This document shows positions 1 through 64,000 of a stretch of 64,000 nucleotides of DNA, piece by piece. Both the position numbers and the translations under genes were made by a program. The stretch's first letter is position 1; the number at the start of each line of letters is the position of its first letter. Origin of the DNA: Candidatus Thorarchaeota archaeon (GTDB lineage Archaea > Asgardarchaeota > Thorarchaeia > Thorarchaeales > Thorarchaeaceae); contig JBHLRZ010000019.1 of the NCBI GenBank assembly GCA_048882045.1, positions 1 to 64,000 on the forward strand, in the 5' to 3' direction. Below the pieces are notes generated by a model. It saw only the letters and a list, made by a program, of their open reading frames with translations. It was not told the DNA's origin and ran no database searches.

Positions 1-1433
1 CCAGTCCTTCCTCTTCGTTGAATGTATGGCACAACAGATGGTACACAATCATAGAAGACAACTAGGTTGCATTCGGGGATATCTAGCCCTTCCTCACCGA
101 CCTGTGTAGCTACGAGAACATTGAACTCGTTGTTACGAAAGCCATCAAGAATCTCCACCTGCTTCTTCTGACTGAATCCTTTGTCAGAGCCACGAGAGCT
201 CTGTCCAACAAAACGACTAGCTCTGACCTCCTCTAGTTGTTCAAGAGTTTCAGTCACCTCTACTGCTGTGTCTCGGAATCGAGTAAAAATCAGTATTCGT
301 GAATCTAGATTGACTGACAGCTGTTCACTGACTATCTCCAAAATTGTGTCTGCTTTTGGATGACGATGACCTTTGACAATAAGTGCCTCGAGAAGGTTCT
401 CAAACTGAGAGAACTCTGGCTTTGCAAGTAAGTCCTTGACTCCCTTTGAGCTCTTCTTATTGCGAACTTCTTCATGGACACCCTGAAGGTATCTCTGAGT
501 GGGCATCAGTCCTTGAGTGCCAATGAACTCAAGGAGATGAACAATTCGCAATAGAGCTGTGAGATTACGTATGACCATGAACAGTGACCCAGGAGGCTTC
601 GTGTACGTGCCGATCTCCTTTCGGACAACGCTCTGTGTTCTGAGAATCTCCTTCCTGGTCATTCGCCTTGGGTCTGGTAGACTGAACCCATTATCCAAAA
701 CAGGTGTTCGATAGACATCTATTATCGAGTAGAGGATATCCTTTAGGACCTCAATCTCTGATGGTAGGATGATGTACCGAATCTCTGAATCGACAGTCAC
801 CATATAGTCTCGAACATCATTGCTCTTCTCGTTTCTGACTTCAACATGTGACAGTCGTAGATTATCACAGACCATCCTGATATGATCCGCTTCGTGACCT
901 GGTGACGCAGTGAGTCCTAATGAGTGAGTGTTCAATCCTTGTTTCTCGTAGAGCTCTGCGATGAAGGTGTATGCATAGTTCCCAACTCCCCTGTGAGCCT
1001 CATCAAATACTAATAACGAAACATCATTGAGATCATAGTTTCTCTGGACTAGGTCGTTCTGAAGGGCCTGTGGAGTCATAACCAAAACTCTTGCATCTGC
1101 CCAGATTGCTTGTCTGTAATCGGGAGAGTCTTGACCAGTAAGGCACACAACAAGGTCATCATCTATATCCAAAACCCGTCTCAGGTATCTAGCCTGCTGA
1201 TCTACAAGAGGTCTCGAGGGTGCTAGAAAGAGTACCTTCGAGTCTTGGATTGCTGAAAGGCGCTTCGCTGCCACAAGGGCGGCTATCACAGTCTTTCCTA
1301 GACCAGTGCTGAGGACTATCATTGTACTTTCTTTTGCAGCTATATCAGCGAGATTGACTTGGTACGACCTATACTCTACACTGTTCTTCCGAATAAGGGG
1401 CGCCTCTACGTAGGTTTCCTTCTCAGCCAACAT
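1..1433 (-). CDS. hef: Hef/FANCM-like SF2 DEAH helicase (3' end runs off the window edge)
   Basis: Manual translation from ATG at 1433: MLAEKETYVEAPLIRKNSVEYRSYQ...LSTGLGKT...FLAPSRPLVDQQ...MTPQ...DEAHR...GLTASPG...ATQVGEEGLDIP. Not in the ORF track because it is truncated. Confidence 0.9.
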   Translation of the reverse strand, partial: MLAEKETYVEAPLIRKNSVEYRSYQVNLADIAAKESTMIVLSTGLGKTVIAALVAAKRLSAIQDSKVLFLAPSRPLVDQQARYLRRVLDIDDDLVVCLTGQDSPDYRQAIWADARVLVMTPQALQNDLVQRNYDLNDVSLLVFDEAHRGVGNYAYTFIAELYEKQGLNTHSLGLTASPGHEADHIRMVCDNLRLSHVEVRNEKSNDVRDYMVTVDSEIRYIILPSEIEVLKDILYSIIDVYRTPVLDNGFSLPDPRRMTRKEILRTQSVVRKEIGTYTKPPGSLFMVIRNLTALLRIVHLLEFIGTQGLMPTQRYLQGVHEEVRNKKSSKGVKDLLAKPEFSQFENLLEALIVKGHRHPKADTILEIVSEQLSVNLDSRILIFTRFRDTAVEVTETLEQLEEVRASRFVGQSSRGSDKGFSQKKQVEILDGFRNNEFNVLVATQVGEEGLDIPECNLVVFYDCVPSVVPYIQRRGRT

Positions 1434-1526
1434 CTCTGCCTCAGGTGTTTTCACCTATCTGTGATAATACTCACTGTAAAAAGCCTCCTACAAACAAAAG
1501 ATGTAGGGCAAAGGAGCCGAGTAGAT

Positions 1527-1868
1527 ATGACTACAACATCAAAAGAAGCAATGCCCAGTATCGAAGCAGAGCTATATGAGCTCAGTATGCCTGGAAGACT
1601 ATTGGGAAAAGAGGTCTTAGATAATAGAGCCAGAAGGATTGGTATCGTACGAAGTATCAGGATCGCGCTCCATCCAACACGCTCAGAACTGATTGTAAAA
1701 GGCGCCGAAGTAGAGTTCCCTGTGGACTTCTCTAAGGTCGATGCAGTTGGTACAGTCGTTCAGCTCAACTCAGTAGTGAAAGACGCTGAGGAAATCGAGG
1801 TTCATGATGTCATTCGACTTCAAAAAGAGGTACTAGATGACATCAAGTCCTATTTGGGCGCCCGCTGA
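1527..1868 (+). CDS. PRC-barrel domain protein
   Basis: LLGKEVLDNRARRIGIVRSIRI...VDFSKVDAVGTVVQL fits the PRC-barrel pattern. Start moved to ATG 1527 to avoid overlap with hef. Confidence 0.7.
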   Translation: MTTTSKEAMPSIEAELYELSMPGRLLGKEVLDNRARRIGIVRSIRIALHPTRSELIVKGAEVEFPVDFSKVDAVGTVVQLNSVVKDAEEIEVHDVIRLQKEVLDDIKSYLGAR

Positions 1869-1900
1869 CACGGACAACTGATGAATGCGAAGGGTATATA

Positions 1901-2761
1901 GTGGTCAGCGGAGCATTTCCATATTCGGAGGCTTCTCCATTGAATCTGACTGTGGAAAAACTCGTCAAAATGATTGATCACACTGTTCTCAAACCTGAAA
2001 CTACAAAGGCCAAGGTCAAGCGGCTCTGTGATGAAGCTATTACTTACGATTTCGTAGCGATTTGTATCAACTCTACCCATGTTGAATATGCCGCTGAGTT
2101 GCTGAAGGACACAGACGTTAAGGTCTGTATTGTTGTTGGTTTTCCATTAGGTGCTTCACTCTCGAGTGTGAAGGCTTTTGAAGCAGAAGAATCGGTGAAA
2201 AGAGGTGCCCATGAGATTGACATGGTGATGAATATAGGCGCTCTTAGGGACGAGAATTACAATCTAGTTCAGAAGGATATCGAAGCAGTAGTTGCAGCCT
2301 CTGGAGATGCTCATGTCAAGGTCATTCTAGAAACAGGCTACTTAACAGATGATCAGAAACGTAAAGCATGCCTCATCTGCAAGGATGCTGGAGCTGACTT
2401 TGTCAAGACATCCACTGGGTTTGGTCCAATGGGTGCAACACCCCATGATGTTAGGCTGATGCGTGAAACCGTGGGACCAAAGATGGGTGTAAAAGCAGCA
2501 GGTGGCATTCGGAACTTCAAAGACGCGTGGCGAGTCATTGAAGCAGGTGCTGACCGTCTTGGGACAAGTGCTGGAGTTGCTATAGTAGAAGACTTTCGTT
2601 GGGCACAATACAGCGACTCTTGGATGACTCCTGACAAACCATGCTGGACATGCCCAAGTCGGATGGCAAACATGGCGAAACAACCGAAAGATGTCTACAT
2701 GTGGTACAAAGAGCGGTGTCTTACCTGTCCCGACAAGGAACACAACGTCTTCAACGATTAG
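1901..2761 (+). CDS. deoC: Deoxyribose-phosphate aldolase with C-terminal Cys-rich extension
   Basis: IDHTVLKP, VVGFPLG, EIDMV, KVILET, DFVKTSTGF, VKAAGGIR, RLGTS motifs. Confidence 0.97.
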   Translation: MVSGAFPYSEASPLNLTVEKLVKMIDHTVLKPETTKAKVKRLCDEAITYDFVAICINSTHVEYAAELLKDTDVKVCIVVGFPLGASLSSVKAFEAEESVKRGAHEIDMVMNIGALRDENYNLVQKDIEAVVAASGDAHVKVILETGYLTDDQKRKACLICKDAGADFVKTSTGFGPMGATPHDVRLMRETVGPKMGVKAAGGIRNFKDAWRVIEAGADRLGTSAGVAIVEDFRWAQYSDSWMTPDKPCWTCPSRMANMAKQPKDVYMWYKERCLTCPDKEHNVFND

Positions 2762-2773
2762 GAGGTCGGAAAG

Positions 2774-4564
2774 TTGTCTAAATCTTCACTCTATGCTGAT
2801 GCCCCAATTCTTCATGTCAATCTAAGCGACAAGAGCATTCGGAGAGAACAAATCTCTCCTGATATCTTCAAGCAATACCTAGGAGGCCGTGGTCTTGGAG
2901 TCAAACTCCTCTACGATAATCTCGCTCCTGGAACTGATGCGCTCTCTCCTGACAATCTACTTATCTTTGCAGTAGGTCCTTCCACAGCTACAAGGGTGCC
3001 AACTGGAGGAAGGTTCGTTGTAGTCACAAAGTCACCGACAACAGGAACAATCTTTGATTCACATGCAGGTGGCTATTTCGGAGCTCAACTTAGGCGCGCT
3101 GGTTTTGCAGCAGTGGTCTTCCATGGAAAATCTGACTCACCCGTGTATTTGTGGATTAACGATGATGATGTTGAGATTAGAGATGCTTCAAAGGTCTGGG
3201 GAAAGGATGTCTACGATGCTACCGATTTGTTACTGCAGGAAACTGATTCCAAGGCTCAGGTAGCATGCATTGGGCCGGCTGGTGAGAATCTTGGACTTAT
3301 GGCTGCGATAATGACTGACAAACACAGAGCAGCAGGCCGTGGGGGAGTGGGAGCTGTCATGGGTTCGAAACATCTCAAAGCCATAGTTGCTAAGGGGACT
3401 GGAGAAGTAGGAATCCATGACCCTGAGCGACTTAATACAGCTGTAGAGTGGTCTCGAAGACTGATCAAAAAGAATGCAGTAACTGACAAGTCACTGCCTG
3501 TCTATGGTACTCCTGTTCTTGTGAGTGTTGCAAATGAACTGGGAATGCTACCCACAAACAACTTCCAAGAAGGTACTTTCAACGATGCTGATGGAGTTTC
3601 TGGAGAGAAACTCCTCGAACGGTTTTCAGCTGGCACATACAACTGTCATGGATGTCCCATTGGTTGCGGACGTGTCAGTCAGGTTGAGGGAAGAAAGGTT
3701 GGAGGACCAGAGTACGAATCCCTCTGGTCACTAGGCCCGCAGTGCGGAATCAACGACCTCGAATGGATCACGATTGCAAATGACAGATGCAATCATCTTG
3801 GTCTAGATACAATTTCTACTGGGTCCACTATAGGAGCTGCAATGGAGCTCGTAGAGAAAGGCAAACTTGAAGCTCCATTGAAGTTTGGAGTCACGAAAGG
3901 ACTACTAGACATTATAGAGGACATAGCGTATATGCGAGGACTGGGAGCCGAGATGAGTGAGGGCTCAAAGCGACTGGCAGAGCGGTATGGCGCTCCAGAG
4001 CTAGCGATGCAGGTGAAGGGACTAGAACTCCCTGCTTACGATCCGCGTGGTGCCCAGGGACATGCTCTTGGCTATGCCACTTCGAACAGAGGGGGCTGTC
4101 ATCTTCGATCCTATCTGATAGGACCAGAGGTCTTGGGATCCCCAGTACTTGTTGACCGTGACAGGCCAGACGGTAAGGCAGATCTCGTGATGCTATATCA
4201 GGATCTCTCTGCTGCAATGGACTGTATGGTTGTCTGTCGTTTCACAAACTTTGCTTGGCCTGTTGATGTCTATGCAGAGATAATCTCAGCTGGAACTGGA
4301 ATAGAACTTACCGGGCGCGACCTGCTCCAACTAGGCTCAAGAATATATAATCTCGAACGACTCTTCAACATTCGAGAAGGAATCACTGGGAAGGATGACA
4401 CCCTCCCACCCCGGTTCTTCAAGCCACTCCCTGAAGGAAACTCGAGGAACCGTATTGTGCATCTTGATGAAATGCTGAAAGAATACTACAAACTACGCGG
4501 TTGGGACAAAGACGGAAAGCCAACAAAAGATACATTGAAGAAATTGGGCATTCCGGTTTCTTGA
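2774..4564 (+). CDS. aor: Tungsten-dependent aldehyde:ferredoxin oxidoreductase family protein
   Basis: YLGGRGLG, IGPAGE, AGRGGVGAVMGSK, CxxCxxxC (CHGCPIGC), GLDTISTG, RGGCH motifs; GGAGG upstream of TTG start. Confidence 0.95.
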   Translation: MSKSSLYADAPILHVNLSDKSIRREQISPDIFKQYLGGRGLGVKLLYDNLAPGTDALSPDNLLIFAVGPSTATRVPTGGRFVVVTKSPTTGTIFDSHAGGYFGAQLRRAGFAAVVFHGKSDSPVYLWINDDDVEIRDASKVWGKDVYDATDLLLQETDSKAQVACIGPAGENLGLMAAIMTDKHRAAGRGGVGAVMGSKHLKAIVAKGTGEVGIHDPERLNTAVEWSRRLIKKNAVTDKSLPVYGTPVLVSVANELGMLPTNNFQEGTFNDADGVSGEKLLERFSAGTYNCHGCPIGCGRVSQVEGRKVGGPEYESLWSLGPQCGINDLEWITIANDRCNHLGLDTISTGSTIGAAMELVEKGKLEAPLKFGVTKGLLDIIEDIAYMRGLGAEMSEGSKRLAERYGAPELAMQVKGLELPAYDPRGAQGHALGYATSNRGGCHLRSYLIGPEVLGSPVLVDRDRPDGKADLVMLYQDLSAAMDCMVVCRFTNFAWPVDVYAEIISAGTGIELTGRDLLQLGSRIYNLERLFNIREGITGKDDTLPPRFFKPLPEGNSRNRIVHLDEMLKEYYKLRGWDKDGKPTKDTLKKLGIPVS

Positions 4565-4612
4565 AATAGGTTCTCTGAGTGGCTCCATCATAACTTTCGG
4601 AGATGTACTTAG

Positions 4613-6568
4613 CTGGCCAGAGGAAAACGTAGAAGAGGCAAATTTCGAAGAGGCCATGCTCCATATCTTGCTAAGATTAGATTCTTCTGGTGTGACTCCT
4701 GCAATGTTCCAAGAATTGCAGATACAGACTGCAATGTTTGCGGAACCTCTCCTCGAAAGGTGAACCTATCTCCTCCAGGAGACCCTTTCCCCGCAATGGA
4801 GGGCCATCTTGAACGTGCGATCAGTACTCTAGATATTCAATTTGGGAACGGTGTAGGGAAATCTCTGCTTCCATCTAACAAAGTTGTAGTGATGAACAAG
4901 GTTTCATCTCTTGATGCCATGTATGAGGTCATTGTAGATGGTTTCATCGTTGGTCGTCTTAGATTTGACATTCCAAAACGTGGATACACGTTCCTCCTAT
5001 CGCTTGAAGGAGCACGAAGAGTAGGTGCTGTCAGTAAACAGAAATGGGTTTCACTACATGATGGTGTCCTGAAATACCTGAAAGACGGCGCCAACCTCAT
5101 GGTTCCTGGTGTTCAAGGTTGTGACTCTGATATCGAGATTAATGATGAGGTCTGGATTATTGATTCTGATGGAATGGTTGTTGCTGCCGGAATTGCAAGG
5201 ATGACAGGGGCCGAGATAGCAAAGGAATCCAAAGGCTTTGCAGTGAAGATACGCTCAGTCGACAACCCAATAGGTCCGTCTGAAAATCCGAAGGAATCTA
5301 CGTGGGAGGATGCTGTTCACTCAAACTTGAGGGATCTTGAGAATGTTGAAACCGAGGCGATATCCTTTGTCAAGAGGACAATAGAAAGACAGCCTGATAT
5401 TCCAGTAGTAGTCGCTTTCAGTGGAGGCAAGGACTCTTTAGCCACGTATCTAGTGGTTGAGAAAGCAATACGGGAGAGTCCTCCCATATTCTTTATGGAC
5501 ACTGGTATTGAACTCCCTGAAACGATTGAATATATTGAGAACTTTGCCAACTCTCGGGATACAAAGATCATAGGTCAGAGAGCTGGTGAAAGATTCTGGG
5601 AATCTGTTGATACATTTGGTCCTCCCGCACGAGACTTCAGATGGTGCTGCAAGGTCCTTAAACTCGGTCCAGCAGCCACCTCAATTGCTGATGAAATGGG
5701 TGGTGAAAACTTGAGCTTTATGGGACAGAGGAAACTGGAATCCTACCAGCGATCCATTGAGCCTAGAGTCACAGAAAATCCATGGGTACCAGGTCAGACA
5801 TCCGCGAACCCAATCCAGAACTGGAACGCTCTGGAAGTCTGGCTCTACATCTTCCACAAAAGAGAGCACTTCAACCCTCTCTACAATCGAGGATACCATC
5901 GCATGGGATGTTATCTGTGCCCCTCATCACCCCTAGCAGAACTAGAGAGTCTAAGAGAGACCCACCCCATACTTCACAAGCAATGGATGTCCAAAATGAA
6001 GGAATGGGCCGATAAGTATGGTTTTCCTGACGAATGGGTTGACATGGGATTCTGGAGATGGAAGAACCTACCACAGGGCCAGATGGAACTAGTAAACAAA
6101 CTTGGTCTGAACATCGAACCAGATAGGTCCAGTCCTGGACAGAGTCTGAACCTGACAGTAACAAAAGGAGTTTCGCCGTGTGTCAAATCTGGCTTTAGTC
6201 TGGAGGGATCTTTTTCGTCAGGGATTGACCTGAATCGAGTGTCCAAGCTGTTTCCCATATTCGGAAAGACCAAACTGTCAGAAGAGCTGGGTGCCCTACG
6301 TACTTCGGCCGGTGAGAACAGCATCGCGCTGTTCAGCTCAGGATCAGTAGTGATACGAGGAGATAAGGAGAAGTCTGTGGAGCGCCTTACAGACCAGATA
6401 GAACGTGCCATGAAGAGGGCCTTATTCTGTCAGGCATGCGGATCCTGTATCCCTCAATGTGAACATGGTGCCCTCAATCTAGATGATGGAAGGCTTGCAG
6501 TGGATGAGGAGAAATGCACAAACTGCCTCAAGTGCGATAATTGGCCTTGTCCTGTATATCTCTCTTAG
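4613..6568 (+). CDS. PAPS-reductase family protein (N-terminal Zn finger, PUA domain, PP-loop, C-terminal 4Fe-4S)
   Basis: SGGKDS PP-loop, WCCK, GCYLC, C-terminal CxxCxxCxxxC and CxxCxxC. The frame stays open 49 codons upstream of 4760 (WCDSCNVP...CNVCG) to a CTG at 4613 that follows an in-frame TAG. Confidence 0.85.
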   Translation: MARGKRRRGKFRRGHAPYLAKIRFFWCDSCNVPRIADTDCNVCGTSPRKVNLSPPGDPFPAMEGHLERAISTLDIQFGNGVGKSLLPSNKVVVMNKVSSLDAMYEVIVDGFIVGRLRFDIPKRGYTFLLSLEGARRVGAVSKQKWVSLHDGVLKYLKDGANLMVPGVQGCDSDIEINDEVWIIDSDGMVVAAGIARMTGAEIAKESKGFAVKIRSVDNPIGPSENPKESTWEDAVHSNLRDLENVETEAISFVKRTIERQPDIPVVVAFSGGKDSLATYLVVEKAIRESPPIFFMDTGIELPETIEYIENFANSRDTKIIGQRAGERFWESVDTFGPPARDFRWCCKVLKLGPAATSIADEMGGENLSFMGQRKLESYQRSIEPRVTENPWVPGQTSANPIQNWNALEVWLYIFHKREHFNPLYNRGYHRMGCYLCPSSPLAELESLRETHPILHKQWMSKMKEWADKYGFPDEWVDMGFWRWKNLPQGQMELVNKLGLNIEPDRSSPGQSLNLTVTKGVSPCVKSGFSLEGSFSSGIDLNRVSKLFPIFGKTKLSEELGALRTSAGENSIALFSSGSVVIRGDKEKSVERLTDQIERAMKRALFCQACGSCIPQCEHGALNLDDGRLAVDEEKCTNCLKCDNWPCPVYLS

Positions 6569-7589
6569 GTGGAAATTTCTTCTTCCAACGTTCAGCAAGT
6601 CCACTACACGTCAGAATTTCTGGATCTGCTTCTTTGATATTCTTGAGGAGTTTCTTGTATGAGTCATGATATTTCGGATGGCCAAAGTCTTCTGGATCTG
6701 GATGTAGGATGAATACTGCAAGGCCTCCCCTTGATTTGATATACTCCATCTTCTTATTCCAAACTTTTAGCATGTTTTCCTCTGAAAGTCTGTAGTAATA
6801 TAGAAGAGTCCAGTCTTGTGGCATGGAAACAGGAATCTCCAGCATTGGACTCTGTTGCCAGTCCTCATCATCGCGATACAATGGATAGAAAGGAAAGATG
6901 GTCCGACTTCCTGTTGTAGCATATCCTACTGTGGAGTCATCGGTGTCCGGAAATGATGAATCCCAGTCATATCCTGCTTCAGTCAGGTGTTGGATCATCG
7001 TTTTGGTTCTATGAAGCATTGGTGCACGATATCCAAGCGATTTTAGTTTCAGCTCCCGTCCACGTGCCGCAGACCTTTCGATTCTATCTTTTTGTTCAGA
7101 TATAGATAGAAATGGAAAACGTCCATCATGATGAAGTCCATGCATTCCAAAATCGAACCCGTCCTTAACTAGGGTATTGATGAAATCTAGGTCAATCTTG
7201 TACTCGTTTGACTCAGCCACGATATGGAATGATGAAACCATATCTTCAGCCTGTTCCATTTCTACAAACTTAGCCAATCCAAATTCATAGCCAATGCGGG
7301 TATCCACATCATGGGACATAATCACTCCAAAGTCCTTTTGCCAGAACTCTCTCTTCTCTTCGGTTGTAGGATCTAATCTATCAGCCAGATCATCAATTGG
7401 GAATTCCCTTCTTCTCTGACCTGCTGGTGGTTTCTTTCTGAATAGAGATAGCATTGAAACAAAGGAGTTTCTAATCTGATGAGGAATGTGATCAACCAGG
7501 TTCAGATTAACTCCATACTGCATTGCAGCTGGAGGTTCATACTTGATATCCATCTCGTTTCGATAGTAGTCACTCTTTGAAACCTTCAC
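6528..7589 (-). CDS. Polysaccharide deacetylase family protein
   Basis: SHDVD, GMHGLHH, YRAP, WDSS, LHP motifs of the NodB-like fold. Confidence 0.85.
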   Translation of the reverse strand: MKVSKSDYYRNEMDIKYEPPAAMQYGVNLNLVDHIPHQIRNSFVSMLSLFRKKPPAGQRRREFPIDDLADRLDPTTEEKREFWQKDFGVIMSHDVDTRIGYEFGLAKFVEMEQAEDMVSSFHIVAESNEYKIDLDFINTLVKDGFDFGMHGLHHDGRFPFLSISEQKDRIERSAARGRELKLKSLGYRAPMLHRTKTMIQHLTEAGYDWDSSFPDTDDSTVGYATTGSRTIFPFYPLYRDDEDWQQSPMLEIPVSMPQDWTLLYYYRLSEENMLKVWNKKMEYIKSRGGLAVFILHPDPEDFGHPKYHDSYKKLLKNIKEADPEILTCSGLAERWKKKFPPKRDIQDKANYRT

Positions 7590-7603
7590 TGCATGTCACC
7601 GTA

Positions 7604-9073
7604 TCAGTGGGTGTACTTCAACCAATGTCCATATCGAGACAACCATGCATTGACGACAAGGCTCACCTTTGTCCGCTTTCCACCCCACGTACTGGATTCA
7701 AGGTCATACCACCATGAGTCATTCTGTTCTATCTCAGTAGCCCTCTCGTCTTTCAAAGCGAATTTGGTTATCACAAAAGCTCGGTCCCTCACCTTGCTCC
7801 ATGCTGTTTCAGTATCTTCAAAGAGGAAGATTATCTGATTGTCCATTTTTGATGATGGTCCTCTAGGAGTCCTGAAAATTGCACTAGCAAAGGACTCTTC
7901 AAACTCTGGGTCTTCTACATTCCAATCCTCTATTCTAAGATACCCTAAAAGCTCAGTCAGTATATTCCTCAGAATATCGCGTTTCTCTGTATCTGAGTAT
8001 TTCTTGATGTATTCCTCATCTGTTCGGAGGACCTTTGCAGGCACTCCTGCTGCCAGACTTCTTGCTGGTATGTCTCGGTTTATTACAGACCCCGCTCCTA
8101 TTGTGGCTTCTTTCCCAATATGCACATTTGGAAGCACAAACACGCGCCATGGGAACCAGACTCCATCTTCAATTGTTATAGGTCCAAAGGCTACTGGAAA
8201 ACCCTCGAGTATGGGTTGCCAAGTCCCATGAGTGAACAGAAAATTAGAACCTCCTATCCCAACCCGCTTTCCTATCTTGATGGGGTAAGTGGGATTGATG
8301 ACACTCTGCGCGAAGATCATGGAAAGGTCCCCAATCTCAATCTCGGACTTGTCAGTCTTTAGTCCTCCAATGTATACCTGTTCCTGAATTGTTACCTCTT
8401 CACCAATGACAACCTTATGTGTATCAATAATCACTAACATCCCAAGGTTCGAGTATCGCCCCATCACAAACTCGTTTGCTTTGATCATGCAGGCCATACC
8501 AATCTCTGCGTAATCTCCAATCACAATCTTCTTGCAATCTAGTATTGCAAGAGGCCCAATCGAAACACCTTCCCCTATCTCCGCACCCTTTCTCCTATAG
8601 TAGGCAATCTTCAGACTAGAAGGCAAGAGTCCAATCGTGGCCATCTTGCTGATTGGCATACTGAAAAGGTCGGGATCTCCGACATGAGTTCTGACCATGA
8701 AAAAGGGTCCAAACAGCACAGCCAATAGGATGAGCCAACGAAGGCCTCCCACAAATAGGTTATACTCCGACCAAAGGGTGCTACTTCCAATTAACAGTAC
8801 GTAGTCGTAGTAAACGACATCAAAGATGATGAACAGTATAAGCCAAACTAGACCTACACTCAGCACTCTAACTCTCTTATATCTCGGTACAAAAGTCTTG
8901 AATGAGAGATTGATTACAAAAAGCAGAAAGAGGAACAGGATGACATTCTTCAGTACATATTGGCTGGAACCAAGTATGATGGTCCATATCCACTCGAAGA
9001 CTATTGTTGAGATTGGCACTAGAATCCATGCGACAATTGCATAAGACCTACTGTTTTTGATGAACTCTTCCAA
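7604..9073 (-). CDS. Membrane-anchored hexapeptide-repeat (left-handed beta-helix) acyltransferase
   Basis: N-terminal hydrophobic helices, then many [LIV]G hexapeptide repeats ending in AAGVPAKV; likely TTG start at 9073 after GGAGGA. Confidence 0.8.
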   Translation of the reverse strand: MEEFIKNSRSYAIVAWILVPISTIVFEWIWTIILGSSQYVLKNVILFLFLLFVINLSFKTFVPRYKRVRVLSVGLVWLILFIIFDVVYYDYVLLIGSSTLWSEYNLFVGGLRWLILLAVLFGPFFMVRTHVGDPDLFSMPISKMATIGLLPSSLKIAYYRRKGAEIGEGVSIGPLAILDCKKIVIGDYAEIGMACMIKANEFVMGRYSNLGMLVIIDTHKVVIGEEVTIQEQVYIGGLKTDKSEIEIGDLSMIFAQSVINPTYPIKIGKRVGIGGSNFLFTHGTWQPILEGFPVAFGPITIEDGVWFPWRVFVLPNVHIGKEATIGAGSVINRDIPARSLAAGVPAKVLRTDEEYIKKYSDTEKRDILRNILTELLGYLRIEDWNVEDPEFEESFASAIFRTPRGPSSKMDNQIIFLFEDTETAWSKVRDRAFVITKFALKDERATEIEQNDSWWYDLESSTWGGKRTKVSLVVNAWLSRYGHWLKYTH

Positions 9074-9205
9074 GTCTATTCCTCCGATTCCTGAGAGAAA
9101 GTAGTGAGTCGGGTGTCGCCCTCTCCTCTGGACTATATTACCATTGTCATGCATCATGTGAACACACAAGGTTGCAACAAAGGTTATTTACCACAAATCC
9201 GCCTC

Positions 9206-10582
9206 ATGACTCGGTTGGCAAATGTCATGCTGTCGGCAATCAGTCTGAGCATCTACGAATACCGAAAGTATCTAGTGCTCACACTTGCCATTTCACTGAT
9301 TGCAATCCCGATTGCTGATGTTCTTGTAATTCAACGTGATAGAAACAGGAACGAGATGTATGGTGAGGCATTCTGGATTTATGGCTTTGAAATCTATAAT
9401 ATGAACGATACAGTTCTAGTTGAGATGATTGACGACCTACATCCAGAGTGGAACTTTGATGATGGTACTCATGTCCTCCCTGATTATCTCGAGAATGTGA
9501 ACTATGAATATCCTGTGTTCGGATTGTTCTTCTTTGCGATAGCCACCTGGTTATTCCCTGGAGCAGGAGGATTACAACAACTATGGCTTAATTTCCTCCT
9601 TGTCTTGGTCTTCAATCTGAATTTGGTCTTACTAGCAATCCTCCTTCGTGATAAGATCAAAACTGAATACTGGGCTAGAATGTTCTTTGGAGGTTATTTC
9701 ATCTATGGTCTCATGATGTCTGCAGGTGCAGGAAAACTGGAACCGGTTGTAGATTGCCTACTCTTGATGTCAATCGTTCTTTGGACCGAAAAACAACATG
9801 GCAAGGCTATGTTCACTCTAGGTTTGGGTGTCCAGACCAAAATTTATCCTGCTGTAGTTTTTCCATTGTTCTTTCTGGGAAATCCCGTTTCTTCAATCTG
9901 GTTCTTCTTGTCGATGATCATGTCGATAATTCCCACATTGTTTGGAGCAAGTTTCGAATCACTCATATCGCATTTCCTGAACACTTCCAGCTATAGTGCA
10001 TATATTATCAATCCACTATACCCGGGACTAACATGGGGTACACCAGATCTCACAACAGAGTCATCCACGTTCTATACCTGGATTCCTGCATTGATCCCCC
10101 TTGTGATCTACACCTTCTTTGTCATAAAGACAGTCCGTCCATACTTGCCATCGAGAAGTGAACTTGAAGGTAAGTCTCTCAGGCTGAAATTGTTGACACT
10201 CAAACCATTCTACCTCTATATGTTGCCCGGTATACTCTTCGTTTTCCGTTGGATTATGCCTTGGTATCTCTACTGGCTTGGAATAGTAGTAGTAATGTTT
10301 GACAAGAATGAACATGCTATTGGATATGTGAAAATACTCACAGTAGTCGGATTCCTCTATGCATTCGGAATACTTTGTAACTGGCCATATTTCATCTCAG
10401 GTCCGTTACCAGACTTCTTTGAACACTTCCCACTACAATGGTGGATGACGTTTATCCTTCTTGTTGTCCTTGGATTCTCAATAGCCATAGCCTATAACGT
10501 CTGGAAATGGGAATTCGATCGGCGTGAGAAAAAAGCAAAACTCATTCGCGAAGCAGAAGCTCGTGGGGAACTAATAATCTGA
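9206..10582 (+). CDS. Polytopic membrane protein, GT-C/GT87-like glycosyltransferase
   Basis: YEYP loop motif, LGxxTKIYP, MPWYLYW; many TM helices; start uncertain (9206 or 9227). Confidence 0.65.
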   Translation: MTRLANVMLSAISLSIYEYRKYLVLTLAISLIAIPIADVLVIQRDRNRNEMYGEAFWIYGFEIYNMNDTVLVEMIDDLHPEWNFDDGTHVLPDYLENVNYEYPVFGLFFFAIATWLFPGAGGLQQLWLNFLLVLVFNLNLVLLAILLRDKIKTEYWARMFFGGYFIYGLMMSAGAGKLEPVVDCLLLMSIVLWTEKQHGKAMFTLGLGVQTKIYPAVVFPLFFLGNPVSSIWFFLSMIMSIIPTLFGASFESLISHFLNTSSYSAYIINPLYPGLTWGTPDLTTESSTFYTWIPALIPLVIYTFFVIKTVRPYLPSRSELEGKSLRLKLLTLKPFYLYMLPGILFVFRWIMPWYLYWLGIVVVMFDKNEHAIGYVKILTVVGFLYAFGILCNWPYFISGPLPDFFEHFPLQWWMTFILLVVLGFSIAIAYNVWKWEFDRREKKAKLIREAEARGELII

Positions 10583-10585
10583 GGT

Positions 10586-11047
10586 CTACAGAGGTCTCCC
10601 GTTCTCTCTATAGTGCTTGATGATCCGTTTTCTGATTTCAGTTGACGAACACAGTCCATCAGCATCTTTCCTCTTCAGCCGAACAATCTTGGTCTTCAAG
10701 CCCTTCTTCTTGAAGTGTTCCTCGAGAGCACTGACATCAGTATACTGATCGTATCCGAGAGCGACAATATCTGGTTGAACCTGATCAATGATGAGAGTAT
10801 GATCATTAGTATCCAAACCGATAATCGCTCTGTCAACAAACTCTATCGATTCAACAATCTTACGTCTTTGCTCCTGTGGGAAAACTGGTGGCGCACCTCT
10901 CTCTCTCTCAACCGTTTTATCCAGAGCAACGACGACCACAAGCTCACCGTCATCTCCTGCGAGCTCCTTTGCCTGCTTTAGATACGCAATGTGTCCAAGA
11001 TGAAGTATATCGAACTTACCAGCTGCTAACACTTTTTTCCCAGTCAA
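10586..11047 (-). CDS. ribL: FAD synthase (cytidylyltransferase family)
   Basis: GKFDILHLGH (HxGH), PDIVALGYDQ, SSTEIRKRI. Confidence 0.85.
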   Translation of the reverse strand: MTGKKVLAAGKFDILHLGHIAYLKQAKELAGDDGELVVVVALDKTVERERGAPPVFPQEQRRKIVESIEFVDRAIIGLDTNDHTLIIDQVQPDIVALGYDQYTDVSALEEHFKKKGLKTKIVRLKRKDADGLCSSTEIRKRIIKHYRENGRPL

Positions 11048-11075
11048 TCAAGCCCCACACCATGTATCTTTTCAA

Positions 11076-11336
11076 TCAGTCCTCATCAACTGCAAGGAAT
11101 GTTTGGTCTTCAGTTAAGACCTCGATTCTCCTCTTGGTCTTTGTTATCTGACTCACATGAACCAGTCCATTGATTTCCAGCTGTAACAGGGCTGCGTTCA
11201 ATTCAGCGTCGCTAGGTTCAGATCCAAGCTCCTTTTTCAGTGCTCTTATCAGTTCGTCATCCAAGATGACGCCACGCCTTTTCTTGACTATTGACACAAC
11301 CAAATTAGGCAAGGGCATAGAATTCCATGGTGCCAT
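11076..11336 (-). CDS. Small winged-helix protein
   Basis: ELNAALLQLEINGLVHV wHTH pattern; lies tightly between cdc48 and ribL. Confidence 0.65.
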   Translation of the reverse strand: MAPWNSMPLPNLVVSIVKKRRGVILDDELIRALKKELGSEPSDAELNAALLQLEINGLVHVSQITKTKRRIEVLTEDQTFLAVDED

Positions 11337-11350
11337 TTTTACTCACCCCT

Positions 11351-13558
11351 CTATCCATACATTGAGTGGGTAGCAGTGTCCACCTCTGTTGTCCTACGGA
11401 GAGTTTGGTCCATCTTCCTGTATCGCTCCAGCATCTCTTTCGTCACAGATGAATGAACCGATTCGATTGCTTCCTCAAAGTGCTTCCATGCAACCTTTTC
11501 AGTGTCCATACTTTCTCTGAGAGCTCTCATTCCAGCTTCTCGGCAGATTGCCTCGATATCTCCACCAACGTAGTTCTCAGTGAGTTCAACGAGTTTACTT
11601 ATCTGGCCCATCACATCGTCATCAAGCGGCATTCCCGCAGTATATATCTCGAATATTGCCTGTCTGCTTTTTGCATCGGGTGCATCAACATACACAAACC
11701 TGTCAAATCTTCCAGTTCTCAGTAATGCTTTGTCGATGAGTTCTGGTCTGTTTGTGGCTGCTATCACCACGATGTCCTTCATGGATTCAAGACCATCCAT
11801 CTCTGTGAGCAGTTGACTGATCACTCTCTGGTTGTGGACTGCTCCAGGCCCATCACCACCAGCACCGCGAGTTGGAGCCAGTGCATCAATCTCATCAAAG
11901 AAAATGATAGCAGGAGCTGCAGTCCTTGCCTTTCGAAACACTTCTCTGATGGCCTTCTCACTTTCTCCTACCCATTTTGAGATCAATTCTGGTCCCTTAA
12001 CACTGATGAAGTTAGCTTCGCTCTCTGTGGCTACTGCTCTTGCAAGAAGGGTTTTCCCACAACCTGGAGGACCAAATACCAACACACCTTTTGGCGGAGT
12101 GATTCCTAATCTTCTGAAAGAATCAGGCTTCTTTAGGGGCCATTCTACAACTTCTTTTAGTTCCTGTTTGGCTTCATCAAGTCCTCCAATATCGCTCCAT
12201 TTCACATCTGGGACCTCAATGAAGACTTCTCTGACAGCAGATGGTTGAATCTCTTTCAGTGCCTCTAGAAAATCACCGTTATGAACCTCGAGTTCATCTA
12301 GCACTTCTTGGGGAATCTCCTCATCTTCAAGGTTGAATTTCGGAAGGTATCTCCTGAGTGCTTTCATAGCGGCCTCTCTACACAACGCATTCAAATCTGC
12401 ACCCACGAAACCATGTGTTATCTTCGCCAAGTGTTGGAGATCGACCTTTAGTTCGCCCTCATCTGCCAAAGGCATACCTCTTGAATGGATGTGGAGAACT
12501 TCCAACCGTCCAGTTTCATCAGGCACTCCAATTTCGAGCTCCCTGTCGAAACGACCGGGCCGTCTTAGTGCTGGGTCAAGAGCATTTACCCTATTCGTGG
12601 CACCGATGACAACAACTTGACCTCTGACCTTTAGACCATCCATAGTGGCCAAGAGCTGAGCAACGACTCGTCTCTCAACCTCTCCCTGGACATCCTCTCT
12701 CTTTGGAGCGATTGCATCAAGTTCATCAATGAATATGATACTTGGGGCGTTTTCTTCAGCCTCTTCGAAGATCTTCCTAAGTTTCTGTTCTGACTCTCCA
12801 TAAAACTTTGACATGATTTCTGGTCCATTGATGTGTACAAAGTTAGCTTCCGATTCTCCCGCAACTGCCTTTGCCAAGAGTGTCTTGCCTGTGCCGGGTG
12901 GTCCATGAAGGATGAGGCCTCGTGGAGGATCAATACCCAATCTCTTGAAAATCTCTGGATGTTTCATTGGGAGTTCTACCATCTCTCGAATTCGTTGGAT
13001 GGCATCAGACAAGCCTCCTATTTCTTCATAGGTCACCTGAGCTGCTCCAACAACATCTCCAGTGGGTTTTTCCGCAATGGCGAGAATGGTTGAATGCTGT
13101 ACTACAACAGTACCTGTAGGTTTGATAGACGTAACCTTGAACGGGATAGCTCTACCAAGAATAGGAATGAAAACAGTGTCTTGAGTGGTCACCGGACAGT
13201 TCAGGAGCTTTCTCTTAACAAACTCCTCAAACCTTGGTTCTGGGCGAATTGGAACTGATGTTGGAGCCAAAGTAACGTTCTTTGCGGGTTCTTCATTCGC
13301 ACGTGCTACCGTCACTTTCTCACTGAGACTGACTCCTGCGTTTCTTCGGATACGTCCATCCATCCGAATGATCTCTCTTCCTTTGTCTCCCTGGTACGCT
13401 GGCCAAGCAATTGCGGCAGTCACTCGCTTGCCTTTGATCTGAATAATGTCCCCAGTTCTGACTCCCAGTTTCTCCATTGATACCGCATCTATACGGACAA
13501 TGAATCTGCCAATGTCTCTATGCTCGGCCTCTGCGACCTTTAGAATAATCTCGACCAT
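11351..13558 (-). CDS. cdc48: Cdc48/VCP/VAT AAA+ ATPase
   Basis: Two AAA modules ([16 protein letters not shown] and [16 protein letters not shown]), N-terminal double-psi barrel, C-terminal MYG HbYX. Confidence 0.98.
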
Positions 13559-13767
13559 TGCTTGTTGGCATCCTCCTAAACCATTATTATAGTATGAGAA
13601 ACCGGACGGACTGCCTCAAATCAGTGAAACCCGTCCTTTTTCTACTATTCAATGTTTCTTTGCCAAGCCATATAATCCAATACAGAACCTGTTTATAGCC
13701 CTCTACAGAAATTTATGGCCATTCTGTTGCCTCTTGAATCTCCAAAATTCGCTGTTTTGCGCGCGTA

Positions 13768-14034
13768 CTACATTCTGGACACTCTTTCAACTTCGACCTG
13801 CGATACACCCTCTATAGCACTGATTGCTGCTTCGATGTCGTCGGTACCGCCCATCGACTCATCCCTGGAGAGATTCATTCGGAGAGCCTTCAGTCCGAAA
13901 GCTACCGGTTGAGTTTCTGTCGCTCCAAGATCTGTTCCCTCTGGAATCGCGGTTTTAATTCTTTCAAGAAGGTCATCTAAATTAATGTCCACGTCTTCAG
14001 GCATTACTCGTAGGGTCATCACAACTCTTGCCAT
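13768..14034 (-). CDS. ef1b: Elongation factor 1-beta
   Basis: RVMPED...PVAFGLKAL...EGVSQVEV. Confidence 0.95.
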   Translation of the reverse strand: MARVVMTLRVMPEDVDINLDDLLERIKTAIPEGTDLGATETQPVAFGLKALRMNLSRDESMGGTDDIEAAISAIEGVSQVEVERVSRM

Positions 14035-14057
14035 TGTTTGTCATCTCCAGACATTGT

Positions 14058-14225
14058 CTATGGCCCTTCAAACCCACAGTTGGGGCAGGTGTATCTATTT
14101 GAGAAGCGTCTGCATGATTCACATCGCCATATGGTAAATTCACCACAGGATGGGCATTGAAACTTCACACCATTCTCCTTCGGAGAAACCGAAGCGTGAC
14201 ATGAAGTACACCTGATAGCTCTCAT
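14058..14225 (-). CDS. Zn-ribbon RNA-binding protein (DUF1610/HVO_2753 family)
   Basis: CTSC...FQCPSCG...WRCESCR...YTCPNCGFEGP; usual position upstream of EF-1beta. Confidence 0.9.
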   Translation of the reverse strand: MRAIRCTSCHASVSPKENGVKFQCPSCGEFTIWRCESCRRFSNRYTCPNCGFEGP

Positions 14226-14369
14226 AGTTGCCAAGTTATCACCAGAAGGTTTGCTGGTACCAGAGGCACCAGTTTTGGGGGCGTGCTGCTGAGTTATTAT
14301 AAATCTGTCGAAGTGGTGTTTAAACAGAAGGATATATTCACAGATTTTACTATCAAACAAGTGGTCACG

Positions 14370-15428
14370 ATGGGAACCAAACTCGGTGATATTGTTCGCG
14401 CACAGGATATCTCTCTATCCGCGCTCTCAGAAAGGCGAATCGCAATTGATGCGTTCAACACCATCTACGCTTTCCTCGCATCCATCAGACAGCCAGATGG
14501 AACTCCTCTGACTGATGTCCAAAGCCGAGTTACAAGTCACCTTAGTGGACTATTCTATCGCAACATTAACCTCCTTGAGAATGGTATCAAACCAGTCTAC
14601 GTCTTTGATGGAGAGGCACCAACACTGAAGGCTGCAGAACAGCAGAAACGGAGGGACATTCGTGATGCGGCTTATGCAGAATGGAAACTGGCTAAATCAG
14701 AGGGACGAATCGAAGATGCTCGAAAAGCTGGTCAAGCAAGCTCGAAACTGACTAGTCCGATGATAACAGAGAGCAAGGAACTCCTATCAGCATTAGGGAT
14801 TCCAGTCATTCAAGCACCTTCAGAAGGAGAAGCTGTAGCAGCGCAGATGGCTCGTGAGGAACTTGTCTGGGCAAGCGCTAGTCAAGACAATGACTCTCTA
14901 CTATACAACTGCCCCAGGATGATTCGGAACCTCTCAATCTCTGGAAGGAGAAGAATAGCGCGATCTCAATCATTCAAAACAATAGAGCCTCAACTCATCA
15001 ATCTAGATGACAATCTTCGTGAGCTTGACATTACACGTGAGCAGCTGATTGATATTGCCATACTAGTCGGCACAGACTATAATGACAAGGTTCCTGGAAT
15101 CGGCCAAAAGACTGCACTGAAGCTTGTAAAGAAACACGGAAACTTAGAGGGCATTCTTTCTGCATTCAAGGTATCAAAGAAACCTAAGGAACGAGAAACC
15201 CATGGAACGATTTCTGAAATTCCCTTTGAGGAGATACGTGAGATATTCCTCAACCCCCCGAAGATGAAACTCGAACATCCAAAATGGTCAGAACCCAATA
15301 CTGACGAGATATTCCGTATTCTCTGCAAAGAACACAATTTCAGCGAATCAAGAGTTCAGAGGTCTCTAGAAAGACTAGAGGAGGTTCTCGGTTCAACGCG
15401 TCAGAGCTCCTTGTCTGACTTCTTCTAA
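14370..15428 (+). CDS. fen: Flap endonuclease 1
   Basis: AIDAFN, YVFDG, APSEGEA, GTDYN, PGIGQKTA; C-terminal PIP box QSSLSDFF. Confidence 0.97.
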   Translation: MGTKLGDIVRAQDISLSALSERRIAIDAFNTIYAFLASIRQPDGTPLTDVQSRVTSHLSGLFYRNINLLENGIKPVYVFDGEAPTLKAAEQQKRRDIRDAAYAEWKLAKSEGRIEDARKAGQASSKLTSPMITESKELLSALGIPVIQAPSEGEAVAAQMAREELVWASASQDNDSLLYNCPRMIRNLSISGRRRIARSQSFKTIEPQLINLDDNLRELDITREQLIDIAILVGTDYNDKVPGIGQKTALKLVKKHGNLEGILSAFKVSKKPKERETHGTISEIPFEEIREIFLNPPKMKLEHPKWSEPNTDEIFRILCKEHNFSESRVQRSLERLEEVLGSTRQSSLSDFF

Positions 15429-15495
15429 ATGACAAACAGTTTAGAATATATAGCAAGCCACATCTAGTCAAAATAGGCAAAGGTGAATCACACTC

Positions 15496-16194
15496 ATGCA
15501 AAGAGAAAGAATGACAGCGGTCCGGGCATCTATAGCAGACATTATTGGAGGTACTTTCAGGGAAGACACGGGCCCTCATGTGATTTCGCCTTTCGGTGTG
15601 GAGCTTCGACGGGTCGTAGTTGTGGGATTCGTTGTTAACAAATTCTACAGGGAAGGTGATGACTCAGGCAAGAGGCGTTTTGAGAGCATCACTCTTGATG
15701 ATGGTACTGACACAATCCGTGTAAAGGTCTGGGGAGATGATGACGCGTCAATACTTGAGGGAGTAAAAGAGAACATACTCGCACTAGTAATTGGCAAGGT
15801 TAGAAATTACGATGATGAAACCTACATAATTCCTGAGATTGTACGGGAACTGACAGATCCCAACTACATGAGTCTACATCTAATGGAGCGGTACAAGACA
15901 ATCCTGACAAGAAGCGGGGTGAGCCTTTCAGGTACTGTAGAAGAAGGGCAAGAACTTCTCACCTCCGTGCCAAGTGCACCCATTGCGCCTGTTACTGGCA
16001 AGCTGGCAAAGGACATTGTGAGCTATATTCAGCTCGAAGCCACTGATGATGGGATGCCACTGAAAGACATCGTGATCTATTTTGAACAAAAGGGGAAAGA
16101 CCCAGATAAGGTACAGACAAAGGTCTGGGAGCTTGCAGCAGAGGGTCACATAATCGAGAGGCCCATAGGTCACTTTCGGACTCCTGATTACTAG
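15496..16194 (+). CDS. rpa2: Replication protein A subunit 2-like (OB fold plus C-terminal winged helix)
   Basis: ITLDDGTDTIRVKVW OB fold, IIPEIV, C-terminal ELAAEGHIIERPIGHF. Confidence 0.8.
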   Translation: MQRERMTAVRASIADIIGGTFREDTGPHVISPFGVELRRVVVVGFVVNKFYREGDDSGKRRFESITLDDGTDTIRVKVWGDDDASILEGVKENILALVIGKVRNYDDETYIIPEIVRELTDPNYMSLHLMERYKTILTRSGVSLSGTVEEGQELLTSVPSAPIAPVTGKLAKDIVSYIQLEATDDGMPLKDIVIYFEQKGKDPDKVQTKVWELAAEGHIIERPIGHFRTPDY

Positions 16195-16243
16195 ATTCAT
16201 GTCGTAGCAATACCTTCAATAGCACATGGGAGAGAATTGACGT

Positions 16244-16657
16244 ATGGACGACTATGACAGCCTTCTCGATAGGGCAAGATCACAAGTTCCCGAAGATGCC
16301 TTCAAGAAGTCCGGAGAGAGATTCAAGGTTCCTGATGCCCAGCTAATAGTTCAAGGCAACAGGAGTATCTGGCAGAACTTTCAAGAAATCATCAACATTC
16401 TCAACAGACCTGGAAAAGAGGTGTTGAAGTTCCTGTCAGGTCAGCTTGGTACAGCAGGTAGCATCGAAGGCAGCAACGCTCTATTCAATGGGAAGTTCAC
16501 TGAGGACCAAGTAAATGACGTTCTGAATCGATACATTGACTCTTATGTCATATGTCCTGTCTGTACACGTCCTGACACTGATATCCAGAAAGATGGAAAT
16601 GCGTATTATCTGACCTGCAGCGCTTGTGGTGCAAGAACATCCATTCGACCGGTATAG
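16244..16657 (+). CDS. eif2b: Translation initiation factor 2 beta
   Basis: YDSLLDRA, ERFKVP, CPVCTRPDT...CSACGA. Confidence 0.95.
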   Translation: MDDYDSLLDRARSQVPEDAFKKSGERFKVPDAQLIVQGNRSIWQNFQEIINILNRPGKEVLKFLSGQLGTAGSIEGSNALFNGKFTEDQVNDVLNRYIDSYVICPVCTRPDTDIQKDGNAYYLTCSACGARTSIRPV

Positions 16658-16678
16658 AATAAGGGATTGTGGGAGAAA

Positions 16679-16978
16679 ATGGTCCAAGTCTACATGCGTG
16701 TCAACGAAACTCATGAGCACTATGTGGTTGCAATGTGCGATAAAACTCTCTTGGGCAAGACCCTCAAACATGGAGATATTCAATTCAAGATTAGTGAGGA
16801 GTTCTATGGTGGGGACCTAGTAGACATCAAGACATGTCTGAAGCATCTTGAAAAGGCAACAATAGCGAACATGGTCGGAGAGAAGACAGTAACTGCAGCC
16901 ATGAAGGCTGGTCTAGTCCATGAACAGGCAATCCTCTACATCGAAGGACATCCACATGCACAATGGGTCAAGCTCTGA
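16679..16978 (+). CDS. DUF424 family protein
   Basis: VAMCDKTLLGK, EFYGG, ATIANMVG, GHPHAQ. Confidence 0.85.
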   Translation: MVQVYMRVNETHEHYVVAMCDKTLLGKTLKHGDIQFKISEEFYGGDLVDIKTCLKHLEKATIANMVGEKTVTAAMKAGLVHEQAILYIEGHPHAQWVKL

Positions 16979-16984
16979 ACAAGA

Positions 16985-17164
16985 CTAATGGGAGCAGCCT
17001 CCACCGCTTCCATGGTCACTACCGCAGAGACCATCTTCACTCATTAAATTGCCCTCCCCCTTCACGTATGATTCAATGACGAGTTGAGTCCTGTGCTCTC
17101 CTAAAGCAAGTAGAGGAGTTACGTTACAGCTTGTAACAATCGGCCAGATTTTAAGTAAAAACAT
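16985..17164 (-). pseudogene. 59-codon ORF whose C-terminus resembles a NifB/NifX-family His/Cys tail; remnant or micro-ORF
   Basis: Manual translation ends ...VIESYVKGEGNLMSEDGLCGSDHGSGGGCSH*; shorter than any ORF in the track. Confidence 0.3.
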
Positions 17165-17178
17165 CCGAAAAATTCAGG

Positions 17179-18264
17179 ATGGTTCAATTGAAAGCGCCCT
17201 GTTATCAATGTGGAAACCCAGCAGTCATTGACGGACTCTGTGCAAAGTGCTATGCAGAGGCTCATCCTCTCATAGAGGTTTCGACACCCTTGACACTGCT
17301 CGCATGTAGAAGATGTGGATCAGTGAAGATTCCAGGTGGGTGGAAAAAGATGACAGTGGACACATCTGAATCTGATGATTTGTGGCCAGCACAGGTTGAT
17401 ATCCTCCTCGACAATGAAGTGAAAACATCAAGACCAGGAATTGAACTCACGATTGAAGAGGAAAAGAGACTAGATAGGGTGCTCCATGTCATCCTTACTG
17501 CTTTTGGTAGTTCACATGATGATCTTCCGCCTCATGAAGAACAACATACGATTGAAATTCGATTCTCATACGGCACATGCGACACTTGTGCTATGATGAG
17601 TGGTGGGTACCATGAGGCAATTCTCCAAATCCGTGCAGACAATCGGCCATTAACCGAAGAAGAAGAAGAAGATATTGTCCGCACAGTGACTGAGATGACA
17701 ATTGCAGACTATGGATTCGATGACAAGGCATTTGTGACTAGAGTCAGTAGTGACAAATTTGGTCTCGACTTTCAAATAGGATCTGAGCATCTCTGTCGAT
17801 TAATTGCCAAGGATCTTGAATCACGATATCTGGCTCAACGGAAGGACAACTACAAACTTGTAGGTCAGGACAAAGGTGGAAAGGATAAGTTCAGAATAAC
17901 CATCCTCATTCGACTAAATAAGTTCCAGATAGGTGATTTTGTCCGAGTTCTGGATAACCCATGTCAGGTCATGGCAATGAGCAAGGCAGGTCTGACCTGT
18001 TTTGACCTCGTTCAACGAGAACGATTTACAATGAACCCCAAGAGTTCTAAATGGCGAACATTAGATTTCATTTCTCCTAAGTCAGACAGAAGACAATACA
18101 TGGTGACAACCCGGGTCTATAACCAACCAGTTCAACTCATGGACTCTGAAACCTACGAAATACGGGAGATTGAGGAATCATTACTCGAAGATTCGATAGA
18201 AACAGGAGCACCTGTTTATGGTCTTGTCCTCGATGAAGAGTTCTACCTACTCCCCCCCGAATAG
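17179..18264 (+). CDS. nmd3: NMD3 family ribosome biogenesis protein
   Basis: Four CxxC pairs, GGYHEAILQIR, C-terminal OB region. Confidence 0.93.
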   Translation: MVQLKAPCYQCGNPAVIDGLCAKCYAEAHPLIEVSTPLTLLACRRCGSVKIPGGWKKMTVDTSESDDLWPAQVDILLDNEVKTSRPGIELTIEEEKRLDRVLHVILTAFGSSHDDLPPHEEQHTIEIRFSYGTCDTCAMMSGGYHEAILQIRADNRPLTEEEEEDIVRTVTEMTIADYGFDDKAFVTRVSSDKFGLDFQIGSEHLCRLIAKDLESRYLAQRKDNYKLVGQDKGGKDKFRITILIRLNKFQIGDFVRVLDNPCQVMAMSKAGLTCFDLVQRERFTMNPKSSKWRTLDFISPKSDRRQYMVTTRVYNQPVQLMDSETYEIREIEESLLEDSIETGAPVYGLVLDEEFYLLPPE

Positions 18265-18360
18265 AAACCACAGGTTTCAATATGCTTAAATGGACTCTAA
18301 AAGAATCTCCCAATAATTGCTTCTGGACTTCATAATCCAGTATTTAATTGGAGGAATACT

Positions 18361-18705
18361 TTGTCTCGAAAAGGACGTGGCGGTGGAAAGAGACCGCAAA
18401 ATCAAGGTGACAACCCTGACGAACCAATGAGGGTTCGGACTCCACGACGTGATGATGGAGAGATGTTTGGAGTCATTATCCAGATGTTAGGGTTTGACAG
18501 AGTCCGAGTCAGATGTGAAGACCAAAACATCAGAATAGGTCGAATCCCCGGTAGGATGAAAAAGAGAGTCTGGATGAGAATTGGAGACACTGTTCTGATT
18601 ACACCTTGGGATTTCCAGAGTGATGAGAAATGCGACGTTGTCTACAGATACAAAGGCAACGAGATAGATTGGTTGGAGAAGAGAGGCATACTCAAGGTAT
18701 TTTGA
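18361..18705 (+). CDS. eif1a: Translation initiation factor 1A
   Basis: GRIPGRMKKRVWMRIGD, PWDFQSDEKCDVVYRY. Confidence 0.97.
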   Translation: MSRKGRGGGKRPQNQGDNPDEPMRVRTPRRDDGEMFGVIIQMLGFDRVRVRCEDQNIRIGRIPGRMKKRVWMRIGDTVLITPWDFQSDEKCDVVYRYKGNEIDWLEKRGILKVF

Positions 18706-18784
18706 GCCAAGTCAAGGCTTTTCTGAATATAATGTCTAGTATCGGACAACAAATCACAAGAAGAGTCTAGGATGGATCTCACAC

Positions 18785-19573
18785 TTGAAACGAGCTGACA
18801 AAGAGCACGAACAAATCCTATCTGAGCTTGATCGCCGTAAGATGAAGCGAAGAAAAGATGTTGACGAGTTCAAGGTCGTCGAAGGTGTAATAGACCCTCC
18901 CACCATGAAAATACTCTACAAACTGCTCAATCGAGGAACAATCAGTGCACTCCATGGAGCAATTAGCACAGGTAAAGAAGCCAATGTCTACCGTGGAGAG
19001 GATGCAGAAGGGAAACCCCTTGCAGTCAAAATCTACAGGATATCCACAGCTGAAACTGATTTCATGCTTGAGTACATCATTGGAGATCCTCGATTCAAGC
19101 GGGTGAAACGAAGAAGTAGGTCTTTGATTCCACAATGGGCTACAAAGGAATACAAGAACCTCCACCGTTATTATGACGCAGGAATCCCAGTACCCAGACC
19201 AATAGACATCGAACGCAATGTTCTCGTTATGGAATTCATAGGTGATTTAGAAACCAACCTTCCAGCTCCCTTGATTAAGAACGTCGAGGTTCCCTCTCCT
19301 GCAAAAGTGTACAATGATATAATGCATCTGATTGAGATTGGTTATACAAAGGCTGGGCTTGTACACGCAGACCTCAGTGAATTCAATATACTATGGATGG
19401 GAAAACCAATAATCATTGATGTTTCGCAGGCCGTCTTAATCAATCATGACTATGCGAATAAGTTCCTCCTCCGTGACATTCAAAACGTAACCAATTTCTT
19501 TCGAAAACTGGGTGTCAGCACGGAAGATCCAGAAGTGATTGCAAGACATATAATCTCAGTGGGTGATGAATGA
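18785..19573 (+). CDS. rio1: RIO1 serine kinase
   Basis: STGKEANVY, HADLSEFNIL, IIDVSQAV. Confidence 0.95.
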   Translation: MKRADKEHEQILSELDRRKMKRRKDVDEFKVVEGVIDPPTMKILYKLLNRGTISALHGAISTGKEANVYRGEDAEGKPLAVKIYRISTAETDFMLEYIIGDPRFKRVKRRSRSLIPQWATKEYKNLHRYYDAGIPVPRPIDIERNVLVMEFIGDLETNLPAPLIKNVEVPSPAKVYNDIMHLIEIGYTKAGLVHADLSEFNILWMGKPIIIDVSQAVLINHDYANKFLLRDIQNVTNFFRKLGVSTEDPEVIARHIISVGDE

Positions 19574-20139
19574 TGCTTTACCACGAAACTGTCAAGGTTC
19601 CAGTCGATAGAATCGGAGTAATAGTGGGACGTAATGGTAAAGTACGGAAGAGAGTCGAAAAACTGGCTAATGTCAAAATCGAAGTGGATCCTGAAGGAAT
19701 CGTCACAATTACTGCCCCAGAAAACACAGAAGACCCGATTCTGGCATGGAAAGCTAGAGATATAATTCGGGCCATGGCACGAGGGTTCAGTCCGAAAAAC
19801 GCACTCTCATTGATTGATGATGATATGCAACTTATTGTCGTGTCCTTACGTGACGTCGTGGGTAGTTCACCCACTCAGATGAAACGGGTCGCAGGTCGTA
19901 TCATTGGTGAGAATGGTCGAACAAGACGGGTCATTGAACAGACCACGGAAACCAAAATCTCTGTCTATGGCAAGACAGTGTCTATTATTGGAATGAGTCC
20001 TGGACTAGACTATGCGCGAAGAGCTCTTGACATGCTGATTGCAGGAGCTCCTCATAGCGCTGTCTATTCTCGATTGGAGAAGATGAGAAGGGACATGAAC
20101 CGCCAGAGGGCTGAACTCTGGGAAGACACTGATTTGTAG
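19570..20139 (+). CDS. pno1: KH-domain rRNA-processing protein Dim2/Pno1
   Basis: IGVIVGRNG, ARGFSP, GRIIGENGRTR, GAPHSAVY. Confidence 0.92.
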   Translation: MMLYHETVKVPVDRIGVIVGRNGKVRKRVEKLANVKIEVDPEGIVTITAPENTEDPILAWKARDIIRAMARGFSPKNALSLIDDDMQLIVVSLRDVVGSSPTQMKRVAGRIIGENGRTRRVIEQTTETKISVYGKTVSIIGMSPGLDYARRALDMLIAGAPHSAVYSRLEKMRRDMNRQRAELWEDTDL

Positions 20140-20191
20140 TCATGTAATACCTCCCCTAATATGAATTGAACGTCAACAATTCACGAGTCAT

Positions 20192-21709
20192 ATGAGTAAT
20201 CAAAAGTCAGAGAATGTCAGTTTTGAGAGTATCTCCCCTGCAGAATTCTTCTACAGAAACAGGCAGATGGCTGGCTTTGGAAACCCAACACAGGCTGTCT
20301 ATTCTACGGTGCGAGAGTTAGTCGAGAATAGTCTTGATTCGTGTGAGGATGCAGGTAAACAACCCTACATTGAGATAGACATACAGAATGAGATATCCGA
20401 CACAATTACGATCACAGTTTCAGACAACGGTTCTGGAGTTCCAGCAGACCAGATTCCTGATGCCTTTGGCAGGGTTCTCTATGGGAGCAAGTACTCACAA
20501 CGACAGAAACGAGGAACCTTCGGTCTAGGAGTGACAATGGCTATTCTCTATGGGCAGATTTCTACAGATAGTCCAATAGTAATCCATTCTAAAACAGCTG
20601 GGTCAAAAGGAGTGCAGTATCATCTTCTCGTTGACGTAGAAAACAATCAACCCATAATAGAAAAGCGCGAGGACCTTCAACGAGCTGAGAATGGAACGAC
20701 AGTCACAGTTACTCTCAAAGGTGACATAAAACGTGCCCAGGATCGCATCATGGACTACCTCAAACTCTCTACGGTATCCACTCCTAATGCAAGAATTAGT
20801 CTTTCCATAGATGATGATGTTGTCACTAGCTTTGGAGGGTTTTCTGACATACTTCCGATTCCAGTGAGAGTGTCACTACCACATCCACGAGCCGCAGATC
20901 TTGAATTGCTTAGAAGACTTGTCCAACGAAGCGGAACGAAGACACTTCGTGACTTTCTCTGTGACTCCTTCCAGAAAGTTGGTCCAAAGACGGCCTCAAA
21001 ATTTCTCCAATTCATGAATATGGACGCAAGTAAGAAAGTAAGTGAAATGAAACGTGAGGATTTGACCCGGTTGGGAACCGCACTTCGAAAATATGACGAA
21101 TTCGAAAAACCTGACAGCAGATGTCTCAGTCCAATTGGAAAGCAAGAGTTTGTTCATGCAGTTTCTTCTCAGTTTAACACCTCCATGACACACTATTCAA
21201 TGAGGGGCCCAAGTGAGTGGCAAGGAAATCCGTTCGTGGTCGAGGCTGTCTTGGCTACAGGAGATGAGTTTCCAAGATCAGACACTCCCACGCTGTATCG
21301 ATTTGCCAACCGAGTTCCTCTTCTCTACGATTCAAGTGATGACATTCTGATGAAAGTCATGAAACGAGTTAGGTGGACTCGGTATAATATACATACTGCA
21401 GTTCCAGTTGCTCTGTTTGTACATATCTGCTCTACTAAGATTCCTTTCAAAGCGGCAGGAAAACAATCAATCGCTTCTGTAGATGAAATTGAGAACGAGG
21501 TCCAACTCTTGTTCAAGGAACTCGGAAGGAGGCTCAATAAGATGACCACCAAGGTCCAAGCAGCTTCCCGAGAAGCAAAGAAAATGCGTGAATTTGCCAA
21601 ATCATTCAGACAGATTGTCAGATTCAGTGCAGCCTTGGCAGAACTTGAGTCTGTCCCTTCGACTGAGAAACTGGTTGAGGCACTATTTGAGGTGGATAAT
21701 GATGCATGA
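20192..21709 (+). CDS. top6B: DNA topoisomerase VI subunit B
   Basis: ELVENSLD, DNGSG, RGTFGLG GHKL motifs; H2TH; RFANRVPLLYD. Confidence 0.96.
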   Translation: MSNQKSENVSFESISPAEFFYRNRQMAGFGNPTQAVYSTVRELVENSLDSCEDAGKQPYIEIDIQNEISDTITITVSDNGSGVPADQIPDAFGRVLYGSKYSQRQKRGTFGLGVTMAILYGQISTDSPIVIHSKTAGSKGVQYHLLVDVENNQPIIEKREDLQRAENGTTVTVTLKGDIKRAQDRIMDYLKLSTVSTPNARISLSIDDDVVTSFGGFSDILPIPVRVSLPHPRAADLELLRRLVQRSGTKTLRDFLCDSFQKVGPKTASKFLQFMNMDASKKVSEMKREDLTRLGTALRKYDEFEKPDSRCLSPIGKQEFVHAVSSQFNTSMTHYSMRGPSEWQGNPFVVEAVLATGDEFPRSDTPTLYRFANRVPLLYDSSDDILMKVMKRVRWTRYNIHTAVPVALFVHICSTKIPFKAAGKQSIASVDEIENEVQLLFKELGRRLNKMTTKVQAASREAKKMREFAKSFRQIVRFSAALAELESVPSTEKLVEALFEVDNDA

Positions 21710-22754
21710 TCCAGAGAAAGCTCTGAATGCTCTGAGAGAACTCGGTAACAATATCCTCCAACCAATCCTAGCAGAGAAATTTCCAGTTTTAGAAATTCCT
21801 GATAGAAAAACTGACAACATCGTTTTCGATGAAACTCGAAACCATTTTGTTTTGGGACAGTCATCAACTGTGCGTGATTCAAGTAATGTCAAACATGTTC
21901 GAAGTTTCGCGCAGTTGACTTGGATAGCGGCATTTGCCAAGGAACTGATTGAATCATCTAGAACTAGTTCACTTAGAGACCTCTACTACTCTTCTGAGGC
22001 CTTTGGAGTGAAGTTCAATAGTCAATCAGAGTCTGATAGAGTTGTCACCGACCTAGAAAGCATCACTGGTCTTCCTAGAGAGAGTTTTGGAATATATCCT
22101 GAAGAACACTCGTCAATATACGGCAAGGTCAAGATGCAATATACAGTTCCAGGATATGAAGGAAAGGAGATAGATCTAACAGTCAGTCCAGACGGATTGC
22201 CTATTGGACCCGCGCTCATGACTGCTGAACCTGTTGATTCAGATGCACAGATTGTCTTGGCTGTGGAATCAGGCGGGATGTTTTCTCGACTCATCGAAAC
22301 GAAGGCATGGGACAGATTCAGTGCTGTTCTAGTGCAATTGGGAGGTCAACCTCCGCGAGCTACACGGCGTTTAATGAGAAATCTTCACATGTCATTGGGT
22401 CTGCCCGTGTTTATTTTCACAGATGGAGATCCCTGGGGAATGCACATTGCGAAAGTCATTATGAGTGGTAGTGCAAATGCCGCACACATTAGAGAGCTCA
22501 CCATACCCTCTGCAAAATGGATAGGTGTCACCCCCGAGGACATAGAAGAGTATGCACTTCCAACAGAATCGATGAACAATCAAGACCTGAAGAGGTTAGA
22601 AGAACTCTCTCGGGATGTACGATACAAGGATCAGGTCTGGCAAAATCACATTCGTGATTTTCGAAGGATGTTGGTGAAAGCTGAACAACAAGCCTTTAGC
22701 AGATATGGTATGGACTTCGTTGTCGACACTTACCTTTCTGACAAGCTGCTCTAG
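21699..22754 (+). CDS. top6A: DNA topoisomerase VI subunit A
   Basis: SLRDLYY catalytic Tyr, VES, FTDGDPWG TOPRIM, KAEQQA. Confidence 0.96.
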   Translation: MMHDPEKALNALRELGNNILQPILAEKFPVLEIPDRKTDNIVFDETRNHFVLGQSSTVRDSSNVKHVRSFAQLTWIAAFAKELIESSRTSSLRDLYYSSEAFGVKFNSQSESDRVVTDLESITGLPRESFGIYPEEHSSIYGKVKMQYTVPGYEGKEIDLTVSPDGLPIGPALMTAEPVDSDAQIVLAVESGGMFSRLIETKAWDRFSAVLVQLGGQPPRATRRLMRNLHMSLGLPVFIFTDGDPWGMHIAKVIMSGSANAAHIRELTIPSAKWIGVTPEDIEEYALPTESMNNQDLKRLEELSRDVRYKDQVWQNHIRDFRRMLVKAEQQAFSRYGMDFVVDTYLSDKLL

Positions 22755-22755
22755 G

Positions 22756-23787
22756 TCACATTAGACTGAGTGGTAACCCTACAAGAAGGAGCATCACAGC
22801 TCCATATGCAATCACAGCTTGGATGAACAATAACAGGTTTACGTTCTTCTTCTCAGTGATGTTCTTTGAGATGTAAGGTAGCAACCAGTACATTGTGAAG
22901 GGACCTACTACTTCAAGAGTTCCGTCCTCTCGTGGGGAAGCAAATTTCACATACTCCATGTTCCTACGTCTGACCCACACACGATAGAACAGATAGAGAA
23001 TGAAATTGAGAAGGAATGGCGAATACATCGCTATAGCCAAACGATCCATGTTTCCCAAGATTAGAGCTGATGCCATTGCAGCACCAATTGGAAGTCTTCC
23101 AACATCTCCTGGTAGAACCTTTGCTGGATATCGATTGAAGTAAAAGAACGCAACGGAAGCTCCCAAAAGCGAAGCTGCAACTGTCCCTGAGTCGGTCAGT
23201 GCAGTGGTAATCTCTTGTCCACTGACGAATGGATATGCAATGACGTATATGACAATAGCTGACCCATTGATTATGCCTAGACCTGTTTCAAGACCGTTCA
23301 TGCCTCCATACATGTTGGTTGAGTCCACTATGAAGGTCACCATTAATGGAACAATCAAGAGGGCATAGAACACTCCAAAGTTTATGGTTCCGATGAAAGG
23401 AATCGTCATCGTAGGTGTTCCTACACTCATTACAACCATCGGGATTGAGGCTACAAGCGGCAGTGCAATCTTGGTTCTGTTTTTGAAATCAAAGGAGTCA
23501 TCTAAGAGTCCAATGAGTCCTGCCATAAGAATCGACACTAGTGCTGCTAATAATCCCTCACGTATTTCAACTTGAACTTGGAAAGTTGTTAATCCCATGA
23601 CCACAAGTAAACCCGACACAATGGCAAAAAGGAGAATAAAACCTCCTCCCTTTGGAACCTCTGGTTTCTCAGGTTTATGGACATCAATTCCCGTCATCCC
23701 TCTCTCTCTAAGCATTCTGATTGTACCCGGCATGAAAAGGACTACGATGAAAAAGGAAATCAGCACTGCAATAAGAATAGTAATCAA
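22756..23787 (-). CDS. aglH: UDP-GlcNAc:dolichol-phosphate GlcNAc-1-phosphotransferase (AglH/ALG7, MraY/GT4 family)
   Basis: GIDVHKP, PKGGG, GLLDD, NMYGGMNGLE, FNRYPAKVLPGDVG. Confidence 0.88.
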   Translation of the reverse strand: MITILIAVLISFFIVVLFMPGTIRMLRERGMTGIDVHKPEKPEVPKGGGFILLFAIVSGLLVVMGLTTFQVQVEIREGLLAALVSILMAGLIGLLDDSFDFKNRTKIALPLVASIPMVVMSVGTPTMTIPFIGTINFGVFYALLIVPLMVTFIVDSTNMYGGMNGLETGLGIINGSAIVIYVIAYPFVSGQEITTALTDSGTVAASLLGASVAFFYFNRYPAKVLPGDVGRLPIGAAMASALILGNMDRLAIAMYSPFLLNFILYLFYRVWVRRRNMEYVKFASPREDGTLEVVGPFTMYWLLPYISKNITEKKNVNLLLFIQAVIAYGAVMLLLVGLPLSLM

Positions 23788-23977
23788 GGCAGGTTCACTT
23801 TCCGAGGTTTCTGCATTTCATTTTAGTTTTGACCTTTTCGGGCAATCATTTTGTTTGTGCATGCTTTCAACATCCGAAATCTATAATAACAAACCAGAAG
23901 CTCGAGCGGACAATTCCCTGTCTAGTGGATTCTGAATCCACCGGGCAAAAACCCCAAATAAACTACGGTGATTCGTA

Positions 23978-26959
23978 TTGAGCCTGTTTAAACGTAAGAT
24001 AGGAACCATAATACTACTGACCCTTTTTGTGACAAGTAGCTTTATGGCCCTCGCTCCCATCTCAAGTACTTCGGAATCAGAATATTTGGCTCAGAGTAAG
24101 GGCTTTGGGTCCACATTAGCCGAAGCAAGGATGAATCTATCCGTTCCTTATGTTGATAACCACTATGGTTCTGCAGATGGAATAATCGATCCATGGGAAT
24201 ATGCTTTCGAGTATACGGATCCAGTGACTGGGGTTAATGCATATTTTGAACACAATGGAACTGTGTTGTACATTGGACTGGAGGCCATGACCTCTGGATG
24301 GATTGGGTTTGCATGGCAGAACTATACAGGTACTTTCCGTAATGCTGGTCTAAACAACAGCGACGTGATTGTTGGTTATACTCCTGGAGTGACTCACTCA
24401 TCACACTACTGGAGAGTAGCGCCAACTGATGCAGTTACTGTACACTATGTATTGACACGTAGAGACGGTACATTCTTACAAGAGGCTGATTTCCCTGATC
24501 TCACTTCCACTGATCCAGTGGGGAGCTTGCCCGCTCTTCAAGGATACAAAGATGCGATTCTTGGAATGAGAATTGGTGAAGTCCGTCACTTCGTCATCCC
24601 AGCTGAAGAAGCATACAACACACCTGGTCATGAGCTATATGGTCTGGACCTCGTTTATGATATTGAACTCACAAGAATCGAAAGAGCAAGTATCGACCGG
24701 GTAGAAAATCCAGCAGATCAGTGTGACATTGTATACAGCGACGAGTATGGTACTAGCACATTCCAACATCTACCAGATGCTGACCAATCAAGAATTCTAG
24801 AAGCGAATGGTTTTGACAATGGAACATACACTCAGGTGGAATATGCAATACTGATGAACAGTACTGATATCAATGATATAGGGCTGTTCAACAGCACTGA
24901 CATCCAGTTTCCATTCGTATTCATGTTTGGTGCCAATGAAGAACTGAACGGGCTACCAACTCAGCACACATACTGGTCCGAACCAGCCCTCACAAACTTT
25001 GTTCCTAACGCTCCACCCACAATGTATGTGGTAAGTCCTAAGCCGGGTGAAACTGTTGAGTGGGTCGCAAAGCTGCAACTCAATGCCACGGATGACTTTG
25101 TCCAGACTGCGGTCTTTAAGGTAGATGATGAGGACAGTTGGTCTAACATGACTTGGAACTTCAAGTCTAAGCTCTGGGAAGAGAATGCTGACATGACATC
25201 ATACGATGATGGTCCACATACTATAACATTCAATACAACAGATCCCTCGGGTCTTTCAGGACTTGCGACCGTTGACATAGTAGTGAACATTCCATATACC
25301 CCAAATCGCGGAATGCGTGTGGATGTCGTAAGGTCACTTCTCACAACTGAACACTTTGGCAACCGCGTTGATGATACCTACACTATCACGAACAATGGAT
25401 CTTCACCAATAAACTCACTAGATGTATACCTGCCAGCTAGGTATGCTGACAACTTCCTCTCCATGGAGGCTAGTGACCTAGGAGAAAACGAAGTCCAAGT
25501 TGTTAGAATGACAGACTCCAATGGGATGCTTCATTGGAGGTTGCATTTCTACATACCAATTGGATATCAAGAATCGTACACCTTTGAAACAAAGATGTAC
25601 ATGACCTCACTGTTCTGGCTGACTATTCCTAATGAATGGGAATATCGCTTGGAGTTCTTGAAATATCCTCTTATCTCATACGTCATAGGTCGAGGTGAAT
25701 TCGCACTCAACTTCGAACAGGGTGGTTCACTAATTCCTAGTGAAGAGATTCCAGACTCAGTAGATAATAACATAGTCCCATTCACAGAAACCGAGTTCAG
25801 TGTACGCTTGCGGCTCTTTAGTAACAATATCATTGGGAACCGTAAGACCACTGTCATCATTGATGCATGGGGCTGGATGACCTATAGAGAAACAGTAAGT
25901 CTGGATAACACTGGAGGAGGCGTTTTAAATTCCATTGAATTCCTTCTTCCTGCGTATTCTGCATCTATTAGAATCTATGATGAGGTTGGGGTTCTCGCAC
26001 AGTCTCAGAGAACAATTTCCCAGCCCAGTTTCAACGAAACAGCTTCAATCGATGTGAACTTAGTCCGAGACAGGTTTTCGCTGGGTCTGCAGCCTGGCTT
26101 CAAGTACACTTTCCAAGTCGACTATATTGTGCAGTCATCGAGCTACCAAGAGGCCATTGAATCTGGAAACAAGCTGACTATTCCGATGGCTGTACTGGAG
26201 GATGTTCTCATCCAGAAACATGATATTGATGTTGTATTTCCAGTGTCGGTTTCTCTAGTGCAGGCGTCGGAAGGATATCGTACGATATACGGAGTATTTG
26301 ACACCTCACTGAGATATACTACATACAATACAACACAAAGAAATCCTCTCAAAATTGAAGTCGTCTATCAAGTATCTCTTGGTGCTGCAGCGCGACCAAC
26401 AATCTTTGCATTGATAATAGGTTTCATTGGACTCCTTTATGTGACCCGCAGAAAGGTTGAACTACCTGAAGAAGTCACGGGTCCACGAGTTGATGAGGAA
26501 TTCGATGATCTCCAGCCACGTCAGACTGGTGCTCCTTCAGAACTCCTCTCTGAATTTGCAAACCTCTATTCGAGGAAGACAGCTCTCAACATGGACTTGG
26601 AGAAGCTCGAAGCTGCTAGAAGGAGAGGAAAGATCAAGAAGCGAGAGTATATGATTCGGGAGCGTGATCTGAAGAACCAAATCGATGAGATTGACTCGAG
26701 TCTACCTAATTTGAGAGATGAAATGATAAGTTACGGTCCCAAGTATCGTGACTTGGTAGCACAGCTCGAACTTCAGGATGAACGCATTGAGGGTGCAAAG
26801 GCTGGTCTGCGTCAGCTTCTTCTGAGGAAAAAGAAGCAGCGAATCAGTCGTGCAGCCTTTGAGAAGTCCCGTCAGGACTATCTTAAGACAATCCAGAAGG
26901 CAACAACTGCTACTGACCGGATCCTATTATCAATACAGGAAGAAGCTGGAGACCTCTAG
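23978..26959 (+). CDS. Type I membrane protein: signal peptide, DOMON-like domain with inserted FKBP, Ig-like domain, ribophorin-I-like region, TM helix, cytoplasmic coiled coil
   Basis: GWIGFAW...SDVIVGY (DOMON); VTVHY...GMRIGEVRHFVIPAEEAY...DLVYDIEL (FKBP); IDAWGWMTYRETVSLDN...IYDEVG...DRFSLGLQPGFKYTFQVDY (ribophorin I-like); TM PTIFALIIGFIGLLYV. Confidence 0.7.
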   Translation: MSLFKRKIGTIILLTLFVTSSFMALAPISSTSESEYLAQSKGFGSTLAEARMNLSVPYVDNHYGSADGIIDPWEYAFEYTDPVTGVNAYFEHNGTVLYIGLEAMTSGWIGFAWQNYTGTFRNAGLNNSDVIVGYTPGVTHSSHYWRVAPTDAVTVHYVLTRRDGTFLQEADFPDLTSTDPVGSLPALQGYKDAILGMRIGEVRHFVIPAEEAYNTPGHELYGLDLVYDIELTRIERASIDRVENPADQCDIVYSDEYGTSTFQHLPDADQSRILEANGFDNGTYTQVEYAILMNSTDINDIGLFNSTDIQFPFVFMFGANEELNGLPTQHTYWSEPALTNFVPNAPPTMYVVSPKPGETVEWVAKLQLNATDDFVQTAVFKVDDEDSWSNMTWNFKSKLWEENADMTSYDDGPHTITFNTTDPSGLSGLATVDIVVNIPYTPNRGMRVDVVRSLLTTEHFGNRVDDTYTITNNGSSPINSLDVYLPARYADNFLSMEASDLGENEVQVVRMTDSNGMLHWRLHFYIPIGYQESYTFETKMYMTSLFWLTIPNEWEYRLEFLKYPLISYVIGRGEFALNFEQGGSLIPSEEIPDSVDNNIVPFTETEFSVRLRLFSNNIIGNRKTTVIIDAWGWMTYRETVSLDNTGGGVLNSIEFLLPAYSASIRIYDEVGVLAQSQRTISQPSFNETASIDVNLVRDRFSLGLQPGFKYTFQVDYIVQSSSYQEAIESGNKLTIPMAVLEDVLIQKHDIDVVFPVSVSLVQASEGYRTIYGVFDTSLRYTTYNTTQRNPLKIEVVYQVSLGAAARPTIFALIIGFIGLLYVTRRKVELPEEVTGPRVDEEFDDLQPRQTGAPSELLSEFANLYSRKTALNMDLEKLEAARRRGKIKKREYMIRERDLKNQIDEIDSSLPNLRDEMISYGPKYRDLVAQLELQDERIEGAKAGLRQLLLRKKKQRISRAAFEKSRQDYLKTIQKATTATDRILLSIQEEAGDL

Positions 26960-27075
26960 AAGAGCAAAATGCCCTTCTAGGCTTCTCTCCTAGATGTCTT
27001 GGGAAATAAAGTACCAGTTAGTAACTCTTATCAAACATTGAAGAGGTCATCACTGTCCCTATGAGTGTGGTCTGA

Positions 27076-27927
27076 ATGAACAACGAAGTTCTAGATCGTG
27101 AAAAAATACGTGCGCGCTCCCTCTTACCAAGTGAATCAAAGGCTCTTGAGATGTATCAATACCTTACCGGATCCCCCAAGGTCCAGTCATATCTTCGTTC
27201 TGCCAATCGAATGGCCGTTTCAAGACTGGGCTATACTGACCATGGGGCTGTCCATGCAGAGGTAGCCACTTGGAACGCATTGAAAGTCTTTGATATCTTG
27301 GATGAAACATTCAGACCGAATGTGGTCGCAGAGGGAATCGGTGACACTGACGACGCACGACTCATTATCCTCGCCTCTACATACCTGCATGACATCGGAA
27401 TGGTCGTCCATAGAAGTGAGCACTATCAAGCCTCAATCAATCTAGCAAGCCCAATTCTCGAACCAAAATTGATGGACATCTATGAAGATCCTGCTAAGGC
27501 CACGGACATACTCTCGTTCATACTACATGGAATCTATGCACATGATGATGATACACAGTGCCTGACATTTGAGGCTGGAATCACCAAGCTAGGCGACGGG
27601 GCTGACATGACAAAAGGGAGGACAAAGGTTCCGTTTCAGAAGGGCAAAGTCGATATCCATTCCGTCAGTGCCCTGGCAATCAACAATGTTCTTCTTGAGA
27701 AGGGAAAAGAGAAACCCCTATCGATCACTGTTGCCATGGATAATCCCGCAGGTGTATTTCAGGTCGAAGCGGTCCTTGAGAAAAAGATCTCAACATCTGG
27801 TCTACAGGATCATATTGGAATTGAAGTCCTAGTTAACGGCGACCGTCTTGTTCTCTCACATGTAAAGCGACTCTTTAGGGTTGAGATGTCAAATAGTGGA
27901 AACGGCATTCTTCCAGAAGAAAAGTAG
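27076..27927 (+). CDS. HD-domain phosphohydrolase
   Basis: LGYTDHGAVH, YLHDIG, YAHD, GDGADM. Confidence 0.88.
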   Translation: MNNEVLDREKIRARSLLPSESKALEMYQYLTGSPKVQSYLRSANRMAVSRLGYTDHGAVHAEVATWNALKVFDILDETFRPNVVAEGIGDTDDARLIILASTYLHDIGMVVHRSEHYQASINLASPILEPKLMDIYEDPAKATDILSFILHGIYAHDDDTQCLTFEAGITKLGDGADMTKGRTKVPFQKGKVDIHSVSALAINNVLLEKGKEKPLSITVAMDNPAGVFQVEAVLEKKISTSGLQDHIGIEVLVNGDRLVLSHVKRLFRVEMSNSGNGILPEEK

Positions 27928-28003
27928 TGGTAGCCCCGCCAGGATTTGAACCTGGGTCTGAGAGGCCAAAACCCTCAATGCTTGGCCGCTACACCACGGG
28001 GCT
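27928..28003 (-). tRNA. tRNA-Gln(TTG), CCA encoded
   Basis: Cloverleaf AGCCCCG...GAGGG TT TTG GC CTCTC...GGTTCAAATCC...CGGGGCTACCA. Confidence 0.95.
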
Positions 28004-28007
28004 ATTT

Positions 28008-28331
28008 CTAGGATGAGAGACCGAAGGGCACACCATTCTCCTTGATTTCGGTTGATATCTTCGCCTTCCACCGTTCGAGAAAGGCTGTTTCCTCAATCCT
28101 CTGTTTTCCATCCAATCTTAGGTCATCAGGAAGCATACAAGCAATTCCATCAATGACAGGATACCATCTGCCACATTTGGGACATGTGATCAACGCTTCA
28201 TCGATTTCTTCGATTTCCTCATCTTCGGACTCGATATTGTGTGATGTATAGACCTCCAACTGGAGTTCACTTCTACACTCACTCACAGGACATGCGAGTA
28301 TATCCATCAACCAGCGTTTCATCTTGGTCAC
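28008..28331 (-). CDS. trm112: Trm112 methyltransferase activator
   Basis: LMDILACPVSEC...LITCPKCGRWYPVIDGIACML. Confidence 0.9.
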   Translation of the reverse strand: MTKMKRWLMDILACPVSECRSELQLEVYTSHNIESEDEEIEEIDEALITCPKCGRWYPVIDGIACMLPDDLRLDGKQRIEETAFLERWKAKISTEIKENGVPFGLSS

Positions 28332-28454
28332 TCCTGTGACTGGCGTCGATTAATCTGTTATCGTTAAAAAATGTTCTCGAAGGACGTTCGACCCGAAAGG
28401 ATATTTGGGACACCAGCTGCGCCTCAATCAGTTTGAAGTCCTGAGGAGTCCAAG

Positions 28455-29861
28455 ATGGAGTATAAGCATCCCTGGATACCTATGACAAAGGCAACGGAAG
28501 AGAAGATGCTGGAGTCTATTGGTAAGAAGAGCCTTGACGAGCTGTTCTCGAACATCCCCAAGAAGTTCATGCTGAAACAAGACTTGAACATTCCGAGGTC
28601 TCACAGTGAGATTGAGGTGACGAGAAGAATACTAGAGCTTGCTGGTAAGAACAAGCCCTCTGACAATGGTCGGTCGTTTTTAGGAGCTGGAATCGGTATG
28701 CATTATGTTCCAGCAATTGTACCTGCGTTAGCCACTCGTTCTGAGTTTCTGACATCCTATACAAGCTACCAAGCCGAGGTGAGCCAAGGAATGCTTCAGA
28801 CTCTCTTCGAGTACCAGAGTCTTTTGGCGGAGATACTTGAAATTGACGTTGTGAACTCCTCTATGTACGATATGGCCACAGCAGTTGCAGAAGCTGCGCG
28901 AATGACAGTCCGTGTCAAGAAGAAACGGTCAAAGTTCTTGGTACCAAGCACAATGAATCCTGAACACTACAAGGTCCTTCACACATACACAGAACCTGCA
29001 GACATTGAAATTGTGAAACTCGACTATGATGAGAGGACTGGTTTGATGTCCCTTACCGATCTGAAGTCAAAGCTTGATGAGCAGGTTGCAGGTGTTTATG
29101 TTGAAAATCCGAGCTACCTAGGCTTTATCGAAACGCAGGTTGATGAGATAAACAAACTAGTTCACGACAATGAGTCTCTTCTTGTAGCTGGAGTGGATAT
29201 CCTTTCACTAGGACTCATGCGCCCTCCAGGTGACTACGGTGCAGACATCGTGGTTGCAGAAGGGCAGTACCTTGGTGCTCCCATGACATTTGGGGGACCG
29301 TTACTTGGTATTTTTGGATGCAGAAACGACCGCAAACTCATCTACCAAATGCCGGGTCGGCTTGTTGGTCTGACCAGAACAGAAGAAGAACCGTATGAGA
29401 ACGGATTTGTCTTGACTTTAAGCCCGAGAGAACAACACATCCGACGGGAGAAAGCAACAAGTAACATCTGTTCCAATCAAGCACTTGCTGCAGTCATCGC
29501 AGCAATCTACATGTCACTTCTTGGCCCCTCTGGACTAAAACAACTCGGTGAAACCATAGGATATAACGCCAATTATGCGGCAAAGATGCTTAATCGCATA
29601 TCAGGAGTACGAGTCCCGACAATTGGAACCTCTTTTTGGAAGGAATTCGTTGTTCAGTTCGAAAATGGCGTGACTGCACAACAGATACACGAAGGATTAC
29701 TTGAGAGAAACCTCCATGGTGGACATATACTTACAGAAGAATTTCCTGTTCTAGGAGAATCAATGCTCTTCTGTGTGACAGAAGTTCACACCAAAGAAAC
29801 GATAGACGAACTAGTGCAGTGTATTGAAGAACTCATGAAAGAGGGAGGTGTCAAGAGATGA
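28455..29861 (+). CDS. gcvPA: Glycine dehydrogenase (decarboxylating) subunit 1
   Basis: FLTSYTSYQAEVSQG, REQHIRREKATSNICSNQAL. Confidence 0.97.
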   Translation: MEYKHPWIPMTKATEEKMLESIGKKSLDELFSNIPKKFMLKQDLNIPRSHSEIEVTRRILELAGKNKPSDNGRSFLGAGIGMHYVPAIVPALATRSEFLTSYTSYQAEVSQGMLQTLFEYQSLLAEILEIDVVNSSMYDMATAVAEAARMTVRVKKKRSKFLVPSTMNPEHYKVLHTYTEPADIEIVKLDYDERTGLMSLTDLKSKLDEQVAGVYVENPSYLGFIETQVDEINKLVHDNESLLVAGVDILSLGLMRPPGDYGADIVVAEGQYLGAPMTFGGPLLGIFGCRNDRKLIYQMPGRLVGLTRTEEEPYENGFVLTLSPREQHIRREKATSNICSNQALAAVIAAIYMSLLGPSGLKQLGETIGYNANYAAKMLNRISGVRVPTIGTSFWKEFVVQFENGVTAQQIHEGLLERNLHGGHILTEEFPVLGESMLFCVTEVHTKETIDELVQCIEELMKEGGVKR

Positions 29862-31426
29862 AGCATGAGAATCTCGATGATACCAAGGTCCGACAGGCCA
29901 AATGGGATGAGCCCCTCCTTTTCGAAAGGTCCAATCCTGGCGTGATCGGTCACTCCTTTCCCTCTGCATCTGTGGAAGTCAGAAAAGTCGTTGGGAAACT
30001 CCGAGACGTCCTTCCGAGCTCCATGGTTCGAAAAACTCCTCCAAAGATACCTGAGGTAGCAGAACCTGGTATTGCACGTCACTTCACACGGTTATCCCAG
30101 ATGAACTTCGCAGTCAACCTGGGAACCTATCCCTTGGGCAGCTGCACCATGAAGTACAACCCAGCCGAGAACAACTGGGCAGCCAGCATTCCTGGTTTTG
30201 CATGGCTCCATCCATTACAGGACACCAGTACTACCCAAGGTGCCTTGGAGATGATGTGGGAACTTGAAACTTGGCTTGCTGAAATAACTGGAATGGACGC
30301 TATTTCTCTTCAGCCCGCAGCTGGAGCTCAGGGTGAGTGGACCGGCGTTATGATGATGCGTGAATATCACCGCTGCATCACTAAAGAGTGTGATCTACGA
30401 AATGAAATGTTGATTCCCGATGCAGCACATGGGACCAACCCTGCTTCAGCAGCTATGGCTGGTTATAAGGTCGTTGAGATACCATCAAGCGAAGAAGGAC
30501 TTGTGAACATTGAAGCCCTCAAGTCAGTCGCAGGCCCAAGAACTGCTGGTCTGATGCTGACCAATCCGAACACAATTGGGGTATTTGAGAAGGACATTGA
30601 GGAGATAACAGGAATCGTACATGACTCAGGAGGTCTTGTCTATTACGACGGGGCAAACTTCAACGCGATTATGGGCAAGGTCCGACCTGGTGACATGGGA
30701 TTTGATGTAGTCCATCTCAATTTGCACAAGTCATTTTCCACTCCTCACGGTGGTGGTGGACCTGGAGCAGGACCAGTGGGAGTCACGAAGAAGTTGGAAG
30801 AGTTTCTCCCTATTCCACGAGTGGTCAAGAAGGAAGATGGAACCTTCGACCTCGACGATGATTACCCGCGGTCAATTGGGAAGGTGAAGGCTTTCTACGG
30901 CAATTTTGGAGTCCTGATACGAGCTTATGCCTACATCTATGCATTAGGTTCTGAGGGCCTAGAAAGAGCTTCGGAGGTAGCAGTACTGAATGCAAACTAT
31001 ATTGCACACCACACGAGCAAGATTCGTGGTTTCTCACTACCTTATTCACAAGAAGCCCCACGAATGCATGAGTGTGTGATCTCAGCGAAAGAACTGAAGG
31101 ATACTACAGATGTCAGTGCAATGAACATCGCAAAGAGGCTTCTAGATTTTGGTGTCCACGCACCTACGGTCTACTTCCCTCTCATAGTTCCCGAAGCTCT
31201 AATGATCGAACCAACAGAAACTGAATCCCAACAAGAGCTTGATTACTTCGTTTCAGTTCTTGAGAAGATATCAGATGAAGCCCACGAAGATCCTGACAAG
31301 GTGAAGAACGCACCCTATTCCACATCTGTACGTCTTCTAGACGAGTACAGGTCAGCTCATCCCAAGACACTAACTCTATCATACAGGATGTATCTAGAAC
31401 ATCAGAGAGAGTCTGATGAAAAGTAA
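29858..31426 (+). CDS. gcvPB: Glycine dehydrogenase (decarboxylating) subunit 2
   Basis: PLGSCTMKYNP, HLNLHKSFSTPHGGGGPG PLP lysine. Confidence 0.97.
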   Translation: MKHENLDDTKVRQAKWDEPLLFERSNPGVIGHSFPSASVEVRKVVGKLRDVLPSSMVRKTPPKIPEVAEPGIARHFTRLSQMNFAVNLGTYPLGSCTMKYNPAENNWAASIPGFAWLHPLQDTSTTQGALEMMWELETWLAEITGMDAISLQPAAGAQGEWTGVMMMREYHRCITKECDLRNEMLIPDAAHGTNPASAAMAGYKVVEIPSSEEGLVNIEALKSVAGPRTAGLMLTNPNTIGVFEKDIEEITGIVHDSGGLVYYDGANFNAIMGKVRPGDMGFDVVHLNLHKSFSTPHGGGGPGAGPVGVTKKLEEFLPIPRVVKKEDGTFDLDDDYPRSIGKVKAFYGNFGVLIRAYAYIYALGSEGLERASEVAVLNANYIAHHTSKIRGFSLPYSQEAPRMHECVISAKELKDTTDVSAMNIAKRLLDFGVHAPTVYFPLIVPEALMIEPTETESQQELDYFVSVLEKISDEAHEDPDKVKNAPYSTSVRLLDEYRSAHPKTLTLSYRMYLEHQRESDEK

Positions 31427-31467
31427 GACCACCGAAAGGGTTACAGGTATGTAAAGTGAAGGTGTAG

Positions 31468-31839
31468 ATGATGATATTCGAGAAACAGGCTGGTCGTCAC
31501 ACTATCTATCTGGATGTGAAGGAGATAGGAAAGGATCTTCTGATTGCCATCTACGGTGGTGACGAACATCACATAGGCGGAGCCGCAGTGGCCTATCCAA
31601 CACCAAGTCACTATCGAGATGCTACTACAGTCAGTGTAAGCACAATGACATTGCCTGGTCACAAAGACTATGTCGTCGCAAACACTGCTGCTGAGAAGAT
31701 TTGCAAGGCTCTCGAAACTCCGACGATAGTCACGGTAGGTATCCATTATGCCAACGCAACAAAAGATGACATAGACCAGATAGTATCTGTTGTGGACGCG
31801 CTGGTTCAGGATGCCATTACGCACTATCAAAAGGCCTAA
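31468..31839 (+). CDS. LpdD-like small protein
   Basis: IYGGDEHHIGG...LPGHKD...VTVGIH pattern. Confidence 0.6.
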   Translation: MMIFEKQAGRHTIYLDVKEIGKDLLIAIYGGDEHHIGGAAVAYPTPSHYRDATTVSVSTMTLPGHKDYVVANTAAEKICKALETPTIVTVGIHYANATKDDIDQIVSVVDALVQDAITHYQKA

Positions 31840-31874
31840 GAGTCAACTCACAGTGGACATCAATGGTCAGTTAA

Positions 31875-32156
31875 TTGAGAGTCTTGTTCAAGTCATTTGG
31901 GCCGATTAGACGGCAACTGGGAAAGAAAATCTTTGAGATAGATGTGCCTGAAGGTTCCAGTGTACGTCAGGTGATTGACATAGTCATCGACAGGAATAAT
32001 GGAGATCTCAAAAAACTGATTATGGACAAGGACAAAATCAGCGGAAATCTGATTATCATTTTGAACAAAAGGGATGTAGAAACCCTGGGTGGAGTGGACA
32101 TAGGAGTGAGTGAGGGTGATGAGATTGCTATTCTCCCTCATGTGCAAGGTGGATAG
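31875..32156 (+). CDS. MoaD/ThiS/Urm1(SAMP) ubiquitin-like sulfur carrier
   Basis: Beta-grasp-sized ORF ending GDEIAILPHVQGG. Confidence 0.9.
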   Translation: MRVLFKSFGPIRRQLGKKIFEIDVPEGSSVRQVIDIVIDRNNGDLKKLIMDKDKISGNLIIILNKRDVETLGGVDIGVSEGDEIAILPHVQGG

Positions 32157-32167
32157 GTGGAAGCGAC

Positions 32168-33457
32168 ATGACACTTAGATTCTACCTTGAAACGTATGGG
32201 TGTTCCCTCAATACAGCAGATTCGGACATCATTGTGGGTCGACTTCAGGAACTAAAGGGAACTCGTGTTCATGATGTTGATGAAGCTGATTTGATCATCC
32301 TCAACTCCTGCGGTGTAAAAGAACCAACTGAGGATAGAATCATCCACAGGCTAGAGAAGTTATCCAAAGAGAGGTCTCCAGTCGTTGTAGCTGGGTGCCT
32401 TCCAAGAATCTCTCTAGCTAGAATTGAACGCGCTATCCCAAACTATGCTGCAATATTGGGCCCTCAGTCCATAGAGTCACTAGCAGCGGTTGTCCATCGA
32501 GTCCTTGGTGGCGAACGTGGGATTCAACACCTTGAAACAGATGAGGTATCCAAACTAAAATGGTTTGAAGGCCCTCCAGACAGTGTCATATGTACCGTCC
32601 CCATCTGTGAGGGGTGTCTTGGTAGTTGTGCCTATTGTGCTGTGAGGTTTGCTCGAGGGCAAGTGAGGAGTCATCCTATATCTGACCTCCACCGTGTGAT
32701 CGAACGATGTATACATCTCGGATACAAGGAGATCCGACTGACATCTCAGGATGCGGCTGTCTATGGTTCTGATACAAATGATACATTGTCAAATTTGCTT
32801 TATGATGTTGGTACGATTGCGGGAACGCATAAGTTCAGACTGGGCATGTTCAATCCCAACCTTGTGCTCGACTCGATAGATGACATTCTAAAAGCCATGG
32901 ACAATCCTCATTTCTTCAAGTTCTTTCACATCCCCCTCCAGACGGGAAGTGACTCTGTTCTTAGAGCAATGAACCGTCAGTATACAGTTGCTGAGTGGGA
33001 GCATGTTGTAAATAGAATCCGAGAACGAATCCATGAAGCAACAATTGCTACGGACATCATTGTTGGTTTTCCTGGAGAGGACGATGCAGATTTTGAACAG
33101 ACAATGGATGTCATCCGGAGGATTCGTCCTTCTGTAGTCAACATCTCGAAATATGGTGACAGACCAGGAACTTTCGCATCACGGTCTGAGGAAAAGGTCA
33201 ATACTGATACAAAGAAGAACAGAAGCAGAGCTCTCACGACACTTGTCAACAAAATCCTAAGAGAAACCAATGAATCGTGGGTCGGATGGTCAGGTCCTAT
33301 CATTCTGACCGAGAAAGGATCAAAGGGTGGACTTGTTGGGAGGAACGAGTCATACAAGACCGTGATAATATATGATGAACTGGACTTGGGCTCTATTGCG
33401 GAGGTCAAGATAGTTTCTGCAGAACGGACTCATCTGAATGGTGAGATCAAGCCCTAG
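32168..33457 (+). CDS. mtaB: tRNA t6A37 methylthiotransferase (archaeal/eukaryotic MtaB type)
   Basis: ETYGCSLN, NSCGVK, AGCL, CLGSCAYC radical-SAM motif, DIIVGFPGE, C-terminal TRAM. Confidence 0.9.
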   Translation: MTLRFYLETYGCSLNTADSDIIVGRLQELKGTRVHDVDEADLIILNSCGVKEPTEDRIIHRLEKLSKERSPVVVAGCLPRISLARIERAIPNYAAILGPQSIESLAAVVHRVLGGERGIQHLETDEVSKLKWFEGPPDSVICTVPICEGCLGSCAYCAVRFARGQVRSHPISDLHRVIERCIHLGYKEIRLTSQDAAVYGSDTNDTLSNLLYDVGTIAGTHKFRLGMFNPNLVLDSIDDILKAMDNPHFFKFFHIPLQTGSDSVLRAMNRQYTVAEWEHVVNRIRERIHEATIATDIIVGFPGEDDADFEQTMDVIRRIRPSVVNISKYGDRPGTFASRSEEKVNTDTKKNRSRALTTLVNKILRETNESWVGWSGPIILTEKGSKGGLVGRNESYKTVIIYDELDLGSIAEVKIVSAERTHLNGEIKP

Positions 33458-34451
33458 GATTTACATCTATGTCGATAACCTTCCCAGATTCCGCACTCTC
33501 ACGTGCAGCCTCAACAATCTGCAGTGCACAGAGGGCATCATCAACACTCACCTTTGGTGTTTCACCAGTCTTGATACATCGCAAGAAGTCATTGAGTACC
33601 TCTCTGACTGGTTCGCCATAGACCTTGATTGTCGCACCCATCTCAGGAAGACTGATTGTGTCACTCTTCGCCAATGGTGCTTGGTTAAGGTGCTGGACCT
33701 TGATTATTTGACCAAAGAGATCCAATACCAGTGTGCCCTTTGTTCCTGATACATCCATGTACCTTCTTCGGCCAACATATTGTCTTGAAAGATGGAAGAA
33801 GTGTTCGGTTCCCCTGTTGAACTTCACCATTACGGTTCCACTGTTGTGGATGCCTCCTGATGTGTTACTCTGAGCATAGAGTGTTGCAGGACCTTGGCTG
33901 ATTCTAGCCATGATGTCAAAATCATGAACTCCAATGTCCTCGAAAACATCTCCCAGTGATGGAATTCTCTCTGGCGAAACGAAACCCCTCCTATCATGGA
34001 TGACCGTCAGTGGTTTGCCAATTGCATCTGTTCCAATGAGAGATAGTGCCCTACTCACGATGGGATTATAGATCTCAGAGTGAGAAACCAGTGTAACAAT
34101 GTTCTTCTCTTTGACAATCTTGGCTACCTTTTCGCCATCTTTGAGTGTGCTTGCAAGAGGTTTCTCAATCAACAGTCCACGAATGTCATCATACCTGGTT
34201 GCTACAGCTTCTGCAATCTTAGCGTGAGTTGATGTTGGTGTCGCAATGACAATTCCCTCTGGTTTTGTTTCCTCAATCATACTTTCGAAATCGCTGAATG
34301 CCTTTACCTTATAGGTGTCTGCTACATCATCCGCACAGGTTCTATCTAAATCTGTAACACCGACTAAGGCTCCCATGTCTGCGAGAATCCTTGCATGGAT
34401 TCTACCCATATTGCCGGTTCCCACGATTCCAATCCTTCGAGATGACGTCGT
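33447..34451 (-). CDS. Gfo/Idh/MocA family oxidoreductase
   Basis: RIGIVGTGNMG Rossmann motif, IATPTSTH, EKP, DIGVHDFD; start inferred at ACG 34451. Confidence 0.88.
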   Translation of the reverse strand, partial: TTSSRRIGIVGTGNMGRIHARILADMGALVGVTDLDRTCADDVADTYKVKAFSDFESMIEETKPEGIVIATPTSTHAKIAEAVATRYDDIRGLLIEKPLASTLKDGEKVAKIVKEKNIVTLVSHSEIYNPIVSRALSLIGTDAIGKPLTVIHDRRGFVSPERIPSLGDVFEDIGVHDFDIMARISQGPATLYAQSNTSGGIHNSGTVMVKFNRGTEHFFHLSRQYVGRRRYMDVSGTKGTLVLDLFGQIIKVQHLNQAPLAKSDTISLPEMGATIKVYGEPVREVLNDFLRCIKTGETPKVSVDDALCALQIVEAARESAESGKVIDIDVNPRA

Positions 34452-34514
34452 AAATCACTCCTTGGAGTTCCAGACTGGTCGCGTAGTCTTTGACCTTTAT
34501 ACGTTGCCATCGTT

Positions 34515-34785
34515 CCAGGACTGTCTAAGAAATGCTATGGTTTGTCATTTTATCAGTAAGGAATCGACACTCATCGTCCTTACGGTCTTATATTGAGTCT
34601 AGCGGATTGAAGTATGAATCCAAGATTCAACACATCTTCAGGGACTCGCCACCTAGAATGCCTCTCTTGGATCACAATGTCAGCACGCCGAGTCCCCTCA
34701 TGCTTCAGAAGACAACTCCCTCCCACGGACCCACCCGCGCAATTGGTGCGACTTTGCCTCATCGTACCTGGGTGGGTCCAATTTA
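34515..34785. ncRNA. Candidate structured ncRNA (~270 nt), possibly box C/D or K-turn containing
   Basis: Intergenic; 10-bp GGACCCACCC/GGGTGGGTCC stem, 8-bp GGGACTCG/CGAGTCCC stem and others; minus strand has 2x ACGATGA and 4x CTGA. Confidence 0.55.
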
Positions 34786-34798
34786 GACTTAGTTTTCG

Positions 34799-35314
34799 TT
34801 ATTCGCAGTTCCAATCTGTAATGTTGTAAATGAACCGAATCTGGAGGTATAGTGGATCACTTATTTTGACAATGTGGTATGGGTATGTCATGACTGTAAG
34901 TACTCCACAGTTCTCGCCTGGATGTATCTCGTCAACGTAGACACTGTAGTATGTGATGGTTCTGGTGATTCTTGTTATATATGTAAAATATCCACTCGAA
35001 CTACATTCACCTTGAAACACTGCAATAAGCATCTCTGAGGAGAAGTCGACAGTTGGAACATCGGGAACGGGAAAATGTCCACTATACAGTTCTAACCATA
35101 GGTCCTCCCATGTCTGTGCATCTCTAATTGCAAAGTTATCTCTGTCTTCATACCCATAACCTCCACCCGGATCGACCGTTTCAAACGACACTTCGGCGCT
35201 AGGAAAAATCCCTAGGCTAGGTTCTACCAATAGCAAGAAGGAGGCTACCAATACAACACAAATCACGAATCCTGAAAGGACTCTAGGTGAAGCTTTCACG
35301 AATACAATCCCCAC
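34799..35314 (-). CDS. Secreted/anchored PrcB C-terminal domain protein
   Basis: N-terminal TM; VDFSSEMLIAVFQGECSSSGY...TYPYHIVKI. Confidence 0.75.
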   Translation of the reverse strand: MGIVFVKASPRVLSGFVICVVLVASFLLLVEPSLGIFPSAEVSFETVDPGGGYGYEDRDNFAIRDAQTWEDLWLELYSGHFPVPDVPTVDFSSEMLIAVFQGECSSSGYFTYITRITRTITYYSVYVDEIHPGENCGVLTVMTYPYHIVKISDPLYLQIRFIYNITDWNCE

Positions 35315-35444
35315 ATCGACATCAAGTATGAGCTCTGAAGCATATAGAACTGATGATTTCAGAATAAAGTCGGCCCAAACTTAGAGTACCGCACCCTAAT
35401 CCTTATACATCTGTACTCTAACCGCCTTGATAATCAGAAAGTGA

Positions 35445-36200
35445 TTGACCTTGGATATCATTTTATTGGCGTTGACTGCAATCATTGGATTGGCTTCTGG
35501 TTTGGCAGGCGGCCTCTTTGGAATAGGCGGAGGGTCTATTAGAATACCTCTCCTCAACTCCCTAGGATACAGTTTGATCGCAGCATTTGGAATGAATCTC
35601 ATTACTATCCCCATATCGAGTTTTGTTGGGGCAGTATCCCAGAAGCACAACATCGACCTCCGTGTTGGAGGCTATATGATTCTTGGCGGAGCATTCGGAA
35701 CAATGGTTGGGACACTGATAGCCTTCGATTTCGCTGTATATGCACTCCTTCTGGCTATCATTTTCTTCTTTGTTTCAGTGATATCGGTGATCATGATGAA
35801 TTTACATAATTTCGCTCCAGAGATGTCAGAGAACCTCTCTCCATCTTCTCAGAATCTAGTTTCTGGTACACTTTTCTTCAATATACTTACAGGAATGAGA
35901 GGAGGCAGTGAAGGATCGTTGTTTGTACCTTTGCAGAGACTCCTCAACGTTGAAATGCACAAAGCGATAGCAACCGCTCTATTTGCAGCAATATTCACTT
36001 CTACAGTTGGAATCATTCTCTATTGGAGCTATGGTCAGCTACTACTGTTACCTGGCTTCGTTGTACTTATTGGATCCGTCGTTGGTTCTCGGATAGGAAG
36101 TCATTTCTCTCTCGAAACACAGTCAAAGTGGCTAGAAGTAGGCTTAACGGCAATTATTCTGGTACTTTCAGGAATTCCATTATTAGGTGTGCTTAATTAG
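35445..36200 (+). CDS. TSUP/TauE family transporter
   Basis: GLFGIGGGSI and second repeat GMRGGSEG...KAIATA; multiple TM helices. Confidence 0.85.
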   Translation: MTLDIILLALTAIIGLASGLAGGLFGIGGGSIRIPLLNSLGYSLIAAFGMNLITIPISSFVGAVSQKHNIDLRVGGYMILGGAFGTMVGTLIAFDFAVYALLLAIIFFFVSVISVIMMNLHNFAPEMSENLSPSSQNLVSGTLFFNILTGMRGGSEGSLFVPLQRLLNVEMHKAIATALFAAIFTSTVGIILYWSYGQLLLLPGFVVLIGSVVGSRIGSHFSLETQSKWLEVGLTAIILVLSGIPLLGVLN

Positions 36201-36303
36201 TCGATAGGTTTGGAAAGTTACTGTTCCGTTGTACTGTCTTCCACAATGTAATTGCGCATTATTCATATCCATCTCAGAGGTTGATTTTCTATCGGGGAAC
36301 CTG

Positions 36304-36783
36304 ATGAAGAAATCAGACGTCATCTTTGAAAAAGCCCAGATTCTTGATCTTGATGAAATCCTCTCTCTTGTTAATATAACGAATAAAGAGTGGTATAGCA
36401 AAATCATACCAAAAGAACACTATCAGGAACCTTTCCTGACAAAAGAGCAACTTGACAACATGTCTACCTTTATGGACTTCTTTGTGCACAGAGTAGATGG
36501 AGAAATCGTCGCTGTTGGATCTTTTTCAATTAGAGATGAAGAGATTGCATGGATCCCGTTAATGACTGTGAGGTCAGATTTTCAAAGACGTGGAATCGGA
36601 TCTGAGTTGATGTTGTATTTGGAAAATCTGGCAAAAGAACAGGGATTTTCTAATATACAATTAGAAACTGATAGTATGGCAGATTGGGCTTTGAACTTCT
36701 ACACAAAACATGGCTACTCTGTTTTCAAGAAGGAGAAAAATCCATGGGGCCATCATGTTTGGCTTGAGAAGCCTCTGAAATAA
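36304..36783 (+). CDS. GNAT N-acetyltransferase
   Basis: VRSDFQRRGIGSELM acetyl-CoA motif, ALNFYTKHGY. Confidence 0.9.
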   Translation: MKKSDVIFEKAQILDLDEILSLVNITNKEWYSKIIPKEHYQEPFLTKEQLDNMSTFMDFFVHRVDGEIVAVGSFSIRDEEIAWIPLMTVRSDFQRRGIGSELMLYLENLAKEQGFSNIQLETDSMADWALNFYTKHGYSVFKKEKNPWGHHVWLEKPLK

Positions 36784-36835
36784 AAAAAATGCTGAGAACG
36801 AGATTAATATCAGACATCACAGAGAGGGTGGAACT

Positions 36836-37171
36836 ATGATCGTTGGACCATATCCAGATTGTATAAAGGCGCTTCCAAAGGCAAAGATGCCATTTGATGG
36901 AGTCCAAGCATGGATTGCTCAAGGTGTCGAGTTTCAGGTCGGCTTTTTTGAGATTGAGCCAATTGGAGTTGTTTCACCCCACAGTCATAGTGCACAATAT
37001 GGTTTTGTCATTGAGGGTGAGATGCTACTGACCATCGGTGATGATACAAAACTCTACAAGAGAGGGGACTCCTACTACATTCCTGAAGGTGTTGTTCATT
37101 CAGCTGAGTTCAAGACCTTCTGTAGGGTGATGGATTTCTTTGCTGAGCCATCAAGGTATGAAACTGAATAA
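36836..37171 (+). CDS. Cupin domain protein
   Basis: PHSH...Q...EG, GDSYYIPEGVVHS. Confidence 0.88.
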   Translation: MIVGPYPDCIKALPKAKMPFDGVQAWIAQGVEFQVGFFEIEPIGVVSPHSHSAQYGFVIEGEMLLTIGDDTKLYKRGDSYYIPEGVVHSAEFKTFCRVMDFFAEPSRYETE

Positions 37172-37200
37172 ACCGCCCAACTTTTTTTCAATGAAGAAGA

Positions 37201-37318
37201 TGGTGCGGAGGGCGAGATTTGAATTTGCGCTCCGAGTCGAATTGGCTCGGGGGCTCGCGAACTCCTACGAGACTAGGCCCTCAACCTAGCGCCTTTAACC
37301 TGGCTGGGCAACCTCCGC
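37201..37318 (-). tRNA. tRNA-Leu(GAG) with 30-nt intron at position 53/54 (37224-37253)
   Basis: Removing CCCCCGAGCCAATTCGACTCGGAGCGCAAA restores a canonical long-variable-arm tRNA-Leu with GCGAG-TTCAAAT-CTCGC T arm and CCA. Confidence 0.9.
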
Positions 37319-37406
37319 ATGTAAGAGTCCATCTCATGAGGGCTATTTTCAGTCCTCATGGATACCTGTGATAAGGATTTCTATACGATTAGAACAGAAG
37401 GAGTAA

Positions 37407-37530
37407 GGAACAGAGGATGTCACTCCGCGTGACTGTCCAATCTGTTCAAGTTTCGAACTACCTCGCTTACCTAGTAGTTCCAGCCAGCCATTCAAATAGA
37501 CCTGGCTTTGAAGCCCTAATGGGGGCTTTC
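37407..37530 (+). ncRNA. Candidate four-hairpin small RNA (~125 nt)
   Basis: Four tandem stems; G-U pairs favour the + strand; TATA-like TTTCTATA ~25 nt upstream; long T-rich tract downstream. Confidence 0.55.
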
Positions 37531-37623
37531 TTTGATTTCTTGTGATCTTTCATTTTCTTTTCACCTTATTCTTCAGATTTTCATCTAATTTGCTTAAAAC
37601 TATGGGAACCTGCACAAGAAAAA

Positions 37624-37719
37624 TGGAGTTCCGGGCGGGATTCGAAATCGTGAGTCATGGTATAGATGTCCATGAGGTCCCGCGACCACCAGCCTACAAA
37701 GCTGACGCGATAACCTTTA
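37624..37719 (-). pseudogene. Degenerate tRNA-Thr remnant (TGT), lacking 5' acceptor strand, with 32-nt intron-like insert at 53/54
   Basis: Direct repeat of most of tRNA-Thr 39184-39259 with ~6 substitutions plus insert 37647-37678. Confidence 0.85.
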
Positions 37720-37767
37720 TGGTCTTATCCAATTCCTTATCTATAAATCAACAAGAAATTAACAATC

Positions 37768-38625
37768 ATGAATTCCATTGAGTTGTCAAGAGATACGCTA
37801 GTACGGATTACAGTCTTTGTTTTGATCTACACATCATTTGGACTGCTTATTCCAATTCAGGGATATCTTTCCCTGAGTTTTGCTGTTGGAATGGTAATCA
37901 CCGCTGTTCTCTATGCCTTTGCTTTGTACTACATGAATACGAAAATTCCTTTGGGAAGAAAGTTTCGGATATTGATAACATGGATTGCTGTTTATGTTAT
38001 CCAGATGCTTAATCCAGTTCTAGAAGGCATCTTTTTCACAACCCAATTTGAAGGGCAACCAGAGTTAGCATTCGGCGCTGTTGTCTTTGGACTGGTTCTT
38101 ACACTACCAACAGCACTAGTAGCAGGAGTTCTGTTCAACCCAGAAGGAACAATCTCAAGCTTTGGCCAACTCAGAAAGGAATACTTGGGAAACTGGACCC
38201 CCTCACAGTTTGTTGTACGATTCATCATTGCGTCTATGCTTTGGTTAGTCATTTACTATACAATTGGAACCATAATTGCACCCTTAGTACTTCCGTACTA
38301 CACTGGTGGCAGCGTGGGTTACGACTTGGCCCTCCCTGCGGTCGAGATTGTAATCATACTTCAGACAGTTCGAGGATTCATCTATGTCACTAGTGTTCTC
38401 CCGATTGTAATATCAGTGAAGCTAGACAGGAAGTCACTAGCAATCATACTAGTTGCACTTCTTTACATTGCAGGTGCTTTGGCTGTCTTTGTCATATCTG
38501 ACCAATTTCCAGTCTTCTTGCGAATTGTTCATGGGATTGAATTGTTTGTTGATTCATTAATTGCAGGTGTCGTGATCGCCTTTCTTTTAGGAAAACCAGA
38601 AGAATTACTTCCTAGCCCAGAGTGA
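37768..38625 (+). CDS. Polytopic membrane protein, unknown function
   Basis: 285-aa ORF with about 8 hydrophobic segments, two-fold internal repeat appearance. Confidence 0.75.
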   Translation: MNSIELSRDTLVRITVFVLIYTSFGLLIPIQGYLSLSFAVGMVITAVLYAFALYYMNTKIPLGRKFRILITWIAVYVIQMLNPVLEGIFFTTQFEGQPELAFGAVVFGLVLTLPTALVAGVLFNPEGTISSFGQLRKEYLGNWTPSQFVVRFIIASMLWLVIYYTIGTIIAPLVLPYYTGGSVGYDLALPAVEIVIILQTVRGFIYVTSVLPIVISVKLDRKSLAIILVALLYIAGALAVFVISDQFPVFLRIVHGIELFVDSLIAGVVIAFLLGKPEELLPSPE

Positions 38626-38640
38626 GTTGAGGTCGTTTTC

Positions 38641-39183
38641 ATGCGTGTACTTGAATCTATTCAGAGAAGGTCCTCTCTGCGAAATCTCATTCTTATGATA
38701 ATCTCGAGCTTCGTCATTGTGATGGTCATGGCTATGTTGACTCAAATTTTGGTCTATGATGTCTATGCTGATGTCACAATGCCTGACACACGATTTTCAT
38801 ATTCGATTAATGAAATTACGGATGTGTTTGACACATTAGGTCAGGAAGGCTTATTCGCATGGACTCAAGCACATATGCTTGATTTTCTGTTTCCACTTAC
38901 CTATATGTTTGCACTCGCATTTGGAATAAATCTGGAACTCAGAAACTCATATCCTGACGATACCAGAGCGAAGTTCTTGGTACTCTTTCCGTTGTTCGGA
39001 GGAATCATGGACTATGTCGAGAACATTTTGGTGCTGACACAGATTGCCTCATACCCACTACTTTCTGAATCCGTAATTATCATTGCCAGTACTATCACAT
39101 CTTTGAAGTGGATTCTTTTAGGAGCTGGCTTTGTTATTGTCTTTGCACTGATTCCAATAATGCTCTACAGAAAGAAGAAGTAA
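38641..39183 (+). CDS. 4-TM membrane protein, unknown function
   Basis: MPDTRFSYS...LDFLFPLTY...DYVEN...LKW pattern typical of a widespread uncharacterised membrane family. Confidence 0.75.
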   Translation: MRVLESIQRRSSLRNLILMIISSFVIVMVMAMLTQILVYDVYADVTMPDTRFSYSINEITDVFDTLGQEGLFAWTQAHMLDFLFPLTYMFALAFGINLELRNSYPDDTRAKFLVLFPLFGGIMDYVENILVLTQIASYPLLSESVIIIASTITSLKWILLGAGFVIVFALIPIMLYRKKK

Positions 39184-39259
39184 TGGAGCCCCGGGCGGGA
39201 TTCGAACCCGCGACCACCAGCTTACGAAGCTGACGCTATAACCTCTAAGCCACCGAGGC
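39184..39259 (-). tRNA. tRNA-Thr(CGT), intronless, CCA encoded
   Basis: GCCTCGG...TCAGC TT CGT AA GCTGG...GGTTCGAATCC...CCGGGGCTCCA. Confidence 0.95.
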
Positions 39260-39338
39260 TTGGCTAAGCGCTCACCTCTAGAATTCTCTAATAAAACTTT
39301 ATCATGGAACCAGTTGCTAGAACAGTGGAGGTCTCACA

Positions 39339-40331
39339 TTGAAGACTGGAGAGATGGGTGAACGCGATTTTCTTGCAAAGATCAGTAGTTTTGTCGATAC
39401 ACCAGAAGGTGCTATACTGGGATTTGATGATGATGCCTCAGACGTCCCTGTTTCAGACATTAACAATCTGGTAATCAATGTTGACACGTTTGTACGAAAG
39501 ACCGACTGGCTACCTGGAATGACACCAGCTCAGGTCGGTCGAAAGACAGCCGTCATGGCACTGAGTGATCTTGCAGCAAAAGGAGTAAAGCCCATAGCAA
39601 TTATGCTCTCGCTCTGTGTACCTGAGGACTACGATGTTGAGGATGCAAGTGAGCTGGTTCGAGGATTCGCACACTACAGTCTCAAGTCTGGCATTCCTTA
39701 CCTAGGAGGAGATGTAGGGATGTGTGACGATGTAGTCCTCACAGGAGTTGCTTTCGGTTTGGCACCATCCACTGATATAGTGCCTCGAAGTGGCGCAAAG
39801 AATGGAGACGTAGTTGCTGTAACAGGATTATTTGGTCTGACTTCTGTTGCATTCGAAATACTGATTCGAGGAAAACAAGATGAGTCCGATTTACATTCAG
39901 ATGCACTGGCTGCTGTGTATCGACCTAAAATCGAGAGTGATTTTGTTTCATTATTGAATGAAATTGGAGCTGCCACCTCCTGTATGGATAGCAGTGATGG
40001 TTTGGGGATAACATTACATACTCTGGCTAAGATGAGCAATTGTGGGATTGTTGTGCATGATCTGCCAATTGCTCCTGGAGTCGAAGATTTCTGTAAACAC
40101 AACAACCTAGACATAACGAAGACTGTGATGCAAGGAGGCGAGGAATTTCTTCTTGTACTTACTATCCCTTCTGAGAAATTTGATGATGCTCTCCATCTTG
40201 CAAAGGAGAAGAAAGTGTTTCTGAAGAGAATTGGTACAGTCACTCTCGAAAAACAAGTAGTTCTTGAATCCGAAGATGGTCCGATATCCATTCCATTTAG
40301 AGGATACGACAATTTCAAGGAATGGGAGTAG
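39339..40331 (+). CDS. thiL: Thiamine-monophosphate kinase
   Basis: GFDDDA, SDLAAKG, LGGD, MDSSDGL, GGEEFLL. Confidence 0.93.
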   Translation: MKTGEMGERDFLAKISSFVDTPEGAILGFDDDASDVPVSDINNLVINVDTFVRKTDWLPGMTPAQVGRKTAVMALSDLAAKGVKPIAIMLSLCVPEDYDVEDASELVRGFAHYSLKSGIPYLGGDVGMCDDVVLTGVAFGLAPSTDIVPRSGAKNGDVVAVTGLFGLTSVAFEILIRGKQDESDLHSDALAAVYRPKIESDFVSLLNEIGAATSCMDSSDGLGITLHTLAKMSNCGIVVHDLPIAPGVEDFCKHNNLDITKTVMQGGEEFLLVLTIPSEKFDDALHLAKEKKVFLKRIGTVTLEKQVVLESEDGPISIPFRGYDNFKEWE

Positions 40332-40345
40332 ACAGGTGAACTAGT

Positions 40346-42064
40346 ATGCAGGTTGGTCGAGTCGCTCTTATCGACGGGTATGTTGACGAACCAACCTGTC
40401 TTGGTGTTCCTCCCTATGTGAGTATCTATCCTCGTTATGTTGCTGGGGCCATATGGACCAAATCCCCGAAGACTGACATACTATACACTACGATTGACCA
40501 AGTTCGAGAGAGCTTTCAGGATGCACAAGATCTCTGGTCCAAGACTGACCTGATTATCCTTATTGCAGGAATGATTGTACCCGGCAAATATGTTGGTGGC
40601 ACTCCTATCTCAGTCAGAGAAGCCAAAACTCTCTTCTCACCTCCAGAACTGACGGATATCCCGAAAGTGCTAGTCGGACCATGGGCAAGATTTGGTTGCG
40701 GACTCGAAGGAGGAAAGCTTGCCCTGAGCTCAGATGTCTTATCTCCTCCCTTTGACTATATAGTACGAGGAGACCCTGAACTTGTGATTTCAGAGGGTTT
40801 GGAAAGCAACTTTGATTCTGTGGACCTTGGCTTGACTCGTGAAAGTGCAAGTGAGATTGAGGGATTTGTCAAGATTGGTGTTTCAATCATCTCCCAGCAT
40901 CCAGGATTCTTGAGTGGTCATATAATCTGTGAAATTGAATCCTATCGTGGATGTCCCAGATTTCTGACCGGAGGTTGTTCTTTCTGCGTGGAACCATTAT
41001 ATGGTCCACCACAGCAACGAGATGCAACTGCAATCGCAGAGGAGATTCAGGCACTCTATAATCTGGGGATTCGGGCATTTCGTATCGGTCATCAAGCCGA
41101 CCTCTTTACATACGGATCTAAAGAAATGAGTGAAGTGGAGTTCCCAACACCTAGTCCGTCTTCTATTGAAGACCTATTCTCAAAAATCCGAAAGGGGGCT
41201 CCTGACCTTAATGTTCTTCATATCGATAATGTCAATCCTGGAACAATTGCTCGACATCCAAAGGAATCAATGGAAGTTGCTAGAACAATCATGAAGTATC
41301 ATACTCCTGGCGATGTTGCAGCGTTTGGTGTTGAGTCTACTGACCCAGAGGTAATCCGAAAAAACAACCTGAAAGCAGACATGGAAGAGGTCGTAGAAGC
41401 CGTAAGAATCCTGAATGAAGTAGGTAGGATTCGCGAGCCTTGGGGACTACCTCATCTGCTCCCTGGAATCAATCTTCTCTACGGGCTACCCGGGGAGTCC
41501 AAGAAGACACTGGAATACAACATGGAATTTCTGAAGTTCATTCTCCAAGAAAGTCTGCTTGTCAGAAGAATCAATGTCCGTCAGGTGATTGGTCTGCCTG
41601 GAACTGGCTTCAAACAGGATGAGAAACAGAAAATCAAGAGGAACCAGTTCTTCAAACATAGACAACAAATTCGCGAGAATATTGATGTCGAGATGATAAA
41701 GAGAGTCGCGCCTTATGGGACTGTCATTAGATCTGTATTCGTTGATGGAATGGCTGGTAACAGTTACCTGCTAAGACCCCTAGGAACCTACCCTCTTCTT
41801 TGTCATATGCCCCTAGGCACCCGTGATGGTGAACCAAAAGATGTCTTTGTTGTTGATCATGGTCCGAGATCACTCACAGTCCTTCCCTATCCTTTCAATG
41901 TCCGCAAGGCTTCCTTGGCTCAATGGAAGAAAGTACCCGGAATCGGAGCCAAACGTGCTGCTAGGACAAAGACGAATGACTCTATCATAAATGTAGACCA
42001 GCTCCAATCTGTATTGGATGTAGAACTGCCTAGCTGGTTCTCCCGCACACTGAACTTTGATTGA
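40346..42064 (+). CDS. Archaeal radical SAM protein with C-terminal helix-hairpin-helix (COG1031-like)
   Basis: IDGYVDEPTCLGVPPY, Cx7CxxC (GCPRFLTGGCSFC), LHIDNVNP, VPGIGAKRA. Confidence 0.85.
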   Translation: MQVGRVALIDGYVDEPTCLGVPPYVSIYPRYVAGAIWTKSPKTDILYTTIDQVRESFQDAQDLWSKTDLIILIAGMIVPGKYVGGTPISVREAKTLFSPPELTDIPKVLVGPWARFGCGLEGGKLALSSDVLSPPFDYIVRGDPELVISEGLESNFDSVDLGLTRESASEIEGFVKIGVSIISQHPGFLSGHIICEIESYRGCPRFLTGGCSFCVEPLYGPPQQRDATAIAEEIQALYNLGIRAFRIGHQADLFTYGSKEMSEVEFPTPSPSSIEDLFSKIRKGAPDLNVLHIDNVNPGTIARHPKESMEVARTIMKYHTPGDVAAFGVESTDPEVIRKNNLKADMEEVVEAVRILNEVGRIREPWGLPHLLPGINLLYGLPGESKKTLEYNMEFLKFILQESLLVRRINVRQVIGLPGTGFKQDEKQKIKRNQFFKHRQQIRENIDVEMIKRVAPYGTVIRSVFVDGMAGNSYLLRPLGTYPLLCHMPLGTRDGEPKDVFVVDHGPRSLTVLPYPFNVRKASLAQWKKVPGIGAKRAARTKTNDSIINVDQLQSVLDVELPSWFSRTLNFD

Positions 42065-42076
42065 CCACAGAATGAA

Positions 42077-42185
42077 TGGCGGGCCCGGTGAGATTTGAAC
42101 TCACGAACTCCAACTTAGAAGGCTGGCGCCCTATATTCCCACACAACGCATCACTGCGTAAGGTACCGGGCTAGGCAACGGGCCC
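42077..42185 (-). tRNA. tRNA-Arg(TCT) with ~31-nt D-loop intron (about 42135-42165, position 19/20)
   Basis: Removing TACCTTACGCAGTGATGCGTTGTGTGGGAAT gives GGGCCCGTTGCCTAGCCCGGATAGGGCG CCAGC CT TCT AA GTTGG...CGGGCCCGCCA; BHB-like junction. Confidence 0.9.
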
Positions 42186-42365
42186 TGCACCCAGCGTCAA
42201 TGCTCTGAGGACATAAAGCTTTCCGATTAGACGAGAAAAATGGTTGCCCGAGATTCAGAAGAGAATCCCGGGCTAGTGGGTGTGTGTGAAACCAGTCCAG
42301 AGTATGTACTGGGTGCGAATCATAAAGGAGTCAAAATCTTGCATTCCCCTAGTCATTTCAATTAC

Positions 42366-42617
42366 CTAGCTCATAACAAAGGCTGGTGGGTAAATCACAA
42401 AGTACTGCACTACCACAGCAAGGAGTATACCACTTAGGACCAACCCCTTTCCTCTCCCCGCGTTCACATCTGTGAACCAGAGTATAGCACCTACTAGAAC
42501 GACTGTTACTGCTGAGATATTCCCAATGAAGATTAGGAACTCCCAAATCTCAGCAAAGTACGCGGCAATCATGGCCACAAAGTCGGACAGTGGGCTAAGT
42601 ATGTGGTTCAGTGACAT
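42366..42617 (-). CDS. Small membrane protein (2-3 TM)
   Basis: 83 aa; hydrophobic helices separated by NAGRGK; TATA-like TTTATA upstream. Confidence 0.65.
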   Translation of the reverse strand: MSLNHILSPLSDFVAMIAAYFAEIWEFLIFIGNISAVTVVLVGAILWFTDVNAGRGKGLVLSGILLAVVVQYFVIYPPAFVMS

Positions 42618-42682
42618 TGTTTTACCTATTGTTTCATCCCTACTGAGGCATATAAACTCCGAAAAAAGCGCGAATGAGTTTG

Positions 42683-43138
42683 TTAGATGATGTATGCGAT
42701 AGATTTCGGAGTTATTCCAAGGAGTCTGTAGTATATTGTAATCTGTCCACGATGATGGATACTATGTTCTATCATCTCTAGGAGTAGCTCTCCTATTGTT
42801 GCTGGACGATTAAAGGACTTAATGATACGAGAGTGGTCCAAAGATGGAATAACATTCAGGTACACTCTCACTTTGGCGAATACATCCTTGGCTAGGTCGA
42901 TAATAGACTCAGCCGAGTCGTATTTCTCCATTGTGTAGGGAAGCGATTCCCATTGGTCCTTCACTATGCCTTGCATATAGTATTCCAATGATCTTATGAG
43001 ATGAAGGACAACCTCTCCAATCGCTCTAACATCTGGAGTTGGCTGACTCATTATATCCATTTCAGTGAGTTGTTCAATCAGAGGAAGCGTTTCATCAAGA
43101 TGGCGCTCCACTGAATCTTTGAGAAAACCAAACAACAT
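42683..43138 (-). CDS. DinB family protein
   Basis: IGEVVLHL...EHSIHHRGQITIYYRLLG. Confidence 0.88.
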   Translation of the reverse strand: MLFGFLKDSVERHLDETLPLIEQLTEMDIMSQPTPDVRAIGEVVLHLIRSLEYYMQGIVKDQWESLPYTMEKYDSAESIIDLAKDVFAKVRVYLNVIPSLDHSRIIKSFNRPATIGELLLEMIEHSIHHRGQITIYYRLLGITPKSIAYII

Positions 43139-43140
43139 GA

Positions 43141-43932
43141 TCATACACCTCTTAATCCATCACAAAAGGCCAACACATTCTTTCCAAGATCTTCAAAGTT
43201 GTATCCTCCCTCAAGAAGTCCGTATCGTCGCCCCTCACACCGTTCCTCAGCAAACTCTTTCATCATCCTCCCAATCTTGCGAAATGCATTGGTTGAAAGA
43301 TTTCCTCCCCAGTCTTCCTCATATTGATCAAAGCCAGCTGAAGCTACTATGATGTCCACATCAGGAGCATCATCTAGAGATTGCTTTGTGTCCTTCAGAT
43401 ACTGTTCATCCCCATTTCCATGTGGATTATAGATAGTGAACTTTTGATCATCTCCTAGGATGTTTATGTTTCCATCTCCAGTGTGCAGGTCAAAATCTAG
43501 GATAAATGCTGACTTGATGAGTCCCTTGGCTCGAAGATGGAGTAATGATATCGCAATGTTGTTGTAGTAACAGAATCCCCAGTACGAATCATATGAGGCG
43601 TGATGACCAGGAGGTCTGATTAAGGCAAATGCTGGTTCCCCTTGGACTGCAATCTCCGCAGCTTGAATGGACCCTCCTGCAGCTAAGGATGCTATCTTGT
43701 GGATGAGACCTGGTCCTCTCGAGTCATAGTCTTGTTTCACTGACTCAAGTGTCCGTATTCCATGAGCCCGCAGAATCTCTTCTTCTGTAGCAGGTCTTGC
43801 TTCAACAAACTCGTAGTCCGGATGATTCTCCAGAATCTCTATTGCTGTGTCGAGCCTACTAGGTGCTCCTGCAGGAGTTCGATCATAGGTTTCCTTCATC
43901 GAGGGATGATAGACGATTTTCACATCTGACAC
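43141..43932 (-). CDS. Histone deacetylase family protein
   Basis: RPPGHHA, GFCYYNN, DFDLHTGDG, SAGFD, LEGGY. Confidence 0.93.
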   Translation of the reverse strand: MSDVKIVYHPSMKETYDRTPAGAPSRLDTAIEILENHPDYEFVEARPATEEEILRAHGIRTLESVKQDYDSRGPGLIHKIASLAAGGSIQAAEIAVQGEPAFALIRPPGHHASYDSYWGFCYYNNIAISLLHLRAKGLIKSAFILDFDLHTGDGNINILGDDQKFTIYNPHGNGDEQYLKDTKQSLDDAPDVDIIVASAGFDQYEEDWGGNLSTNAFRKIGRMMKEFAEERCEGRRYGLLEGGYNFEDLGKNVLAFCDGLRGV

Positions 43933-43982
43933 TAAGTCAGAAGCAGGATTTGTGTTTGTGGGTCTAGAAAAAGGATTTAGCG

Positions 43983-44010
43983 GGCAGACAGGCTCGCGAC
44001 CTATCCGCCC
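43983..44010 (-). terminator. GC-rich hairpin at 3' end of the L11-L1-L10-L12 operon
   Basis: Minus-strand GGGCGGAUAGG/CCUGUCUGCCC 11-bp stem with G-U pairs, followed shortly by a T-run. Confidence 0.5.
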
Positions 44011-44052
44011 TCTGATTTAGAGGAAAGGCTTCGAGGAGACTGGATGTCCCAT

Positions 44053-44361
44053 CTAACCAAAGAGGCTTCCGAGTCCAGCAGTGAACTCCTCTTCCTTCTC
44101 TTCTTCCTCTTTCTTTTCTTCTTCCTTCTTTTCCTCAGCGGGAGCTGCACTGCCAGCTGCTGCTGGAGCAGCTGCTACAGGCATTGCTGCGGCGCTCTTG
44201 AGGGCCTCATCAATGTCTACATCTTTGAGAGCTGCAAGCAGAGCCTTGACTCTACCTTTGTCAGGCTCTACACCAGCTGCGGTAAGAGTTGCTTCCATAG
44301 CCTTGGCTGTGAGTTTCTGACCCGCCTTGTGGAGCAGAAGTGCTGCGTATACGTACTCCAT
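44053..44361 (-). CDS. rpl12: Ribosomal stalk protein P1/L12
   Basis: [11 protein letters not shown]...AGLGSLFG. Confidence 0.97.
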
Positions 44362-44382
44362 TTTTGTTACCTCTTGTATTTC

Positions 44383-45408
44383 TTAACCGAACAGACCTCC
44401 AAGGCCTGCTACAGCTTCATCTTCGTCTTCTTCCTCTGGTTCATCAGGTTCTTGCTGCTCAGCCGCGTCTGTGGCGGGTGCAGCCGCTGTTGATGCTGCC
44501 GCAGCAGCTGTTTGAACCTGTCCAACAAGCTCGGAAGGCAGTGCCTCGGGATCCTTGGCAGCGACCGCTGCAATGAGTGCAGAAGCCTCTGAACCGGCTT
44601 TACCCAAGTACCTATCAATCAAGTCTGGTACGAAGAATCCTACTTCCAGGGCCAGACTCTTTGCCTGCATGTTGGCTTTTGCTATTATGAGTGGAATAGT
44701 TTCTGCTGTTGGAATTCCAGCATTCACTGAGAGATTGATTGCATACTGATGACCTGCAATGATCTGGCTGAATAGTGATTCAAGGTCGATTTCAAATGAA
44801 TCAGCAGTAAGAACTTCTCCACCACTGTAAGCAGCAATCAGCTTGAGCTGGAGTTCCATTGGCTCAATTCCCAATCTGGACAGCATGAGGGCCATTGCAT
44901 TTGAGATGACCTCTCCTGCTTCGACTGCTACTGTATCAGCTGTGATGTGGATTACACCACCTTTGACACGGGAAGGAATCTTGAGACCGGCCAACTCGCT
45001 TATGAAGGGTCCAGGTGCTACTCCTGTGTTCATCTCTGGAACAATGATGTCGTTTGGTGCAATCTGACCACCCTTTGCAGGAGCCGCAGTCTTGTTTTCG
45101 CTAAGGAACTTGCTCAATGTGAATGGATCTTGGTCGCTGAAAACGAATGAGACTGGTCCCCTGACATAATCGATTAGGTCCTTGATTCCTTTCTTGTTTG
45201 ATTTTTCAATTGCTCTAATCATCAGAGTGTTACGTGCCATTTTGATGACAGCTGACCCTCTTAGACTGTCGCGAATTCCTTGGAGTTGCTTTGCTCCAAC
45301 GCCTTCTACACTTACTAGACCAATCATGTCACTCTCATTGATCGTCTTAGCAAGATCATCGACAGCATCCTGTTTCCATTGTGGAATTGTCTTCTCATAT
45401 ACAGACAT
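44383..45408 (-). CDS. rpl10: Ribosomal protein uL10/P0
   Basis: IPQWK, ARNTL, APAKGG, C-terminal GLGGLFG. Confidence 0.96.
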   Translation of the reverse strand: MSVYEKTIPQWKQDAVDDLAKTINESDMIGLVSVEGVGAKQLQGIRDSLRGSAVIKMARNTLMIRAIEKSNKKGIKDLIDYVRGPVSFVFSDQDPFTLSKFLSENKTAAPAKGGQIAPNDIIVPEMNTGVAPGPFISELAGLKIPSRVKGGVIHITADTVAVEAGEVISNAMALMLSRLGIEPMELQLKLIAAYSGGEVLTADSFEIDLESLFSQIIAGHQYAINLSVNAGIPTAETIPLIIAKANMQAKSLALEVGFFVPDLIDRYLGKAGSEASALIAAVAAKDPEALPSELVGQVQTAAAAASTAAAPATDAAEQQEPDEPEEEDEDEAVAGLGGLFG

Positions 45409-45422
45409 TCAAATCACCACTC

Positions 45423-46079
45423 CTATCCAGACACATCAATCGCTGGTCCCATGGTCGTCTTGACCTTGATGTTGCTCACCCTCTCAGAGAAGCCCTTGCT
45501 CTCCACGAAGTTGAGAACTGCATTGATATTGTCTGCTATCTCTCTATCACTCATCTTGAAATGACCCACCTTCACATGGAATGTGGGGGTATTCCTCATT
45601 CTGACACGAACTGTCCGATGATACTGGTTGATTATCGCAGTCAGATCTGCCTGCGGTGGAAATGGCCTAGGCATCTTTCCTCTGGAACCCAGAGTCTGTC
45701 CCAGATATCGGCCAATCAATGGCATCGCATCAACAGCAGCGATGAAGAACTCGTAGCTCTTTGCCAGTGACTTACGGTCCTTCTTTTCCTCACCGATCTT
45801 TGGAATGTCATCCTTTGGAATGACACGTTCAGCACCAGCTGCAGTGGCATTCTCTGCAAATTCTCCATCTCCAAAGGCACATATCTTTGGGGGAGGAATC
45901 AATGCATTGGGTAGAACCAGCTCCTGATTAATTCTGTTCTCAGGTTTTGAAACATCAAGTTCTTTCTTTCTGAAGTTGACTGCTAGGTCGAAACTCTGTT
46001 CGAACTTGATCTTCCTCTTTTTGCCCTCAGCTCTAGCCTCAGCTACTGCGGACTCAATTGCTTCGATATTATATGACAT
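45423..46079 (-). CDS. rpl1: Ribosomal protein uL1
   Basis: FEQSFDL, LGSRGKMP, KTTMGP. Confidence 0.96.
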   Translation of the reverse strand: MSYNIEAIESAVAEARAEGKKRKIKFEQSFDLAVNFRKKELDVSKPENRINQELVLPNALIPPPKICAFGDGEFAENATAAGAERVIPKDDIPKIGEEKKDRKSLAKSYEFFIAAVDAMPLIGRYLGQTLGSRGKMPRPFPPQADLTAIINQYHRTVRVRMRNTPTFHVKVGHFKMSDREIADNINAVLNFVESKGFSERVSNIKVKTTMGPAIDVSG

Positions 46080-46085
46080 CTGAAA

Positions 46086-46586
46086 TCACTCCCTGAGAGG
46101 CTCATCCAGCTGGGCATCCCATATGCCCTCTCGGACCTCTGCTTGGAACTCCTTTGCTGTCTTGCCCTCGATTTTCACGCCCATCTGACTACAGGTGCCT
46201 GAGATGATCATGGCAGCTGTTTTCATAGTAAGGGCCGAGAGGTCGTCCGCCTTTCCTTTAGCAATTGCTTTCATTTGGTCTATGGTTAGGTTGCCAACGA
46301 AAGTTGTATTCGGCTCTCCTGATCCCTTTTCAGCTCCAATCTCTTTCAGAATAAGGGCACTTGTAGGAGGTGTTCCCACTTCGACCTCGAAGCTCTTATC
46401 GTTAGGATTTACAGTAATCTTCACAGGAACTTTCAGTCCTGCGAATGCCTGTGTGACCTCGTTGATTTTCGTAACAACCTGAAAGATGTTGACACCTGTA
46501 GGACCAAGCGCAGGTCCAATTGGAGGACCGCCACTGGCTTTACCTCCGTCGACCATTGCATCGATAACTATTGGTTTCTCGCTCAA
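46086..46586 (-). CDS. rpl11: Ribosomal protein uL11
   Basis: GGKASGGPPIGPALGP; TTG start at 46586 after GGAG. Confidence 0.96.
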   Translation of the reverse strand: MSEKPIVIDAMVDGGKASGGPPIGPALGPTGVNIFQVVTKINEVTQAFAGLKVPVKITVNPNDKSFEVEVGTPPTSALILKEIGAEKGSGEPNTTFVGNLTIDQMKAIAKGKADDLSALTMKTAAMIISGTCSQMGVKIEGKTAKEFQAEVREGIWDAQLDEPLRE

Positions 46587-46594
46587 TTCTAACA

Positions 46595-46755
46595 CGACTC
46601 CTGATGCAGTATACTCAGCGCGTACGCAACGCATCTGATGAGGTCGACCAGCAGGAAAGAAGTCTTCTTACATCCAGCTTGGTCTACTGCATTCTTTGTC
46701 ACTTTTCTTCACCCCGGACACGACGTCTGTGCGTCTATGTCAGATTAAGAGGATA
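46595..46755 (-). promoter_or_regulatory. Long structured 5' leader of the rpl11 operon
   Basis: ATGCAGTA/TACTGCAT closing stem with internal hairpins; TTAAAA box near 46780. Confidence 0.45.
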
Positions 46756-46804
46756 GGCTCGCTCAGTGAGTTTTGGTTTTAAGGATTGCGACACAGCAAC
46801 TGGT

Positions 46805-47506
46805 TTAATCCTCAGGCTCGTGAGCCCAGAATGAGTCTTCTTCGTCGAACTTGTCCTCGTCTTCAAAAGGTTCTTCTTCTTCAACCGCTTCGACAGGCTC
46901 TTCCTTCTTCGCAGCTCTCTCAACAATCTTTGCGAAATCTGCATGGACTCTTACAGGAATCGTATATGGGCTGTCCAGAAGTTCAAGAATCAGTTCCTCT
47001 TTCCCTGCATCCACTCTGACTACCTTGGCACGTTCGCCCTTGAATGGTCCCGAGATGATTTCAACGACGTCACCCTCTGAGATTCCTTCAGCTGCAGGAG
47101 GAGGTGCCAAGAACTTGTCGATTTCGTTGATACTCACCTTTCCACCGACTCTACCCCGTACGTGAGGAACACCAGAGATAGCAATCTCAACATCCCTGAA
47201 TTCGGTGGTTTCAATGAAAACATAGCCTCTCAATGTTTCAGGTACTAGAATTGCCTTGACACGTCCAATAAGCTGGTTTGTGGAAATCAGCTGTGGCTCT
47301 CCCTTCTTCTTCTTTTTCTTGCAACTTTTCATGTGCTCTGAAGTTGCTTTTTCTGAGGAGAAGTCTTCTGAACAGAATGGACATCGCCACACATCTGTTT
47401 CACCAATAACAGCGGTGGTGATGAGGTCTGTGACACTTCGTTCCTGTCCAATCGTCGTACGCACTGCATAGATACTAGTACTTGTTTCCAAGGGAGAACC
47501 CTCCAA
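46805..47506 (-). CDS. spt5: Transcription elongation factor Spt5 with inserted Zn finger
   Basis: YAVRTTIGQE, LRGYVFIE NGN motifs; KOW GDVVEIISGPFKGERAKV. Confidence 0.95.
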   Translation of the reverse strand: MEGSPLETSTSIYAVRTTIGQERSVTDLITTAVIGETDVWRCPFCSEDFSSEKATSEHMKSCKKKKKKGEPQLISTNQLIGRVKAILVPETLRGYVFIETTEFRDVEIAISGVPHVRGRVGGKVSINEIDKFLAPPPAAEGISEGDVVEIISGPFKGERAKVVRVDAGKEELILELLDSPYTIPVRVHADFAKIVERAAKKEEPVEAVEEEEPFEDEDKFDEEDSFWAHEPED

Positions 47507-47536
47507 ATGTCAATGCTTCAATTTCCAATGGGTTGT

Positions 47537-47725
47537 CTAAGAGGTATTGATGCCCCAGTTGCTCGTCAACAGGGTCATTATGATTTGGATTATGAAGCTG
47601 ACTGCCCCTACAAGGATCATGGCCAGTAGACTGACTCTAGTGCTCATCCAGAGTTCTTTTCTGGAAGGTTTTGTCGCTAGTTTCAAGATCCGTCTACTTT
47701 CGTTGATGAATTCACCAACACCCAT
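47537..47725 (-). CDS. secE: Protein translocase SecE/Sec61 gamma
   Basis: RILKLATKPSRKEL plus single TM; synteny ftsZ-secE-spt5. Confidence 0.93.
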   Translation of the reverse strand: MGVGEFINESRRILKLATKPSRKELWMSTRVSLLAMILVGAVSFIIQIIMTLLTSNWGINTS

Positions 47726-47825
47726 TTCTTCTCACATCCTTGTCTGAAACTGCCTAAGCAGTCATAGGAGTCGATTGCAGTCTGTCTTGGTTCACTTTTA
47801 ACATTTGCTGACTAACCAAGTTTGA

Positions 47826-48959
47826 CTATGTGAGCTTTGGAATACCCAAATCACTCTTCAAATCCTCAACAAGAGGAGTGAAAGGTTCCGTCTTGTCAAA
47901 CACATATGGTGAGTTCACACCAGATGCGATGATTGTCACTCGTAGCCTATCCTCTAGCTCTGGTACAATCAGGGCTCCATATATGACCTCAGCTCCTGGA
48001 TTGACCTGCTCAGTGACGAGCTCAACAACACGTTTGGCCTCCATCAACTGAAGGTCTGCGCTTCCACTCACATTGACGAGTAAGTTTCTTGCGTTCTCGA
48101 TAGACACATCAATCAACGGATTACGCAGAGCATTGATGACAGCTTCCTCAGCTCTGTCCTCACCTCGAGCCTCGCCAAGTGCAATGATTGATACGCCGCC
48201 ATTCTTCATGGTCGTACGTACATCAGCAAAGTCTAGGTTGACCAGACCTGGCTTTGAAATGAGTTCTGCAATTCCTTTCACAGCCCGTACAAGTACCTCG
48301 TCTGCCACCATGAATGCTTCAGGCATCGACAGGTCTGGAGCGATTTCTAATAGTTTCTCATTAGGAATTGCAATGAGAGTATCTACATGTTCCATCAGTG
48401 CATTGAGACCGCGAGTAGCATTCTTCTTTCTTGTCGCACCCTCTACCTCAAACGGCAGACAGACAATGGCTACTGTCAACGCGTCGTTCTCTTTTGCTGC
48501 CTTTGCTATATGTGCTGCAGCACCAGTTCCAGTCCCTCCACCCATACCTGCAGTAATAAAGACGAGGTCGCCTCTTACAACATCTTTGATGTCTTCATAG
48601 GTTTCAATTGCTGCTGCTTCACCAATGTCAGGATCATTTCCTGCACCAAGACCGCCACAAGTTTCTCTCCCAAGAAGCAGCTTGTGGTGGGAGTTGCAGA
48701 AGTATAGATCTTGAGCGTCAGTGTTCGCTGCAAGAGTTTCAGCTCCTTCTACACCAACTTCCATGAGACGAGTAATTGCGTTGTTACCAGCACCACCTAC
48801 ACCTACAACAAGTATCCTTGCACTCACTGCTTCTAACAGTTCAGCAAGTTCTTCATCAGTTGTAGCCGATTTCGGTTTCCGGCTCTTTTTAGCCTGTGCT
48901 TCGCGTTTTCCGCTTGATGATTTGAGGACCTCTTCTAACAATGGGTGCATATATACCAC
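47826..48959 (-). CDS. ftsZ: Cell division protein FtsZ
   Basis: GVGGAGNN, NTDAQ, GMGGGTGTGAA, NLDFADV. Confidence 0.98.
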   Translation of the reverse strand: MVYMHPLLEEVLKSSSGKREAQAKKSRKPKSATTDEELAELLEAVSARILVVGVGGAGNNAITRLMEVGVEGAETLAANTDAQDLYFCNSHHKLLLGRETCGGLGAGNDPDIGEAAAIETYEDIKDVVRGDLVFITAGMGGGTGTGAAAHIAKAAKENDALTVAIVCLPFEVEGATRKKNATRGLNALMEHVDTLIAIPNEKLLEIAPDLSMPEAFMVADEVLVRAVKGIAELISKPGLVNLDFADVRTTMKNGGVSIIALGEARGEDRAEEAVINALRNPLIDVSIENARNLLVNVSGSADLQLMEAKRVVELVTEQVNPGAEVIYGALIVPELEDRLRVTIIASGVNSPYVFDKTEPFTPLVEDLKSDLGIPKLT

Positions 48960-49016
48960 TCAAATCTTGATAATGTTATTACCATTAGAACTAGAATATG
49001 ACCGAGGTAATACTCG

Positions 49017-50006
49017 TCAACGTCGAGACTTCTTCTTCCCTTTCTGTTTTCCCTTTGATCTAGTTCGTGGTCTGAAGGTTCTAAGAATCGAATCTATGGA
49101 GATTTGATGTTGCCTCAGGAGTCTTGCCACTTCATCAAGACTAGGTTGTCCAGTCTGTGTTCCGGCTTTTGTTATGGTAAGTGCTGCCACTGCATTTGCA
49201 ACATTTAACGCCTGTTCGATTCTCTCAGAACGCATCCAAGCAGTAACGAAACCCGCTGCAAATGCATCACCCGCTCCTAGGGTATCTATTACTGGAACCT
49301 CAAAGACCTCGGAAGTGCAGTAATCAAATCCATCAGTTGCAATGGCGCCCTTCTTTCCCATCTTCAGAATCACAATGCCTGGAAAAGTCTTAGCTAACTC
49401 TTTAAGTGCCTTCTCAGTTGGATTGATACCGAAGTATTCTTTGAGTTCTCTCTGGTTTAGGAAGAGAAGGTCTGTGCTGGGGAGAATTTTATCAAAGTTC
49501 AAGCCATTGCCTGCTCGTCCTGGATCAAGCGATAGAATCATTCCATTGGTTGACGTGACCTCTGAAACCCTGTCGATCATCATTGGGAATGCACCAGCAA
49601 CATGGACAAGCTGAGCAGTGACGAGTTTGTCTTCTTCAAAGAGGTGCTTCTCGAGAAACCTATTGGCTCCCGGTTCGACTACTACAATTCTTTCATCGTT
49701 CGAATCATGGACATAGAAGAAGATACCCGTCTTTTGCTTCTCCAAGACTACCAGACAGCTGGTGTCCACTCCGGCTTTGGCTATCTCCTTCATAGCTAAT
49801 TGGCCATATTCATCATCACCCAAGCAGCTCACTAGTGATGTCTTCACTCCAAGTCTGGCACTCTGAGTAGCAAAGTTGGCAGCTGAGCCTCCGAAATTGA
49901 TTCGCCCTTCCTCGCATATCACGTGTTCGTTGGCTTTTGGAAGGGTCTTCACACTCATATTGATGTCAATGTTAATCCTGCCAATTGCGACAACATCTCC
50001 GGGCAA
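49017..50006 (-). CDS. PfkB family carbohydrate kinase
   Basis: GGSAAN, NQRE, DTLGAGDAFAAG; likely TTG start at 50006. Confidence 0.92.
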   Translation of the reverse strand: MPGDVVAIGRINIDINMSVKTLPKANEHVICEEGRINFGGSAANFATQSARLGVKTSLVSCLGDDEYGQLAMKEIAKAGVDTSCLVVLEKQKTGIFFYVHDSNDERIVVVEPGANRFLEKHLFEEDKLVTAQLVHVAGAFPMMIDRVSEVTSTNGMILSLDPGRAGNGLNFDKILPSTDLLFLNQRELKEYFGINPTEKALKELAKTFPGIVILKMGKKGAIATDGFDYCTSEVFEVPVIDTLGAGDAFAAGFVTAWMRSERIEQALNVANAVAALTITKAGTQTGQPSLDEVARLLRQHQISIDSILRTFRPRTRSKGKQKGKKKSRR

Positions 50007-50019
50007 ATCAATCGCCTCT

Positions 50020-50943
50020 CTATACGATGAGGGCCAAGATACCCTTTTGCGCGTGTAACCTGTTTTCTGCTTGGTCAAACACCACAGAGTGCGGACCATC
50101 CATGACCTTCGATGTCAACTCCTCATCACGATGGGCTGGTAGGCAATGCATGACAATGACATCATCCTTTGCCTTTGATACAAGAGCATCATTCACCTGA
50201 AATGGCATGAGGGCATCCTCTTTCTCCTTGGACCTTTCTTGTCCCATACTGAAGAAAGTATCAGTGTATATCACATCGGCTTCATTGACTGCCTCATCTG
50301 GATCAGTCACAATAGTCAATGTAGTTTCGTACTTCTTACTAAGTGTTCTAGCTTTCTTCGTGATGTCATCAGTGGGTGTGTACCCCTTAGGAGAACCGAT
50401 AGTGACATCCATTCCCATAATCGTACAACCCTGCATGATCGAGTTACTCACATTGTTGGAGTCACCAACATAGGTTATCTTTAGTCCCTCTAACTTGTCT
50501 TTGTGCTCCTCTATTGTCATCATATCTGCCATTATTTGACACGGATGGAGCAAGTCTGAAAGTCCGTTGATTACTGGGACTCCGGCAAACTCAGCTAGCT
50601 CTGTCACCTCATTATGTCCAAACACTCGTGCCATGATAACATCACAATACCTGCCTAGTACTTGTGCTGTATCTGCGATTGTTTCTCCTCTTCCAAGCTG
50701 TGTTCCACTTGGTTGAAGGAAGAGTGCATGTCCTCCAAGCTGAGTCATGCCCACCTCAAATGAAACACGAGTCCGAGTAGAAGACTTCATGAAAATCATC
50801 GCCATGGATTTGCCTTTCAGAATCTCGTGAGGTTCTCCACGTTTCTGCTTCTGTTTCAGATCATGGGCGGTGTCTAAGAACTGTCTGAGTTCAAACCTCT
50901 CAAAGTTAGCAAGATCAATAAAGCTTCTACCTTTTAGACTCAT
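50020..50943 (-). CDS. argF: Ornithine carbamoyltransferase
   Basis: SSTRTRVSF, HPCQ, SMG, HCLPAHR, ENRLH. Confidence 0.96.
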   Translation of the reverse strand: MSLKGRSFIDLANFERFELRQFLDTAHDLKQKQKRGEPHEILKGKSMAMIFMKSSTRTRVSFEVGMTQLGGHALFLQPSGTQLGRGETIADTAQVLGRYCDVIMARVFGHNEVTELAEFAGVPVINGLSDLLHPCQIMADMMTIEEHKDKLEGLKITYVGDSNNVSNSIMQGCTIMGMDVTIGSPKGYTPTDDITKKARTLSKKYETTLTIVTDPDEAVNEADVIYTDTFFSMGQERSKEKEDALMPFQVNDALVSKAKDDVIVMHCLPAHRDEELTSKVMDGPHSVVFDQAENRLHAQKGILALIV

Positions 50944-51009
50944 TATCCACACCTCAGGACTGTCTGAAGCGCTCATCATTGCGGGTCATATAAAAAACTG
51001 TCCTATGGC

Positions 51010-51921
51010 TTAATTTTCAGCAATAAGCCTCTTAGCAAACCATTCTGGGTCAAATCTACGTAAGTCATCATAGTTCTGTCCCACTCCCACATATATCACA
51101 GGTCTTCCAGTTACGAATGCTATGGACAGAGCGGCTCCTCCAGACGGGTCTGCATCAACTTTAGTAAGAATAGCACCATCAATTCCTATTGCAGTGTGAA
51201 ACTCTTTTGCTTGTGAGAGAGCATCGTTCCCAGCAAGTGCATCTCCAACAAACACCTTGAGGTCTGGCTCAGCAACCCTCACAATCTTCTTCATTTCCTC
51301 TAACAAGTTCTTGTTGCTCTGCATCCTTCCTGCAGAGTCTATCAGTACAATATCTATGTGTCTGGCTTTGGCATGCGCAACCGCATCAAATGCGATAGCT
51401 GCGGCATCTGCTCCGTAATCCTGTTTGATGACCTTGATGTTTAATCTCTCAGCATGCTTCTCAAGCTGTTCAATACTTCCTGCTCGAAAAGTATCCCCTG
51501 CAGCAATGACCACTGAAAAGCCCTTCTTCTTGAAGATGCTACCGAGCTTGGCGAGAGTTGTTGTCTTTCCAGTTCCATTTACACCCACAAAGAGAATAGT
51601 GGTAGTTTCTCCCTTCTCTTTCTTCTCAGTAGCAAACTCAATTGGATCGATTGGATGTTCCGGTGTAAGGACCTCAAGAATCGATTCAAGAATTGCTGTT
51701 TTGAAGAACTTGCTGAGATTTTCCAATCTTCCAGTCCTAGTGCCAAGAATCTTCTTCTTTGTTAGACTACAGATATGCTCTGCAACTTCGACAGCCACAT
51801 CGTTCTGTATCAGGACCATCTGCAGTTCCCATACAGCATCGGCTAAGTTCTTCTCATTCAGTTCTTTCGTAGTTGCTTTTGTGACAGCTGTGTCTATAGC
51901 TCCCCTGAGCCTTTCGAACAA
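51010..51921 (-). CDS. ftsY: SRP receptor FtsY
   Basis: GVNGTGKTTT, DTFRAG, DSAGR, TKVD. Confidence 0.96.
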   Translation of the reverse strand: MFERLRGAIDTAVTKATTKELNEKNLADAVWELQMVLIQNDVAVEVAEHICSLTKKKILGTRTGRLENLSKFFKTAILESILEVLTPEHPIDPIEFATEKKEKGETTTILFVGVNGTGKTTTLAKLGSIFKKKGFSVVIAAGDTFRAGSIEQLEKHAERLNIKVIKQDYGADAAAIAFDAVAHAKARHIDIVLIDSAGRMQSNKNLLEEMKKIVRVAEPDLKVFVGDALAGNDALSQAKEFHTAIGIDGAILTKVDADPSGGAALSIAFVTGRPVIYVGVGQNYDDLRRFDPEWFAKRLIAEN

Positions 51922-51925
51922 TCAG

Positions 51926-52375
51926 TTACTCCTCCTTCTCCGGAGACTGGGTACCTTGCATCTTTGCCGCTAGTTGTTGGAACTGTGTATTGAGAACAGA
52001 TGCTCGCTGAACCAGAGCTTGGTATTCCTGTGCAAGCTTTTCATACTGTTCTTCGAGGCTCTGCACAGCTTCGGATACGGCCTCCTTAGCCGACTCTACA
52101 CTTTGCTCAATTCTGATTCCGCTACCGAGTCCTCTTGCAACTTTAGAAGGATTGACCAGCTTTGCCTCGACGAAGATGCTCCCGCCCACATTGATGAGCA
52201 TCTCCTCTCCCTCCTCTTTCTTTTCAATCTCTTCAAGGACCATAAGACCAGAACGATAGTTTGTGAGATACACTTGGATTGTTTCGAGACGTTGCTGCAT
52301 GAGACCAATGTTCGACTCAGTCATCTGTTGCTCAACATAGAGTCTTTGAAGCAACTTCTGCTGATCCTCGGTCAT
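51926..52375 (-). CDS. pfdA: Prefoldin alpha subunit
   Basis: Coiled coils flanking LINVGGSIFV...GLGSG; synteny. Confidence 0.9.
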   Translation of the reverse strand: MTEDQQKLLQRLYVEQQMTESNIGLMQQRLETIQVYLTNYRSGLMVLEEIEKKEEGEEMLINVGGSIFVEAKLVNPSKVARGLGSGIRIEQSVESAKEAVSEAVQSLEEQYEKLAQEYQALVQRASVLNTQFQQLAAKMQGTQSPEKEE

Positions 52376-52614
52376 CAGAACTCAGTCTCCAATCCTAGTA
52401 TCTTTCTGAGATCTAGATTCTGAACCTCTTCAGGTTTGATTTCCTTAATCTCCTCAATCTCGATCTCCTTTCTCTTAACCCTGTGGCGGCTTCCAAGTTC
52501 TGAGAGAATCTTCTCTCTTACGTGGGCTTCCTTATCAGCAAGTAGTTCCCTAGTGAATCTGAAATTTCTCTTTTTCTTCTTGAAAGCGCCTGTAGCACGC
52601 CAGATTTTCGACAT
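52375..52614 (-). CDS. rpl18a: Ribosomal protein eL20 (LX/L18a)
   Basis: REKILSELGSRHRVKRKEIEI. Confidence 0.92.
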   Translation of the reverse strand: MSKIWRATGAFKKKKRNFRFTRELLADKEAHVREKILSELGSRHRVKRKEIEIEEIKEIKPEEVQNLDLRKILGLETEF

Positions 52615-52629
52615 TCACGTTGCACCTCG

Positions 52630-53295
52630 TCATACGAATCCTAGGACCTGACTGATGTGGGCCAGTTCAACACCTGTTGTTTCAGTCCCTGCAATCATTC
52701 CATCGATGTTTGCCAATACACCCAAACTAGTGAATGGACTTCCTCTGTTCACTGTACCGACTTCGACCTCTACTTTTAACAGCTGTGCTAGGAGTTCTAT
52801 CTCTCCTTCAGTCGCTAGAGGGTGTACTATAGCTCCCTTGTTAGTAGCTATCGTATTTGCTCCGACTATAGGTAATTTTGCTATACTACCAGGAACCACT
52901 TCGACTCCAAGTGTATCTGAAATCTTCTGTCTGGACTTGAAGCTAAAGTCAGGATGACACATAGCACCATTATCATTTGTAATGATGATGTTTCCTAGAG
53001 CAGTCATCTTATCATCAAGCCAGTCGACATTGATATCAGAGGCTGTTTTGATTTGTTCCAGCTCATCATCTGAAATCGTATAGGGGACAAGAATCCCATT
53101 TGATGTCGCAACTGCGACCAAACCTACTGCATCAAGGGTTGCTATAGTTGACTGCACGAGTGGTAGATTGAATGTTCTCTCTATTGTATCTAATCCCTTC
53201 TCAGACATGTTTGAGCTTGTAAATACAAAACTGTCTGTGACGATTCCATAAGCTCCGACATTAGAATCGCCCTCGAAGTCAGTTCGGGCGATCAT
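52630..53295 (-). CDS. eif6: Translation initiation factor 6
   Basis: ALGNIIITND, GTVNRGS, TTGVEL. Confidence 0.95.
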   Translation of the reverse strand: MIARTDFEGDSNVGAYGIVTDSFVFTSSNMSEKGLDTIERTFNLPLVQSTIATLDAVGLVAVATSNGILVPYTISDDELEQIKTASDINVDWLDDKMTALGNIIITNDNGAMCHPDFSFKSRQKISDTLGVEVVPGSIAKLPIVGANTIATNKGAIVHPLATEGEIELLAQLLKVEVEVGTVNRGSPFTSLGVLANIDGMIAGTETTGVELAHISQVLGFV

Positions 53296-53301
53296 TCTGG
53301 A

Positions 53302-53730
53302 CTATCCCTCCGCAAGGTATACGCGCACAAGATTGTCTGAGTTCTTGGTCGCTCGTATCCTTAGCCTTCTCGGTGGACTTTGAATACCTCGTGCCCAGAG
53401 TCGTTCATTGACCTCGGGCTGAATTAAGAGCTCCTCGGGCTTCATATGCCTCTCTACAAACTCTCGCAGAACCTTGACTGATTTGTTTGCTCTTCGGAGT
53501 CTGCTTCCTGTCCAGTATGCTTTCCTGAGGGGTACAGTGTAGATTCTCTCGTCGATAATCTCCTCCTCTTCTTCGGGCTCGACTTCCTCAGGAACTTCCT
53601 CAACTTTCTTGGCGTCTTTAGCAGGTGCCTTTTCTTCAATCTCTTCTGTATCTTCAATATCAAGCTCTTCAATCTCAGGCTCCTCTTCAGAGACCTCGGC
53701 TTCTGCTTCTTTCTTCTTCTTCTTTGACAT
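53302..53730 (-). CDS. rpl31e: Ribosomal protein eL31 with acidic N-terminal extension
   Basis: ERIYTVPLR...VNERLWARGIQSPPRRLRI. Confidence 0.95.
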   Translation of the reverse strand: MSKKKKKEAEAEVSEEEPEIEELDIEDTEEIEEKAPAKDAKKVEEVPEEVEPEEEEEIIDERIYTVPLRKAYWTGSRLRRANKSVKVLREFVERHMKPEELLIQPEVNERLWARGIQSPPRRLRIRATKNSDNLVRVYLAEG

Positions 53731-53744
53731 CTATGTCCACCCTA

Positions 53745-53900
53745 CTATGGCTTTAGCTTGCTCTGACGCCAATTCCTCTGCGATGGCGTTCTTCTGAGCT
53801 TACCGCCAGTCTTGACGACGACCCATGTTGGAACTGAGGAATTACTTCTCATCGCTTTTGCCATCCTCAGCTTCTTTGCTAGTGGCTTGTTTCGTGCCAT
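53745..53900 (-). CDS. rpl39e: Ribosomal protein eL39
   Basis: Manual translation [51 protein letters not shown] (51 aa, absent from the ORF track). Confidence 0.95.
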
Positions 53901-53922
53901 TTCTTTCACCTATCGCAGTTTT

Positions 53923-54252
53923 TTATCTGAACGAAATCTTTCGTTCCCGTTCCTTTTCCTGGAGCTGTTTCAAGAGGCCTTTCAGTTGTTCATCAGTCAG
54001 TTGACCTCTGAGTCTACCAGAGCTCGCAAGTTGGATGAGTTGCAATTCAATCTGTTCTGCGAACTGCGGTTTCACCATCTTGATGTTTGTGAGTCGAGCA
54101 CGCGCCTCAGGAGTGAGTATCTGCCTTAACAGAGCCTCCTTCTGGGCTTGAGCCTCAGCAATTGCTTGCTCGTTGGCTTGTTCCCTGAGTGCTTGCTCCC
54201 GAAGTTGTGCCTCTTTCTGTCGGCGGATTGCTTCGAGTTCATCATCACTCAT
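53923..54252 (-). CDS. PDCD5-like DNA-binding protein
   Basis: DDELEAIR...ILTPEARARLTNIKMVKP. Confidence 0.93.
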   Translation of the reverse strand: MSDDELEAIRRQKEAQLREQALREQANEQAIAEAQAQKEALLRQILTPEARARLTNIKMVKPQFAEQIELQLIQLASSGRLRGQLTDEQLKGLLKQLQEKERERKISFR

Positions 54253-54270
54253 TACGCCTGTTCACCCGGC

Positions 54271-54723
54271 TTAGTATTTCTCCAGTTCTGGGATTGCCTT
54301 TGAGAGTTCTTGTTTCAAAGCCGATGACAATTTGTCCATGTACGATCTGCCAATGTCGGTCATTATCCTACCCTTGGTCTTCTGCTTCGTGATGAAGCCA
54401 GCCCTCTCGAGCTGCTGGAGTGCGGTCCTAACGATTGCACCACTGCCCTTCTGAAACTTGTTGGGCTTAGATCCTCGTCTCTTCCTTCCTCCGTATTCGA
54501 TACGTAGCTTCTCAGTACCAATTGGTCCATTAAGATAGACTTTACGGAGAATACTTGCACATCTGACAAACCAGAAATCTTGATCGTCGGGCGCTCGTTC
54601 CTTATGGGCACCAGTCTTTGCAAACTGCATCCATTCAGGAGGTGCAATCTCCTCTCTAGACTTGAGGTCCTGTGCAAGTCGGCGTATCAGGATGTTTGCC
54701 GGAATATCATAGACCGTGGGCAT
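54271..54723 (-). CDS. rps19e: Ribosomal protein eS19
   Basis: AKTGAHKERAP, RCASILRK, YGGRKRRG. Confidence 0.97.
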   Translation of the reverse strand: MPTVYDIPANILIRRLAQDLKSREEIAPPEWMQFAKTGAHKERAPDDQDFWFVRCASILRKVYLNGPIGTEKLRIEYGGRKRRGSKPNKFQKGSGAIVRTALQQLERAGFITKQKTKGRIMTDIGRSYMDKLSSALKQELSKAIPELEKY

Positions 54724-54846
54724 GTTTCAGTCACCAAACTCATTGAGAACAGGTCACCTCACTCGAATTCGGCGAATGACCTACCTCAAAAGGCTGGAGT
54801 CACCGTCTAGGGTCAACATAAAAGGTTGTCGTTGTGTTGGCATTAT

Positions 54847-55134
54847 TTATTGTTTGGCAGTATGCAGGTGACGAGTTTTGTAAATCACAGCTGTGTTTCC
54901 GCGAAAACCATCAATTCTAGCCCCTGTCTTTTGACTCAGGAGAGTAATGATTTCGATCTTGTCTTTATCTCCAATAGCACTCCGAAGAACTCGGACCTTG
55001 ATATACTGATGTCTCTTGAGGAGTCTCTTTACCTCTTCGACAACATTGTCTGATACACCGCCTTTCCCTATCTGTACCATTGCAGGATCCTGCCAGACAA
55101 TCTGAATCTTCCTCTGGTCCTTTCCGTTCATCAT
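54847..55134 (-). CDS. YhbY/CRM RNA-binding protein
   Basis: VQIGKGGV...IKVRVL...FRGNTAVIYK. Confidence 0.9.
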   Translation of the reverse strand: MMNGKDQRKIQIVWQDPAMVQIGKGGVSDNVVEEVKRLLKRHQYIKVRVLRSAIGDKDKIEIITLLSQKTGARIDGFRGNTAVIYKTRHLHTAKQ

Positions 55135-55191
55135 TCTTAGTCAGTCCTGTCCGAGTCTGATTATTCATTAACCTATGCTTGTGGACTCAAT

Positions 55192-55509
55192 CTATAGATA
55201 GTACCGCTTGATCATTCCACAGGTCAGACAGGTCACAGTCATGTGTCGTGACCTATTGTGTCTGATTCTGACTCTGCAGTTTTCACCCGGAACTAGAACA
55301 GTTCCACACGCTTTGCACACTCTTCTGCTCATGTATCTTGGTAGTTTTGTCCTGGTCTTTTGTGCAATCTTTCTCGCATTGAACATATGACGTCTGGCTA
55401 TCTCAGGTCGACCCCTTCTAACCTCTTCTTGAGCCTGCTCCCATAGAATGTTCACTCTTGCCTGAGTCAGTCGCTTTGCCTTTGCTCTTGGTCTACTTCT
55501 CCTTGACAC
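55192..55509 (-). CDS. rnp4: RNase P protein Rpp21
   Basis: CKACGTVLVPG...TCLTCGMIKRY; GTG start at 55509. Confidence 0.92.
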   Translation of the reverse strand: MSRRSRPRAKAKRLTQARVNILWEQAQEEVRRGRPEIARRHMFNARKIAQKTRTKLPRYMSRRVCKACGTVLVPGENCRVRIRHNRSRHMTVTCLTCGMIKRYYL

Positions 55510-55587
55510 AGCAAGTCCTCTGACAGTTTGTAGCATGGGTCAAACTGCTTAAATCGTTCGTGTTGGACATCCAGTAGGAGACCTCTC

Positions 55588-56304
55588 ATGTTACATCTCA
55601 TACTCCTAGACTGCGCACTCGAGCTGGTTCCAAGTGAAATCTCTAGCATGAAACACATCCAGAAACAATCCTTTCGTCGCGGTAAGAAACCCAATGAACT
55701 TCTTCTCGATCAGACCCATCACGGTCAATCCATGACCAAACTCTCTGAACATGAACGCAGAGGGCGTCCTGATATCATCTTCCTCAGTCTGATGTCTGTT
55801 CTAGAAACTCCACTCTGCAAGGAGGGTCTCCTAAGGGTATATCTCCATCTCCAAGACGGAAAGATTGTTGAAATGGATTCTGATGTCCGACTTCCTAGGA
55901 ATTATGATCGCTTTGTCGGTCTGATGGAACAACTTTTCTCTACAGGTCGTGTTCCACCAAAAGGTGATGTTCTGCTTCAGGTTACTGACAAGTCCTTGGA
56001 TAACCTGATTTCAGACATAGGAACTGAATCTACATACATCGCTACCGAAAGCGGTCGAAAAACAACAATCAGCCAATTCGCTGACCTTCTGCCTACTGAC
56101 CCATCAGTCCCAGTTGTCGTTGGTGTTGGAGCCTTTCCACATGGACACATGGCTGATTCAATACTGAACCTATTCAAACATGATCTGGCACTCGATAAGG
56201 ATGTAATGATGACATGGCATGTCTGCTCAGAAATATTGTGGGCCTATTCGTCGAGTGTAGAAGTTGTCAAATCACGATTTACTACCCTTGATACTGAACA
56301 ATAG
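55588..56304 (+). CDS. nep1: 16S rRNA pseudouridine N1-methyltransferase Nep1/Emg1
   Basis: ALELVP, LLDQTHH, RGRPDI, RLPRNYDRFVGLMEQL, GAFPHG. Confidence 0.95.
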   Translation: MLHLILLDCALELVPSEISSMKHIQKQSFRRGKKPNELLLDQTHHGQSMTKLSEHERRGRPDIIFLSLMSVLETPLCKEGLLRVYLHLQDGKIVEMDSDVRLPRNYDRFVGLMEQLFSTGRVPPKGDVLLQVTDKSLDNLISDIGTESTYIATESGRKTTISQFADLLPTDPSVPVVVGVGAFPHGHMADSILNLFKHDLALDKDVMMTWHVCSEILWAYSSSVEVVKSRFTTLDTEQ

Positions 56305-56338
56305 TCTTAAATCGACACCAAGATTGCTTTGCTCCGAA

Positions 56339-56415
56339 GCGGCCATAGTCTAGCCTGGTTAGGATCGCAGCCTTCCAAGCTGCTGAGGCGGGTTCAAATC
56401 CCGCTGGCCGCACCA
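56339..56415 (+). tRNA. tRNA-Gly(TCC), CCA encoded
   Basis: GCGGCCA...GCAGC CT TCC AA GCTGC...GGTTCAAATCC...TGGCCGCACCA. Confidence 0.95.
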
Positions 56416-56498
56416 CATCCCAGATTCTGCTTGGTTTGACAGCATAATCCTTTTGTTAACGATGACTGCAAACGACAAGAGACGACGAGGATATCCCT

Positions 56499-58511
56499 AT
56501 GGAAACGCTTGAGCACAACGGCGTTCTGGTACTTGAGTCGCCTGAACAACGAGGTCTTGCCATCACAGTCCGAGGCAAAAAGGTAGTCCTTTCACAGCTC
56601 CAAGAGGAAATGGCTGTAGCTTGGGTAAAGAAGCTCGGTACACCATATGTCGAGGATCAAGTGTTTGCAAAGAATTTCATGACGGACTTTAGTAAAGCAC
56701 TCAAAATAAGTCCCAGACTCAAGGTGGAAGAGGTTGATTTCTCCGAGGTCATTCAGGTCGTTGAGGAAGAACGCGCTTTCAAGGAGAAACTGACATCAGG
56801 GGAGAAGAAGGCAGCCAGGGAAGAACGGAAGGTTATCCGTGAGGAACTCAAGGAGAAGTATGGTTACGCACTCGTCGATGGAGAGCAGATGGAACTTGGC
56901 AACTATCAGACGGAACCATCTGGAATCTTCATGGGTCGAGGGCAGCACCCACTCAGGGGTCGTTGGAAACAGGGGGCCACGAAGAAAGATATCACCCTGA
57001 ACATCGATCCAAAGGCTGCAACACATCTCGAAGGTGACTGGGGAGAACTTGTTTGGGCTCCAGAAACAATGTGGATTGCTAAGTGGACTGATGAACTCAC
57101 TGGTAAAGTGAAGTATATCTGGTTGCATGACAGCACACCAATAAAACAGGAACGTGAGGAGGCAAAGTTCGACAAAGCTCTGAAGGTGGAGCGTCAAATT
57201 GACGAAATCCGGGCTCACATCAGAGATGGGCTTAGTTCGGATAAACCTAAGAGAAGGATGGTCGCTGCAGCATGCTATTTGATTGACAGTCTCAGTCTAA
57301 GGGTTGGAGATGAGAAGGACCCAGAGGAAGCCGACACTGTAGGAGCTACAACACTTCGTGCTGAACATCTCACCTTCAAGAATGGACTTGTTGTTTTCAA
57401 TTTCTTGGGTAAAGATAGTGTCCAGTGGCACAAGGAGATTGAACTACCCCCTGATGTCTATGAGGTCTTAGAAGAGCTCTACAACAACGCTCTCGAAAGA
57501 ATCGAGTCTTTCAAGAACCGCAAGGGAGGAAGGACTAATGCAGATCCGAAGAAGATTGCCCAGATTTTTCCGAGTATTCGAAGCACGCATGTGAACAGAT
57601 TTCTCAGTGAGGTTGACCCAGATTTAACTGCTAAGGTATTCAGAACCTATCACGCCTCTATTGTTATGCGTGAGGAACTCAGGAATAGTAAAGCAAGAAA
57701 GACCGATCCTGAATTCCTAAAGAAAGAGGCGTTCAAGAGAGCAAATCTTGAAGTTGCTCGTGTGATGAACCATACAAAGCAAGCTCCCAAGGGTTGGAGT
57801 CAGAGTGCTGACAGATACAAGGACCGCATCAAGAAGGTTGATGCTAGAATTGCAAAGGCTCAAGCCCAGCTCAAAGAGCGGCAACAACATCGTAGAAAGG
57901 TGAAGAAGAAAGAAGACGAACAGCGACAAAGCAAGCAGGCGCGTATCTCGAAACAGAAGGCAATAGTCGAGAACTATATGGCATCTGTCAGGTCTTGGCG
58001 TGAGAAGCGTGACAAGGCAAAGGCGACTTGGGACAATGCTAGGGCCCGGAAAAGTCGTACTAGGTCAAGTAAGCGGAAGGGAAAGACGACAAAGAAAGAA
58101 CGTCTCGAACAGGCTCAGGAGAGTATCGAACGTGCTCGAGATCGGCTTGACAAGGCTGAGGTTGGTCTTGCAAATGCCCGTCAGCGACACCAAAAAGCAA
58201 AGGAGTCCGTTGAAAAGCAGCAGAAGTCCTTCAATGATTGGAAGGAAAAGTCTGCCAAAAGATTGGCTACTGCTGACAGACGTGTTGAAACACTGATAGA
58301 ACGTGTGAAGAAAGCCGAAATCGCGAAAAAGAAGATTGAAACTGACTTCGCCCTTGCCAGGGACTCACGCACCTGGAACCTCGGCACATCTCTGAAGTCG
58401 TATGTCCATCCAAAGATAGTGTACAAGTGGTGTGACAGGGTTGACTATGACTGGAGAAAGGTCTACACCAAAGCCCTCCAGAGAAAGTTTGAGGGGTGGA
58501 TTGCCAATTAG
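56499..58511 (+). CDS. top1B: Type IB DNA topoisomerase (eukaryote-like long form)
   Basis: LEHNG, GRGQHPLRG; catalytic residues in LRVG, FLGKD, KVFRTY, MNH, GTSLKSY. Confidence 0.95.
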   Translation: METLEHNGVLVLESPEQRGLAITVRGKKVVLSQLQEEMAVAWVKKLGTPYVEDQVFAKNFMTDFSKALKISPRLKVEEVDFSEVIQVVEEERAFKEKLTSGEKKAAREERKVIREELKEKYGYALVDGEQMELGNYQTEPSGIFMGRGQHPLRGRWKQGATKKDITLNIDPKAATHLEGDWGELVWAPETMWIAKWTDELTGKVKYIWLHDSTPIKQEREEAKFDKALKVERQIDEIRAHIRDGLSSDKPKRRMVAAACYLIDSLSLRVGDEKDPEEADTVGATTLRAEHLTFKNGLVVFNFLGKDSVQWHKEIELPPDVYEVLEELYNNALERIESFKNRKGGRTNADPKKIAQIFPSIRSTHVNRFLSEVDPDLTAKVFRTYHASIVMREELRNSKARKTDPEFLKKEAFKRANLEVARVMNHTKQAPKGWSQSADRYKDRIKKVDARIAKAQAQLKERQQHRRKVKKKEDEQRQSKQARISKQKAIVENYMASVRSWREKRDKAKATWDNARARKSRTRSSKRKGKTTKKERLEQAQESIERARDRLDKAEVGLANARQRHQKAKESVEKQQKSFNDWKEKSAKRLATADRRVETLIERVKKAEIAKKKIETDFALARDSRTWNLGTSLKSYVHPKIVYKWCDRVDYDWRKVYTKALQRKFEGWIAN

Positions 58512-58513
58512 CC

Positions 58514-58930
58514 CTACTCCTCCTTCAGAATACTAGTTCTAATCCTGCGCTCAATTTCATCCCTGGTTTCTCTGAACGCGAACAGAATCTCGTTATATGT
58601 CCCTTCAAATGCTGCTGGGTCCTTAAGGGACCAGTGCTCCATCATCTTGGTACTGGGAAAATGTGGACACGTCTTCTTGGCTCTATCACAGACTGTAACA
58701 ACAAGGTCGAAGTGCTCATTCACAAAATCATTGACAAGCTTTGGAAACAGTCCGTCGATTGGAATCCCTTTTTCCTTCAGAGCTTCGATGGCAAAAGGAT
58801 TGACTTCTGACTGAGGTTTTGTACCTGCACTTTTCACTTCGAACTCGTTTCCCCCAAGATGTCGAAGAAGTGCCTCTGCCATCTGACTCCTAGCTGAGTT
58901 GCCTGTACAGAGAAAGAGAATCCTTTGCAT
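58514..58930 (-). CDS. arsC: Arsenate reductase / LMW phosphatase family
   Basis: CTGNSARSQMAEA, TVCD...CP, HWSLKDP. Confidence 0.9.
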   Translation of the reverse strand: MQRILFLCTGNSARSQMAEALLRHLGGNEFEVKSAGTKPQSEVNPFAIEALKEKGIPIDGLFPKLVNDFVNEHFDLVVTVCDRAKKTCPHFPSTKMMEHWSLKDPAAFEGTYNEILFAFRETRDEIERRIRTSILKEE

Positions 58931-58981
58931 GGTTCGACATGAGGTTACTGGCCTTTCAAGGATTTGCATATGAAACATAGG

Positions 58982-59821
58982 TCATGCAGCAGGATTGAAC
59001 TTGACAGCTGTGGTTTCAATAGACTCTCCAAGAACCGTGGGGTTCGTCAATCCCAGATCATAATCTGACGTGTCCATAATGTGCCGGACCTGTTCAGGTT
59101 CAAAACCCATTATGCGCGCCATGGTTGAATCTGCGGACACAGCTCCATGACTAATTATGAATGTGTCCAGTTTCATGGTCTTAGGACCATTCCATCCTTC
59201 AACACCTACCCTAGCGTCCACGATGTTCAGGTCTGGTCTGATAATCCTTGCCAAATCTACAATCACTTCGTTAATCTTGGGATGATAGAATGCCTGATCC
59301 TTACGTGGGAGAGTTCCAAAGAGGTTCTTCAAAACACCAGTGATAAACGATAGGTAGTGAGTCTTGGGTATAGCCACAGAGATGAAATATCCTGCATTGA
59401 GGAGAATCTCTGGCAGTTTTGGATTTTCAAAGTAATCACCACGGAAATCCACATCTACAAGTGGAGCCCTGCTGAGGTCAACAGTACTGACATCAAATCC
59501 AGATTTCTGATTGTCTTCACATAATTTTGAATACCCAAACTTCTGAAAGGCCTCCTGTGCATTCTTACTCTGACTGTCAGATTCGACAATCTTGATTGAC
59601 AAACGCTCATCATCCTTCAACAAGAGCTCGATCAACGCAGAAATAGTTTCAACCCGTGTAACAGAATAGCCTGTGCCATCATTGATTGTACAGATGTTTG
59701 GTTTTATCACGACTGGGGACTCTAGTGGGCCAAAACCACCAATTAGCTCAAGTCCTTCTCTTAGAGCTTCAATGACGTTGTCTTTGTACTTTACAAGAGC
59801 AACAGAATTCACAACTGACAA
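58982..59821 (-). CDS. DUF362 family protein
   Basis: VIKPN, PKTH, LKNLFG, PDLNIVD, GWNGP. Confidence 0.88.
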   Translation of the reverse strand: MSVVNSVALVKYKDNVIEALREGLELIGGFGPLESPVVIKPNICTINDGTGYSVTRVETISALIELLLKDDERLSIKIVESDSQSKNAQEAFQKFGYSKLCEDNQKSGFDVSTVDLSRAPLVDVDFRGDYFENPKLPEILLNAGYFISVAIPKTHYLSFITGVLKNLFGTLPRKDQAFYHPKINEVIVDLARIIRPDLNIVDARVGVEGWNGPKTMKLDTFIISHGAVSADSTMARIMGFEPEQVRHIMDTSDYDLGLTNPTVLGESIETTAVKFNPAA

Positions 59822-59858
59822 CCTCTTTGCAACGGAGTATCTTCATCCTATAAACTAT

Positions 59859-60425
59859 TCATACAACTATTTTGATTCCAAGACGCATTCCTAGATTATA
59901 AGCCTCTTCCAGTTTCTCCTTGTCCGAGGTTACATGGAAGTCCTCAGGTCCTGTTTCGTTCTTTGAGCAATACAGTATCGAACTAAACTTGAATCTGAAG
60001 TAGTCCTGTACCCTCTCGAAGAATCCAATTGTTGACTGGTAGTGGTAACGATAGGTAAGAATTGCTACAAACTCTTTGTCAACCCAGTACTTCTCGGGGT
60101 CCATTGCTAGAGATTCCATCCTGTCCAATGCAATCTTCATCTGCGCAGTCATGTATCCCCAGTACATCGGAGTTGCCCACACGACAATATCTGCATCCGC
60201 AAAAACCGAGTAAATCTTGTGCATATCATCATCGATTACACACTTGTGCTCTTCTGCTCCAGCACACGACTCACAGCCCTGACACGGTCTGATATTCATA
60301 TCATTCAAGACGAAATCCAAGACCTCAAATTCGCCTGTCTGTTTCACACCATTTACAAAGTGTTCGGCGAGTGTGTCAGAGTTGCCTCCTCTCCTTGGAC
60401 TCCCGTGAAGCACAACCACTCTCAT
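59859..60425 (-). CDS. Flavodoxin-like iron-sulfur flavoprotein
   Basis: GSPRRGGNS, CQGCESC...C, ATPMYW. Confidence 0.9.
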   Translation of the reverse strand: MRVVVLHGSPRRGGNSDTLAEHFVNGVKQTGEFEVLDFVLNDMNIRPCQGCESCAGAEEHKCVIDDDMHKIYSVFADADIVVWATPMYWGYMTAQMKIALDRMESLAMDPEKYWVDKEFVAILTYRYHYQSTIGFFERVQDYFRFKFSSILYCSKNETGPEDFHVTSDKEKLEEAYNLGMRLGIKIVV

Positions 60426-60543
60426 TGAATCATCCCGATTCTAATTCTTGCGAATTTACAAAATAAGATGTCTTTCAGAGCAGTAATGAACACCTATACA
60501 GAATGGCTTTTCAATATGTGATATCCTGGCTTCTTGGTGCATT

Positions 60544-61485
60544 TTGACGCAGGAATGGAAGTATAAAGGTCCCATTTTCGATGCTCATACACACATCGGT
60601 GAGATTGACACGCTTGAAAGGATGCTCAAAATAGAAGATGAGTTCAGTGTGACTGGCCAGATTGCAATAGTACACTCTGAAGAAGGATTCCATGCTGCAC
60701 AGGAAAAGTATCCTGAAAGGTTTGTGTTTGCAAAATACCTCTCTCTCCGTGACATCGCTCAATACAATGTTGAACCAGTCATCGAAGAAATTTCCAAGAC
60801 CAAGGACCAGGGATATTCATTGGCAAAGAGCTGGTTCGGTCCTCGCTGGCGGGACTATGTTGAGGATGTTCCTCCGGATTTTCGAATTGACAGTCCCAAA
60901 CTTGATCCGGTCTTCGAAGCGCTTGAAGACCATGAGCTACCGCTGTTGATTCATGTTGCTGACCCGGACACCTATTTCAAACTACACTATCAAGATACAT
61001 CCAAATATGGCACCAAGGAAGAGAACCTCCTCCAACTCGAAGCTGTGTTAGAGCGACATTCCAAGGTGCTCTTTCAAATCCCTCACTTCGGAGCACAACC
61101 CGAGATACATCGTCTTCCGAATCTTGCTAGTTGGTTGGACCGTTTTCCCAATATCATTCTCGATACTGCGTCCTCTCGATGGATGGCTCGAGAACTGAGT
61201 AAGGATGTTGAGAAAGCTCGTGATTTTCTGATCAAGTATGCTGACAGAATCCTCTTTGGTACAGACCTCGCAGCATATCGGGAGAACATGGAGTACTTTG
61301 GTGCTCGTTACAGGGCACAAAGACTTCTCTGGGAAGCTGACATTCGCAATGAACCACTTCCGTTCGAGGATGCTGACACAAAAGACTCGGGAGGGACATT
61401 CATCAATGGACTTGATCTGCCGCTTAGTGTTCTTCGAAAACTGTATTGGGGAAATGCTGTCAAAACCTATAGATCATCGAAATGA
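60544..61485 (+). CDS. Amidohydrolase family protein
   Basis: DAHTH, LIHVAD, IPHFG, ILFGTD. Confidence 0.9.
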   Translation: MTQEWKYKGPIFDAHTHIGEIDTLERMLKIEDEFSVTGQIAIVHSEEGFHAAQEKYPERFVFAKYLSLRDIAQYNVEPVIEEISKTKDQGYSLAKSWFGPRWRDYVEDVPPDFRIDSPKLDPVFEALEDHELPLLIHVADPDTYFKLHYQDTSKYGTKEENLLQLEAVLERHSKVLFQIPHFGAQPEIHRLPNLASWLDRFPNIILDTASSRWMARELSKDVEKARDFLIKYADRILFGTDLAAYRENMEYFGARYRAQRLLWEADIRNEPLPFEDADTKDSGGTFINGLDLPLSVLRKLYWGNAVKTYRSSK

Positions 61486-61496
61486 GTTCCAACAGA

Positions 61497-61736
61497 CTAA
61501 CGTACACCGTAGATAATCTCAGCGATTCTATCAATTGGGATTATAACCCTGACCTGTTCACTATCCAACTGGGACTTTTCATCGCCCGTAGCAGGTCTAC
61601 CGATTTCAACATAGTTCCTGCTAACATTTTTGACAACGCCTTTCACTAGTTTATGATGCGCCTTGTCTGTGATAACATCAACAACTAATTGTATCGCAAT
61701 TTTATCATTCATAAGGTCTTGTAACTTATTCATCAA
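61497..61736 (-). CDS. Small hypothetical protein, possible Sm-like/SH3 beta barrel
   Basis: VKGVVKNVSRNYVEI...IIPIDRIAEI strand pattern; GGAG upstream. Confidence 0.55.
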   Translation of the reverse strand: MMNKLQDLMNDKIAIQLVVDVITDKAHHKLVKGVVKNVSRNYVEIGRPATGDEKSQLDSEQVRVIIPIDRIAEIIYGVR

Positions 61737-61933
61737 CTTTGTAGCATCTCCTGACTTTCGCGATAATCTCTCATCTAATTTATACTTAATCTCTTGCTCT
61801 ACTGCACACCAGGAGTCTTAGAGACAGTCGAACCTGGAAACGAAGATTGGTTTCTGTAAGACCTCCACCAAATGGACTGTACTTTGACAAGAAACCTCAT
61901 ATGCTGGAATGACCTAACGGACATGGTGTTAGA

Positions 61934-62119
61934 ATGGGCTACTGGCGATTTGATTGCGTTATCGTGTTGTTGATTCTATTGGGATGTCTTCTTATTGTCA
62001 TCGGATCGCTTTTTGCATTTCAGATCGAGTTGATTTTTCTCCTAGTGTACTTGGGATTGGGTTTTCTTCTACTCGGGATAGCTGTGGCGTTAGCCTGGCA
62101 TCCAGAAGACAGTCATTAA
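61934..62119 (+). CDS. Small 2-TM membrane protein
   Basis: 61 aa, two hydrophobic helices. Confidence 0.5.
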   Translation: MGYWRFDCVIVLLILLGCLLIVIGSLFAFQIELIFLLVYLGLGFLLLGIAVALAWHPEDSH

Positions 62120-62125
62120 CTGACA

Positions 62126-62674
62126 TTATTCGAGAACTCCAGTTGAGTTGCCCTCATCCTTTGGTTCTTTAGTAGCATAATAGAACGAACCCCAACCAAA
62201 TGGTATAGCCACTATTAGAGAGTTCATCCCAGTGGCATCGTCATATCCCATCCAGTGGTTGAAAATATTCACGCTCATCCACGCCTCTCCGTAAATCGTC
62301 TGCAGAATGATATCAATCGAGCCAGTAACTGGTGGATCGATTTCAATAGTGGTCATGACACTCGTCACATTACTCGCCTCATAGTATGCCGAGTAATTTT
62401 CTCCTTGGTCCCATGCGCTCCATTCATTATAATTCAACACCACAATGTCAAGAGACCCATTGGTACACTGTAGGAAGATGTCTATAGACTGATTGTGGGA
62501 CCTCCAAGGAAAGTAAGCATGAAGGGGTATCGTCAGACCGCTCATGATACCAGTATCTGCTCCTGTTAGAACCAGTCCCTCTTCTTGGTGGGGGACCGTA
62601 AATGAAAGAGTGGCTCCAACGAGAAACCCAATACACACGCAAGCCAGAACAATTGAAACCCAGTTCCCCCTCAT
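62126..62674 (-). CDS. Membrane-anchored hypothetical protein
   Basis: N-terminal signal/TM, several NxS/T sequons, C-terminal hydrophobic stretch. Confidence 0.65.
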   Translation of the reverse strand: MRGNWVSIVLACVCIGFLVGATLSFTVPHQEEGLVLTGADTGIMSGLTIPLHAYFPWRSHNQSIDIFLQCTNGSLDIVVLNYNEWSAWDQGENYSAYYEASNVTSVMTTIEIDPPVTGSIDIILQTIYGEAWMSVNIFNHWMGYDDATGMNSLIVAIPFGWGSFYYATKEPKDEGNSTGVLE

Positions 62675-62779
62675 TTACATCACTAGATTAAATCACTGAG
62701 CATATCTAATCACTAGAAGATAAATACTTCTCAAGTCAGGAGTGCTTTCAAAGTGATGACGATAAACCCAAATAAGAAA

Positions 62780-62801
62780 TGGTGCGCTCGCCGGGATTTG
62801 A
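62780..62801 (-). repeat. 3'-end fragment of a tRNA (Gly-type acceptor), 22 nt
   Basis: Minus strand TCAAATCCCGGCGAGCGCACCA; matches 63543-63564 at 21/22 positions. Confidence 0.85.
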
Positions 62802-62850
62802 TTATGGATATTTCTTGACCAGTAAAACTGAAAATGGTTTCCGATGAATA

Positions 62851-63528
62851 TTGATACAAAGGAAGGTGGGTTGTACGAAATTTCAGAAATATCAAGAAGC
62901 TCTATTGGTCATCAGCATTCTTGTTGCCTCTTCTTTCGTTCTTCTGATCTATCTGCGTCCATCGCCTATCCCGTCATTTGAATGGAATGTGCAGCAAGGA
63001 GACATGTTCACGTTCTCGATTACAGTTCACAGTTCTATGAACTACACCGAATTAAACAACACACAAATGACTATTGAAGTCAATTGGCTTCCTGGTTTGT
63101 CTAATGAATGGAACTCATCTGAATTCATAAGCGAAGTATTTGAATCAGGAAAGACTTCCTTGATTCTACCAATAATACATGAAAATGGGACTGAAATAAA
63201 CAGCACATTTGCGAATTCTATCAACAACATAGTATCAAGTTGTATTCTACCTATCGGGGGATGGGATATTCTAGATCAATTCTTTCCCAATGATTCCGAC
63301 ACTGGTGACTATGGTTACTACTGTGACACCTACTATTCCTCTGCTGTTGATAATGCGTTTTCAATCGGATATGTGTATTTCAACATCGATGCAGGTTTTG
63401 GTTGGGACAGTCAGATTGATCGAAACACTGGAGTACCTAGAGAAGTCAGGATTTGGAAGTACGGTATGAATGTACCCCTTGAAACATATGATATTACATT
63501 GCGACTACAGACAGGAGAAACTGTCTAG
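62851..63528 (+). CDS. Membrane-anchored secreted protein, unknown function
   Basis: N-terminal TM, FEWNVQQGDMFTF beta-rich ectodomain, many NxS/T sequons. Confidence 0.7.
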   Translation: MIQRKVGCTKFQKYQEALLVISILVASSFVLLIYLRPSPIPSFEWNVQQGDMFTFSITVHSSMNYTELNNTQMTIEVNWLPGLSNEWNSSEFISEVFESGKTSLILPIIHENGTEINSTFANSINNIVSSCILPIGGWDILDQFFPNDSDTGDYGYYCDTYYSSAVDNAFSIGYVYFNIDAGFGWDSQIDRNTGVPREVRIWKYGMNVPLETYDITLRLQTGETV

Positions 63529-63542
63529 TCCTGAAGAAAAAG

Positions 63543-63574
63543 TGGTGCGCTCGCCGGGATTCGAACCCGGGCCT
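63543..63574 (-). repeat. 3'-end fragment of a tRNA (Gly-type acceptor), complete T arm
   Basis: Minus strand AGGCCCGGGTTCGAATCCCGGCGAGCGCACCA with no anticodon or D arm upstream. Confidence 0.88.
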
Positions 63575-63588
63575 TACAAGACCCAGTC

Positions 63589-64000
63589 TTATTCTATAGT
63601 CACTCCTGCGGCATCTTTGGATTCTAGTTGAATCTGTTTTCTCTTTCTTCTTCGTATGTAGATTACACTTCCTGATATGAAAACAGCTGCTCCAAGAACG
63701 CCCCCAATAGAAAGGAGGATTGGATCTACTAGTCCTGTATAGAGCCTCGTCCCCAACGTGTTTCCTTGAGTGGTTCGATAGATGTACCCTCCATTACCTA
63801 CAACCCAGCCATGAGTGAGATTGATGAAATCTATTGCTGTGAGTCTTATATCCGTTGGGAACTCCTGAGAATACCAATCAAGTCCACCGTTTGGTGTGTA
63901 AATCACCTTAGATTCATCACCCACAATCCATCCATTGTTTGCGTCAAGAAATTGGATATCAGAATAATAAGGCAGAAGGGGAGGAGGAAAGGGGGATGTT
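63589..64000 (-). CDS. YCF48/BNR-repeat beta-propeller protein with C-terminal TM anchor (5' partial)
   Basis: DIQFLDANNGWIVG...TPNGGLDW...IDFINLTHGWVVGNGGYIYRT; TM followed by RRRKRK. Confidence 0.8.
   Translation of the reverse strand, partial: TSPFPPPLLPYYSDIQFLDANNGWIVGDESKVIYTPNGGLDWYSQEFPTDIRLTAIDFINLTHGWVVGNGGYIYRTTQGNTLGTRLYTGLVDPILLSIGGVLGAAVFISGSVIYIRRRKRKQIQLESKDAAGVTIE

Follow-up and report, generated by a model that had tools for sequence, protein, structure and literature searches.

A Thorarchaeial OST1/ribophorin I ortholog with an extracellular head of an FKBP domain nested in a DOMON-fold domain

Introduction

OST1, or ribophorin I, is a "eukaryotic signature" translocon subunit of the Asgard archaea, and what it does on the luminal side is still poorly defined, in eukaryotes as well. 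On the other side of the membrane, the cytosolic domain of the OST1 of "Ca. Prometheoarchaeum syntrophicum" MK-D1 pulls down 80S ribosomes, and the human domain is also ribosome binding (PMC11417166). Human FKBP11 (9YGY) is a transmembrane-anchored protein with a ribosome-binding tail that sits beside the oligosaccharyltransferase (OST) complex OST-A; its pocket is buried by a partner at the translocon, and the authors of that study argue against isomerase action and think of the protein as an adaptor (PMC12804085).

Here we analyze a gene in a 64,000-nucleotide stretch of DNA from a Candidatus Thorarchaeota archaeon (GCA_048882045.1, JBHLRZ010000019.1:1-64000; "the window") whose product joins an OST1 body to an N-terminal head in which an FKBP domain interrupts a DOMON-fold domain. 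Such a fusion is undescribed in the literature found in an incomplete search on Thorarchaeota FKBPs, ribophorin with DOMON, and Asgard oligosaccharyltransferase.

Results

The gene comprises 993 uninterrupted codons at positions 23978 to 26959 on the forward strand, as read and translated from the sequence, and all protein features below lie on this strand. Its start codon is TTG, with GGTGA 8 to 12 nt upstream, and in the alignment the orthologs begin with MSLL.RKIGT at the same start position as the window protein. More than 200 full-length homologs were recovered (52 to 100% identity), all of them from Thorarchaeota-type Asgard archaea. The product is a type I membrane protein of 993 aa, with the domain order signal peptide, first DOMON half, FKBP, second DOMON half, Ig, two ribophorin I beta-sandwiches, transmembrane helix, and cytosolic domain. 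Both the signal peptide and the single membrane helix that had been proposed were recovered: the former occupies residues 1 to 30 (23978 to 24067), with a KRK n-region, a hydrophobic core, and an ALA-P motif kept in orthologs, while the latter spans residues 801 to 828 (26378 to 26461; helix 366 to 393 of the C-terminal model) and is followed by RRK. All 13 N-x-S/T sequons, 7 of them invariant, lie N terminal of the membrane helix, on the extracellular side, and none follows it. Conservation differs between the parts of the protein, with mean pairwise identity highest in the tail bundle (82%), compared to 61 to 71% in the head and 50% in the luminal core of OST1. Database entries for such proteins read "FKBP-type peptidyl-prolyl isomerase" or "hypothetical," labels that mask their OST1 orthology. 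The sequencing runs that contain the locus are DNA metagenomes from sediment only, with no RNA run listed.

The C-terminal luminal region strongly matches ribophorin I, in agreement with the two ribophorin-I-like beta regions of the original prediction, which would have had to be abandoned had no such match been found. The Pfam Ribophorin_I model (PF04597) aligns to residues 642 to 806 at 31.4 bits, above its cut-off of 25, covering profile positions 249 to 417 of 437. A Foldseek search with a model of the OST1 body returned RPN1 and Ost1 structures at E values from 1e-28 (RPN1) to 1e-18, far ahead of the first unrelated fold (1e-9), and VIA structural comparison gave Z scores of 32 for human RPN1 (517 residues aligned) and 30 for yeast Ost1. 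The first luminal beta-sandwich (residues 446 to 645, 25313 to 25912; AF2 pLDDT of 90) is covered by these RPN1/Ost1 matches, and the second (residues 650 to 800, 25925 to 26377) by both the Pfam model and the structural matches. Alignments of canonical Asgard OST1 proteins (560 to 620 aa) start at the first sandwich and cover residues ~440 to 990 end to end. A whole-genome profile scan found a single Ribophorin_I locus, making this the sole OST1 of the genome, which also encodes, elsewhere, one STT3/AglB (908 aa) and, on another contig, one OST3/6-like protein. The gene product is a Thorarchaeial OST1/ribophorin I ortholog and a predicted accessory subunit of the AglB/STT3 oligosaccharyltransferase; we hold the architecture of the gene and its OST1 orthology with high confidence.

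Beyond the membrane helix, residues 829 to 993 form the cytoplasmic tail that had been anticipated as a coiled coil of ~170 aa, and while its location stands, a generic coiled coil does not: residues 854 to 990 (26537 to 26947) form a four-helix bundle like that of 8WHN, homologous to the ribosome-binding domain of OST1/RPN1. The bundle matches 8WHN with a profile E value of 1.8e-6 and a VIA Z score of 18.7 (root mean square deviation of 1.8 Å over 141 of 142 residues, 21% identity). Given this homology and the 82% conservation of the bundle, the tail of the window protein probably binds ribosomes. The presence of the OST1 ribosome-binding bundle in the tail had been overlooked in the earlier reading of the sequence.

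The head opens with a DOMON-fold domain in two halves, residues 53 to 142 (24134 to 24403; motifs DGIIDPxEY, GWIGFAW, and GLNNSD) and residues 240 to 343 (24695 to 25006). The Pfam DOMON model (PF03351) matches neither the whole protein nor the separated halves at E values up to 10, so the assignment rests on the fold and on transitive homology through P0170, an Asgard protein with a Pfam DOMON domain. P0170 aligns unbroken to both halves (BLAST E values of 4e-14 for the N-terminal half and 5e-9 for the C-terminal half), the second alignment resumes where the first ends, and the aligned region of P0170 is its Pfam DOMON domain (E value of 3.8e-11). In an AF2 model of the head (pLDDT of 86), VIA matched DOMON-superfamily structures to residues 53 to 343 with the insert skipped, with Z scores for the fold of 15.3 for EBDH gamma, 14.4 for NXR gamma, 13.2 for the DBH DOMON, 12.2 for CBM9, and 11.8 for the CDH cytochrome. 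Homology and structure on both sides of the insert thus agree with the proposal of a DOMON domain split by an FKBP. Matches to Ost1, FKBP, and DOMON structures had all been expected; Foldseek returned Ost1/RPN1 and FKBP, but among its best 50 PDB matches to the head model there were Ig and FKBP domains only, and DOMON structures were recovered solely in the exhaustive VIA search. The N-terminal half is the best-conserved extracellular part of the protein, at 71% mean pairwise identity.

The top structural matches are heme-b DOMON subunits (EBDH gamma and NXR gamma, with the CDH and PDH cytochromes at Z scores of ~12), and His264 is invariant among close orthologs; both observations would fit a DOMON domain that acts as a heme-b cytochrome in extracellular electron transfer, for example in redox chemistry tied to folding. 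The ligand columns, which were assigned through P0170 and not through a solved cytochrome, argue against this reading. The position of the methionine ligand, predicted from the outset to hold leucine, is Leu125 in 22 of 22 orthologs and Leu or Phe in the paralogs and in the distant ortholog P0127, while both DOMON domains of P0170 have Met; the His column, assigned in the same way, reads R, S, Y, or I in P0127, P0130, P0133, and P0135. An invariant glycosylation sequon (N126-N-S128) also adjoins Leu125. A phmmer search with the canonical DOMON of P0170 found no match among PDB sequences, so the Met and His columns were not placed on a solved cytochrome. Since the heme ligands are not conserved, a cytochrome role is unlikely, and we regard this explanation as very improbable and treat the DOMON domain below as a non-heme sandwich.

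Between the DOMON halves, within a hairpin, lies an FKBP domain (residues 143 to 239, 24404 to 24694). Pfam FKBP_C (PF00254) matches residues 147 to 231 (E value of 1e-7; 32.7 bits, above its cut-off of 21.1), and VIA aligns the FKBP fold to SlyD, the best structural match (Z score of 13.0, root mean square deviation of 1.6, 28% identity) and FKBP13 (Z score of 11.9, root mean square deviation of 2.0, 32% identity). The FKBP/SlyD-like unit placed at about aa 146 to 235 in the original prediction is therefore borne out, and the outcome named as fatal to it, an insert lacking the FKBP fold, is contradicted by the fold found. A special kinship of the insert with FKBPs of the ER was considered and rejected: identity to the ER proteins (30 to 32%) is no higher than the 30% to the genome's own cytosolic FKBP12-like protein, which is the same level as to FKBP2, so these comparisons give no sign of a common origin.

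The pocket of the FKBP domain is conserved, although several of its residues are changed. Pocket columns Y157, Q168, Y190, Y213, and Y227 are invariant, and pocket columns are overrepresented among the invariant sites (5/9 versus 24/97). When the pocket is aligned to FKBP12 residues Y26, F36, D37, F46, I56, W59, Y82, and F99 (in an alignment that includes FKBP2), Y26 and Y82 are retained, the conservative replacements of W59 and F99 by tyrosine are invariant in the window's family, D37 is invariantly replaced by glutamine, F36 by leucine or isoleucine, and F46 by serine. Because the pocket departs from the catalytic consensus, prolyl isomerase activity may be weak or lost, and the conservation pattern is plausibly compatible with either isomerase activity or a pure binding role. 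An invariant yet noncanonical pocket (Q168, Y190, L/I167) suggests a specialized ligand, which is one reason to consider the head a noncatalytic binding or adaptor module. In that reading, the FKBP pocket and the DOMON sandwich would recognize a glycan (the lipid-linked donor or the nascent N-glycan), a specific partner, or a motif in clients, and would adjust which substrates are selected or bring a further factor to the OST. The pocket of FKBP11 serves protein binding at OST-A, for CCDC134; CBM9, a sugar-binding member of the DOMON superfamily, is matched here at a Z score of 12.2; and malectin binds ribophorin I in the ER (PMC9144812). However, P0127, the most distant full-length ortholog, retains the canonical, catalytic-type F36 and D37 together with F59, Y82, and F99, sugar-binding residues could not be mapped, and no evident partner gene was found in the neighborhood of the OST1 gene. 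We consider a purely adaptor role rather unlikely and retain, as the working interpretation, a head that may help chains to fold or hold them.

The head ends in the expected Ig-like domain (residues 345 to 438, 25010 to 25291), which has a weak Pfam Big_7 match and VIA Z scores of 11 to 13.7 to the Ig-like modules found in mannanases and in sulfite oxidase.

A survey of the architecture across Asgard genomes, as suggested with the original prediction, found the whole head in 73 of the 76 genomes of the window's family and in the 1 genome of the sister family (1/1), always in open reading frames of ~985 to 1,030 aa, but not in ~224 other Asgard genomes belonging to 28 other families, where OST1 is about 566 to 634 aa. 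Among the genomes searched, the DOMON[FKBP]-Ig head is specific to the Thorarchaeial order. Paralogs bear the same head without OST1, mounted instead on a Ser/Thr-rich stalk with a plain C-terminal transmembrane anchor, and their existence indicates that the head can work away from OST1. In the two genomes inspected, the neighborhoods of the paralog genes contain carotenoid genes in one case and a hemerythrin-PAS protein and an aldo-keto reductase in the other; none of these is related to glycosylation, and they give no clue to function. The paralogs and their surroundings would fit a head that works at the cell surface, for example in adhesion, in sensing, or in contact with the envelope, and not in glycosylation, with OST1 serving as a mere anchor. 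Yet the fusion is on the sole copy of OST1 and is retained by most genomes of the family and by the sister family, a uniformity not expected of a random choice of anchor, and the head is better conserved than the OST1 luminal core. We therefore judge a cell-surface role improbable and favor a head that acts at the OST.

Upstream and divergently transcribed is a gene for a GT4 polyprenyl-phosphate HexNAc-1-P transferase of the AglH/Alg7-like type (22756 to 23787, reverse strand), which matches Pfam Glycos_transf_4 (PF00953) with an E value of 3.5e-28 and is the only PF00953 locus in the genome. The name aglH given to it earlier has support at the level of the GT4 family only: in the PDB its similarity to MraY (1e-13) and DPAGT1 (9e-12) is about equal, a similarity that does not tell a DPAGT1-like specificity (UDP-GlcNAc:dolichyl-phosphate) apart from a MraY/WecA-like one, and no informative NCBIfam equivalog reached its cut-off for either this gene or the OST1 gene. 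We regard the GT4 neighbor as a candidate, putative initiating transferase. The head-to-head arrangement noted in the window is kept in 5 of the 5 other genera examined. The two genes share a divergent intergenic region of 190 bp (23788 to 23977) that contains an A/T-rich TATAATAA element; a putative promoter region in common with the genome's one candidate initiating GT4 gene suggests that OST1 may be co-regulated with glycan-donor synthesis.

Discussion

In this study, we characterized an OST1 ortholog with an order-specific head, and the overall best explanation, which we consider somewhat probable, is that this head acts at a ribosome-docked OST. The cytosolic bundle would dock ribosomes at the Sec/OST site during translation, in the way shown for the Lokiarchaeial homolog, and the head, at the distal tip of OST1 outside the membrane, would come into contact with nascent chains that are just emerging and being glycosylated. 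There, the FKBP pocket could bind or isomerize prolyl segments, and the non-heme DOMON sandwich may offer an adjacent binding surface for the unfolded chain or a glycan, a pairing that would resemble the PPIase-plus-chaperone layout of SlyD, trigger factor, and SurA. We tentatively propose, as quite possible, that the head is a folding or holding helper at the OST. The conservation of the head (61 to 71%), above that of the OST1 luminal core (50%), is counted in favor of this proposal; the head-only paralogs and the burial of the FKBP11 pocket by its partner are counted against it.

A broader proposition, which we advance as doubtful, is that Thorarchaeia fused a head for folding and ligand recognition (FKBP plus DOMON) to a ribosome-docking OST1 such that translation and translocation became physically coupled to N-glycosylation and to the assisted folding or checking of the nascent glycoprotein. 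If true, these archaea would have, in a single chain, a prokaryotic counterpart of the FKBP11/malectin accessory layer at the eukaryotic ER translocon, and an ER would not be required for such coupling to evolve. Should the head act on nascent chains, archaea would have linked help with folding, or a check on substrates, to a ribosome-docked OST, in parallel to the recently described FKBP11 and malectin. A conserved FKBP-in-DOMON head on the sole OST1 also provides a natural experiment on the outer tip of this subunit and a tractable soluble domain.

Among the known systems that come close to the window protein is Asgard OST1, for example that of MK-D1 (WP_147663064.1, 8WHN; PMC11417166), with which it shares the two beta-sandwiches, the transmembrane helix, and the four-helix bundle; it differs from this type in ~410 extra N-terminal residues, comprising DOMON[FKBP]-Ig, and in the fixed head-to-head pairing of its gene with a GT4 gene. 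Eukaryotic ribophorin I/Ost1 (RPN1 in 8B6L and 6S7O; Ost1 in 6EZN and 8AGB) has the same fold across the OST1 body (Z scores of 30 to 32), and the cytosolic helical bundle places the window protein with RPN1 and apart from yeast Ost1. Sequence identity to eukaryotic ribophorin I is nevertheless only 12 to 15%, the match to the Pfam model is confined to the C-terminal half of the model, and the eukaryotic protein is without an FKBP or DOMON head.

The modules of the head have parallels elsewhere. The beta-sandwich matches the DOMON superfamily (2IVF_C, 4ZEL, 1D7C, and 1I82) at Z scores of 11.8 to 15.3 over 140 to 180 residues, but in the window protein an entire FKBP domain splits it and the Met and His heme-ligand columns are not conserved. 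SlyD/FKBP17 with its IF domain, trigger factor, and SurA each join a PPIase domain by insertion to a second substrate-binding domain, as is the case here; the nesting is inverted, however, in that the FKBP is the insert and has no IF domain while the host is the DOMON sandwich, and the head is extracytoplasmic and membrane tethered. Malectin likewise places a beta-sandwich ligand-binding module on the luminal side of ribophorin I (PMC9144812), but it is a separate protein of a different fold family with a known ligand, the Glc2-glycan, unlike the DOMON head, and the likeness is one of analogy only. In overall layout, the window protein resembles FKBP11, which also combines an extracytoplasmic (luminal) FKBP domain, matched in fold at a Z score of 11.4, with one transmembrane helix and, on the cytosolic side, a basic element that binds ribosomes, and which is positioned next to the OST. 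FKBP11 is a separate small protein that is recruited dynamically, whereas the FKBP domain of the window protein is covalently part of OST1, nested within its DOMON domain.

Domain architecture of the OST1 orthologue

The gene at 23978-26959 (+) is a single open frame of 993 codons that starts at TTG, with GGTGA located 8 to 12 nt upstream; its orthologues share the start position and open with MSLL.RKIGT, and where some gene callers have chosen Met23 elsewhere, the signal peptide is lost and 971-aa forms result. The protein has a signal peptide and one transmembrane (TM) helix followed by RRK, and its 13 N-x-S/T sequons (7 of them invariant) all lie before that helix, where composition predicts 7.3 ± 2.4. 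This topology places an N-terminal head and two OST1 sandwiches on the extracellular side, with a four-helix bundle in the cytoplasm. Pfam matches were obtained to FKBP_C (residues 147-231; score of 32.7 bits, cut-off 21.1) and Ribophorin_I (residues 642-806; score of 31.4 bits, cut-off 25), together with a weak match to the Big_7 Ig domain (residues 347-417).

Ordinary OST1 relatives of 560 to 620 aa, several of which match Pfam Ribophorin_I (E of 1e-11 to 1e-17), aligned only to residues of about 440-990 in a library-wide phmmer search. Residues 436-993 were modeled with AF2 (60-row alignment; pLDDT 90), giving two beta-sandwiches (residues 446-645 and 650-800), the TM helix (801-828), a disordered linker, and four long helices (854-990). 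The original prediction held that the C-terminal luminal region resembles ribophorin I and proposed a structural search of such a model; Foldseek against the PDB recovered human RPN1 (E of 1e-28; VIA Z of 32.0 with 517 residues aligned) and yeast Ost1 (E of 1e-18 to 1e-21; VIA Z of about 30) far above the next unrelated fold (E of 1e-9; VIA Z of 13.4), bearing this out clearly. The tail had been described as a cytoplasmic coiled coil and is instead an OST1-type bundle: a profile of 22 orthologues matches PDB 8WHN (E of 1.8e-6), the OST1 cytoplasmic domain of "Ca. Prometheoarchaeum syntrophicum" MK-D1 (PMC11417166), and the tail model superposes on it with an rmsd of 1.8 Å over 141 of 142 residues (Z of 18.7). 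The gene is thus an orthologue of OST1. The MK-D1 bundle shares its topology with the ribosome-interacting domain of human RPN1 and pulls down 80S ribosomes, an activity not seen with the extracellular domains (PMC11417166).

An FKBP domain nested in a DOMON fold

The head was modeled separately (residues 24-440; pLDDT 86) and compared with 48,161 PDB representatives. Structures of the DOMON superfamily cover residues 53-343 while skipping 143-239, among them ethylbenzene dehydrogenase gamma (Z of 15.3), nitrite oxidoreductase gamma (14.4), the dopamine beta-hydroxylase DOMON (13.2), pyranose dehydrogenase cytochrome (12.2), CBM9 (12.2), and CDH cytochrome (11.8). The skipped segment matches SlyD (Z of 13.0), FKBP13 (11.9, with 32% identity), and FKBP11 from a human translocon structure, 9YGY (11.4), and an Ig-like module follows at residues 345-438. 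Sequence comparison lends the split independent support: P0170, a 602-aa Asgard protein with an uninterrupted, bona fide Pfam DOMON (E of 2.6e-16), aligns to residues 55-149 (E of 4e-14) and resumes from the same point at 254-297 (E of 5e-9), indicating that the FKBP was inserted into a hairpin of the DOMON sandwich. Both the anticipated division of the DOMON and the FKBP fold of the insert were therefore recovered. Neither half is matched by the Pfam DOMON model, so we assign the domain to the DOMON superfamily, on the basis of its fold and of transitive homology, and not to PF03351.

Residues 139-149 (VTHSSHYWRVAP, 24392-24424), before the insert, and 254-267 (SDEYGTSTFQHLPD, 24737-24778), after it, both align to one stretch of P0170, HHGTSNWTHAPD; this possible junction repeat may be a small duplication or may have arisen by chance.

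In the Thorarchaeial family mean pairwise identity is highest in the cytosolic bundle (0.82), followed by the N-terminal half of the DOMON (0.71), the FKBP (0.63), the C-terminal half of the DOMON (0.61), the luminal sandwiches (0.50), and the Ig domain (0.49). These identities indicate that the added head is more strongly constrained than the ancestral luminal core.

Pocket positions were assigned by aligning the insert to FKBP2 and then read across the 22 orthologues. Counterparts of FKBP12 Y26 (Y157), Y82 (Y213), W59 (Y190), F99 (Y227), and D37 (Q168) are invariant, that of F36 (L167) is L or I with one F, and that of F46 (S177) is S in 21 of 22; F36 and D37 are themselves retained in P0127, the most distant full-length orthologue. 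Five of 9 pocket columns are invariant versus 24 of 97 in the whole domain (hypergeometric p of about 0.04), which shows the pocket to be under selection, a pattern that would fit catalysis or binding alike. We saw no sign of special kinship with endoplasmic reticulum (ER) FKBPs, as the insert shares only 30% identity with the FKBP12-like protein encoded in the same genome, and equally with ER FKBP2.

A cytochrome role for the DOMON was also considered and is unlikely. Haem-ligand columns were assigned via P0170 and not residue by residue on a solved cytochrome; on that basis the Met column of both P0170 DOMONs corresponds to Leu125, in agreement with the original reading; this position carries Leu in all 22 orthologues and either Leu or Phe in paralogues and P0127. 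His264 is invariant among close orthologues, but its column holds R, S, Y, or I in P0127, P0130 (another compared protein), and the head-only paralogues P0133 and P0135, and an invariant N-glycosylation sequon (N126-N-S128) adjoins Leu125.

Distribution and genomic context

The proposed survey of this architecture across Asgard archaea, conducted here on 301 genomes, placed the whole head in 73 of 76 Thorarchaeaceae genomes (17 genera) and a single sister-family genome, always within an ORF of about 985 to 1,030 aa; the remaining 28 families gave no more than stand-alone matches to Ig, FKBP, or one DOMON half. The OST1 core is present in 289 of the 301 genomes, in ORFs of 566 to 634 aa outside the Thorarchaeial order, and the studied gene is the only Ribophorin_I locus in its genome (93% complete). 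Among the sequencing runs listed as containing the locus, none was of RNA. The homologues named in databases are MAG proteins from Thorarchaeota, Sifarchaeia, or Promethearchaeota, labeled "FKBP-type peptidyl-prolyl cis-trans isomerase" or "hypothetical," and our literature search found no publication describing a DOMON[FKBP]-OST1 fusion.

In a few fragmented family genomes (G281, at C8:23922-25562 and C183:4158-5333; also G194, G185, and G116) the head and OST1 body lie on separate contigs or within truncated ORFs, one of which contains an in-frame TAG; such cases resemble breaks in the assembly more than genuine split genes.

Some Thorarchaeial genomes (G299, C125:6129-7889, L009; G179, C23, L010:6534-8321) and metagenomes encode head-only proteins of 567 to 598 aa without OST1 (P0132, P0133, and P0135), in some genomes alongside the fused gene. 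They combine DOMON[FKBP]-Ig with another Ig-like domain and a stalk rich in Ser and Thr, and are anchored by a C-terminal TM segment; their neighborhoods are uninformative and not conserved. The head is thus a portable surface cassette, which leaves some, if low, probability for a role unconnected with glycosylation.

The fused gene itself stands head-to-head, as predicted, with a GT4 gene at 22756-23787 (-) (Pfam Glycos_transf_4, E of 3.5e-28). This genome has no other PF00953 gene, and the protein resembles both DPAGT1 (9e-12) and MraY (1e-13), which makes it the candidate initiating enzyme of the AglH/Alg7 type. Across Asgard archaea the linkage holds in part: all five genomes examined from four other family genera and the sister family retain the head-to-head pair, whereas among five other families one genome has GT4 1 kb downstream of OST1 on the same strand, a second has it 3.4 kb away, and in three the genes are unlinked. 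The two linked cases, with canonical OST1 and GT4 on one strand (G008, C25:24022-27615; G011, C23:67636-73541), show that the linkage recurs outside Thorarchaeia in different arrangements. A single STT3/AglB (908 aa) and a 140-aa OST3/6-like TM protein, which matches only the TM part of its Pfam model (positions 183-284 of 294), share a strand and are separated by about 3.6 kb, on a different contig from OST1 (C11 of this genome, 4880-6061 (-) and 9663-9977 (-); L001 and L003).

The remaining window neighbors (topoisomerase VI subunits B and A, a 283-aa ORF, tRNA-Gln, and two glycine-cleavage P-protein subunits) have no evident link to the head or OST1. The topoisomerase ORFs (20192-22754; 505 aa and, as listed, 388 aa) overlap by about 120 nt, and the listed GTG start of subunit A is probably too far upstream. 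The 283-aa ORF (27076-28003) has only weak HD-domain and winged-helix matches, and tRNA-Gln (TTG), encoded on the other strand, lies directly against its stop codon.

Comparison with known systems

We propose that the cytosolic bundle would dock the ribosome while the head, at the distal tip of OST1, would meet emerging chains, which the FKBP pocket and DOMON surface could bind or isomerize. Human FKBP11 comes nearest as a working analogy: it adjoins OST-A and combines an FKBP domain with a TM anchor and a basic tail that binds ribosomes. The FKBP11 pocket is buried by CCDC134 at OST-A, and the authors argue that it is an adaptor and not an isomerase (PMC12804085); we therefore give substantial weight to the alternative that the head is a non-catalytic adaptor or ligand-binding module. 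For the DOMON part of a head that would meet emerging chains, malectin on ribophorin I (PMC9144812) offers a looser analogy.

Follow-up and report, generated by a model that had tools for sequence, protein, structure and literature searches.

A displaced tRNA-Thr fragment retains a decayed T-arm intron absent from the working gene in a Thorarchaeota genome

We analysed a window of 64,000 nucleotides, positions 1 to 64,000 of contig JBHLRZ010000019.1 of the Candidatus Thorarchaeota archaeon assembly GCA_048882045.1, in which a tRNA-Thr gene and a partial copy of it flank two protein-coding genes. The genome under study is referred to as G000, and other G-numbers denote the related genomes with which it was compared. 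The features of the locus, in window coordinates, are the following.

37201..37318, minus strand: tRNA-Leu(GAG), with a 30-nt intron of unrelated sequence at 53/54 (Rfam, 33.1 bits; genus-wide sequence comparison)
37319..37623, no strand: native spacer between tRNA-Thr and tRNA-Leu, conserved genus-wide (72-79% identity in at least 15 congeners)
37624..37646, minus strand: 3' exon part of the remnant (tRNA nt 54-76), acceptor GG>AA (blastn), followed by the ancestral trailer TTTTTCTTGTGCAGGTT
37647..37678, minus strand: 32-nt type-A intron of the remnant at 53/54, with a decayed splice motif (similarity to the introns of congeners; fold)
37679..37716, minus strand: 5' exon part of the remnant (tRNA nt 16-53), anticodon TGT, 35/38 to the working gene; the CAGCT/AGCTG anticodon stem and GTGGT variable loop are of the CGU allele type
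37720..37767, no strand: distal end of the gene-1 cassette, the region upstream of gene 1, with a TATA-like CTATAAAT (88% identity to G002)
37768..38625, plus strand: cassette gene 1, predicted membrane protein of 285 aa, no known family (ORF)
38641..39183, plus strand: cassette gene 2, predicted membrane protein of 180 aa, no known family (ORF)
39184..39259, minus strand: working tRNA-Thr(CGU), intronless, with encoded CCA (ARAGORN; Rfam, 66.7 bits)

The working tRNA-Thr(CGU) matches the intronless alleles of G018, G022, G009 and G002 fully or almost fully, and the stop codon of gene 2 abuts its CCA end. The intact gene stands at the near end of a 1.46-kb insert, while a repeat of the tRNA 3' part, in the same orientation, stands at the far end. 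No integrase or recombinase was found in the insert, whose two ORFs both encode predicted membrane proteins: searches of Pfam, PHROGs and the protein atlas assigned neither of them to a family, and no recombination intermediate was found. Compared with G002, gene 1 has a dN/dS of 0.22 (dS 0.34, pS 0.28) and gene 2 a dN/dS of 0.12 (dS 0.89), with the flanking core gene saturated at synonymous sites. Homologues of gene 2, with about 70% nucleotide identity, occur at other loci of G009, G014, G007 and G022, and the homologue of gene 1 in G009 has surroundings without tRNA repeats. The insert thus differs from the integrative element proposed in an earlier note on this DNA, which had been made from the sequence alone: it carries no integrase and consists of two single-gene cassettes that, judging from these divergences, evolve separately and have different histories.

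The tRNA-Leu/Thr locus is a genus-wide hotspot of such single-gene cassettes. Their repeats usually comprise roughly 22 nt, from the T-loop to the CCA, starting at nt 54/55, beside which the remnant repeat of G000 (nt 16-76) is unusually long. Downstream of tRNA-Leu(GAG) there are no cassettes in G000 and one to three in its relatives. The cassette ORFs of the relatives are diverse, and none of them encodes an integrase; one cassette protein of 426 aa was assigned by PHROGs to the HNH endonucleases, and a PDB sequence search with it returned nothing. HTH-HNH endonuclease cassettes occur beside tRNA 3' ends, and G000 has a copy of the HTH-HNH protein at C49:848-2062.

Logan contigs from the runs of two studies bridge the spacer, the remnant and gene 1 (X1 record 4, window positions 37276-38466; X4 record 17, 37267-38106), and another bridges gene 1, gene 2 and tRNA-Thr (X1 record 7, 38522-39400), one of these runs being perhaps the source of the assembly itself. 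Because independent contigs from two studies span the junctions of the remnant, the misassembly that the earlier note had considered is excluded.

Direct reading and a blastn search of the whole genome place a copy of nt 16-76 of tRNA-Thr(CGU) at 37624-37716 on the minus strand, with five substitutions and a 32-nt insert at 53/54. Positions 37716-37679 match nt 16-53 of the gene at 35 of 38 sites (E 5e-8), and positions 37646-37631 match nt 54-69 at all 16, or at 23 of 25 when the alignment is extended through the CCA. The 32-nt insert (37678-37647) is missing from the intact gene, and its position is unambiguously 53/54 because no flanking base is repeated at either of its ends. When it is excised, the remnant aligns to the intact gene without gaps, and a canonical T-arm and mature tRNA sequence are restored. 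The remnant anticodon is TGT, and its acceptor 3' strand reads CCGGAAC, compared with CCGGGGC in the intact gene. Ahead of the copy there is no 5' strand of the acceptor or D-stem, although weak similarity perhaps extends to about nt 11, and the remnant has neither nt 1-15 nor a promoter. The earlier note had described the duplicate with its insert at 53/54, TGT anticodon, mutated acceptor strand and missing 5' acceptor strand, together with a CATGG/CCATG hairpin and a CGCG...CACG junction, both of which are present, and had seen in tRNA-Leu an intron of unrelated sequence at the same 53/54 position, which the genus-wide comparison corroborates (30 nt).

Rfam does not call the remnant, although it does call the intact tRNA-Thr and tRNA-Leu(GAG). 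The splice motif of the remnant has an uncompensated C-A mismatch in the central helix, a broken h' helix in which two pairs are lost, and an A>T change in the 3' bulge; the z-score of its fold is +0.35. Unlike 11 intact orthologues, the remnant does not form the BHB or the relaxed helix-bulge-helix motif. Because the motif is degraded in the remnant and present in those 11 genes, we consider the insert to be a decayed former member of the BHB class of tRNA introns. The exons of the remnant have the same allele-specific features as the working gene (CAGCT/AGCTG stem, GTGGT, TTCGAAT and CCCGCCC) and, since they are of the CGU rather than the UGU type, the TGT anticodon is a product of decay. 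As far as its sequence indicates, the fragment appears to be non-functional and decaying. Its exons match neither tRNA-Thr(UGU) nor tRNA-Thr(GGU).

The family to which this intron belongs is real. The earlier note had proposed looking for a 53/54 intron in the tRNA-Thr genes of relatives, and one was found in the intact tRNA-Thr(CGU) of 11 congeners. In five of them (G011, G012, G014, G017 and G042) it is a homologous intron of 32 nt, identical to that of the remnant at 22-25 of 32 positions, and in six more (G001, G003, G007, G008, G013 and G024) a 30-nt variant occupies the same position. The orthologous genes adjoin the same AIR-synthase-like gene, whose single-gene tree is poorly resolved within a clade of 13 species and was not used to count losses. 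An intron of the same type is found in the tRNA-Thr(GGU) of G000 (22/32 identical to the remnant intron), introns of the 53/54 type also occur in other genera of the family, and the T-loop intron type is common to tRNA-Thr and tRNA-Leu.

In all 11 intact genes, nt 48-51 pair with intron positions n-5..n-2 to form the central helix of the BHB, with a compensatory C-G>U-A change in three of them, and the splice sites lie in 3-nt bulges around this 4-bp helix. In the minimum-energy fold of the G014 precursor, a 3-nt bulge separates a 4-bp helix from one of 8 bp. As this pairing shows, selection acts on the splice motif of the intact genes. G000 has two EndA homologues (in the regions C1:40864-41118 and C2:5421-5681), which fits a heterotetramer of broad specificity.

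Across about 25 related species, the orthologous site is either intron-bearing, with three intron types, or intronless. In eight genomes the insertion site is empty, so that tRNA-Thr is followed directly by the native spacer (G018, G005, G012, G014, G011, G006, G020 and G043), which marks the spacer border as the ancestral 3' end of tRNA-Thr; the TTTTTCTTGTGCAGGTT trailer lies directly 3' of the intact gene in G018, G012, G020 and others. The remnant of G000 sits on this same downstream flank, with the trailer and spacer of the empty-site genomes. Intronless alleles of the working-gene type are found at empty sites in G018 and G022. None of the genomes searched showed the predicted ancestral state, an intact CAGCT-type allele with a type-A intron. 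A degenerate type-A pattern run against metagenomes gave, among the 120 stretches listed, three tRNA-Thr genes (L067, L071 and L139), none of which is the predicted ancestral allele, and a 17-mer spanning exon and intron gave, among the matches listed from the genome collection, only chance ones in bacteria.

The comparison with G002 bears on the age of the parts. The remnant regions of the two genomes are 61% identical (48% when shuffled), and their identity falls sharply exactly at the border between cassette and remnant. Because the remnants have diverged far more than gene 1 beside them has at its synonymous sites, the remnant was not borne by the cassette, and each remnant therefore has its own, older or separate, history. 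The orthologous remnant of G002 has decayed differently, almost beyond recognition and far more than that of G000, so that the history of the locus needs more than one event. A single ancient insertion inherited vertically by both genomes was rejected as the whole story in view of the saturated core gene, the differing dS values of the two cassette genes and the unequal decay of the remnants.

The reading that best accounts for these observations, to which we assign a probability of roughly 0.6, is that the tRNA-Thr(CGU) of this lineage once had an intron, that the remnant is its native 3' part, now displaced, and that an intronless 3' part came in with the inserted DNA. The earlier note had offered such an exchange as one of two possibilities, and it is favoured by the homologous introns in intact orthologues of congeners, by the shared allele type of the exons and by the native flank. 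The earlier tRNA-Thr(CGU) of the lineage would have carried a genuine 32-nt archaeal splicing-endonuclease intron of type A between nt 53 and 54. DNA with the accessory membrane-protein gene 1 would then have inserted at tRNA-Thr, gene 2 joining later, and would have brought its own intronless tRNA 3' part, or a whole intronless allele. A complete intronless gene would thus have been regenerated next to the old promoter, with the old intron-bearing 3' part pushed 1.5 kb downstream, its native flank still attached. Freed from selection, this fragment would have acquired C34>T (the TGT anticodon), the acceptor GG>AA change and the substitutions that break the splice motif. The DNA may have been joined by site-specific recombination with an enzyme encoded elsewhere. 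Alternatively, homologous recombination may have imported it from a relative, the crossover on the right falling where the old remnant of the donor begins. We infer that the removal of the intron coincided with the insertion, the two being a single event.

The intron of the working copy could nevertheless have disappeared in some other way, later than the insertion, because the presence of the intron also varies without any cassette: G043, which has no intron, and its sister species G011, which has type A, differ precisely by it and share identical exons and the same flank. In such a history the remnant would still be the displaced native part, but the incoming DNA would also have had the intron, or would merely have duplicated the gene, and the loss would have followed by recombination with the cDNA of a spliced tRNA or by gene conversion from an intronless allele. 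Consistent with this, 11 of the 24 scored congeners are intronless at tRNA-Thr(CGU), mostly without a long displaced fragment. We nevertheless judge this course unlikely, as it takes two events where one is enough, and the polarity of G000 recurs at the tRNA-Leu of G015 and G017, where the working gene lacks a 53/54 intron and the downstream displaced fragments keep its 3' part. The reverse, a working copy with the intron and a fragment without it, was not seen among the fragments reaching past nt 53. It is quite improbable that the intron instead arrived with mobile DNA, as an attP-like copy from an earlier host, with a crossover 3' of the intron and a host gene that never bore one. This would mirror the model for Caldiarchaeum, in which an intron-bearing attP was inferred at an archaeal tRNA-Thr (Sugahara et al. 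2012, PMC3293823), and the cassette repeats here, typically beginning at nt 54/55, indicate that crossing over often takes place 3' of the intron site. The divergence between the remnants of G000 and G002, with its sharp onset at the cassette border, shows however that the remnant was not co-inherited with the cassette, and its exons bear the signature of the resident allele.

Two further origins are hardly credible. The anticodon TGT led the earlier note to consider a tRNA-Thr(UGU) gene as the source, but the resident gene of that specificity (C2:11235-11310) differs throughout the anticodon arm, the T-arm and the acceptor, and the fragment fits the CGU gene closely on both sides of the intron. 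One C>T transition, among five substitutions, accounts for the TGT, and the orthologous remnant of G002 has decayed differently. The BHB-like junction that remains, and the split tRNAs of other archaea that are broken at intron positions, could likewise suggest a functional tRNA of the split or permuted kind, of which the fragment would be the 3' half, joined by trans-splicing to a 5' piece encoded elsewhere. The splice motif of the fragment is however degraded relative to the 11 intact genes, its acceptor strand is mutated, its G002 counterpart is decayed almost beyond recognition, and an intact tRNA-Thr(UGU) is already present in the genome. A pattern search for a 5' half with a complementary acceptor and D-stem gave only chance matches, and a diverged half could escape such a search.

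Beyond the preferred reading of a displaced native 3' part, a broader scheme is possible though doubtful. The T-stem/T-loop junction (nt 53-55) might be the working site of an undescribed, integrase-free system of cassette insertion in Thorarchaeia, driven perhaps by a trans-acting recombinase or by the HTH-HNH cassettes. Insertion-linked allele replacement, rather than precise deletion or retro-processing, might then be a main force behind the gain, loss and type-switching that T-arm introns undergo very rapidly in tRNA-Thr and tRNA-Leu, with 53/54 introns and insertion co-evolving within these few nucleotides. The locus is in any case a tractable system for the study of intron turnover and of the mechanism of tRNA-anchored cassette arrays in Asgard archaea.

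Tyrosine integrases that act at tRNA genes leave a regenerated tRNA and a displaced 3' fragment, as in elements of the SSV and pNOB8 types and genomic islands of the Islander type. Unlike these, the insert described here has no integrase in or beside it, is only 1.46 kb long and is bounded by a repeat of nt 16-76. In comparison with the cassette arrays of integrons, the repeats are tRNA 3' ends and not imperfect palindromes (attC).

Turnover of non-canonical BHB introns in archaea was reportedly described by Fujishima in 2010. PMC11291895 (with Sugahara 2008, cited therein) also deals with introns of this kind in Thermoproteales and Asgard archaea, and with their turnover; like them, the introns studied here are short hairpins at non-canonical positions with a relaxed helix-bulge-helix motif, and different tRNA genes share one type (here tRNA-Thr CGU and GGU). 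In those studies, gains and losses are deduced from which genes have an intron and which lack one, and for archaeal tRNA introns this is usually done only by comparing genomes, whereas here a pseudogenised copy keeps the lost intron, so that both states of one gene are found in one genome.

According to the hypothesis of Randau and Soll (2008), as summarised in the review PMC4090602, tRNA introns protect genes from integration, and the earlier note had seen in this locus a test of the idea that introns interfere with integrative elements or are moved by them. At this locus, T-arm introns do not prevent cassette insertion: cassette arrays are present at the intron-bearing tRNA-Leu of G014, G018, G002 and G024 and at the intron-bearing tRNA-Thr of G003, G024, G008 and G015, a direct counter-example to the shielding of a tRNA gene by a T-arm intron. 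A 53/54 intron leaves the usual cassette repeat intact, because that repeat begins at nt 54/55, immediately 3' of where the intron sits.

The closest parallel is the tRNA-Thr(GGU) locus of Caldiarchaeum subterraneum, whose heterogeneity was explained by recombination between att copies that have an intron and others that lack it (Sugahara et al. 2012, PLoS One, PMC3293823). In both cases inserted DNA lies between an archaeal tRNA-Thr and a displaced piece of it, and intron content is not the same in the two. In Caldiarchaeum, however, it was a 5' fragment that was displaced and the working gene that acquired an intron (24/25), and a recombinase is encoded in the 1.8-kb insert, whereas in G000 a 3' fragment was displaced and keeps the intron, the working gene is intronless and the insert has no recombinase. 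If the preferred reading holds, the locus would represent a dated, direction-resolved case of intron loss tied to the insertion of DNA at a tRNA gene, the reciprocal of that one published case of insertion-linked intron gain, and one in which, unlike in Caldiarchaeum, homologous introns in the intact orthologues of many relatives reveal the ancestral state.

The working tRNA-Thr(CGU) gene is followed, about 1.5 kb downstream in the tRNA direction, by a partial second copy that carries an insert, here called the remnant. The features on which our analysis is based are listed below.

Features of the tRNA-Thr locus
39259-39184, minus: complete tRNA-Thr(CGU) with encoded CCA, the working gene (ARAGORN; Rfam, 66.7 bits)
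37716-37679, minus: 5' exon part of the remnant, tRNA nucleotides 16-53 (35/38 match)
37678-37647, minus: 32-nt insert in the remnant, with no counterpart in the intact gene
37646-37624, minus: 3' exon part of the remnant, nucleotides 54-76 (23/25 match, alignment through CCA)
37768-38625, plus: gene 1
38641-39183, plus: gene 2

The bases at the ends of the insert are unlike those that flank it, so its position between nucleotides 53 and 54, at the T-stem/T-loop junction, is unambiguous. Five exon bases of the remnant differ from the gene. A23>C and A38>G are two of them, C34>T turns the anticodon into TGT, and the acceptor has AA for GG in its 3' strand; nucleotides 1-15 are absent, and the remnant receives no Rfam call. 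Direct reading and alignment to the working gene show that the earlier note, which was made from the sequence alone, described the remnant correctly in every detail. The note also raised the possibility of a misassembly. The spacer/remnant/gene-1 and gene-1/gene-2/tRNA junctions are bridged, with 0-1 differences, by independently assembled contigs from public runs of two studies, one of which runs may be the genome's own source, and the arrangement is therefore no assembly artefact.

We compared the orthologous locus in about 25 species of the same genus, where the order is an AIR-synthase-like gene, tRNA-Thr(CGU), a conserved spacer, and tRNA-Leu(GAG). The studied genome is designated G000, and its relatives bear similar numbers.

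Intron state of intact tRNA-Thr(CGU) in the genus
Type A, 32-nt intron at 53/54: G011, G012, G014, G017, G042
Type B, 30-nt variant at 53/54: G001, G003, G007, G008, G013, G024
Type C, 30-nt intron inside the T-loop: G010, G015
Intronless: 11 genomes, including G000

Type-A introns match the remnant insert at 22-25 of 32 positions and each other at 24-28 of 32. Type C shares homology with the intron that G002, G024, and G008 have in the T-loop of tRNA-Leu. Introns at 53/54 of this tRNA are also found in other genera of the family, and in G000 itself tRNA-Thr(GGU) (contig C2, 192173-192312), miscalled tRNA-Gly(tcc) by ARAGORN, has a type-A 32-nt intron at the same site. In all 11 genes with a 53/54 intron, exon nucleotides 48-51 pair with intron positions n-5 to n-2 in a 4-bp helix, which shows a compensatory C-G to U-A change in three of the 11 sequences; the minimum-energy fold of the G014 precursor contains this helix together with an inner one of 8 bp, and places the 5' splice site in a 3-nt bulge. 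Judged from these sequences, the splice motif is under selection in the intact genes. The insert belongs to a real intron family, and the intron of the remnant is a genuine fossil; the 53/54 introns that the earlier note proposed to look for in tRNA-Thr of relatives are present, as types A and B, in 11 genes.

Other introns were observed in the same comparison. The tRNA-Thr(GGU) of G000 has a second one, 30 nt long, which interrupts the anticodon stem on its 3' strand and contains a box-C-like CUGAUGA motif. The tRNA-Leu(GAG) genes (37201-37318 in the window; loci L009-L028) have at least four intron positions within one genus. Two lie at the start of the variable arm and just ahead of the T-stem, the others at 53/54 and in the T-loop itself. 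Some of these genes have no intron (88 nt; G005, G017) and some have two (148-149 nt; G002, G024).

The remnant is a dead pseudogene. A C-A mismatch without compensation (CGCG vs CACG) interrupts its central helix, the inner helix has lost two pairs, the otherwise invariant AA before U54 reads AU, and its fold is no better than that of shuffled sequence (z = +0.35). We also considered that it might be half of a split tRNA and rejected this, as the splice motif has decayed and a pattern search for a separate 5' half gave only chance matches. An origin from tRNA-Thr(UGU), offered by the earlier note as one explanation, is rejected as well, since the intact UGU gene of G000 (C2:11235-11310) is unlike the remnant in the anticodon arm, T-arm, and acceptor. 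The remnant exons share an allele signature (CAGCT/AGCTG stem, GTGGT variable loop, TTCGAAT loop, CCCGCCC) with the working gene and with G002, G018, G022, and G009; because this signature differs from that of present-day type-A species, an intron-bearing gene of this allele type must have existed at one time.

The trailer and spacer that follow the remnant (TTTTTCTTGTGCAGGTT...) lie directly 3' of the intact tRNA-Thr in insert-free genomes such as G018, G005, G012, G011, G020, and G006, and in G000 the sequence next to the working gene is instead the end of gene 2, with its stop codon immediately adjoining the CCA. By this comparison, the remnant is the copy at the ancestral position. The tRNA-Thr/tRNA-Leu spacer (37319-37623) has 72-79% identity in at least 15 congeners, though it is non-coding. 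The locus is arranged likewise in G002, whose remnant occupies the corresponding place; the intron start GACCTCATGG is still visible in it and the rest has decayed. The remnant regions of G000 and G002 are 61% identical, compared with 48 +/- 2.5% for shuffles.

The 1.46 kb between the tRNA copies contains two plus-strand ORFs, for predicted membrane proteins of 285 (gene 1) and 180 aa (gene 2), in which we found no protein family and no resemblance to a recombinase. Both are under purifying selection relative to G002 (dN/dS 0.22 and 0.12, respectively). Neither gene shares its history with the other or with the chromosome: between the two genomes, synonymous sites are saturated in a core neighbour (pS 0.76), and dS is 0.89 for gene 2 and 0.34 for gene 1. 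Within the genus, both have moved from one species to another. The gene 2 and gene 1 homologues of G002 are separated by a perfect 29-nt copy of the tRNA-Thr 3' end plus 7 nt of trailer (L015, 2148-2176), and this copy, together with the unequal dS, indicates two cassettes rather than one element. In G000 the copy is missing and only 15 bp separate the genes, which suggests that gene 2 has been joined to gene 1 as one operon. The identity of G000 to G002 drops from ~88% to ~50% exactly at the cassette/remnant border, and the remnant regions are more diverged than the silent sites of gene 1, which argues that the remnant belongs to the recipient chromosome and did not travel with the cassette.

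According to the history we propose, the ancestral lineage would have had a tRNA-Thr(CGU) with a type-A intron, and the incoming DNA would have carried gene 1 together with a copy, free of the intron, of tRNA nucleotides 16-76 or more; the incoming part would have restored the working gene, and the old part would have been displaced. The two gene-1 lineages seem to have split before the event in G000, because the remnant exons are ~8% diverged from the gene, the G002 remnant is almost unrecognisable, and gene-1 dS is 0.34. One scenario that fits all of this is that the array was imported into G000, by homologous recombination, from a relative already holding it; with the right-hand crossover placed between the recipient's own tRNA and the beginning of the donor's old remnant, the common starting position of both remnants in the tRNA would be accounted for. 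A possible alternative is site-specific recombination by an enzyme whose gene lies elsewhere. It is also possible that the working gene lost its intron after insertion, and in favour of this, precise loss without cassettes is seen in the sister species G043 (L030) and G011 (L032), with branch lengths of 0.03 and 0.06 for a neighbouring protein, whose tRNA-Thr(CGU) exons are identical and downstream flank the same, and which differ precisely in the presence of the 32-nt intron. Intron turnover at this locus is fast and not always cassette-linked.

Downstream of tRNA-Leu, nearly all congeners have one to three units of 0.3-1.3 kb, each with one ORF, usually antisense, and ending with a ~22-nt copy of the tRNA 3' end from the T-loop (TCAAAT) to CCA. 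Such units occur at tRNA-Thr in G002, G003, G015/G008, and G024, and G000 has cassette arrays at other tRNAs. The ORFs are diverse (GNAT acetyltransferase, PrcB_C, CxxCxxCC, and JAB domains, membrane proteins), with no integrase among those of relatives. One 426-aa cassette protein combines two HNH nuclease motifs with three HTH repeats (PHROG HNH endonuclease, E 5e-13) and could be a homing-type nuclease acting on tRNA genes. Its single-gene cassette lies directly 3' of tRNA-Thr(CGU) in G024 (L018:1195-2472) and, judging by similar sequence directly downstream of the tRNA, is probably also next to tRNA-Thr in G008, G015, G020, and G009; tblastn also matched a C-terminal part at a G006 contig end and, away from this position, a homologue at the G012 locus. 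The G000 homologue, 32% identical (contig C49, 848-2062, minus), is directly 3' of tRNA-Gln (C49:723-828). This tRNA-Gln has two more copies of its 3' part downstream, at about 8.9 kb and 15.7 kb; they are ~45 nt long and start in the anticodon loop, and ARAGORN calls the second one tRNA-Lys(ttt). They resemble the borders of larger integrated elements of the classical kind, in contrast to the small cassettes with their 22-nt repeats.

The idea that introns interfere with insertion, taken up in the earlier note and reviewed as the protective-intron hypothesis (PMC4090602), is not supported at this locus. Cassettes are carried by intron-bearing tRNA-Leu (G014, G018, G002, G024) and tRNA-Thr (G003, G024, G008, G015), and the usual repeat, which starts at nucleotide 54/55, lies immediately beyond the 53/54 intron site on the 3' side. 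A T-arm intron therefore does not prevent these insertions. Where fragments reach further 5', their intron state differs from that of the working gene, always with the same polarity, as in tRNA-Thr of G000 and G002. The tRNA-Leu fragment of G015 begins inside a 53/54 intron and its working gene has only a variable-arm intron, and that of G017 keeps the last 7 nt of a 53/54 intron. Breakpoints cluster at nucleotides 53-55. Displaced 5' fragments of tRNA-Leu (G014, L011 ~2133-2228, tRNA-sense) and tRNA-Thr(CGU) (G058, L304) end at nucleotide 53 or a few nucleotides into an intron, and in each case a complete gene with a different allele follows 70-130 nt downstream; they mirror the 3' fragments, their breakpoints coinciding with the intron site.

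The G000 assembly (3.6 Mb, 44% GC, 93 contigs) has many tRNA genes with introns, and high intron loads at non-canonical positions have been reported from other Asgard lineages (PMC11291895). The heterotetrameric tRNA splicing endonuclease (EndA) is established to cleave relaxed, non-canonical motifs (reviewed in PMC5829648). G000 has two homologues of the EndA catalytic domain, which fits this type.

Displaced tRNA fragments at insertion sites are textbook knowledge. A limited literature search found no description of T-arm intron polymorphism in Thorarchaeota or of these arrays, and the locus is valuable mainly as a way into T-arm intron turnover and the cassette system at nucleotides 53-55. 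For tRNA-Thr(GGU) of Caldiarchaeum, a change in intron content has been proposed to arise by recombination between att copies, with a displaced 5' fragment and a working gene that gained its intron from a recombinase-encoding element (PMC3293823). In G000, by contrast, the polarity is opposite, the insert consists of integrase-free single-gene cassettes in an Asgard host, and a comparative series fixes the ancestral state.

Follow-up and report, generated by a model that had tools for sequence, protein, structure and literature searches.

The closest described counterparts of the array analysed here are the additive flexible genomic islands of Alteromonas and other marine bacteria, which occupy a hotspot beside a tRNA gene, vary in the number and order of their cassettes in a manner unrelated to phylogeny, and have direct repeats of partial tRNA downstream of the cassettes (PMC4898812). 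In Prochlorococcus, tycheposon islands are built by repeated integration at tRNA genes, which displaces the older elements outward and leaves partial tRNAs as marks of the old events (10.1101/2020.12.28.424599). Integrative elements targeting tRNA genes in archaea and bacteria (Islander database, PMC4383910) regenerate the tRNA, leave a displaced direct repeat of its 3' end with edges at the T-loop or T-stem, and carry an integrase. Integron cassettes are closed by attC hairpins (imperfect inverted repeats) and are promoterless, co-oriented and served by a common promoter, with an attI site at the array and the gene of an IntI-type tyrosine recombinase at its head. In streptococci, cis-mobilisable elements are att-flanked, recombinase-less relatives of integrative conjugative elements, from which they derive and with which, as a recognisable helper, they sit in tandem; the recombinase is proposed to act on them in trans. 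Williams reportedly distinguished, in 2002, T-loop and anticodon-loop sublocations of the integrase crossover in tRNA-targeting elements. For Asgard archaea, a paper on mobile elements describes integration of large elements at tRNA sites, and the words "integron" and "cassette" are absent from it (PMC8813620). Our literature search, which was limited in scope, returned no description of arrays of the present kind in Thorarchaeota.

The window (the whole stretch of DNA analysed, 64,000 nucleotides) very probably reaches, at its right end, into the distal portion of an island in which single-gene cassettes are stacked behind the anchoring tRNA-Gly(GCC). It fits best with the tRNA-anchored additive genomic islands, reduced here to integrase-free single-gene cassettes. 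The same tRNA-side site, the varying cassettes and the partial-tRNA repeats between them are shared with the islands of marine bacteria (PMC4898812), whereas the Asgard host, the single-gene units, the presence of stacks at nine or more tRNA genes of one genome and the failure to find an integrase are not. Serial stacking at a tRNA site is held in common with the tycheposons, which have their own tyrosine recombinase and a replication or packaging module; neither was found at the Thorarchaeota array. A regenerated tRNA, a displaced 3' direct repeat and edges at the T-loop or T-stem are likewise common to this locus and to the tRNA-targeting elements (PMC4383910), but the units here have no integrase inside or beside them and are far smaller than autonomous elements. 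With the cis-mobilisable elements the array has in common non-autonomous DNA bounded by att copies, but no helper element was seen at the Thorarchaeota arrays.

The original prediction had called the array integron-like, which did not hold, as every defining integron component is missing. The array is not an integron, because IntI and attC are lacking and there is apparently no common promoter: PF00589 had no match in the genome studied, and a profile built from the integrases of the genus had none in that genome or in 88 array loci. Where an integron would have attC, the array repeats 19-31 nt from the 3' end of tRNA-Gly, a sequence that belongs to the anchor gene itself; the only inverted repeat available is the T-stem, of which 25 of 64 copies lack one arm, and there is no attI. 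Instead of being promoterless and co-oriented, the genes lie in both orientations behind 50-170 nt of upstream DNA of their own. Integrons, archaeal integrons and integrase-less attC clusters are therefore analogous in function only, as stacked, swappable units separated by a recurring recombination site.

Copies of the tRNA-Gly 3' end and the genes around them

The genome studied (G000; other G numbers denote congener MAGs and L numbers metagenome contigs) is a Thorarchaeota (Asgard archaeon) MAG of 3.63 Mb in 93 contigs, 93% complete, and the window lies on its contig C19. Within the window there are exactly two occurrences of the 19-mer TGGTGCGCTCGCCGGGATT, both on one strand (62780 and 63543), against a chance expectation of 0 in 100 shuffles. 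Across the 3.63 Mb only these two copies were found, the nearest other sequence being that of tRNA-Gly(CCC) with 2 mismatches. The tRNA-end copies are not due to chance. The left copy of the tRNA-Gly(GCC) 3' end, R22 (62780-62801, minus strand, 22 nt, followed by TTTCTTATTTGG), is identical to the parent tRNA and comprises the T-loop, the 3' strand of the T-stem, the 3' acceptor strand and CCA. The right copy, R31 (63543-63573, minus strand, 31 nt, followed by CTTTTTCTTC), comprises 3 nt of the variable loop, the whole T-arm, the 3' acceptor strand and CCA. Read on the minus strand, CCA is encoded in both and a pyrimidine, purine-poor tract follows each. A same-orientation pair with CCA and a T-rich tract, the left copy being the shorter, had been correctly recognised beforehand; the right copy had been placed at 63543-63574, of which the start stands, but identity stops at 63573. 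No 5' acceptor-strand sequence was found within about 100 nt upstream of R22 or R31, and R31, whose start is 15 nt past the stop codon of the ORF upstream of it, has no leader.

The parent gene of the copies is tRNA-Gly(GCC), which is intact in congeners and is called as such by ARAGORN once the 33-nt intron is removed at the canonical 37/38 site. The call of tRNA-Ser(AGA), obtained with ARAGORN in intron mode, was rejected because it misplaces this intron. In G000 the body of the gene, from the 5' acceptor strand to the 5' strand of the T-stem, forms the first ~125 nt of another contig, C82, and contains two introns, one at the canonical site and one in the D-loop. This contig starts exactly at the repeat boundary, inside the T-stem, where the assembler cut the gene, and conserved right-flank genes come next. 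The intact parent tRNA, which had been sought to the right of the window, was thus located there across an assembly gap of undefined length between C19 and C82. Among the Gly loci of relatives, 5 of 20 have a contig end at most ~110 nt from a tRNA-end copy, and for a sixth contig, G004:C143, the distance between its start and a copy is about 150 nt. Such contig breaks near the copies hint at population heterogeneity downstream of the tRNA.

The variable zone begins, on the left, behind a conserved frame gene for an amidohydrolase (PF04909; 60544-61485, plus strand). Next come a 79-aa ORF of family F9 (61497-61736, minus strand), which in relatives adjoins the anchor gene in some cases and the tRNA in others, and a 61-aa hydrophobic ORF (61934-62119, plus strand), whose homologues in relatives are on other contigs and which is not flanked here by any recognisable tRNA-end copy. 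The cassette gene ORF182 (family F6; 62126-62674, minus strand) encodes a protein with an N-terminal anchor and no Pfam family. Between the two copies lies the ORF225 cassette (62802-63542), whose gene (62851-63528, plus strand) encodes a 225-aa product with an N-terminal membrane anchor, 6 N-X-S/T sequons and no Pfam family. Beyond the right copy follows a BNR/Ycf48-like beta-propeller protein of family F25 (63589-64000, minus strand; PF14870, E 3e-17), which has a C-terminal membrane anchor and whose ORF remains open to the contig end (64386). The expected arrangement of exactly one gene between the copies and a surface-protein gene beyond the right one was thereby confirmed. Gene orientation is mixed (ORF182 minus, ORF225 plus), and each gene has its own stretch of upstream DNA. 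Some adjoining units have no recognisable copy between them, as at 61497-62674, and no degenerate tRNA-end copies were found between 61480 and 62130.

The label "surface protein" is fair for ORF182, ORF225 and the BNR-like protein, each of which has one hydrophobic anchor at an end of the chain and more than one N-X-S/T sequon. The ORF225 family is present in 25 of 28 congeners, the best match being only 38-42% identical to the G000 member, and is fast-evolving. The wider description of the array as one of membrane and surface genes held in part. Many of the units are for surface proteins, and the Gly-locus cargo pool includes a NosD-like beta-helix protein, a phospholipase-C-like protein and many small anchored proteins without Pfam family; but the Gly locus of relatives also has units of other kinds, namely a nitroreductase, an NAD-dependent epimerase, a GNAT acetyltransferase and an ABC ATPase. 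No recombinase was found among the Gly-locus units. The nitroreductase unit always keeps a Gly-type copy, and when it was used to look for hopping of a cassette between different tRNA anchors, none was seen; a homologue with 71-76% identity lies outside any array in four more distant congeners.

Gain, loss and re-ordering of units among relatives

A DNA search of 27 congeners allowed 20 Gly loci to be extracted, giving 21 MAG loci in all, and scanning metagenome contigs for exact matches yielded some 29 more Thorarchaeota Gly loci, with additional combinations of units, for a total of about 50. The frame is conserved, with four genes ending in the amidohydrolase on one side and the tRNA and at least 5 genes on the other. 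The zone from amidohydrolase to tRNA holds 0 to 6 or more small units drawn from a common pool in differing combinations and orders, from almost nothing in G002 and G004 to six units in G005, G014 and G023. The units mostly carry single genes and measure about 0.6-2.5 kb. Their order can be reversed (F12-F9 in G016 versus F9-F12 in G022), and ORF182, which adjoins the tRNA in G012 and G005, is one or more units away from it in G000, G019, G023 and G015; its position in the array differs among G012, G005, G019, G015, G023, G018 and L091.

Over these loci 96 3'-end copies were counted, 32 in full tRNAs and 64 as remnants, although the latter figure includes a few other or variant full tRNA genes and corresponds to about 50 distinct remnants. 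The median spacing of the copies is 1.32 kb. Half of the remnants match the last 19 nt without a mismatch, and 21 of the 64 have 2-3 mismatches. The 5' strand of the T-stem is retained in 39 of the 64, the other 25 being those without that arm, and on their left side the copies tend to begin at the T-loop or where the T-stem starts; no conserved motif was found to the left of the copies beyond the T-stem itself.

Pairwise comparisons place the boundaries at the copies. In G005 the intact tRNA is followed by TTTCTTATTTGG and ORF182, and in G000 R22 is followed by the same flank and gene, the homology between the two genomes beginning inside the T-loop. G006 and G000 have in common the end of the BNR-like gene, the R31 copy and about 10 nt after CCA, and are unrelated beyond. 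The clearest set consists of three loci whose flanks are about 90-94% identical: in L129 the amidohydrolase flank lies directly on the tRNA, as an empty site, in G012 the same flank is followed by a 28-nt copy, ORF182 and then the tRNA, and in L077 it is followed by a 28-nt copy (R28), a lone member of the ORF225 family and then the intact tRNA. It is thus single-gene units that are gained or lost, with the tRNA-end copy as the boundary at which this happens. Because relatives have none, other or re-ordered units exactly at the copies, the Gly locus is a real gene-swapping site. That discrete integrase-free units are concerned, as had been proposed, is supported by their coming and going exactly at the tRNA-end copies by presence, absence and re-ordering; the units are neither fixed nor syntenic among relatives, and their presence and absence at the copies is precise. 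As a separate observation on two of these loci, L129 and G012 are 94% identical in their flanks and only 85% in the body of tRNA-Gly (anticodon stem and intron), with compensatory changes in the stem, and the tRNA-Gly gene seems to have been exchanged faster than its surroundings.

tRNA-end copies and introns at other tRNA genes

A search of G000 with the last 19 nt of 34 of its tRNA 3' ends, allowing up to 2 mismatches, gave 64 sites, compared with 0 for reversed and 1 for shuffled queries. About two dozen of these genome-wide sites are remnants; they are found on the downstream side of tRNA-Leu, Ala, Phe, Val, Ser, Gly and others, in the orientation of the tRNA concerned, at spacings of about 300 bp to 9 kb, mostly below 3 kb. 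Copies are carried at nine or more different tRNA anchors, so that the search for partial tRNA 3' ends that had been suggested revealed a genome-wide phenomenon. On contig C12, paralogous genes of 490 and 545 aa (547-2019 and 5255-6892) run antisense into tRNA-Ala 3' ends, one a remnant and the other the tRNA itself, with similar DNA following CCA in the two cases; the gene beside a copy seems therefore to have been duplicated or exchanged together with the copy.

The tRNA-Thr locus of the window had been taken to have the same layout as the Gly locus, which is right as to its general kind and wrong as to its details. Here the functional, intron-less tRNA-Thr(CGU) (39184-39259, minus strand) is separated from a displaced relic (37624-37720, minus strand) by two multi-pass membrane genes (37768-38625 and 38641-39183, plus strand), which together occupy 37768-39183. 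The insertion is real: in most congeners TTTCTTCTTGTGCAGG comes directly after tRNA-Thr(CGU) and the membrane genes are absent, while in G000 and G002 1.46 kb with the two genes is inserted behind the tRNA. The distal copy, however, is not a short 3' end as at the Gly locus; it is a decayed, intron-bearing relic of 97 nt extending from the D-loop to CCA, next to which lies the ancestral tRNA flank. It has a 32-nt insert before the T-loop, resembling the T-arm intron of the G014 tRNA-Thr, and both its anticodon (TGT) and its acceptor strand are mutated. In G002 an extra 22-nt copy of the tRNA-Thr end separates the two membrane genes, which are for this reason probably two former cassettes. As this locus demonstrates, an intron-bearing 3' part of a tRNA gene can be replaced by an intron-less one on insertion. 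Many displaced copies begin at 53/54, the same point as the tRNA inserts, and the sequences suggest that cassette insertion may be linked to gain and loss of T-arm introns.

Several tRNA genes of G000 are themselves unusual. The tRNA-Leu(GAG) gene of the window (37201-37318, minus strand) has a 30-nt insert between the 5' strand of the T-stem and the T-loop (53/54); it was missed by ARAGORN and fell short of the Rfam gathering threshold, and ARAGORN calls Leu(gag) once the insert is removed. A probable tRNA-Arg(UCU) (42077-42185, minus strand) has an insert in the region of the D-arm; its 3' part alone receives a score from Rfam (30.8 bits), and ARAGORN makes no call there, with or without intron mode. 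Further inserts at 53/54 or in the T-loop were seen at C12:6674, C2:192294, C2:173154, C2:96216, C11:79606 and C76:3016.

Proposed recombination at the tRNA end and its possible catalyst

The cassette, as delimited by these comparisons, would consist of one gene with its own upstream region and, on the tRNA-proximal side, a copy extending from the T-arm to CCA with its pyrimidine tract. It would arrive as a circle, or be copied from a donor array, and its tRNA-end copy would recombine with the same sequence in the resident tRNA gene. The insertion would rebuild the tRNA and push the old 3' end, along with older cassettes, away from it, and the reverse reaction between two neighbouring copies would remove a unit. 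The DNA products correspond to those of conservative recombination of a tRNA-end copy on incoming DNA with the resident tRNA gene, and of the reverse event at adjoining copies, and we infer that the reaction is catalysed in trans.

The trans-acting recombinase itself, part of the original prediction, was identified neither in G000 nor, as an integrase, in the 88 array loci. Profile searches of G000 gave no match to PF00589 (Phage_integrase), PF00239 (Resolvase), Cas1, Y1_Tnp, RVT_1 or the IS110 transposase, under conditions in which the same searches found matches in 3 to 14 of 14 control genomes. A tyrosine recombinase was not detected in 19 of the 28 genomes of the genus (G000 and 27 congeners), and so no XerA-type enzyme of chromosome resolution either. 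PF00589 was found in only 9 of 28 congeners, mostly on short contigs and without arrays; the 15 integrase-bearing congener contigs fetched had no array, and one had a single tRNA 3' end at its edge. The genus profile, built from 17 integrases and recovering 17 of 17 in the control, gave no match at E <= 1 in 11,097 ORFs from G000 and the 88 array loci. In IMG/VR, no contig gave an exact match to the 3' end of tRNA-Gly, tRNA-Leu or tRNA-Val. Three TnpB-like genes lie elsewhere in G000 and were rejected as the source of the cassette enzyme, TnpB being a nuclease and none of the three lying at the Gly locus; one of the TnpB-like genes of G000 (C11:70961-72066) is directly beside an intron-bearing tRNA gene. 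The first unit behind tRNA-Val, of 8.9 kb (C49:830-9769), encodes a 1029-aa HerA/DUF87-type ATPase and a 923-aa multi-HTH protein; having no recombinase, it was dismissed as a helper, and it may be a defence or plasmid-derived module.

Given these results, we lean, tentatively, towards a host or otherwise unrecognised activity acting on the shared repeat, whether homology-guided or site-specific, in preference to a phage-type integrase. A repeat-guided or host process is indicated by the lack of an integrase, by the nine or more anchors, by the fact that units stay with one tRNA type and by copies that are more conserved than their surroundings. A site-specific enzyme is indicated by the left edges at the T-loop or T-stem start, where a 7-nt loop lies between inverted arms, and by the precise duplications. 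Counted against the favoured explanation, edges of this kind are the classical mark of a tyrosine integrase rather than of general homologous recombination, for which a repeat of only 19-31 bp is moreover very short, and some neighbouring units (61497-62674) have no copy between them. An extended form of it, in which Thorarchaeota capture genes at most tRNA 3' ends in an integrase-independent, repeat-guided manner, with a host activity moving cassettes and rewriting tRNA genes as it does so, would be in keeping with the displaced Thr copy having a T-arm intron that the rebuilt gene lacks and with the many left edges at 53/54, and is offered only as a possibility, and a doubtful one.

The strongest competitor, possible yet on balance improbable, is that the units are non-autonomous, att-bounded cassettes moved by tyrosine integrases of unbinned viruses or plasmids, with crossover in the 7-nt T-loop. 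Boundaries at the T-loop and T-stem, the T-stem 5' strand kept in 39 of 64 remnants, a regenerated tRNA and a precise duplication are all as expected from such enzymes, and tycheposons are established to accumulate in tandem at tRNA genes (10.1101/2020.12.28.424599). Viruses and plasmids are often missing from MAGs, so that unbinned DNA could be the source of an integrase, and 9 of 28 congeners do have tyrosine integrases, which lie on short contigs and in one case beside a tRNA 3' end; that an integrase is absent from a MAG therefore proves little. If a helper used the same site, however, it would be expected to be integrated there at times, and none was ever found in the 88 array loci. The integrase is also absent from G000 despite its 93% completeness and from 19 of 28 congeners, the Gly, Leu and Val ends are absent from the IMG/VR contigs, and nine or more tRNA anchors would demand several specificities.

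Improbable is the view that the units are deletion relics, left by large integrase-bearing elements that integrated serially and then decayed, the small units themselves never having moved. Partial tRNAs scattered in islands are known from decayed tycheposons (10.1101/2020.12.28.424599), the tRNA-Thr relic is clearly decaying, and both the 2-3 mismatches in 21 of 64 remnants and the adjacent genes without a copy between them would suit decay, but the whole difference between close relatives can be one single-gene unit at a site that is empty without it, shared units are found in opposite orders, every second copy is free of mismatches, and the 88 loci contain no integrase fragment. That the copies work as portions of RNAs, be it as 3' halves of split tRNA genes or as spare 3' exons, and are not recombination scars, deserves almost no credence, for although the lineage has many disrupted tRNA genes with inserts at 53/54, where many copies begin, R22 lacks the T-stem 5' strand, R31 lacks a leader, copy number varies from 0 to 6 among relatives, and there is an intact tRNA-Gly(GCC) on C82 and in relatives and no 5' acceptor-strand sequence within about 100 nt upstream of either copy; both versions were rejected. 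The probability that remains beyond the host or unrecognised activity, the integrases and decay goes to mechanisms outside these.

For work on such genomes, the tRNA-end repeats break metagenome assemblies and mislead tRNA annotation. For the organisms, the data reveal a very active and fine-grained route for accessory genes, by which single genes, often encoding surface proteins, are gained, lost and shuffled at tRNA genes; of the recombinase genes looked for, not one was detected. Should the enzyme prove to be a host function or to belong to a new recombinase family, this would represent a new principle of gene capture and possibly a new tool. The coincidence of the insertion boundary with the position of the T-arm introns provides, in addition, a testable idea for how non-canonical tRNA introns may be gained and lost.
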